Below are positions 1 through 40,924 of a stretch of DNA of 40,924 bases, in pieces. The notes below the pieces were generated by a model, which ran no database searches, was not told where the DNA came from, and was given only the letters and a program-made list of their open reading frames with translations. The translations under genes and the position numbers were made by a program. How positions within the stretch are numbered: position 1 is the first letter of the stretch; each line of letters begins with the position of its first letter. Source of the stretch: a bacterium (GTDB taxonomy: Bacteria; Patescibacteriota; Dojkabacteria; JAKAPS01; JAJZLI01). The stretch covers positions 1 to 40,924 of the forward strand of contig JAJZLI010000032.1 in assembly GCA_021803645.1 (NCBI GenBank), read 5' to 3'.

Positions 1-19
1 TTCAGTTCCTCAAAATATA

Positions 20-1636
20 ATGAGTGTTGAATTCAAGATTATTGGGGATATGTCCATGAAGCAATTTGCTTTTATTGCTGTCCCTGCTTGTATTGGTTTT
101 ATAATGTTTATTGCCCATGTTAGTAATTATATTACAATTCCTCTGACGGGAATATTCTTACTTTTGGGAGTATTGGTTGCTTTTATACCCATTGATGATA
201 GACCTCTTGATCAATGGATTACCAATTTTTTAATTACCATTAAGAAGCCGACTCAAAGGATATGGATGAGAGAAGCTTCTGGTATACCTGCTGTACTTGA
301 TATTCCAAAATCTCCTACAATTTCTTCTTCTAATAAGGAAATTGCAACCTTTTTGTATCAAAATCCTTTTGATACAGCTATAAAAAATAATGTATCAAAT
401 GTTGATGGTGCATTAGAGTTAAAAGAAAGCATCCTTAATGCTAATATTGATAAAATTAATAAATTACTTACAACTGAGAAAATTGATACTAATGCAACAA
501 TATCTACTTCTCCTGTATCCTCGGTGTTAAGCAATAACCCCGTTTCTTACACGCCTTCAGTTCCACAACAGAATCCTCCAGAGAATAATAATGCAGGAAA
601 CTCAGTTGATAAAAATAATAGAGCAGAAGTAGAGATTAATAATGCAGAAGTTTCGAATACTAAATTGACTGAACCTGTTCCTAGTGATGGTTCTAATAGT
701 TCCGAAAATGCTTTATCTGGTATAGGTAACTCTCCTTCTTCTGTTGCACAAAATACCATTCCTGATGATAAAAACAATAGAGCTGAAGTGGGTATTAATA
801 ATGCAGAAGCTTCGAATACTAAATTGACTGAACCTGTTCCTAGTAATGGTTCTAATAGTTCCGAAAATGCTTTATCTGGTATAGGTAACTCTTCTTCTTC
901 TGTTGTACAAAATACCAGTTCTTATAGTCCCAATATACCTCCACCTTCTACTTTTACACAACAGAGTGGTCAACAAAATATAACAGATAGTAAAGTTGGG
1001 GATATTAACACTGAAATCAATAAAAATAATTTGGATAGTGTTAATAGTAATTCTGTAGTTACTCCAACTAATTCAGATTTTCATAGTAATAATTTGGTTA
1101 ATGGACAAAATGTTAATGCCTCTCAATCTCCTTTAGATAACAGTACCTCATCAAGGGATATTGAACTTTCAAAAATAATGGAGAGAATTAAACAACTTGA
1201 GATGGAAAATTCTAAATTAATGAATGAAGTTAATTCCAGAGTAGCACCAAATTATACTTTACAGAGTAATATTGAACAAGTAAAATCGAGGATGTCTTCC
1301 CAGTCAGGTACGTTTGATCAGCAGGAATTAATATCTAAACTTCCAGATTTTGTAAAAACCCCTAATGTAATTTCGGGAGTTATTGTAAATTCTGATGGAA
1401 CTTTGATTTCTGATGCTGTTGTGATAATAAAGGATTCAAATCAAAAACCTATAAGAGCTGTAAAATCTAATCAATTAGGACAGTTTTACACAAGGACGGC
1501 TCTTTTGAATGGGAGGTATAATATAGAAATTAATGCTCAGGGGTACAAATTTAATTCTGTAGGTATAGAGTTAACTGGATCTGTCGTAATGCCTTTTATA
1601 TTTATTCCTGTTATGCAGGAAAATAGTAACTTATAA
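20..1636 (+). CDS. PrgI/VirB3-like T4SS membrane protein with a long extension (S/N-rich tandem repeat, coiled coil, C-terminal carboxypeptidase-regulatory-like beta-sandwich)
   Basis: The N-terminus (MSVEFKIIGDMSMKQFAFIAV, then two hydrophobic helices, then PIDDRPLDQWITNF) matches the PrgI-family pattern. The same pattern recurs in the small ORF at 7506-7817. The middle is low-complexity N/S/P-rich with a 53-aa tandem duplication. A coiled-coil-like stretch follows (IMERIKQLEMENSKLMNEV). The C-terminus (VISGVIVNSDGTLISDAVVIIKDSNQKPIRAVKSNQLGQFY..GRYNIEINAQGYKF) looks like a CarboxypepD_reg fold. Confidence 0.6.
   Translation: MSVEFKIIGDMSMKQFAFIAVPACIGFIMFIAHVSNYITIPLTGIFLLLGVLVAFIPIDDRPLDQWITNFLITIKKPTQRIWMREASGIPAVLDIPKSPTISSSNKEIATFLYQNPFDTAIKNNVSNVDGALELKESILNANIDKINKLLTTEKIDTNATISTSPVSSVLSNNPVSYTPSVPQQNPPENNNAGNSVDKNNRAEVEINNAEVSNTKLTEPVPSDGSNSSENALSGIGNSPSSVAQNTIPDDKNNRAEVGINNAEASNTKLTEPVPSNGSNSSENALSGIGNSSSSVVQNTSSYSPNIPPPSTFTQQSGQQNITDSKVGDINTEINKNNLDSVNSNSVVTPTNSDFHSNNLVNGQNVNASQSPLDNSTSSRDIELSKIMERIKQLEMENSKLMNEVNSRVAPNYTLQSNIEQVKSRMSSQSGTFDQQELISKLPDFVKTPNVISGVIVNSDGTLISDAVVIIKDSNQKPIRAVKSNQLGQFYTRTALLNGRYNIEINAQGYKFNSVGIELTGSVVMPFIFIPVMQENSNL
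608..916 (+). repeat. In-frame tandem duplication, period 159 nt (53 aa), two copies
   Basis: Copy 1 starts at 608 (gataaaaataatagagcagaagta...) and copy 2 at 767 (gataaaaacaatagagctgaagtg...). About 150 nt of each copy is near-identical. Both encode DKNNRAEV.INNAE.SNTKLTEPVPS.GSNSSENALSGIGNS.SSV.QNT. Confidence 0.9.
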
Positions 1637-1647
1637 TATAATATTTT

Positions 1648-2334
1648 ATGGATAGCAAAAAAACACCAATTATTGCAACTACTCAAGCTCATTTAGATAT
1701 AGAGGAAATAAAAGATGATTTGCTTGTTTTAAAAAATGGAAATGTTTGTCTTGTTATTGAGACATCTGCAGTTAATTTCTATCTTTTGTCTGAGATTGAG
1801 CAAGAATCTAAAATTTATGCATTTGCTGGACTTTTAAATTCTCTGGGTTTTTATATTCAAGTTTTAGTACATACTGAGAATATTGATATTTCTAAATACT
1901 TGAAGTATTTGGATGATTTTAGGGAGAAACAAAAAGATCCCAAAGTAAAATATCAAATAGATATATATAGAAAATTTGTTAAGGATTTAATTGTAAAGAA
2001 TAACGTTCTTGACAAACATTTTTATATAGTTGTTCCTTCTTTTTCGTGGTCTACACAAAAACCATCTTTTACAAAGCAAATGTTTGGCAAAGAGGTTAAA
2101 TTAAATAATATTGATAGAATTATTGAACAGTCTAAATCAAGATTATTTCCTCGTAGGGATCATGTTATAAGACAACTGTCAAGGATGGGGTTAAAGTCAA
2201 AACAGCTTACTACAGCTGATTTAATTAAATTATTTTATAATATATATAATCCTATGAATGATAAGCTAAGGGGGGATTTTAATCAGTATACTGCTCCTTT
2301 AGTATCTTCTACTATGCAAATGAAACCTATATGA
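1648..2334 (+). CDS. Hypothetical T4SS-associated protein (paralog of 7801-8325; resembles a VirB4/TrbE N-terminal region)
   Basis: The ORF is 228 aa, and its stop overlaps the VirB4-like start (ATGA). The segment LDIEEIKDDLLVLKNGNVCLVIETSAVNFYLLSEIEQ aligns by eye with IIDIREGIIILKNSFYARLVEVFPTDVSFLEDTLKE of ORF 7801-8325. Both genes sit between a PrgI-like gene and a VirB4-like gene. Confidence 0.5.
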   Translation: MDSKKTPIIATTQAHLDIEEIKDDLLVLKNGNVCLVIETSAVNFYLLSEIEQESKIYAFAGLLNSLGFYIQVLVHTENIDISKYLKYLDDFREKQKDPKVKYQIDIYRKFVKDLIVKNNVLDKHFYIVVPSFSWSTQKPSFTKQMFGKEVKLNNIDRIIEQSKSRLFPRRDHVIRQLSRMGLKSKQLTTADLIKLFYNIYNPMNDKLRGDFNQYTAPLVSSTMQMKPI

Positions 2335-4334
2335 AATTACCATCTTTTTTTAAAAAACCTGCTGCAAGTGTTAACTCAAATGATGTTAATCCTGAAAATA
2401 CTAATACTACAGGATCACAACAGGGAACACCCAATACACCCAATTCTGCAATTGAGTTATTTGGAATGGGAATAAATTCCATAAAAGATATTATTGCCCC
2501 CCCTTCTATAGAAGTTGATTTTTCTAATATTAAGATTGGAGATAAATTTTTCAGGACATATTTTGCTCTTGCATATCCTAGATATGTAACTCCAAATTGG
2601 TTATCTCCATTAATTACATTTGAGCATTCTATAGACATTAGTATGTTTTATTATCCTATTGAAGCCAAGGAAGTCTTAGGACAGCTTAGAAAAAAGATTG
2701 CTGAGCTTGAGGCTACAACTAATACTATGATGGAGTCTGGTAAGGTGTTAGACCCTACGGTTAAGGTCGCATTGGAAGATGCCAAAGATTTACAGGATAA
2801 TCTTGCTAAAGGAGCTGAGCGATACTTTCATTTTGCTCTATATGTAACTGTAAGGGCTGATACCCTAGAAGATTTGGATGACATATCAAGGAATCTAGAA
2901 TCAACTTTGGGGGCAATGTCTCTCATAATTAAGCCGACAACTTTACAGATGGAAGGTGGTTTTCAGTCAACCCTCCCTGAAGGGTACGATAAGCTTTACT
3001 ATACCCATAATATGGATACTACTTCAATAGCGACAACATTTCCTTTTGTCTCCTCAGAACTTACTTCTGATAGAGGGGTGCTTTATGGTATTAATAAGGC
3101 TAATAAAAGTTTGGTTGTCTTTGATAGGTTTGACCTTGAGAATGCAAATTCCGTTGTTTTTGCAAAATCTGGTTCAGGTAAAAGTTATCTTGTAAAGCTA
3201 GAAGCTTTGAGGTCTTTGATGCTTGGTACCCAGATTATAATTATAGACCCTGAGAATGAGTATGAAACTTTGTGCAAGGCTCTTAATGGGCTTTACATTT
3301 CATTTACTCAGGATGGCAGAGATAAAATAAATCCCTTTGACTTGTCTGGAGTTTATGAAGAAGGTGAGGATGAACTTAGATTTAAAATATTATCTTTGCA
3401 CGGTCTCTTTAAAGTGATGCTTGGCAATGATGGTGGTCTTTCTAGTATAGAAGATGCTATTTTAGATAAAGCATTGATATTAACTTATAGGGACAAAGGA
3501 ATTACTTTTGACCCTGATACTCAGGTAAAAGACCCTCCACTTATGGAAGACCTTTATAAAGTTTTACAATCTATGGAAGAACCTGAAGCTCATGAATTAG
3601 CTACAAGGCTTGAAAAGTATATTAAAGGTTCTGCCTCTGGTATATTTGATACCCATACAACTGTAAACCTTGATAATGATTTTATTGTTTTTAGTATTAG
3701 GGATCTTTCTGATGAACTCCGGCCAATTGCTATGTTTTTAATGCTTGATCTTATATGGACTAGGGTAAAAAAAGATCTTAGAAAGAGAATTTTTATCATT
3801 GATGAAGCATGGATTCTAATGCAATATCCAGATAGTGCTCAATTTGTATATGCAGTTGCCAAAAGAGCTAGAAAGTACTACTTAGGTCTTACAACTGTAT
3901 CTCAAGATGTAGATGACTTTCTTTCAAATGATTATGGTAAAGCTGTTGTCACTAACTCTTCTATACAAATTCTTTTAAGGCAATCTCCTTCGGCAATAGA
4001 CCGTTTATCGGAAGTATTTTTCTTATCAGAGGGAGAAAAGAGTTTACTACTTTCTGCTGAGATTGGGGAAGGAATATTCTTTGTTGGTGCAAATCATGTT
4101 GCTATACAAGTATTGTCTAGTGAATATGAGCATAAACTAATCACTACAAACCCTGAAGAGATTTTAAAAATGAGAGAAAACCCTGAAGAGTCATCTTTAG
4201 ATCGTATTGTTCCTAATACTGTCGCAAATGAAACTCCTGTTGGTGGATTAAATAGTAATAGCGACATTCAGTTTAATACAGAGGATAATAATGATGTACA
4301 GGTGCAACCCAACTCTCAGAATATCGTCTCTTAG
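2331..4334 (+). CDS. VirB4/TrbE-family T4SS ATPase (copy 1, 667 aa)
   Basis: Walker A is FAKSGSGKS and Walker B is RIFIIDEAW. ARKYYLGLTTVSQD and SSIQILLRQ motifs are typical of VirB4/DUF87 ATPases. The N-terminal region has the IAPPSIEVDF..IKIGDKFFRTYFALAYPRYV pattern. The C-terminal ~60 aa are a low-complexity N/E/S-rich tail. Confidence 0.85.
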   Translation: MKLPSFFKKPAASVNSNDVNPENTNTTGSQQGTPNTPNSAIELFGMGINSIKDIIAPPSIEVDFSNIKIGDKFFRTYFALAYPRYVTPNWLSPLITFEHSIDISMFYYPIEAKEVLGQLRKKIAELEATTNTMMESGKVLDPTVKVALEDAKDLQDNLAKGAERYFHFALYVTVRADTLEDLDDISRNLESTLGAMSLIIKPTTLQMEGGFQSTLPEGYDKLYYTHNMDTTSIATTFPFVSSELTSDRGVLYGINKANKSLVVFDRFDLENANSVVFAKSGSGKSYLVKLEALRSLMLGTQIIIIDPENEYETLCKALNGLYISFTQDGRDKINPFDLSGVYEEGEDELRFKILSLHGLFKVMLGNDGGLSSIEDAILDKALILTYRDKGITFDPDTQVKDPPLMEDLYKVLQSMEEPEAHELATRLEKYIKGSASGIFDTHTTVNLDNDFIVFSIRDLSDELRPIAMFLMLDLIWTRVKKDLRKRIFIIDEAWILMQYPDSAQFVYAVAKRARKYYLGLTTVSQDVDDFLSNDYGKAVVTNSSIQILLRQSPSAIDRLSEVFFLSEGEKSLLLSAEIGEGIFFVGANHVAIQVLSSEYEHKLITTNPEEILKMRENPEESSLDRIVPNTVANETPVGGLNSNSDIQFNTEDNNDVQVQPNSQNIVS

Positions 4335-4998
4335 AATATCGTTACCATTTTTTACAAACATTGACTATTTCCGAAACAACCCATATAATGGGTATATTGT
4401 GAAATGGACAGATGGTTTAAATAAATTAGAATTCTTTGATCTGAAGGTGTTAAGACAATTTAACCCTTTGCCTAGTCAATCATTATATAAATTTGTCAAA
4501 AGGAGGGTTAAGGATCGTAACTTGATAAAGCTTAAAAAAGGCGTGTATACAACAAGTTATTTTGTTCAACATAACGATATCTTATCATATAGAGAAAGAG
4601 TTGCTAATTTCCTAAAAAAACCATCTTATTTAAGTTTGGAATATATGCTATCTAAATATTCTATTTTATCTGAAAATGTTTATGTTTTTACTTCAGTATC
4701 AACAAAAAAAACAAATAGGTATGTAAATGACCTTGGTACTTATTACTATCGTCATATTAAGGAGGAAATGTTTACTGGATATGTATTTGTAAATGGTGTG
4801 TACTTTGCTACAAAAGCAAAATCCCTTTTTGATTATTTTTATTTTAAAAAATATGTTTTAGAAATAGATTCTTTTAGATTAAATTTAGAAGAATTTTCTG
4901 ACCTTGATATGAAGGAATTTCTTAAATATTCTAAGGGAGATATTCGGATGATGGGTATATATAATTTACTTTTACAAAGGAAGAAAAATGTTTATTGA
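4291..4998 (+). CDS. AbiEi-like antitoxin / transcriptional regulator (type IV TA); start uncertain
   Basis: KRRVKDRNLIKLKKGVYT, PSYLSLEYMLSKYSILSE and ATKAKSLFDYFYF match the AbiEi family pattern (wHTH, then a rl.rGvY motif, then psYiSlesAL). The ORF overlaps the downstream AbiEii gene by 11 nt. The ATG at 4291 lies 44 nt inside the VirB4 gene. An in-frame GTG at 4399 is an alternative start. Confidence 0.6.
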   Translation: MMYRCNPTLRISSLRISLPFFTNIDYFRNNPYNGYIVKWTDGLNKLEFFDLKVLRQFNPLPSQSLYKFVKRRVKDRNLIKLKKGVYTTSYFVQHNDILSYRERVANFLKKPSYLSLEYMLSKYSILSENVYVFTSVSTKKTNRYVNDLGTYYYRHIKEEMFTGYVFVNGVYFATKAKSLFDYFYFKKYVLEIDSFRLNLEEFSDLDMKEFLKYSKGDIRMMGIYNLLLQRKKNVY

Positions 4999-6256
4999 GA
5001 AGCTGAGAAATATTATTCAAGAAAAAAAAACAATCTCGAGGGAGTTTATACGAAATGTCTTGAAGGTTGAATTAATATGGTATGTTTTGGAATTTATTTA
5101 TACATCAGAAAAATATAAAGATTTGATTTTTAAAGGAGGAACTTGTTTGAGTTTATGCTATGACCTTCCTAGGTTATCAGAAGATATTGATTTGGATTCT
5201 ACTAGAGAGATTGATCCTAATTTATTAAGGGAAGATTTAATTTTATTGTTTAAAAATCAACTTGCATATGACAATTTAAATGTCTCTATTACAAACCATA
5301 ACAATACTATCACATTAAAATTTCCTATTTTACATGAATTAGGGATAACTAGTGAAAATGAGAGTGATTTACTATATGTAAAGATAGATTTACAAAAGGT
5401 AGGATATTCTAACCCTCGTACTGAATTTATTGCCATTAGAAATTATGTTATTAATACATATCCTCTTTCAATTTTATTTTCTGGCAAAATTAATGCTATC
5501 TTTATGAGAAATAGACTTCGAGGTCATAAGAACTTGCTCTCTCCAAAGGGTAGGGATTATTTTGACCTTTTATGGTTTTTACAGAAAGGAATTAAGCCTG
5601 AACTTGATTTTATAGATAAAAATTTAAGTATCCTCTCTTTCCTAGATTTAAAATATCGTTTGGATATGAATGTAGATAAAGTTTGGGAGCATTATAAAAA
5701 TGACATAATTACAGATTTATCTCCTTTTATAGAAAAGCGGGAAATACTAGATCAATTTATTTCTTCTTTTCTGAGCCTTTATTATAAGTATTCCATAGGA
5801 ATATTTGATTATACATCAACAAATATTATTGGAAAGCAAAATTATTTAATAGACGAAATCAAAACTCTAATACAAAAATATAATTGTAAGATAGATAAAT
5901 TATACTTAGATGAAATGAATAATTATGAAAAAGGTGGAGGCTCATTTTATATTTCGAAAATATATGAGAATATATTCCAAGTTAAATTTTTAGAAGATAA
6001 GGCCAATATAAGAAACACTCCTACATCATCGATGAGTTATGTGTTATTTTATACTATTAATTTTCCGGCTAAGGGGATAATTGATCTAAAATTGAAAGTA
6101 TTACTAGATCCTCGTGTTAGTGTAGACCTAAGTACAATACAAAATAATATTGACTATCTAAGGGGTGAAATAAGTGAATATCAGGTATATATGGGGGAGC
6201 ATATTCCTGTATCAATTAAGGATACTTATTATATTCATTGTAAAATTCCCTTATAA
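4988..6256 (+). CDS. AbiEii/AbiGii-family nucleotidyltransferase toxin with an extra C-terminal region (422 aa)
   Basis: The motif FKGGTCLSLCYDLPRLSEDIDLD is the hallmark AbiEii (DUF1814) nucleotidyltransferase signature. KGRDYFDLLWF is the typical downstream motif. The gene is paired with an upstream AbiEi-like gene. Roughly the last 130 aa lie beyond what I recognise as the core. Confidence 0.8.
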   Translation: MFIEKLRNIIQEKKTISREFIRNVLKVELIWYVLEFIYTSEKYKDLIFKGGTCLSLCYDLPRLSEDIDLDSTREIDPNLLREDLILLFKNQLAYDNLNVSITNHNNTITLKFPILHELGITSENESDLLYVKIDLQKVGYSNPRTEFIAIRNYVINTYPLSILFSGKINAIFMRNRLRGHKNLLSPKGRDYFDLLWFLQKGIKPELDFIDKNLSILSFLDLKYRLDMNVDKVWEHYKNDIITDLSPFIEKREILDQFISSFLSLYYKYSIGIFDYTSTNIIGKQNYLIDEIKTLIQKYNCKIDKLYLDEMNNYEKGGGSFYISKIYENIFQVKFLEDKANIRNTPTSSMSYVLFYTINFPAKGIIDLKLKVLLDPRVSVDLSTIQNNIDYLRGEISEYQVYMGEHIPVSIKDTYYIHCKIPL

Positions 6257-6258
6257 AT

Positions 6259-6555
6259 TTGCCATGGATGGCAATGCATTACTGTAGATACTTGTTTAAT
6301 ATTGTACCCAATATGGAACAAGTACCAAATTTATCACAATTCGTTGGAAATATTACTTCTGTAATTATAACTATTGTTCAATCTGTCTTAGTTCTTATTG
6401 TTATATTTCTTGGAATACAATTTATTATGTATTCCAATAACCCACAGGAAAGATCTAGACTTGGAACTAAAATTATATGGGTATTAGTTGGGCTTTTTAT
6501 TATATTTGGTGCTCAAAATTTTAGTCATTTTCTACATGCGCTTATTCCTAGTTAG
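6259..6555 (+). CDS. VirB2/TrbC-like T4SS pilin-type small membrane protein
   Basis: It has two hydrophobic helices separated by a short polar loop (IVQSVLVLIVIFLGIQFIMYSNNPQERSRLGTKIIWVLVGLFIIFGA). This is the layout of T4SS pilin-family proteins. It sits just upstream of a VirB6-like gene. The ORF track start is a TTG at 6259. ATGs at 6268, 6274 and 6313 are alternatives. Confidence 0.55.
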   Translation: MPWMAMHYCRYLFNIVPNMEQVPNLSQFVGNITSVIITIVQSVLVLIVIFLGIQFIMYSNNPQERSRLGTKIIWVLVGLFIIFGAQNFSHFLHALIPS

Positions 6556-7519
6556 TATTATTACAATCTTTACAATACTATTCTTCATATCTGCCCCTGT
6601 TTATGCAAAGGGAAGCAATGGTACTCGTTTTAGTACAAGTTGTAGTAAAAACAATATATTTTATTCAATTCAAAATGTTTTATGTTCTTTTGGCTTTACT
6701 ATAAATCAATTTGTGGAATTCACTCCTAATATACTAAATAGTAGCTCAGATCCAAATACAAAATTTGGTGGTATTGCATATAGGGAATATAAAGATGGTA
6801 CAGAGTACATAGCTATATCATTGATACCCATACTTCTTTTTATAGGTATCATGATATACATCGGTGAGGCATCAGTTGGTCGTGGTGGGGTCTCTATGTA
6901 TGACTTACTGGTTAATACTATTTTTGCAATTTTTTTTATTTTACTCTCCCCATATATTCTATCCTATCTAATAACATTTATTAATGTTCTAGATAAATTT
7001 ATAATAGAGAATTTAATAGGATCATCTTCAGGAAATTTATTTACTCTTATCTTAGGTCATTTTACTCAATTTTCAATATTCGGTTTATTTGAAAATATTA
7101 TAAAGGTTATTTTATATATTGCATTAATTTTAGCATTATTTATTTTTTCTTTAGAATTTATTATTAGGTTTATATTACTCTGGATTTTAATATTGTTATT
7201 TCCAATATTTATAGTCTTTTCTTTATTTCCTATTTTTCAGGGAATGTTTAGGTCTATAACGTTAAAAATTATAGAACTTTTATTCATTCAACCTGCATTT
7301 CTTATAGGAATTTCTATATTTGTTGCTATTGTAAATAGTACTTCTATAACGGGAATACCTCAGTTTATTTTAGGTATATTAACTTTATATGCCCTATCTT
7401 TGATACCTTTTATTTTTAGTGGAAGTCTACATACCCCAGTACAAATCTTATCTGATCGTTTGAGATTGAACATATATAATACGACACAAAAGTTTTTAGA
7501 ACATAATGAAAAAGGTTAA
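6536..7519 (+). CDS. VirB6/TrbL-like polytopic T4SS membrane protein
   Basis: The start is placed at ATG 6536, giving a signal-like N-terminus (MRLFLVSIITIFTILFFISAPVYA|KG). At least 6 predicted TM helices follow a ~90-aa extracytoplasmic segment. The assignment rests on position between the pilin-like gene and the second VirB3/VirB4 module, not on a recognised motif. Confidence 0.5.
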   Translation: MRLFLVSIITIFTILFFISAPVYAKGSNGTRFSTSCSKNNIFYSIQNVLCSFGFTINQFVEFTPNILNSSSDPNTKFGGIAYREYKDGTEYIAISLIPILLFIGIMIYIGEASVGRGGVSMYDLLVNTIFAIFFILLSPYILSYLITFINVLDKFIIENLIGSSSGNLFTLILGHFTQFSIFGLFENIIKVILYIALILALFIFSLEFIIRFILLWILILLFPIFIVFSLFPIFQGMFRSITLKIIELLFIQPAFLIGISIFVAIVNSTSITGIPQFILGILTLYALSLIPFIFSGSLHTPVQILSDRLRLNIYNTTQKFLEHNEKG

Positions 7520-7817
7520 GGTATTAAAGTTTAAAAGTTTGAAGAACAACTATATCATACTATCATATGATTTTTATTGGATTACTTTATCCATAGTTAT
7601 TAACATTCTTTTGATTCTATTTATACATATAAATCTCAAATTAAAAGTTTTTTTTATTTCATTCATTCTTGCCTCTATGTATTTCTTGTTTAAGCAAAAT
7701 TTCAAAGGTAGGTTAATTATTATTTGGTTTTTTGATTTAATTAAATTCTTTTTTAGAGATAAGAAATTTTCATTTATGTTTCATTATTTTAGTATCCCTT
7801 ATGAAGAGCACAAGTAG
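7506..7817 (+). CDS. Small PrgI/VirB3-like membrane protein (copy 2)
   Basis: The ORF is 103 aa with two TM helices, followed by GRLIIIWFFDLIKFFFRDKKF. This parallels RPLDQWITNFLITIKKPTQ in ORF 20-1636. It overlaps both neighbouring genes. Confidence 0.45.
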   Translation: MKKVKVLKFKSLKNNYIILSYDFYWITLSIVINILLILFIHINLKLKVFFISFILASMYFLFKQNFKGRLIIIWFFDLIKFFFRDKKFSFMFHYFSIPYEEHK

Positions 7818-8325
7818 TTTTTTCCCTATTATTGATATTAGGGAAGGAATAATAATATTAAAAAATTCTTTTTATGCAAGGTTGGTAGAGGTATTTCCTA
7901 CAGATGTATCGTTTTTGGAAGATACATTAAAAGAAAATTTTATAAAAAAGTATGAAGCGTTCCTATTAGGTCTTAATTTGCAAATAAAATTGTCTGTTTG
8001 TAATTTAATAGTTTCCAAAGCTAATGCGCTACAGTATATTGGAAATATAGAAAACGAAAAACTTAAATTGCTATATGAAAATGAAATAAATACTACCCCA
8101 TTATTTTCAGAAATTTATGAGCAACGATATTTTGTAAGCTATATATTTGAGAGCAAAAGAAAGTCTTTAGTTTTTTCTCATGAATTTTCAGGAATTAAGA
8201 AATTAGTTACAAGTTATGATACGCAGTTAGAGTACCTTCTTATTCACATTGGGTTTGACCATAAGTTTATTTATAACAATCATGAGATAGAAGAGGTTTT
8301 TTCTTCTATTTACCTAAATGCATGA
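7801..8325 (+). CDS. Hypothetical T4SS-associated protein (paralog of 1648-2334)
   Basis: The ORF is 174 aa and shares the ATGA overlap with the downstream VirB4-like gene. Its N-terminal segment aligns by eye with ORF 1648-2334. Confidence 0.45.
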   Translation: MKSTSSFFPIIDIREGIIILKNSFYARLVEVFPTDVSFLEDTLKENFIKKYEAFLLGLNLQIKLSVCNLIVSKANALQYIGNIENEKLKLLYENEINTTPLFSEIYEQRYFVSYIFESKRKSLVFSHEFSGIKKLVTSYDTQLEYLLIHIGFDHKFIYNNHEIEEVFSSIYLNA

Positions 8326-9944
8326 TCAATATTAAAAAAAATATTACTAAAATGCTCCCATTAACTGTTTTAGAGACATATAAGTTTGTAAAAATAAACG
8401 ATGTATATTATATAACCTTTACTTTTTATGATTTTCCATCAGAGATAATTCCTTTTTGCCTTTTGGATTTTGTATTTTCAGGGGGTAATGTGCTGTGTTC
8501 CCAAATTATTAACCCTCTTGATAAATCTTCTGTCTTAAATGCTATTAAACATAGGGTAGCTGCATTAAGTGCTAAGCGTCATTCTGATTTTACAAAAGGA
8601 AAATTGAGGGATTCATCTTTAGATATGGAAATTGCAAAATTAGAAGACTTCACATACTCATTAATTTCTGGCAATTCAAAGGGTTTTTTAATGGTAACAT
8701 ACATCACATTATTTGGTAAAAATTTAAATAAGTTGAGGGTATTATCTAAAAATATGCAAATGCTTGCAGAGTCAAAGGGATTTATTTTATACCAATTAGA
8801 TTTGAATCACGTAGCTGGTTTTCTTTATTCTTTTCCTATTACCACATATTCTAAATTTCCTGGCATGGTATATGAATCTAAATCCTTGTCTGCTTTAAAT
8901 TTCTTATCTGTTGGGAATCAATGTGACTATGAAGGAATATTATATGGAGAAAATGTCTTATCTAAATCCTTATGCATTTTGGATATTTTTAAGCTTGAAA
9001 ATTATAATAGTGTAATTTTTGCAAAATCTGGAGCTGGGAAGAGTTTTCTTGCAAAGACGACTATTGTTAGAATGATTTCAAAAGGGATTAAGGTAATTGT
9101 TATTGATCCTGAAGGAGAATATGTGAAACTTTGTAAGTCTTTGAATGGGAAGTTGGTAAAATTTGCAAATAAAAATAAGGGTTTGAATAATTACACTATT
9201 AATCCACTAGATTTATCACAAGATGAAAGTATTGAAGATAAGATATCTTTTATAGAAGGTTTTTTGAAGAAGTATAGTTCCAGATTTGATAAAAATGTTT
9301 TAGATAAAGCATTATTGAAACTTTTCAGAGAAGTAAGTTCTCCGACTTTCCTTGATTTATACAATATTTTGAAAGAGTTTAAGAATATTATGGCTGATGA
9401 GATTTTTCCTATTGCTAAAGGTTCCCTATCACATTTATATTCTAAGAGGACTAATGTAAATATAAATAAAGAAGATAATCTAATTGTTTTTGATATTTCT
9501 GATTTGGTGGATGATAATATCCCATTAATGATGTATGTAATTTTAAATTATCTTTGGAAGTTAAAGGATCCTTCTGTGAAAAGGCAGATATTTATTGATG
9601 AGGCTCATAGGCTATTTGATAATTTCGAACTTTTAAACAATTTAAAATCCCTTACAAAAAGGGCAAGAAAGTACAATATGGGTTTTTGTTATATTACACA
9701 GGATATTGGTGATGTTATTGATACTGATAAGGGTAGATCTATTCTTGCTAATACTTCTTTGAAGATTTTATTAAAACAGGATAAGGTTAATTTTGATAAA
9801 CTATCTCAGGCATTGTCACTTTCATCTGAAGAACTGGGAATTTTGACTAATTTACCAATAGGTTCTTCTTTGATGCTTTATAACGATACACATGTTCGTA
9901 TCAGGCATTTTGCCTTTGAATTTGAAAGAAATTTTTTTATTTAA
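8322..9944 (+). CDS. VirB4/TrbE-family T4SS ATPase (copy 2, 540 aa)
   Basis: Walker A is FAKSGAGKS and Walker B is RQIFIDEAH. ARKYNMGFCYITQD and TSLKILLKQ parallel the copy 1 motifs. It is shorter at both ends than copy 1. Confidence 0.8.
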   Translation: MINIKKNITKMLPLTVLETYKFVKINDVYYITFTFYDFPSEIIPFCLLDFVFSGGNVLCSQIINPLDKSSVLNAIKHRVAALSAKRHSDFTKGKLRDSSLDMEIAKLEDFTYSLISGNSKGFLMVTYITLFGKNLNKLRVLSKNMQMLAESKGFILYQLDLNHVAGFLYSFPITTYSKFPGMVYESKSLSALNFLSVGNQCDYEGILYGENVLSKSLCILDIFKLENYNSVIFAKSGAGKSFLAKTTIVRMISKGIKVIVIDPEGEYVKLCKSLNGKLVKFANKNKGLNNYTINPLDLSQDESIEDKISFIEGFLKKYSSRFDKNVLDKALLKLFREVSSPTFLDLYNILKEFKNIMADEIFPIAKGSLSHLYSKRTNVNINKEDNLIVFDISDLVDDNIPLMMYVILNYLWKLKDPSVKRQIFIDEAHRLFDNFELLNNLKSLTKRARKYNMGFCYITQDIGDVIDTDKGRSILANTSLKILLKQDKVNFDKLSQALSLSSEELGILTNLPIGSSLMLYNDTHVRIRHFAFEFERNFFI

Positions 9945-10690
9945 GATTCTGAAATTTGTACAGCTTTTACTATATACCTTTGTGTTCCTATTCCTGGAGG
10001 TATACATGTCATAAGAGTTAAATATTTTTTACCTGGAGGGGATTGAAGTACTGATATATCAGTTGGAGAAACAACACTTTCTTGTATTATTGAATATTTA
10101 TAGACTATACCTTTATATTTTATATATACTAATTGTCCATTTTGTAATTTTAATATATTGGTAAATATGCCTAGGAAAGAGCTTGGATAAAGGTCTGCAA
10201 ACCATTGTGGGGCGCTGTGACCATATATATATACGTTACCTACTTCTCCAGGTAGGGCAGTTCCTTTCATTTGGGCTAGTGAACTGGTTAGTACTGTCTC
10301 ATAAGCCTTTGTATTGAATCCATCTACATTAGCTTTAACAGGGATGTTGGATAGTGATATTGCAGGAATTGATATTTGGAAAGTTCCATTATATGACTCG
10401 TTACTTTGAGAGTGTTGTGCATCGATAATCTTTTCAAAATATGCAGCGGAAGGATCGGCTTTTACTATAACACTTTTATATTTATGAAAAACAACTTTAT
10501 TTATAACATATTTTATCTCTGGGGATAATGCAATTATTATTGTGATAATACCTACAACTAATAAGAATATTGATCCATAATTAGGATGAAATCGAAATTT
10601 TTTGTAATTCACCCGTGGTGTCTTTTTTACTTTAATGGGGTATTTTTTGTTTATACTAATACCTTTTTTAACATACATGTATCGTGCCAT
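9941..10690 (-). CDS. Sortase-family transpeptidase
   Basis: It has an N-terminal TM anchor (GSIFLLVVGIITIIIALS), a catalytic His context (NVYIYGHS), a TLxTC catalytic Cys motif (LTLMTCIPPG) and a downstream Arg (TQRYIV). I prefer the ATG at 10690 (MARYMYVKK). The track start at 10726 would overlap the divergent promoter and leave an 11-nt gap. Confidence 0.8.
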   Translation of the reverse strand: MARYMYVKKGISINKKYPIKVKKTPRVNYKKFRFHPNYGSIFLLVVGIITIIIALSPEIKYVINKVVFHKYKSVIVKADPSAAYFEKIIDAQHSQSNESYNGTFQISIPAISLSNIPVKANVDGFNTKAYETVLTSSLAQMKGTALPGEVGNVYIYGHSAPQWFADLYPSSFLGIFTNILKLQNGQLVYIKYKGIVYKYSIIQESVVSPTDISVLQSPPGKKYLTLMTCIPPGIGTQRYIVKAVQISES

Positions 10691-10714
10691 GATAATTATT
10701 ATAGCATTCACATG

Positions 10715-10723
10715 TGTTATAAT
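10715..10723 (+). promoter_or_regulatory. Extended -10 element TGTTATAAT upstream of 10738 gene
   Basis: A perfect TGnTATAAT match lies 15 nt upstream of the ATG at 10738. No clear -35 was examined. Confidence 0.35.
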
Positions 10724-10737
10724 CATTCAATCAGATT

Positions 10738-12282
10738 ATGATCCCTAATTTTTTTACAGGTAGGAAATATAAAATCTTATTAATAGTTATTTCTTTTATT
10801 CTTTCTGCATTTTTTATATATTTATATATAAAATATTCTTTCCATGTAAGTTTAAATTCTGATGTTGTTCAGGGTGCTCTTGAAGTGAGTTCCATACTTC
10901 ATGGCAATATTCTATTACATGGGTGGACACTATCTCCGGATAACTTTTTATTGTCGGATTTGCCGTTATATCTTTTTCTTGGAATATTTATAAAAAATCA
11001 AGTTTTATTATCTCATGTTGCTCCTATTATTATTTACCTTGGGCTTATTTGTGTTAGTCTTTTGATTTCACTACGTAATGTATCTCATAGAAAAATTGCT
11101 CTCCTGTCAACTTTTGCAGTAATTGGCATGCTTCCTCTCTTTACTTTTGTATCTTTCTTAGTAGGGTTTGTTCATATAGGATCTATTCTGGAGGGTTTAT
11201 GTTCTTTATACCTATTTATTAATTTCATAGATTATAAAAAAACAAAGTATTTGTTATGGTCTGGAGTTCTCTTATTAGCTGCACTATTTTCTGATCCATT
11301 TATAATTTGGATACTGCTTATTCCTTTAATTATTTTTCTCATTATTAAAATCAAAGAGAGTATAAAAAATAGGGGATTTTTAAGTATATATACATCTACC
11401 CTTATATTTATTTTATCTATATTTGTCTTATCTGAGATACTCAGATATGTCATCCCCAGGATAGCTGGATTTAGTATACAGAAATTAGCTTATCAGTTTG
11501 CAACTCTTCCAGAGATTATAGCTCATATTACTACTATTATAAATAATCTTTTGTATGTTTTTGGAGCAAATTTTTTAGGTCAGTTGCTTTTTTCTCATCA
11601 GGCATTTGAAGCTATTTTGCACTTTAGTGTTTTATGCCTAATTTTATTCTTTGCATATATGACATTAAAGGGTGGTAGTAAGAAAATGGATAGTATTAAT
11701 TACATACTTTCCATGGGTATATGTTTAGATATGGTTGCTTTTATTTTTAGTAATATTGCAGCTAATGATACTTCATCATCAAGATATCTTTTTCCTATAA
11801 TAATTTTTGGGGCAATTATTTTAGGGAGATCTATTGGTAATATTAAGCATATAAAGGGGTATGTCTATATTGTTGCATTAATAGTTTTTCTTATATTCTT
11901 TGCTGTTTTCTTCCATGATTCTTCTTTAAATCAACCAAATCTTTTAGGTTCGTCTAATGTTAAGGTAGCTAAATTTCTTGTGGCTCATAATTTAAAATAT
12001 GGATATGGTTATTATTGGAATTCTTCTATTGTTACCGTTGATTCAAATTCAAAGGTGAAGGTTCGGGCAATAGTTCCAAATGGTGATCATTTTGTACCTT
12101 ATTTTTGGATATCTTCTGGGGCATGGTATTTTCATCATTATGCAAATTTTATTGTTTATGATGAAGATAGCAGTATTTTTGGACAAATTGCTACACATGC
12201 TTTTGGTAAACCCATTAATGTATATCACCTTGGGGAGGATACAATTCTTGTTTGGAATAAGGATATAACACCATATATTTGA
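10738..12282 (+). CDS. Large polytopic membrane protein, possibly a GT-C-fold (ArnT/PMT-like) glycosyltransferase
   Basis: The ORF is 514 aa with about 11 or more hydrophobic helices. An acidic first loop (NSDVVQGALEVSSILHG) and a ~110-aa soluble C-terminal domain fit the GT-C architecture. The functional assignment is weak. Confidence 0.4.
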   Translation: MIPNFFTGRKYKILLIVISFILSAFFIYLYIKYSFHVSLNSDVVQGALEVSSILHGNILLHGWTLSPDNFLLSDLPLYLFLGIFIKNQVLLSHVAPIIIYLGLICVSLLISLRNVSHRKIALLSTFAVIGMLPLFTFVSFLVGFVHIGSILEGLCSLYLFINFIDYKKTKYLLWSGVLLLAALFSDPFIIWILLIPLIIFLIIKIKESIKNRGFLSIYTSTLIFILSIFVLSEILRYVIPRIAGFSIQKLAYQFATLPEIIAHITTIINNLLYVFGANFLGQLLFSHQAFEAILHFSVLCLILFFAYMTLKGGSKKMDSINYILSMGICLDMVAFIFSNIAANDTSSSRYLFPIIIFGAIILGRSIGNIKHIKGYVYIVALIVFLIFFAVFFHDSSLNQPNLLGSSNVKVAKFLVAHNLKYGYGYYWNSSIVTVDSNSKVKVRAIVPNGDHFVPYFWISSGAWYFHHYANFIVYDEDSSIFGQIATHAFGKPINVYHLGEDTILVWNKDITPYI

Positions 12283-12288
12283 TTTGTA

Positions 12289-12297
12289 TGTTAAAAT
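12289..12297 (+). promoter_or_regulatory. Extended -10-like element TGTTAAAAT upstream of dnaJ
   Basis: TGTTAAAAT lies 13 nt upstream of the dnaJ ATG. The same 9-mer occurs at 33368. Confidence 0.35.
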
Positions 12298-12309
12298 ATT
12301 TAATAGACT

Positions 12310-13404
12310 ATGAAGGATTATTATAGTATTCTTGGTGTTTCTAAAGATGCAAGTGATCAGGAGATAAAACGTGCTTTCCGAAAGCTTGCTGGAGAATATC
12401 ACCCAGATAAAAACAAATCTGCAAATGCTTCTGAAAAATTTAAAGAGATAAATGAGGCATATTCTGTACTTTCCGATTCTCAAAAAAGAAAGAATTATGA
12501 TAGATATGGAAATGCTGATTTTCAGGGATTTTCTCCTGGTGGAAGTTCTTCTTCAGGATTCTCTGGAGGTGGGGGAGATTTCTCTTCAGGTTTTGGATCT
12601 AACTTTGGGGGATTTGAAGATATTTTTTCAGATTTATTTTCTTCAGGTTTTGGAAATTTCACAGGGCAGGGTCAAAGAGAAACTGAAGAAGAAGATTTAG
12701 ATATTAGGATTGGGATTGAGGTTGATCTGAGTCAGATTATAAATGATATTGAAACGGAAGTGTCATTTTATGTTATGTCAAAATGTAAAGTTTGCTCAGG
12801 TTCTGGATCCCGTAGTGGGAAATCACAAGTATGTTCTGTGTGTAAGGGATCTGGTCATGTAAGAAAAGTAACCCAAAGTTTTTTTGGTAATATAGCTATT
12901 GATAGTATTTGTTCTAATTGTAAAGGTAAGGGTCGTATTATTACTGATAAATGTAGTAGCTGTTCTGGATCAGGAAGAGTACGCACATTGAAGAAAATGG
13001 CAATAAAGATCCCTCGTGGAGTTGAAGATAATACTACTCTTCGTTTTCGAGGAGAAGGCGCTATAGGGGAAAATAACTCATCTTCAGGAGATTTATTTAT
13101 TACTGTGCATATTAGGAATAATACTGACTATAAAAGAGATGGTAACGATTTGGAAACTTCAGTATCAATTGATATTCCAACCGCTGTTTTAGGGGGAGTT
13201 ATTCCTATAAAAACCTTATATGGAAGTGTCAATTTGAAAATTCCAGAGGGTACTTCATATGGAGATAGATTTGTCATAAAATCTATGGGGCTTCCTTCAA
13301 TGCATGGTAGGTCTATTGGTAATTTATATGTTAAGGTAAAAATAGTTACTCCTAGAAAATTATCTGCTGAGGAAAGACGCCTTTATAATCTATTAAGAAA
13401 ATAG
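12310..13404 (+). CDS. dnaJ: Molecular chaperone DnaJ
   Basis: It has a J domain ([33 protein letters not shown]), a G/F-rich linker, four CxxCxGxG zinc-finger repeats and a C-terminal substrate-binding domain. Confidence 0.95.
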
Positions 13405-13998
13405 ATCAAATGATCCTTGTTTGGGAGGAGATGAAGCATCTTCTTTTTGTTGTGTAGTCAGATTTTGTGAAATTGCTTCTTTTATTATTTTAAAATCATC
13501 TAAGAGTACTTTTTTCATACTGTCCCTATAAAGTCCTACTGCTGGGTGATATAGTGGTATTATTTTTATCTTCTTGTATGAATAAATCTTTCCATGTACT
13601 TTAGATATAACGAATTCAGGGTAGAAATAGTGTAGTGAGTATCTTCCTAGGGTACATATGGCTTTTGGCTTAATAAAATCTATTTGCCTTTCAAGATACT
13701 CCTTACATGATTCTATTTCTTCCTCTTCTGGATCTCGGTTTCCTGGTGGCCTACATTTTACTATGTTTGTTATATATACATCTGTCCTTTTCATGTTTAT
13801 GCTCTCAAGCATTTTTTCCAAAAAGTTCCCAGACGCTCCACAGAAAGGTATCCCTTTCTTATCTTCATTTTCTCCAGGAGCCTCTCCTACAAACATTATA
13901 TCTGAATGTATATTTCCTTCTCCTGGAACTGCATGAGTTCGTGATTTGCACAATTTGCATTTGGTACATGATATTACCTCTTTTGATAAATCATCCAT
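13393..13998 (-). CDS. udg: Uracil-DNA glycosylase, family 4
   Basis: [47 protein letters not shown] is the family-4 UDG signature with Fe-S cysteines. The gene overlaps dnaJ convergently by 12 nt. Confidence 0.9.
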
Positions 13999-14004
13999 AA
14001 TGTT

Positions 14005-15033
14005 TTAATATCTTTCCGGTAAATATGCTTTTAAATTTTCATTTGTGATTACTACTGAGGATGCTTCCTTTAGTAGTATTTGTTTTGCTACCTTTCTTGC
14101 AATTGCCATTATTGTTCTTTCAAGTTCTCTTATTCCTGCTTCATAACCAAGAGGTCTTATGATGTTAGCCCATACATCTTCATCAATTTTAAATAAATTC
14201 TGTTGTAACCCAGTTTCTTTATATACCTTAGGTAGTAAATATTCCTTTGCAATTACAATTTTTTCTTCATCTGTATAAGAGCTGAATCTTATTATTTCCA
14301 ATCTATCAAGTAATGCTGAGGAGATTGTTCCTAGGTTGTTTGCAGTGAGTATGAACATAGCTTTCGATAAATCTACAGGAAAATCAAGGTAATGATCCAA
14401 GAATGAGGTGTTTTGTTCAGGATCCAATATCTCAAGTAATGCTGCAAAAATACCTGATCTTAAATTTGCTTCATCTGAAATTTTATCTACTTCATCTAGT
14501 AGAATAATAGGATTTGATGTGCCTGCTCTGGCTATTGATTTTATTATGTATCCTTCTTCTGCATCTGGGTTCACTTTTGATTGTCCTCGAATTTCTAGTA
14601 CTGATGCCATTCCTCCCAGAGATATTCGTATAAATTTTCTACCTAGTGCTTCCGATATGGATTTTGACATTGTTGTTTTACCTATTCCTTGAAGACCTAC
14701 AAAACATATAATTGGAGCAGCTTGATCTCTATTTAGATTCATTATTGCTAGGTATTCTAATACCCTCTCCTTTACATTGTTTATCCCAAAATGATTTTTG
14801 TCTAGAACATATTTAGCATGTTCTAAGTCTAGGTTATCTTCAGAATATTTATTCCATGGATATTCTGAGATAACATTTATATATCTAGACAAAGTTTCAT
14901 ATTCTGATGAGTAATTTTCAAATTTAGACATTCTTTCGAGTCTTGTTATCAAAAGATCTAGCTTTTCTTTTAACTCTTCAGGTATATCTACTTCTTTTAA
15001 CTTATCTTGTAATTTTTTTATGTCTTCTGTCAT
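14005..15033 (-). CDS. Stand-alone Lon-like AAA+ ATPase module (no N-domain, no protease domain)
   Basis: It aligns by eye with the central region of bacterial Lon. Shared elements are HFGINNVKERVLEYLA, Walker A GLQGIGKTT, Walker B ILLDEVDK, LLEILDPEQN, LLDRLEIIRFSSYTDEEK and EAGIRELER. The ORF ends at the point where the Lon protease domain would begin. Confidence 0.8.
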   Translation of the reverse strand: MTEDIKKLQDKLKEVDIPEELKEKLDLLITRLERMSKFENYSSEYETLSRYINVISEYPWNKYSEDNLDLEHAKYVLDKNHFGINNVKERVLEYLAIMNLNRDQAAPIICFVGLQGIGKTTMSKSISEALGRKFIRISLGGMASVLEIRGQSKVNPDAEEGYIIKSIARAGTSNPIILLDEVDKISDEANLRSGIFAALLEILDPEQNTSFLDHYLDFPVDLSKAMFILTANNLGTISSALLDRLEIIRFSSYTDEEKIVIAKEYLLPKVYKETGLQQNLFKIDEDVWANIIRPLGYEAGIRELERTIMAIARKVAKQILLKEASSVVITNENLKAYLPERY

Positions 15034-15668
15034 ATGATCTTTCCTAATATAAATCCTAATGCTCCTGAAAGAGCTCCAATAATTAACATTTCAAATGCAC
15101 TATGTATTTTAGATTTTCCTGCAAATTTTGCTTTTGTTATTCCTATAAATATTAACGTTATTGCTGTAAGTATTATTGAAAATACAATATCTTCTCCTCT
15201 TGCAAAAATGAAATATGGTATTATTGGAATTATTGCCCCAAGGATAAATGAGCTTCCTATGAAGAGACTATCTTCAATAGGTGAGGATATTGTTACATTC
15301 TCTCCTGTTAGTCTTGAGAGTAAAAATTTTTGAGAATTTTTGTCGTAATATTTCATATCTTTTGAAATTAGATTTGCATCTTTTTGAGATATTCCTCCAT
15401 TTTCTAATGTTTTTTCTATATCTTTTTGATTTTGTATTTTGCTTTCTTGTCTTACATTTATCTCTTGTTGAGATTTAGATCCAAGGTACATACCTGCTGC
15501 CATTGATACAGCACCTCCTAATGTAGCAGAAATTGCGGCAACTACTATTAAATAATTGGTTTCTGATACAGAAGAGAGGGTTGTTGTTAACACCAAAATA
15601 GATATAAGTCCATCCTGCATACCAAAAATTATTTGTCTTGTCTGGGATAGAAATTTATTTTTCGCCAT
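15030..15668 (-). CDS. VIT1/CCC1-family Fe/Mn transporter
   Basis: The motifs FGMQDGLISIL and GGAVSMAAGMYLGSKSQQE, a central soluble helical region and C-terminal TM helices are typical of the VIT family. Confidence 0.8.
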   Translation of the reverse strand: MAKNKFLSQTRQIIFGMQDGLISILVLTTTLSSVSETNYLIVVAAISATLGGAVSMAAGMYLGSKSQQEINVRQESKIQNQKDIEKTLENGGISQKDANLISKDMKYYDKNSQKFLLSRLTGENVTISSPIEDSLFIGSSFILGAIIPIIPYFIFARGEDIVFSIILTAITLIFIGITKAKFAGKSKIHSAFEMLIIGALSGALGFILGKII

Positions 15669-15676
15669 ATATCTTT

Positions 15677-15704
15677 ATTATATTTTATTGATACCACTTT
15701 TCAA
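15677..15704 (-). promoter_or_regulatory. Sigma70-like promoter for the VIT/Lon-like operon (TTGAAA-N16-TATAAT on the minus strand)
   Basis: The minus strand reads ccTTGAAAagtggtatcaataaaaTATAATaaagatatATG. The -10 element ends 8 nt before the start codon, and no Shine-Dalgarno sequence is present. Confidence 0.4.
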
Positions 15705-15717
15705 GGAGTGTATCAAT
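15687..15717. promoter_or_regulatory. Inverted repeat ATTGATAC-N15-GTATCAAT bracketing the -35 of the VIT promoter (candidate operator)
   Basis: The arms at 15687-15694 and 15710-15717 are perfect 8-bp reverse complements. The putative -35 lies between them. Confidence 0.3.
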
Positions 15718-15737
15718 TTCTAATTTCTTTATTTATA

Positions 15738-15767
15738 TGATATACTTCTTGCATTAATTGATATACT
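15738..15767 (+). promoter_or_regulatory. Two copies of extended -10 motif TGATATACT upstream of nusA
   Basis: TGATATACT occurs at 15738-15746 and 15759-15767. The second copy ends 6 nt before the A of the nusA ATG (15774). There is no Shine-Dalgarno sequence. Confidence 0.45.
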
Positions 15768-15773
15768 AAATAT

Positions 15774-16814
15774 ATGGCTGTTCAATCAGATTTCTTACTT
15801 GCTATCAGACAAATTGCCTCCGAGAGAGGGATTGATGCTGAAGAGGTTATTACTGCTGTTTCTGAGGCAATTGTTGCTGCATATAGAAGGGATTTTGATC
15901 CAGATAAAGATGCAGAAATTACTGCAAAAATTAATGATGATAATGGATCGTTTTCTATTTTCGTTAATGGAAAGGAGGAAAAGATTCCTAGAGAATTTGG
16001 AAGGATTGCATCTCAGACTGCAAAGCAAGTAATTTTACAAAAGGTTACTGAAGCAGAAAGGGATTCTGTTATGTCTCAATTTGAAAAGAAAATTGGAACC
16101 CTTGAGATGGGAGTTGTTCAAAGGTTTGATGGTCAGAATATTATTGTTGAAATAGGGAAACTGGCTGCTATACTTCCTCCATCAGAACAGATATATGGAG
16201 AGGTGTACAGGCCTGGAATGAAAATTAAAGTTTATTTAAAAGAATTTATAGAGACTCCATTTGGTCAGAAAAGAATTGTTGTATCAAGGTCTTCAGATTT
16301 AGTTATTAAGGCTTTGTTTGAAAATGAAATTCCTGAAGTATCAAATAGTACTGTTGTTATAAAGGATATAGCTCGTGAGGCGGGTGCTAGAACTAAGGTT
16401 TCTGTAACCTCTGATGTTGCGGGTATTGATCCTATAGGTGCTTGTGTGGGTCAAAGAGGTATGAGGATAGTTGCAATGACTAATGAACTTGGATCAGAAA
16501 AAATTGATATTATTCAGTATGATGAAGATATTCAGAAATATATCCGTAATGCTTTATCTCCTGCAAAACCTTTAGATATTACTTTAGATGAGGATGAAAA
16601 AACTGCAAAAGTTACAGTTGCTTCTGACCAGTTATCTCTTGCTATAGGTAAGGATGGTCAGAATGTTAGGCTTGCAGCGAAACTTACAGGGTGGAAGATT
16701 GACATAGAAGGTGATTCTCCTGAGGAAAGTAATGAAGATAAGGATAAGGTTGAAAGTAAGGAAGAATCTACAGATAACACCTCTTTGGAGCAAAGCAATT
16801 CAACAGAAGCATAA
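15774..16814 (+). CDS. nusA: Transcription termination/antitermination factor NusA
   Basis: It has the NusA N-terminal domain (LLAIRQIASERGIDAEEVITAVSEAIVAAYRR), an S1 domain and two KH domains (GACVGQRGMRI, AIGKDGQNVRLAAKLTGWKIDI). The C-terminal tail is acidic. Confidence 0.95.
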   Translation: MAVQSDFLLAIRQIASERGIDAEEVITAVSEAIVAAYRRDFDPDKDAEITAKINDDNGSFSIFVNGKEEKIPREFGRIASQTAKQVILQKVTEAERDSVMSQFEKKIGTLEMGVVQRFDGQNIIVEIGKLAAILPPSEQIYGEVYRPGMKIKVYLKEFIETPFGQKRIVVSRSSDLVIKALFENEIPEVSNSTVVIKDIAREAGARTKVSVTSDVAGIDPIGACVGQRGMRIVAMTNELGSEKIDIIQYDEDIQKYIRNALSPAKPLDITLDEDEKTAKVTVASDQLSLAIGKDGQNVRLAAKLTGWKIDIEGDSPEESNEDKDKVESKEESTDNTSLEQSNSTEA

Positions 16815-16915
16815 CTTTTTGCTGTACTCTTTATGCAATTTTCTTTCTACGTTATGATAGATTGTTAAAATTTATTGTCTAAATAACGAATTTTTTGTTT
16901 TAGCACTTTTTTTTA

Positions 16916-16924
16916 TGATATACT
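16916..16924 (+). promoter_or_regulatory. Extended -10 motif TGATATACT upstream of infB
   Basis: This is the same 9-mer as at nusA and RNase J. It ends 8 nt before the infB ATG (16933). There is no Shine-Dalgarno sequence. Confidence 0.45.
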
Positions 16925-16932
16925 CTTACTAA

Positions 16933-18465
16933 ATGTCTCAATCTCAAGAAAAAAAACAAAATGTTTCTACACACAGAAGGCCTCCTATAGTGACTTTAAT
17001 GGGGCATGTTGATCATGGTAAAACTTCTATTTTAGATGCAATAAGAGGAGCTAATGTAGCATCCCAAGAATCTGGTGGTATAACTCAGAACATATCTGCT
17101 TTTAGTATGAAGTTTAACAATAGGGATATTACTTTTATTGACACTCCTGGACATGAACTATTTAATGGAATGAGAGAGCGAGGAGTTCTGATTGCTGATA
17201 TTGTACTTCTTGTTATTGCTGTTGATGATGGTGTAATGCCACAGACACTTGAGGTTATTGATCTGATAAAAAAATCAAATTTAAAAACAATTGTTGTATT
17301 TAATAAGATTGATCTTCCTAATGCAAATATAGATAAAATTAAATCTGACCTTGCAAATAGAGGTGTGCTTCTTGAAGGGTATGGAGGAGACATACCTTTT
17401 GTATCGATTAGTGCAAAAAATAAAAAGGGAATTGATGATCTTTTGGACATGATCTTCCTTTTATATGACACTATGGATATTAAAGAGAGTGATTATAGAG
17501 ATTCACTTGTTGTGCTTGAGTCTTATAAGGATAATCATATAGGTAATGTTAGCTTATGTTTGGTTGAAGATGGAGATATGTTTCCTGGATATTATATAAG
17601 AAGTAGTAGTGAATTTTTAGGTAGGATTAGGATATTAAAAGATGGTAGTTTTAATCCGGTAAAGGAGGTTTCATCTGGATTTCCTGTATATATTGCTGGT
17701 GCAAACTCACTTATACCTATAGGAGAAAGAATTTATTTTTCAAAAGACAAAGATGTCCTTTTATCCTCCATGCCCAAAAGTGAAAATAACCTTCTTGATA
17801 GTATGGAAGATAATACTAGTGGTAGTATTGAAGAAATATTTCAAAACCAGAGAAATCCCGATGAGAAAAAAATATCGATTATTCTAAAAGCTGACAGTAC
17901 TGGATCTATTGATGCTCTAAGAAATGCATTAGGTAAGATTGATAGTGGAGAAGTAAAGGTTTCTATTGTTAAAGCTGAGAGTGGTGATGTCTCTGATGAA
18001 GATATCACTTTGGCTAAGAATACTAGATCCATTATATTGGGTTTTAAGATAAAAATTCCATCAAGATTAAAACAAATGGCAGAGTCTCAACGAATTATAG
18101 TTTTAAGCTATGATGTAATATACAATCTAGTAGATGATGTTATTGGTGCTATTGATGCATTAATTCCTCCTGCAGAGTATGAAGTAGAAGTTGGTAAAGC
18201 AAATGTTATAAATGTTTTTACTCTATCGAACAAATCTTCTGTAGCAGGAAGCCTAGTAGATTCTGGTAAAATTATGATAAACTATAGGTGTAAGGTTGAA
18301 AGAGCGGGAGTAGTTATTTACTCTGGTAAAATTTCTTCACTCAGGCATTTGAAGGATTCAGTGAAAGAGGTTATGGCTGGAAATGAGTGTGGTATTGTCC
18401 TTAATCCAGCTTTTACTGCCGAGGTAGGAGATATAATTACGTGTTTTAAGGTTGAAAAAAATTAA
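16933..18465 (+). CDS. infB: Translation initiation factor IF-2 (short form, no long N-terminal region)
   Basis: The G domain starts near the N-terminus (RPPIVTLMGHVDHGKTSILD, DTPGH, NKID). Domains II, C1 and C2 follow. Confidence 0.95.
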   Translation: MSQSQEKKQNVSTHRRPPIVTLMGHVDHGKTSILDAIRGANVASQESGGITQNISAFSMKFNNRDITFIDTPGHELFNGMRERGVLIADIVLLVIAVDDGVMPQTLEVIDLIKKSNLKTIVVFNKIDLPNANIDKIKSDLANRGVLLEGYGGDIPFVSISAKNKKGIDDLLDMIFLLYDTMDIKESDYRDSLVVLESYKDNHIGNVSLCLVEDGDMFPGYYIRSSSEFLGRIRILKDGSFNPVKEVSSGFPVYIAGANSLIPIGERIYFSKDKDVLLSSMPKSENNLLDSMEDNTSGSIEEIFQNQRNPDEKKISIILKADSTGSIDALRNALGKIDSGEVKVSIVKAESGDVSDEDITLAKNTRSIILGFKIKIPSRLKQMAESQRIIVLSYDVIYNLVDDVIGAIDALIPPAEYEVEVGKANVINVFTLSNKSSVAGSLVDSGKIMINYRCKVERAGVVIYSGKISSLRHLKDSVKEVMAGNECGIVLNPAFTAEVGDIITCFKVEKN

Positions 18466-18489
18466 TCTGCCCAATAATATCTAAGTTTT

Positions 18490-19590
18490 ATGAATGATAA
18501 AGATTTATTGGAATTACAAAATTTATTAAAAACTAAGTCTAATATTCTTATTGCTTCCCATACAAGACCAACAATAGATAGTGTATCTTCTATTATTCTT
18601 TTATATAAACTTCTAACCTTACTATATAAAGATAAAAAAATAACTGTTTATCTTCCTAATCTACCAGAGCGTTTAGAATTTTTAATGAAGGTTGTCCCTG
18701 ATGATCTCCCTGTAATTAAGGAGTTGGAAGAATCTAAATATACCATTTCTATCCCTAAACAGACAGCTTTAATAGATTCTGTTAATTATATACCCGATGA
18801 GGAAAACTTTACTCTTAATATAAAATTATTAAAAGGGGATATTGATAAAGATGCTGTTAAGGTTAGTAAAATCGGATTTACATATGATCTTGTAATCTTA
18901 GTTGATACTCCATATTTAAAGTTTACAGGGAATCTTTCAAAGGCGATTGTCCCTGTTAGGTCTTCTATTTCTATTGTTAATATAGATTCTCATCCAGATA
19001 ATTCTCATTATGGAGATTGTAATATCTTCAAAGATAAATTTAGTACATCTCAGGTATTATTTGAATTATCTAATGATTTAAAATTTAATTTTGATAAAGA
19101 ATATTTAAATTTGATCCTTATTGCCATATTATATAAAACTGATGGCTTGAAAGCTCCTAATATTCCCTTTGATGTATTTAAGGATATTTCTTCTCTTGTA
19201 AGCCTTGGAGCCGATATCTCATATTCTATAAGGTGTATTTCTGGTAGTTTTGATTTGCAGGATCTAAAGGTTAAGGAAAGTGTAATCAGGAATGCTCAGG
19301 AAGGGAATATTGATAATGCAAAATATGTAAGATCTTCTGTTGATGGTATACTATCAAATCCGTGTGGATTATTGGAAACATTGTATATTCGTGGTATAAA
19401 TTTTGCTTTTATACTTTCTATTGTTGATAAAAAGGTAAAGGTATATGCCAAGTTTTTTACTTATGATCCTGGTATTGGTAATTTATCTGCAAATTTTGAT
19501 GATGTTAAATTTGAGGGTAGTGTATATACTTTTAATACTAATAAATCCCCTGATGAGGTTTCTAAGATACTAAGTTCTCTTATGCATTAA
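18490..19590 (+). CDS. DHH/DHHA1-family phosphoesterase-like protein (NrnA-like) with degenerate catalytic motifs
   Basis: The layout resembles NrnA, with ILIASHTRPTIDSVSS (motif I region), LVILVDTP (motif II) and VNIDSHPDN (motif III region). DHH is replaced by DSH, and the motif I PD is replaced by PT. I found no GGGH motif. Confidence 0.65.
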   Translation: MNDKDLLELQNLLKTKSNILIASHTRPTIDSVSSIILLYKLLTLLYKDKKITVYLPNLPERLEFLMKVVPDDLPVIKELEESKYTISIPKQTALIDSVNYIPDEENFTLNIKLLKGDIDKDAVKVSKIGFTYDLVILVDTPYLKFTGNLSKAIVPVRSSISIVNIDSHPDNSHYGDCNIFKDKFSTSQVLFELSNDLKFNFDKEYLNLILIAILYKTDGLKAPNIPFDVFKDISSLVSLGADISYSIRCISGSFDLQDLKVKESVIRNAQEGNIDNAKYVRSSVDGILSNPCGLLETLYIRGINFAFILSIVDKKVKVYAKFFTYDPGIGNLSANFDDVKFEGSVYTFNTNKSPDEVSKILSSLMH

Positions 19591-21644
19591 GAGATTCCCT
19601 TCATTGATAACTTGAGCCTTCCCTGATCATCTCTACCAAGTACTTTAACTTTTACCATTTGCCCAATTTTGACAATTGTTTCTGGATTTTTTACAAATCC
19701 ATCCTTCATCTCAGAGACATGTACAAGCCCTGAAATGTTTGGACTTACATCAACAAATGCACCGAATGTAGTAATTTTTACTACTTTCCCATCATACACC
19801 TTTCCTGTTTCTGCTTCCTGTGTAATATCCTTTATCATTTTTATTGCTATCTCTCTTTGCTCTTGAGTTTGTGCAGATACAGATACAGTACCATCTTCCT
19901 CTACGCTGACATCAGCTCCAGATTTTTCTATTATACCCTTAATTGTTTTTCCCCCTGAACCGATTATATCTCCAATTTTGCTTACTTCTATTTGTATAGT
20001 TTCTATAACAGGAGCATATTGAGAAATATCACTTCTTGATTGAGATATTACTTCAAGCATTTTGTCTAATATGAATTCCCTACCTTCCTTGGCTTGTATT
20101 AATGCCTTTTTTAATACTTCTACAGGAATTCCTTTGAGTTTATTGTCCATTTGTAGTGCTGTAATACCTTCTTTAGATCCTGCGACTTTAAAATCCATAT
20201 CTCCAAAGTGGTCTTCTGGCCCTTGTATATCTGTTAATATTACATATTCATTTTTTTCTTCATCTGCAACAAGTCCCATAGCTACGCCTGATATTGGTGA
20301 TTTAATTGGAACTCCTGCTGCCATAAGGGATAGAGTTGAACCACATACAGAAGCCATTGAAGATGATCCATTTGATGCAAGTGTTTCTGATACAACCCTT
20401 ATTGCATAAGGAAATTCAGATAAGGAAGGAATTTGTCTTTCTAATGCTCTTTCTGCTAATGCCCCATGCCCAATATCTCTCCTTGATGGATAGTATAGAT
20501 TTTTGCTTATCTCCCCTACTGACCAACCGGGAAAGTTATAGTGATGCATATATCTCTTTATTTCTTCACCATATATGCTTTCTATAAGTTGACCTTGTTT
20601 GCCAGCGGCTAAAGTTACTACAGACAATACTTGTGTTTCTCCTCTTTGGAAAAGTGCTGATCCATGAGTCCTTGGAAGAATATCAATATCTATATATAAA
20701 GGTCTAATCTCGTTTAATTTTCTTTTATCTGGTCTTACTTTTTTATTTAATATTCCTTCTCTTGTAGTCTGCTTTTCTAATGTTGTTACAACCTCACTTA
20801 TTGCTCCAGCTTCATATTTATCTTTTAGATCTTCTATAATATCTTTAAATAGATTGTTATCTTTCTCTTCCCATATAGATTTTTCAATTCTTGAGTAGTA
20901 TTTATTTTGTATAAGATCAAATAACTCTTTGTCTATGACATGAGGTATATATTCAAATTCCTTAGGTTCTATTTCCTTCAAAAACTCTTTTTGTAATTCT
21001 AGGATTTTATGAGCACTCATTTTAGCAAATTCAATTGCCTCTATCATTCTTTCTTCCTTGATACTGTCGGCCCCAGCCTCTATCATTGATATAGAATGTT
21101 CTGTTGATGACACAATTAGATTTAGAGAAGAATCATCTATTTCTATGTTTGTCGGATTTAAAATAAAGTCACCACCAATTTCTCCTACTTTTACGCTTGC
21201 AACTGGACCCTCAAATGGTAGTCCTGCAGAAAGTAGGGCAAGTGATACAGCATTGACTGCAAGTATTGAGGGGTCATTTAGTTTATCGTATGAAAGTACA
21301 GTTACTGCAATTTGTACTTCATTCAAAAAATCATCCTTGAATATTGGTCTAATTGATCTATCTATTATCCTTGCTTTCAATATCTCATTTGGAGAAGGTC
21401 TTCCTTCTCTTTTTATAAACCTTGAAGAAGAGATCATCCCTCCTGCATATAATTTTTCAATATACTCGACTGTTAATGGAAAAAAATCTATTCCCTCTTT
21501 GGCTTCACCAACAACAACAGTTGCAAGAACTACTGTCTCTCCCATTTGAGCTAATATCGAGGAAGTTGCTTTTTGAGCCAACCTACCAGTTTCAAAGGAT
21601 ATTGTGTGGTTTCCTATTTGAGATTCTTTTTTGACAATATTCAT
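19587..21644 (-). CDS. pnp: Polyribonucleotide nucleotidyltransferase (PNPase)
   Basis: It has two RNase PH domains, a KH domain (IGDIIGSGGKTIKGI) and a C-terminal S1 domain (GKVVKITTFGAFVDV..GLVHVSE). It lies directly downstream of rpsO, which is the conserved arrangement. Confidence 0.97.
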   Translation of the reverse strand: MNIVKKESQIGNHTISFETGRLAQKATSSILAQMGETVVLATVVVGEAKEGIDFFPLTVEYIEKLYAGGMISSSRFIKREGRPSPNEILKARIIDRSIRPIFKDDFLNEVQIAVTVLSYDKLNDPSILAVNAVSLALLSAGLPFEGPVASVKVGEIGGDFILNPTNIEIDDSSLNLIVSSTEHSISMIEAGADSIKEERMIEAIEFAKMSAHKILELQKEFLKEIEPKEFEYIPHVIDKELFDLIQNKYYSRIEKSIWEEKDNNLFKDIIEDLKDKYEAGAISEVVTTLEKQTTREGILNKKVRPDKRKLNEIRPLYIDIDILPRTHGSALFQRGETQVLSVVTLAAGKQGQLIESIYGEEIKRYMHHYNFPGWSVGEISKNLYYPSRRDIGHGALAERALERQIPSLSEFPYAIRVVSETLASNGSSSMASVCGSTLSLMAAGVPIKSPISGVAMGLVADEEKNEYVILTDIQGPEDHFGDMDFKVAGSKEGITALQMDNKLKGIPVEVLKKALIQAKEGREFILDKMLEVISQSRSDISQYAPVIETIQIEVSKIGDIIGSGGKTIKGIIEKSGADVSVEEDGTVSVSAQTQEQREIAIKMIKDITQEAETGKVYDGKVVKITTFGAFVDVSPNISGLVHVSEMKDGFVKNPETIVKIGQMVKVKVLGRDDQGRLKLSMKGIS

Positions 21645-22042
21645 TATTTCTTCAATCCTAACTTCTTTATTAATTCTTGGTATCTTTCTTTATCCTTATT
21701 TTCAATAAACTGAAGCAGTCTCCTTCTTTTTCCTATAATTTGAAATAGACCTCTTCTTGAATGATTATCTTTTCTGTTTTTCTTTAGATGTTCAGATAAT
21801 TGAACAATTCTTTGTGAAAATAAGGCTATTTGTACTTCAGGTGATCCAGTATCTCCCTCATGTGTCGCAAATTTGGATATTAATTTTTCTCTTGAAAGGT
21901 TTGAAATATCAACTTCTTCTGATTTTATTTTTTCAGGTGCTACTTTTTTAGCCTTTATTTTTGGTTTAGTTTCTTTTGCCTTAGAAACTATTTTTTTCTT
22001 AGTAGTTACCGTCGTTTTCTTTTTTTCTATTTTTTTTGCCAT
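21644..22042 (-). CDS. rpsO: 30S ribosomal protein S15 with a Lys-rich N-terminal extension
   Basis: The C-terminal ~85 aa (GDTGSPEVQIALFSQRIVQLSEHLKKNRKDNHSRRGLFQIIGKRRRLLQFI) form the S15 core. The start is placed at ATG 22042 (MAKKIEKKK). The track start at 22069 is a TTG. The stop overlaps the pnp ATG by 1 nt. Confidence 0.9.
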   Translation of the reverse strand: MAKKIEKKKTTVTTKKKIVSKAKETKPKIKAKKVAPEKIKSEEVDISNLSREKLISKFATHEGDTGSPEVQIALFSQRIVQLSEHLKKNRKDNHSRRGLFQIIGKRRRLLQFIENKDKERYQELIKKLGLKK

Positions 22043-22133
22043 TCTTAACAAAATAACAAAACCCCACAATAACTAGAGTTTTGTCCTAATATAATACTTT
22101 GAGTTTAATTGGTAAAAGAAGCTTAACTATAAG

Positions 22134-22160
22134 AGTATCAAAAATTTTCCTAAATGTCAA
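22134..22160 (-). promoter_or_regulatory. Possible rpsO-pnp promoter (TTGACA-N15-GATACT on the minus strand)
   Basis: The minus strand reads TTGACAtttaggaaaatttttGATACT. The 15-nt spacer is short, so this is a weak call. Confidence 0.25.
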
Positions 22161-22171
22161 AATATATAATG

Positions 22172-22423
22172 TTAATTATTTGTTCTCCCTATTTTAATAA
22201 TCCCCATTTTATAGAAGATAAAACATCCTATAGCTATAGAGGACATAACAATAATGCCTGTTTCCAAGAAATTAAAAATGGATTGTATATTTATGTTATT
22301 GATATTTGTTAGTATATTCAGTATTAAAGCAATGAAACCTAAGAACAAAAAAGTAGAACATGCAACTAATAATGTTGCAATAATAATAAGTAAAATCTTT
22401 TTTACAAAATACTCGATTCTCAT
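22172..22423 (-). CDS. Small hypothetical membrane protein (83 aa, about 3 TM helices)
   Basis: The call rests on the ORF and a strongly hydrophobic helix pattern only. I recognise no family. Confidence 0.4.
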   Translation of the reverse strand: MRIEYFVKKILLIIIATLLVACSTFLFLGFIALILNILTNINNINIQSIFNFLETGIIVMSSIAIGCFIFYKMGIIKIGRTNN

Positions 22424-22518
22424 GCCATTAGTGTATTCCTATTCAATGAATTTGTCAATATAACATTACATATTGGGTATGACATCATTATCTGTTGTTG
22501 TATATTTTTTTCATTTAG

Positions 22519-22527
22519 TGATATACT
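22519..22527 (+). promoter_or_regulatory. Extended -10 motif TGATATACT upstream of RNase J
   Basis: This is the fourth copy of the same 9-mer. It lies ~79 nt upstream of the rnj ATG. Confidence 0.4.
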
Positions 22528-22544
22528 TGTAAACTTACGTAAAT

Positions 22545-22570
22545 TTCTATATATGGAAATATATATAGAA
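22545..22570 (+). promoter_or_regulatory. Perfect 10-bp inverted repeat (TTCTATATAT-ggaaat-ATATATAGAA) in the RNase J leader
   Basis: The arms at 22545-22554 and 22561-22570 are exact reverse complements. The repeat lies between the putative -10 element and the start codon. Confidence 0.3.
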
Positions 22571-22605
22571 TATTTATTTTTATAATTGTTATATAAATTT
22601 CAAGT

Positions 22606-24300
22606 ATGTCAGATAATCTGCGTGTTATCCCGTTAGGTGGAACTGAAGAGGTTGGTATAAATAGTACAATTTTTGAAAATAAAGGGGACATTATTGTTGT
22701 TGATTTTGGACTTGGTTTTTCAGAAGATGATGTTTATGGTATTGACTTCATTATTCCAAATTTCGAATATTTAAAACAAAATAAAGCAAAAATTAGAGGT
22801 ATTGTTATTACTCATGGTCATCTTGATCATATTGGGGGGCTTCCATATGTATTAGATCAAATAGGTAATCCTCCTGTATATGGTACAAAAATGACAGCCT
22901 CTATTATTAGGGATAAATTAAAAGATACAAAAAAATTAAAAGATGCAAGTGTAATTGAATTTTCTCCAGATGATACATTTAAGTTAGGGTCATTTAATTT
23001 ATCATTTTTTAGAGTTAATCATAATATCCCAGATTCTGTTGGTATTGTTATTGGTACTCAATATGGAAATATTGTGCATACTGGGGATTTTAAATTTGAC
23101 AATACCCCGTTTGAAGAACCAGTAACAGAGTATGGGAAAATTGCAAAAGTTGGAATGGAAGGTGTTCTACTTCTACTTTCTGATAGTACTAATGCAACCA
23201 AAACTGGTATGTCTGTGTCTGAAAGTAGCATTACCCCTGTTCTTGAAGGAATTATTGTAAATGCAAAGGGAAGGGTTATTGCTGCAACTTTCTCTTCTTT
23301 GCTAACTCGAGTAAATCAACTGATATCTCTTGCGTACAAGCATGGACGAAAGGTTGCAATTTCTGGTTCTTCTATGGTAAGCACCGTTAGTATTGCAAAA
23401 TCTTTGGGGTATTTAAAAGTTCCTAAAGATTTGTTTATAAAGATAGAAGATGTTCCTAACTACCCTGAAAATGAAGTATTGATTATAACCACTGGAGCTC
23501 AGGGGGAAGAAAATGCCGGCTTGATGAAAATGATTATGGGAGAGCATTCCTCAATTAATATAAAAAAGGAAGATACAATATTGCTTTCATCTTCTGTAAT
23601 CCCTACAAATGCGTTTTTGGTACAGAAGTTGTTGGATTTTCTTGTTGGATCAGGTGCTCATGTTATTCATCAGAGTATTATGGATGTTCACGCCGGAGGG
23701 CATGCACATCAAGAGGATCATAAACTCCTTTTTAACCTTGTTAAACCAAAATATTTTATGCCTATTGAAGGATATCAATCTTTCCTCGATACTCATATAC
23801 AAACAGCAAAATCTGTTGGTATTAAAGAAGAAAATATTTTATTTCCTCGCAATGGTCTTGCTTTTGAATATGATGAATCTAGAGGGTTTATAAAGAAGGA
23901 AAGAATCAAACATGCTCCTGTTAGAATTTCAGGGAATACAATAGGAGATTTAGGTAATAGGGTTATGAAAGAGCGAGAGCAACTTTCTGGCCAGGGACTT
24001 GTTACTGTGCTTTTTAATGTAAATTCAGACCATAAACTTATACTCCCCGTTCATGTTATCTCAAGAGGTTTTGTATTTTCTAAAAAAAGTTTTCAGTTAA
24101 TAGATATTGTGGAGAAAAAAGCGCAATCTTTATTTGAATCTCATTTTGAAGGTAAGGAGTTTGAAACTGGAGATGTAAGGGAATATATCTCTAAAAGATT
24201 ACAATCTTTTCTTTTTGAAAAGTATGGAAAAGATCCTCTCATATTAGTTATTGTAAATATAAATGGAAATACAAAATATACGAGCAACAGTAGTCAGTAA
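22606..24300 (+). CDS. rnj: Ribonuclease J (metallo-beta-lactamase/beta-CASP)
   Basis: It begins with LRVIPLGGTEEVGINSTIFE and has the HGHLDHIGG motif. A beta-CASP region and a C-terminal domain follow. The ~560-aa length is typical. Confidence 0.92.
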   Translation: MSDNLRVIPLGGTEEVGINSTIFENKGDIIVVDFGLGFSEDDVYGIDFIIPNFEYLKQNKAKIRGIVITHGHLDHIGGLPYVLDQIGNPPVYGTKMTASIIRDKLKDTKKLKDASVIEFSPDDTFKLGSFNLSFFRVNHNIPDSVGIVIGTQYGNIVHTGDFKFDNTPFEEPVTEYGKIAKVGMEGVLLLLSDSTNATKTGMSVSESSITPVLEGIIVNAKGRVIAATFSSLLTRVNQLISLAYKHGRKVAISGSSMVSTVSIAKSLGYLKVPKDLFIKIEDVPNYPENEVLIITTGAQGEENAGLMKMIMGEHSSINIKKEDTILLSSSVIPTNAFLVQKLLDFLVGSGAHVIHQSIMDVHAGGHAHQEDHKLLFNLVKPKYFMPIEGYQSFLDTHIQTAKSVGIKEENILFPRNGLAFEYDESRGFIKKERIKHAPVRISGNTIGDLGNRVMKEREQLSGQGLVTVLFNVNSDHKLILPVHVISRGFVFSKKSFQLIDIVEKKAQSLFESHFEGKEFETGDVREYISKRLQSFLFEKYGKDPLILVIVNINGNTKYTSNSSQ

Positions 24301-24925
24301 AAAAATTGTTAATAATGTAGCCATACTTTTAAATCTGTCTGCTCATGTACCTATTGAATATAAAGCTGGACAATATTTTTCTTTCATTTTTTCTGATAAA
24401 TTACGAAGGTCATATTCTGTAACTTCTACAGATTGTTCTAGTACAATCTCTTTTGCTATAAAGATTGACGATGGAGAAGGATCACAAGCTATATCAGAAC
24501 TAAAGTTAGGATATAATATTGACCTGCTTGGTCCATTGGGGAAATTTACATATATTGATGATGGATCTAACACTCTTGTTTTTATTGCGACAGGGATTGG
24601 TATTGCCCCAATAAAGGGTATTATTGATAACCTTTTAAAAAACTCTTTTAGTGGAAAAATTTATTTATTTTGGGGAGTTAGGAATGAAAAAAATTTTATT
24701 TATGATTTTTCCTTGTATCCAATAAAATTTATTCCTGTTGTTTCTGCTCCTGAAGGTAATTTTGAAAATGTTGGCCATGTTCAGGATTTTATAAAAAAGT
24801 TAGATTTTCCTGAAAATACATCTTTTTATATTTGTGGCTCTCCTATGATAGTAAATGATATTCGTAGTTTTATAAAATCAACCTTTGTTGCTGATTATAG
24901 TAAAATATATGTTGAAAAATTTTAA
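24263..24925 (+). CDS. FNR-like FAD/NAD(P)-binding oxidoreductase (PyrK-like, without a visible Fe-S domain)
   Basis: RRSYSVTS is an RxYS FAD-binding motif and FIATGIGIAPIKG is an NAD(P)-binding motif. The start overlaps the rnj 3' end by 38 nt. Confidence 0.7.
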   Translation: MEIQNIRATVVSKKIVNNVAILLNLSAHVPIEYKAGQYFSFIFSDKLRRSYSVTSTDCSSTISFAIKIDDGEGSQAISELKLGYNIDLLGPLGKFTYIDDGSNTLVFIATGIGIAPIKGIIDNLLKNSFSGKIYLFWGVRNEKNFIYDFSLYPIKFIPVVSAPEGNFENVGHVQDFIKKLDFPENTSFYICGSPMIVNDIRSFIKSTFVADYSKIYVEKF

Positions 24926-24952
24926 TTTTATGTTAATGTATTAGATATATAT

Positions 24953-25441
24953 TTGTCAATTATTATGAAAGATAACAATTTAAAGGAGGGAGATATTGCT
25001 CCTGATTTTGAACTTAAAGATTACAATGGTGTTTCTTTATCATTATCCTCTTTGAGGGGGAAGTATGTGGTTTTATACTTTTATCCTAAGGACGATACTC
25101 CTGGTTGTACTATTGAAGCAAAATCATTTAGGGATAGTTATCAAGAATTTCTTAGTTTGGGTGTCGTTGTTGTTGGAATTAGTGTAGATGATCAGTCTTC
25201 TCATAAAAGATTTTGTGAAAAATATGCCTTGCCATTTCCTCTTCTTTCTGATGAGAACCTTGAGGTTGTAAAGGCATATGGTGTATGGGGAAGTAAATCA
25301 TTGTATGGTAAAATTTTTGAAGGAACTAATAGAATTACTTTTGTAATAGATCCTGACGGTAAGATTTCTAAGATCTGGAAAAAAGTGAATGTTAATAGTC
25401 ATACTAATGAAGTTCTTGATTATGTAAGGTCTTTAGTATAG
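24953..25441 (+). CDS. bcp: Thioredoxin-dependent thiol peroxidase (Bcp-type peroxiredoxin)
   Basis: FYPKDDTPGCTIEA holds the peroxidatic Cys. The overall AhpC/TSA layout is present. The track start is a TTG at 24953. The first ATG is at 24965. Confidence 0.9.
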   Translation: MSIIMKDNNLKEGDIAPDFELKDYNGVSLSLSSLRGKYVVLYFYPKDDTPGCTIEAKSFRDSYQEFLSLGVVVVGISVDDQSSHKRFCEKYALPFPLLSDENLEVVKAYGVWGSKSLYGKIFEGTNRITFVIDPDGKISKIWKKVNVNSHTNEVLDYVRSLV

Positions 25442-25538
25442 ATTCTGTAACAATATGAATATGTCCTAAGATTATGAAGCTCCATGCTGTTTGTTCTTTC
25501 CATTTCATTTCCTTTTCATGTATATTTGATTAGGGAGC

Positions 25539-40924: not shown

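Follow-up and report, generated by a model that had tools for sequence, protein, structure and literature searches.

The locus described here raises the question of what a bacterial chromosome does with two VirB4 motors, each accompanied by its own small partner proteins, in a neighbourhood where genes for DNA transfer are missing. The window, by which we mean the whole 40,924-nt stretch of DNA that was analysed, had been described in an initial annotation as carrying duplicated, paralogous triads in one compact operon-like array, and all ten co-directional ORFs are present at the stated coordinates. The reading that we hold with considerable confidence is that the locus is a chromosomal, non-conjugative, MPF_FATA-derived T4SS of the kind typical of the ultrasmall Patescibacteria (CPR), which consists of two separable units, with cassette B as a machine parallel to unit A. 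Unit A, from the window start to 4334, is the energiser found throughout the phylum and is made up of a PrgI/VirB3-like protein, a TrsD-like protein and a canonical VirB4; unit B (6259–9944) is a separable, lineage-restricted cassette of a pilin, a VirB6-like protein, a small 2-TM protein, a TrsD-like protein and a second ATPase, VirB4-2. The lineage is low-GC, and its VirB4 groups next to Dojkabacteria. The features are as follows.

1–1636, + strand: unit A gene 1 (B3L1), PrgI/VirB3-like N-terminal 2-TM hairpin, long S/N/P-rich linker and C-terminal CarboxypepD_reg
607–917, + strand: tandem repeat in the B3L1 linker, unit of 159 nt (53 aa), 2 copies, 94% matches (TRF)
1648–2334, + strand: unit A gene 2 (X1), TrsD-family, homologous to the N-terminal region of unsplit VirB4
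2331–4334, + strand: unit A gene 3 (VirB4-1), 667 aa, canonical Patescibacteria-clade VirB4 ATPase
4291–4998, + strand: AbiEi antitoxin / transcriptional regulator (PADLOC AbiEi E 2.1e-35; NCBIfam TAA_AbiEi E 1.1e-8)
4988–6256, + strand: AbiEii nucleotidyltransferase toxin with a long C-terminal extension (Pfam AbiEii 77.9 bits; PADLOC E 4.5e-24)
6259–6555, + strand: cassette B gene 1, VirB2/TrbC-type pilin with two hydrophobic helices
6536–7519, + strand: cassette B gene 2 (B6L), polytopic, VirB6/TrbL-like, about 6–7 TM segments; ORF open from 6488
7506–7817, + strand: cassette B gene 3 (B3L2), small 2-TM protein at the VirB3 position, weakly TcpE/ConD-like
7801–8325, + strand: cassette B gene 4 (X2), divergent TrsD-family protein (hhalign to X1, HMM matches)
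8322–9944, + strand: cassette B gene 5 (VirB4-2), 540 aa, divergent VirB4-family ATPase, Walker A and B intact
9941–10726, − strand: sortase, convergent neighbour (Pfam Sortase E 2.6e-21)

A Chromosomal Locus without DNA-Transfer Genes

Taken by themselves, the VirB4, TrsD, PrgI, VirB6 and pilin components are all conjugation-type, and their best NCBIfam families are named “conjugal transfer”, as would be expected of a fragment of an ordinary ICE or conjugative plasmid with its DNA-processing genes beyond the window. That explanation is effectively refuted, and we give it next to no weight. No match to a relaxase, VirD4, VirB1, VirB8, VirB11 or integrase was found among the main (non-nested) ORFs of at least 90 aa across the whole window, and the same gene set gave no match in 7.5 kb of upstream sequence (on a 113-kb contig), which carries NTP_transferase, a solute-binding protein, a PilB-type ATPase, BacA and others. 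The downstream genes are the sortase, DnaJ, UDG, Lon-like, NusA, IF2, PNPase, S15 and RNase J. Another eight distinct genomes share this housekeeping synteny, which is identical in loci L004, L006, L008, L094, L095, L098 and L100. Because relaxase, coupling protein and integrase are all missing from the window and the 7.5 kb upstream, and because the synteny recurs so widely, the locus is not an ICE, and the initial annotation was right both about the lack of DNA-transfer genes and about a chromosomal setting with housekeeping flanks. Published surveys also speak against the conjugative reading: the VirB4-1 clade occurs in about 80% of CPR genomes with the relaxase almost always missing, and the same component set without a relaxase has been described across 2,417 CPR genomes (PMC12102498). 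A VirD4-like protein is reported in the literature for most CPR genomes, far from virB4.

Unit A, the Phylum-Wide Energiser

VirB4-1, which has low-complexity tails at both its N- and C-terminal ends, scores 386 bits against the NCBIfam VirB4 CD1110 family (cutoff 325) and matches Pfam P-loop_TraG and CagE_TrbE_VirB. It has more than 8000 homologues; the best of those listed, about 60–65% identical, are in Dojkabacteria/WS6 and Microgenomates. The canonical VirB4 clade is recovered in 100/100 NJ bootstraps, and VirB4-1 has a dN/dS of 0.063.

The small protein in each triad had been left as an unknown; it is TrsD-like by NCBIfam, hhalign and HMM matches. For X1 the evidence comprises NCBIfam TrsD/TraD (22.9 bits) and HMM matches to B. 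cereus TrsD (1.6e-19), to a 274-aa Pontibacillus protein (4.7e-53) and also to residues 52–225 of a full-length S. suis VirB4 (8.8e-7). On the 894-aa Mbov_0397 VirB4 model, X1 covers positions 103–282 and VirB4-1 covers 274–893, and the X1 family adjoins VirB4 in 78 of 87 loci. X1 amounts to an N-terminal domain of VirB4 that has become a protein of its own. The kinship of this TrsD family with the N-terminal part of VirB4 makes each triad an energiser built from VirB3 and a VirB4 in two pieces, in the manner of TrsC-D-E of pGO1.

The first gene, B3L1, has TM segments at residues 13–38 and 39–60; its PrgI match in Pfam (E 0.0012) is below the cutoff, its CarboxypepD_reg match (32.9 bits) is just above it (32.3), and an HMM of its N-terminal part matches annotated PrgI proteins from Paenibacillus (4.5e-6) and from S. 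suis (4.6e-4). It had been placed at 20–1636; its 5′ end is cut by the window edge. Window position 1 corresponds to position 7515 of the sister assembly L001, where B3L1 starts at 7492/7498, which puts the start 17–23 nt upstream of the window and makes the ATG at 20 internal; about 14 aa are therefore lost. The sister assembly carries approximately one repeat copy more in the B3L1 linker, being 156 nt longer between the anchors that bracket the gene (window positions 1 and 2001).

The Spacer and the Sortase

The description of what lies between the two triads was incomplete, as it did not mention the AbiEi/AbiEii defence pair (4291–6256). This pair is variable spacer and stands outside the T4SS proper: across relatives, the units lie between 27 and 4654 nt apart, and the sequence between them holds unrelated genes, often defence genes, with a different content in every relative. 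The toxin–antitoxin pair was inserted into this spacer. The sortase had been seen as fitting a cell-surface theme, but its adjacency is conserved lineage synteny. In locus L098, where cassette B is absent, VirB4-1 (83% identical) directly abuts the sortase, and because the adjacency persists there it gives no evidence of a functional linkage to the T4SS.

Cassette B

The pilin and the VirB6-like protein are more than genes that happen to lie between two modules, since both travel with the second triad as a five-gene cassette. The assignment of the pilin stood up well: it passes the Pfam cutoffs for T4SS_pilin (29.5 > 26.6) and TrbC (28.8 > 27.9), scores 32.9 bits against the NCBIfam Mbov_0395 pilin-like model, and probably has its true start at 6274 or 6313. 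The polytopic nature of B6L (6488/6536–7519) was likewise confirmed. Several lines point, weakly or transitively, to a VirB6-like identity: jackhmmer links it to large membrane proteins at the VirB6 position in Saccharibacteria and Daviesbacteria (79 matches, 63 loci), one such relative matches Pfam TrbL (E 0.0015), hhalign gives 99.7% and 98.8% to homologues with precomputed TrbL_3 matches, which hmmscan did not reproduce, and the top Foldseek matches of its AF2 model (pLDDT 55) are to R388 TrwI/VirB6 at a non-significant E > 0.2.

B3L2 may be VirB3-like on similarly weak or transitive grounds. It has a hydrophobic block at residues 17–57, matches Pfam TcpE weakly (E 0.084, with 0.01 and 0.0048 for two of three other orthologues scanned), and its family HMM matches the N-terminal TM region (37–116) of an 854-aa Spiroplasma VirB4 (E 3.7e-5). 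No similarity between B3L1 and B3L2 was detectable. X2 is tied to its counterpart in unit A: the X2 and X1 profiles align by hhalign at 97.4% (E 1.6e-11, 169 columns), jackhmmer from X2 converges on the X1 family, and HMM matches include X1 (1.4e-8), a Pontibacillus TrsD-like protein (2.4e-6) and B. cereus TrsD (4.9e-5).

The best families of VirB4-2 are the same as those of VirB4-1, namely CD1110 (204 bits, below cutoff), with which it is collinear over residues 20–525, and P-loop_TraG (67.8 bits); it also matches the PDB VirB4 structure 4AG5 (E 1.3e-24). An alternative assignment of the two ATPases to the HerA/FtsK type was rejected. As initially annotated, both are VirB4-family with Walker A and B present, and these motifs, along with many other residues, are invariant across the 13 VirB4-2 orthologues. 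Judged from its sequence, VirB4-2 is a divergent and presumably catalytically intact VirB4. It is also rare, with only 13 protein clusters (at least 47% identity) in 5.8 billion.

A Spare Copy, a Remnant or a Second Machine?

VirB4-2 shares 30% identity with VirB4-1 and about 31% with each of the canonical CPR VirB4s, and it falls outside the clade of the latter in 100/100 NJ bootstraps, a long-branch placement that is unreliable by NJ. At about 31% from VirB4-1 and from all CPR classes, and never nesting inside the canonical clade, it does not fit a recent duplicate, and to speak of “duplicated” or “paralogous triads in one compact operon” claims too much.

Such divergence could reflect decay of a non-functional duplicate of the T4SS core. 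Identity between genomes is indeed far lower for the cassette than for unit A (48–49% for VirB4-2 vs. 80–83% for VirB4-1; 31–39% for X2 vs. 70–73% for X1), and there is an analogy in RvhB4-II of Rickettsiales, which has lost its ATPase sites (PMC4676284). VirB4-2, in contrast, has kept Walker A and B. Moreover, all five cassette ORFs are intact in every locus seen, the pilin is 100% identical in amino acids to that of L100 at a dS of 0.41, and dN/dS for the cassette genes is 0.09–0.12 (B6L 0.099, X2 0.094, VirB4-2 0.098), similar to DnaJ, IF2 and NusA. Cassette B is under purifying selection, and decay, which the selection analysis contradicts, is very improbable.

A second possibility is that the cassette is the remnant of a T4SS from an ICE or plasmid, acquired horizontally from a non-CPR monoderm or archaeal source and loosely domesticated beside the resident system. 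The NJ placement would agree with this, as would the presence/absence polymorphism of the cassette in differing genomic contexts, its GC content (27.1%, below the 32.8% of unit A and the 32.6% of the remaining window sequence), its position next to the AbiE defence-gene hot spot, a higher score with the CedD model for VirB4-2 (56.8 bits) than for VirB4-1 (21.6 bits), and a published tree that puts 49 CPR VirB4s with non-CPR or archaeal clades (PMC12102498). However, VirB4-2 resembles the canonical CPR VirB4s more than it does that of Pontibacillus (28%), its best plasmid matches (25–27%) or the VirB4s of other Firmicutes, Actinobacteria and Spiroplasma (24%). The gene order (pilin array, VirB6-like, PrgI-like, TrsD-like, VirB4) is that of Saccharibacteria and Daviesbacteria, and the pilin is VirB2-like, both CPR-typical. 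Integrase, relaxase and T4CP are missing, dN/dS matches that of housekeeping genes, and L097, a more distant locus, has the double layout too, which hints that it is ancestral within the lineage. We consider acquisition of this kind unlikely.

Somewhat less unlikely, though still doubtful, is a single hybrid machine in which both ATPases share one pilin/VirB6 apparatus and split the work, e.g. into pilus biogenesis and substrate translocation; VirB4-2 would then take the place of a second ATPase of VirB11/VirD4 type, which is missing here. Unit A has no pilin or VirB6-like gene near it other than those of cassette B, neither VirB11 nor VirD4 occurs in the neighbourhood, and VirB4-2 has a weak partial match to Pfam T4SS-DNA_transf (24.2 bits) that VirB4-1 lacks. 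In L097 both units form one apparent operon with a 27-nt gap, equally compatible with one machine, and in Rickettsiales rvh a conserved and a divergent VirB4 paralogue are already known to coexist within one system (PMC4676284). Against this, the two ATPases come with separate VirB3-like and TrsD-like partners, a sign that they may dock separately, and VirB4-2 is collinear with VirB4 over its full length and is without the coupling-protein TM domain. The units also occur apart: L096 and L099 carry cassette B alone, with other flanks and no unit A nearby, L098 has unit A without the cassette, and Dojkabacteria loci as a rule have just a bare triad. The variable spacer likewise speaks for two separable units. 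Most likely, cassette B is a self-contained minimal machine parallel to the conserved unit A, and not a spare copy.

A Possible Role at the Host Interface

The non-conjugative, host-interaction role in an episymbiont that was proposed initially matches the accepted reading of this system in Patescibacteria and, having been published already (PMC12102498, PMC12857230), is not new. The function of the CPR T4SS has been described as unknown (PMC11665869). The system was essential for epibiotic growth of Southlakia by Tn-seq (summarised in PMC12857230), and cryo-EM has revealed tubular structures at the parasite–host interface that, according to the authors, may be T4SS pili (bioRxiv 10.64898/2026.06.21.733656). 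For two parallel machines, it can be envisioned, by homology with characterised T4SSs, that each TrsD/VirB4 hexamer is anchored to the membrane by the VirB3-like hairpin that belongs to it, and that the VirB4 of cassette B pulls pilin from the membrane and passes it onto the VirB6-like platform. A pilus or conduit might in this way come to span the monoderm envelope and extend in the direction of the host cell. Overall, the T4SS takes a rare, lineage-specific form here, with a very divergent five-gene cassette beside the phylum-wide core, and the conduit would serve macromolecule exchange with the host rather than conjugation.

Gene Content of the Locus

The type IV secretion (T4SS) locus consists of ten co-directional, tightly packed open reading frames at positions 20-9944, at the coordinates proposed in the initial annotation. 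The genes described there are likewise present, but a pair of AbiE genes between the two modules had been missed, and the first gene, initially read from position 20, has its true start 17–23 nt before window position 1. The first three genes are referred to here as unit A and the last five as cassette B.

Genes of the T4SS locus, all co-directional, with their Pfam/NCBIfam family matches
20-1636, 538 aa: B3L1, weak PrgI N-terminus and a C-terminal CarboxypepD_reg domain
1648-2334, 228 aa: X1, TrsD/TraD, aligned to positions 103-282 of the 894-aa Mbov_0397 VirB4 model
2331-4334, 667 aa: VirB4-1, VirB4 CD1110 family (386 bits, cutoff 325), aligned to positions 274-893 of the Mbov_0397 model
4291-4998 and 4988-6256, 235 and 422 aa: AbiEi and AbiEii, AbiE families
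6259-6555, 98 aa: pilin, T4SS_pilin and TrbC, each above cutoff
6488/6536-7519, 343/327 aa: B6L, no family match
7506-7817, 103 aa: B3L2, very weak TcpE match only
7801-8325, 174 aa: X2, no family match
8322-9944, 540 aa: VirB4-2, best matches to VirB4 families (CD1110, 204 bits, collinear over residues 20-525), with P-loop_TraG, DUF87 and AAA_10

The GC content of the window is low (about 26–39%), and a scan for promoters and terminators returned a number of sites not above that in shuffled sequence. By Pfam, the remaining window encodes housekeeping and surface proteins: a sortase, DnaJ, UDG, a Lon-like AAA protein, VIT1, NusA, IF2, a DHH protein, PNPase, S15, RNase J, peroxiredoxin, a 1934-aa Kelch-repeat protein and a P-type ATPase. 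At 25539-35292, the Kelch-repeat protein, a secreted beta-propeller protein, is followed by four proteins of about 310–350 aa, all of which carry a signal peptide; a C-terminal transmembrane (TM) anchor is present in three of them and a Big_6 Ig domain in one. The Kelch and adhesin-like proteins near the sortase show no LPXTG-type sorting signal. In the related genome L006, the Kelch giant directly follows DnaJ, near the T4SS locus. Between the sortase and DnaJ lies a 514-aa protein (10738-12282) with about nine or more TM segments and no Pfam or NCBIfam match; it is confined to the closest relatives (L001-3 and L100) and is fast-evolving (65% amino acid identity, dN/dS 0.21). Genes for tRNA-Ser(CGA) and tRNA-Arg(GCG) sit at the far end of the window (40069-40243, minus strand), with no integrase or repeat linked to them in the window.

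Two VirB4 ATPases, Each Split from a TrsD-like Protein

Both ATPases can be assigned to the VirB4/TrbE family from their full-length, collinear matches to VirB4 models. VirB4-1 also reaches the Pfam CagE_TrbE_VirB cutoff (21.6 bits, cutoff 21). The top match of VirB4-2 is CD1110, below the equivalog cutoff, with residues 20-525 aligned to model positions 201-732; it further matches P-loop_TraG at 67.8 bits (cutoff 25.8) and the solved VirB4 structure PDB 4AG5 (E 1.3e-24). The two proteins are 30% identical along their whole length. Intact Walker A and B motifs, as initially read, are found on inspection in each (KSGSGKS and IIDEAW in VirB4-1, KSGAGKS and FIDEAH in VirB4-2), and G237, G239, K240, S241, D426 and E427 of VirB4-2 are invariant across 13 orthologues, as are many other residues. 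The possibility had been raised that profile searches would place the ATPases outside VirB4, among HerA/FtsK-type proteins, and NCBIfam and Pfam profiles did not do so: VirB4-2 scores 16.5 bits against the HerA model (cutoff 970) and has no FtsK_SpoIIIE match, its DUF87 domain is common to VirB4, and its collinearity with VirB4 models led us to reject the readings of it as a coupling protein or as HerA-like.

The protein preceding each ATPase, initially labelled as unknown, proves by profile comparison to be a TrsD-family protein. The X1 profile matches Bacillus cereus TrsD (1.6e-19), a Pontibacillus 274-aa protein encoded upstream of VirB4 (4.7e-53) and residues 52-225 of the unsplit Streptococcus suis VirB4 (8.8e-7), and X1 and VirB4-1 together are collinear with a single full-length Mollicute VirB4 model. 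BLASTP detected no similarity between X1 and X2; jackhmmer from X2 converges on the X1 family, hhalign joins the two at 97.4% (E 1.6e-11, 169 columns), and the X2 HMM matches both X1 and TrsD (the latter at 4.9e-5). A predicted TrsD homologue thus adjoins virB4 in both units. A sequence search of the X1-family profile against solved structures found no match.

B3L1 scores 19.7 bits against Pfam PrgI, below the cutoff of 27, and an HMM of its N-terminal family matches annotated PrgI proteins at 4.5e-6; a PrgI/VirB3-like identity is likely for this N-terminal part. PrgI-like proteins with a long C-terminal extension ending in a CarboxypepD_reg domain recur among relatives. The S/N/P-rich linker of B3L1 contains a 159-nt (53-aa) tandem repeat at 607-917, present in two copies in the window and about three in the otherwise near-identical sister assembly L001; no other part of the locus evolves as fast as this linker (dN/dS over the entire gene, 0.27). 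B3L2 has a two-TM hairpin and weak TcpE matches (E 0.084 for the window protein, and also in two of the three other orthologues scanned), and its profile matches the N-terminal TM region of the fused VirB4 of Spiroplasma. Neither BLASTP nor profile comparison links B3L1 to B3L2. Taken with the TrsD-family assignment of X, the two-TM proteins suggest that each triad comprises a VirB3-like anchor and a VirB4 in two parts, one TrsD-like and the other the ATPase, which, judged by homology, is the TrsC-TrsD-TrsE arrangement of pGO1-type systems.

Two further components lie in cassette B. The pilin scores 29.5 bits against Pfam T4SS_pilin (cutoff 26.6) and 28.8 against TrbC (cutoff 27.9), and a predicted VirB2-like pilin is thus encoded near virB4. 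B6L is polytopic (about 6–7 TM segments). Searches with jackhmmer tie it to proteins in the VirB6 position of canonical loci of the Patescibacteria (CPR), one of which matches Pfam TrbL at E 0.0015, and hhalign connects it at 98.8% and 99.7% to homologues in L097 and L099, two relatives, that have precomputed TrbL_3 matches; our own Pfam hmmscan gave none. Its AF2 model has a pLDDT of 55, and the top Foldseek matches, to R388 TrwI/VirB6 chains, are non-significant (E 0.28–0.8). B6L is probably, though not provenly, VirB6-like.

A Variable Spacer between the Units

PADLOC recognizes both genes of the spacer (AbiEi, E 2.1e-35; AbiEii, E 4.5e-24), which overlap by 11 nt, and the adjacent pair is predicted to form an AbiE type IV toxin-antitoxin/abortive infection system. 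The AbiEii of the window carries a C-terminal extension of about 190 aa. Across relatives, the distance from VirB4-1 to the pilin ranges from 27 to 4654 nt, and its contents are unrelated among genomes. AbiEi/AbiEii pairs occur in three genomes and differ among them, lying in either orientation and having toxin lengths of 224, 348 and 422 aa; other spacers hold DUF5663 with a 996-aa protein, or Kelch, acetyltransferase, HD and DUF3850 genes, or DUF8173. This variable islet (window 4291-6256; L006 6468-7722, minus strand; L100 6192-7882, minus strand; L094 3283-7609; L004 4646-7944) looks like an insertion hot spot for defence and accessory genes inside a T4SS locus.

A Chromosomal Locus without DNA-Transfer Genes Nearby

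No relaxase, VirD4/T4CP or integrase was found in 48 kb, comprising the main non-nested window ORFs of at least 90 aa searched against Pfam and 7.5 kb upstream covered by precomputed Pfam matches, and no VirB1-like cell-wall hydrolase or VirB8-like protein matched Pfam or NCBIfam in 1-9944. The upstream sequence comes from L001, whose VirB4-1 is identical to that of the window and lies on a 113-kb contig; it encodes an NTP_transferase, a solute-binding protein, a PilB-type ATPase, BacA, AAA_14 and a pyridine-nucleotide oxidoreductase. A relaxase, VirD4 and integrase just upstream would have made this a standard integrative element, and these 7.5 kb hold none of the three. Housekeeping synteny is kept in eight further distinct genomes. 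A conjugative MPF_FATA element, whether ICE or plasmid, can thus be set aside, since no relaxase, T4CP, integrase or replication functions are linked within 48 kb and the synteny is maintained; the predicted setting of the virB4 genes is chromosomal, with no relaxase or T4CP nearby in these 48 kb. The profile scan bears out, for the whole window, the early impression that DNA-transfer genes are missing.

Saccharibacteria are known to require two surface machines, the type IV pilus and the T4SS. Here they are near neighbours, for a type IV pilus assembly ATPase (T2SSE/PilB-like) lies 2.5–4 kb upstream of the T4SS core (L001 3387-5051, minus strand; L098 1-173 and 3640-5307). The same upstream stretch of a relative also carries a T2SSF/PilC-like gene and a GGDEF protein.

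Distribution and Separability of the Two Units

The two units differ greatly in distribution. VirB4-1 has more than 8000 homologues; among the matches listed, the best are about 60–65% identical and carry the names WS6/Dojkabacteria, Curtissbacteria, Roizmanbacteria or “Patescibacteria group”; such names point to WS6/Dojkabacteria as the probable affiliation of the lineage. VirB4-2 has few close relatives: among 5.8 billion proteins, just 13 clusters (at 90% identity) are at least 47% identical to it, below which identity falls to about 30–32%, the level of canonical CPR VirB4s. Among 1.84 billion representatives at 50% identity, only two exceed about 33%, P0125 (50%) and P0248 (37%). The short B6L is equally narrow in distribution, with 12 clusters. 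A profile scan of species-representative genomes with the VirB4-2 alignment recovered at least one VirB4-2-type locus (in L008) and at least 79 canonical loci. The 79 canonical loci inspected are from Saccharibacteria, Daviesbacteria, Dojkabacteria, Gracilibacteria and Peregrinibacteria, and no second VirB4 lies within 10 kb in any of those listed. The Saccharibacteria and Daviesbacteria loci run from a pilin array (5–7 genes) through a large protein in the VirB6 position to PrgI-like, TrsD-like and VirB4 genes; the Dojkabacteria loci have the triad on its own.

Eight further distinct loci have the double layout, among them those of L004, L006, L008, L094, L095 and L100 and, more distantly, L097; it is absent from L098. 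In this last genome, VirB4-1 is 83% identical and synteny is the same on both sides, with VirB4-1 directly abutting the sortase and no cassette B at the syntenic locus. Conversely, L096 carries the pilin, VirB6-like, small TM, TrsD-like and VirB4-2 genes alone, flanked by unrelated genes, and in L099, the source of the 37%-identity intermediate P0248, the five cassette genes follow FtsK, GT2 and RodZ, with no unit A within 4.8 kb. These three layouts identify the natural units as a bare core triad (A) and a five-gene cassette (B). The locus is therefore not a pair of triads with one pilin and one VirB6 in common, and the initial interpretation is supported in part.

In L097 (GCA_025450075.1, 13653-15673), the second ATPase is only 522 aa long, is 30% identical to VirB4-2 over the N-terminal 220 residues, and has before it a single 151-aa protein without a match to either the X2 or the B3L2 profile, which suggests that its cassette has been further remodelled.

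Origin and Maintenance of Cassette B

Whether the two ATPases are recent paralogues or distinct clades had been posed as a question for a VirB4 phylogeny. A neighbour-joining (NJ) tree was built from 56 VirB4 sequences; plasmid records supplied six outgroups, from Firmicutes, Actinobacteria and Spiroplasma. Bootstrap support for monophyly is 100/100 for the VirB4-2 clade and likewise for the canonical CPR clade; VirB4-1 falls inside the canonical Patescibacteria clade, and VirB4-2, on a long branch, is nested in it in 0/100. With divergent representatives added, the VirB4-2 clade, to which P0248 is sister, still lies outside the canonical clade, among other long branches. Its mean identity is 31–32% to every CPR class, VirB4-1 of the same loci included, 28% to Pontibacillus and 24% to the other outgroups, and the best plasmid tblastn matches of VirB4-2 are 25–27% identical. 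On this placement and these identities, VirB4-2 is not a recent duplicate. The data are compatible with its being an old CPR paralogue or with its having been acquired long ago from a related MPF_FATA system, as far as an NJ tree with a long branch can indicate.

The GC content of cassette B (27.1%) and of the AbiE pair (26.7%) lies about 5.5 points below that of unit A and the rest of the window. The dN/dS ratios of the cassette genes can be compared with those of unit A and of housekeeping genes.

Nei-Gojobori dN/dS, window versus the related genome L100 (dS about 0.4–0.9)
Cassette B: VirB4-2 0.098; X2 0.094; B3L2 0.124; B6L 0.099; pilin 0 (100% amino acid identity)
Unit A: VirB4-1 0.063; X1 0.021
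Housekeeping: DnaJ 0.090; IF2 0.078; NusA 0.093

The T4SS genes of both units are under purifying selection, and the cassette ORFs are intact in every locus examined; by these measures selection maintains cassette B. Between more distant genomes its divergence outpaces that of the core (48–49% identity for VirB4-2 versus 80–83% for VirB4-1).

Relation to Known Systems

VirB4 has been reported in 2,417 of 3,035 Patescibacteria genomes as a monophyletic clade nested in MPF_FATA, on chromosomes, with adjacent TrsD, PrgI/VirB3, VirB6 and VirB2-like pilins and almost no relaxases, and the authors conclude that the system took on a new role, which may be import from hosts (Quinonero-Coronel et al. 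2025, PMC12102498). The initial reading of the locus as a non-conjugative, chromosomal apparatus linked to episymbiosis was therefore right but, given this and related literature, not new. The same study counts 2,425 clade VirB4s in 2,407 assemblies and 49 outside the clade, from which second copies must be rare, and does not discuss tandem double loci; we did not find a tandem arrangement with a second, divergent VirB4 cassette in the literature. The present locus shares VirB4, TrsD and a VirB2-like pilin with the published gene set, and probably PrgI/VirB3 and VirB6 as well, together with the chromosomal setting and the lack of a nearby relaxase or T4CP; VirB4-1 belongs to the canonical clade, and cassette B follows the gene order of Saccharibacteria and Microgenomatia. 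It differs in having a single pilin rather than an array of 5–7, a short VirB6-like protein (about 310–340 aa, versus 570–1070 aa), and a second VirB4 that falls outside the canonical clade and has separate TrsD-like and putative VirB3-like partners. Thus, the general kind of T4SS is already known, whereas the two-unit architecture with a lineage-restricted, separable five-gene cassette is new.

The succession of small TM protein, TrsD and VirB4 is shared with the TrsC-TrsD-TrsE units of pGO1/pSK41-type MPF_FATA systems and with B. cereus pH308197_73 and Pontibacillus. The pGO1-type units, unlike those here, are on conjugative plasmids with a relaxase, T4CP and cell-wall hydrolase, and pH308197_73 is typed as conjugative (MOBQ). 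The Firmicute comparators have an NlpC/P60 or lytic transglycosylase gene directly 3′ of virB4. Pilins are described as absent from MPF_FATA (PMC12102498), and the Firmicute conjugation loci that we retrieved have no annotated VirB2-like pilin, whereas cassette B has one. Of the non-CPR relatives found, the Pontibacillus proteins are by far the closest, their VirB4 being about 40% identical to VirB4-1; their 898-kb plasmid is typed as non-mobilizable, and no relaxase was seen there. On this plasmid (Pontibacillus sp. ALD_SL1, NZ_CP062975.1, 236-3258), a PrgI-like protein (116 aa), a TrsD-like protein (274 aa; 173 bits against the CPR X1 profile) and VirB4 (621 aa) are followed by a peptidoglycan endopeptidase, and in 50/100 NJ bootstraps the VirB4 joins the canonical CPR clade; this triad could bear on the origin of the CPR T4SS.

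Mollicute ICEs offer a further comparison, in that X1 and VirB4-1 together span the Mbov_0397 VirB4, the pilin matches the Mbov_0395 family, and the Spiroplasma fused VirB4 begins with the TM region that the B3L2 profile matches. In Mollicutes a single polypeptide, encoded on a mobile ICE, combines the VirB3-like, TrsD-like and ATPase parts; here three chromosomal genes encode them, and the set is present twice. The nearest conceptual parallel, by analogy, is the Rickettsiales rvh T4SS (PMC4676284), also of reduced-genome, host-dependent bacteria, in which a conserved VirB4 (RvhB4-I) coexists with a faster-diverging paralogue (RvhB4-II) strictly kept within the lineage. RvhB4-II lacks the ATPase active-site residues and lies far from other rvh genes, whereas VirB4-2 keeps invariant Walker A and B motifs and has its own adjacent partners; moreover, rvh is a diderm P-type system and the system here is monoderm and MPF_FATA-type.

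Possible Roles of the Two Units

By sequence, the locus encodes two intact VirB4 ATPases, each preceded by a TrsD-like and a two-TM protein, together with one VirB2-type pilin and one polytopic, probably VirB6-like protein. In the VirB and R388 systems, VirB4 docks at the membrane through the VirB3 hairpin and draws the VirB2 pilin out of it, and VirB6 is the platform for pilus or stalk assembly. By homology, cassette B would hold exactly this minimal VirB2/VirB3/VirB4/VirB6-type set, and its most likely product, by analogy, would be a pilus or conduit through the monoderm envelope towards the host, while unit A would be the conserved energizer of the phylum-wide system. Because the units are separately linked and have separate cognate partners, we favour their acting in parallel. 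VirB4-1 and VirB4-2 might alternatively work in one hybrid machine, given that no other pilin or VirB6 lies near unit A and that L097 has an apparent tight operon; the separate linkage of the units, each with its own partners, makes this less likely. A further reading can be offered only tentatively, as possible if somewhat doubtful: cassette B would be a self-contained, five-gene minimal T4SS or pilus machine, an old Patescibacteria T4SS paralogue with its cognate anchor set, whose gain, loss and relocation would not depend on the essential core and which would provide a second conduit with a different host specificity.

The published general picture of CPR T4SSs is unchanged by this locus. 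The role of these systems has been called unknown in a perspective article (PMC11665869), and tubular structures at a parasite-host interface may, according to their authors, be T4SS pili (bioRxiv 10.64898/2026.06.21.733656). In the one species tested, Southlakia epibionticum, the T4SS is essential for epibiotic growth by Tn-seq, as summarized in PMC12857230 (Wang et al. 2023). A core standing beside a divergent, fully equipped and selectively kept cassette is a natural dissection of which parts form cognate, co-evolving sets and which can be shared, and it parallels the unexplained VirB4-I/VirB4-II paralogy of the Rickettsiales, another reduced-genome, host-dependent group. Cassette B is a candidate minimal pilus-building gene set of five genes; if the tentative reading is true, few natural T4SS gene sets would be smaller, and it would provide a natural test of the parts sufficient for a VirB2 pilus in a monoderm.
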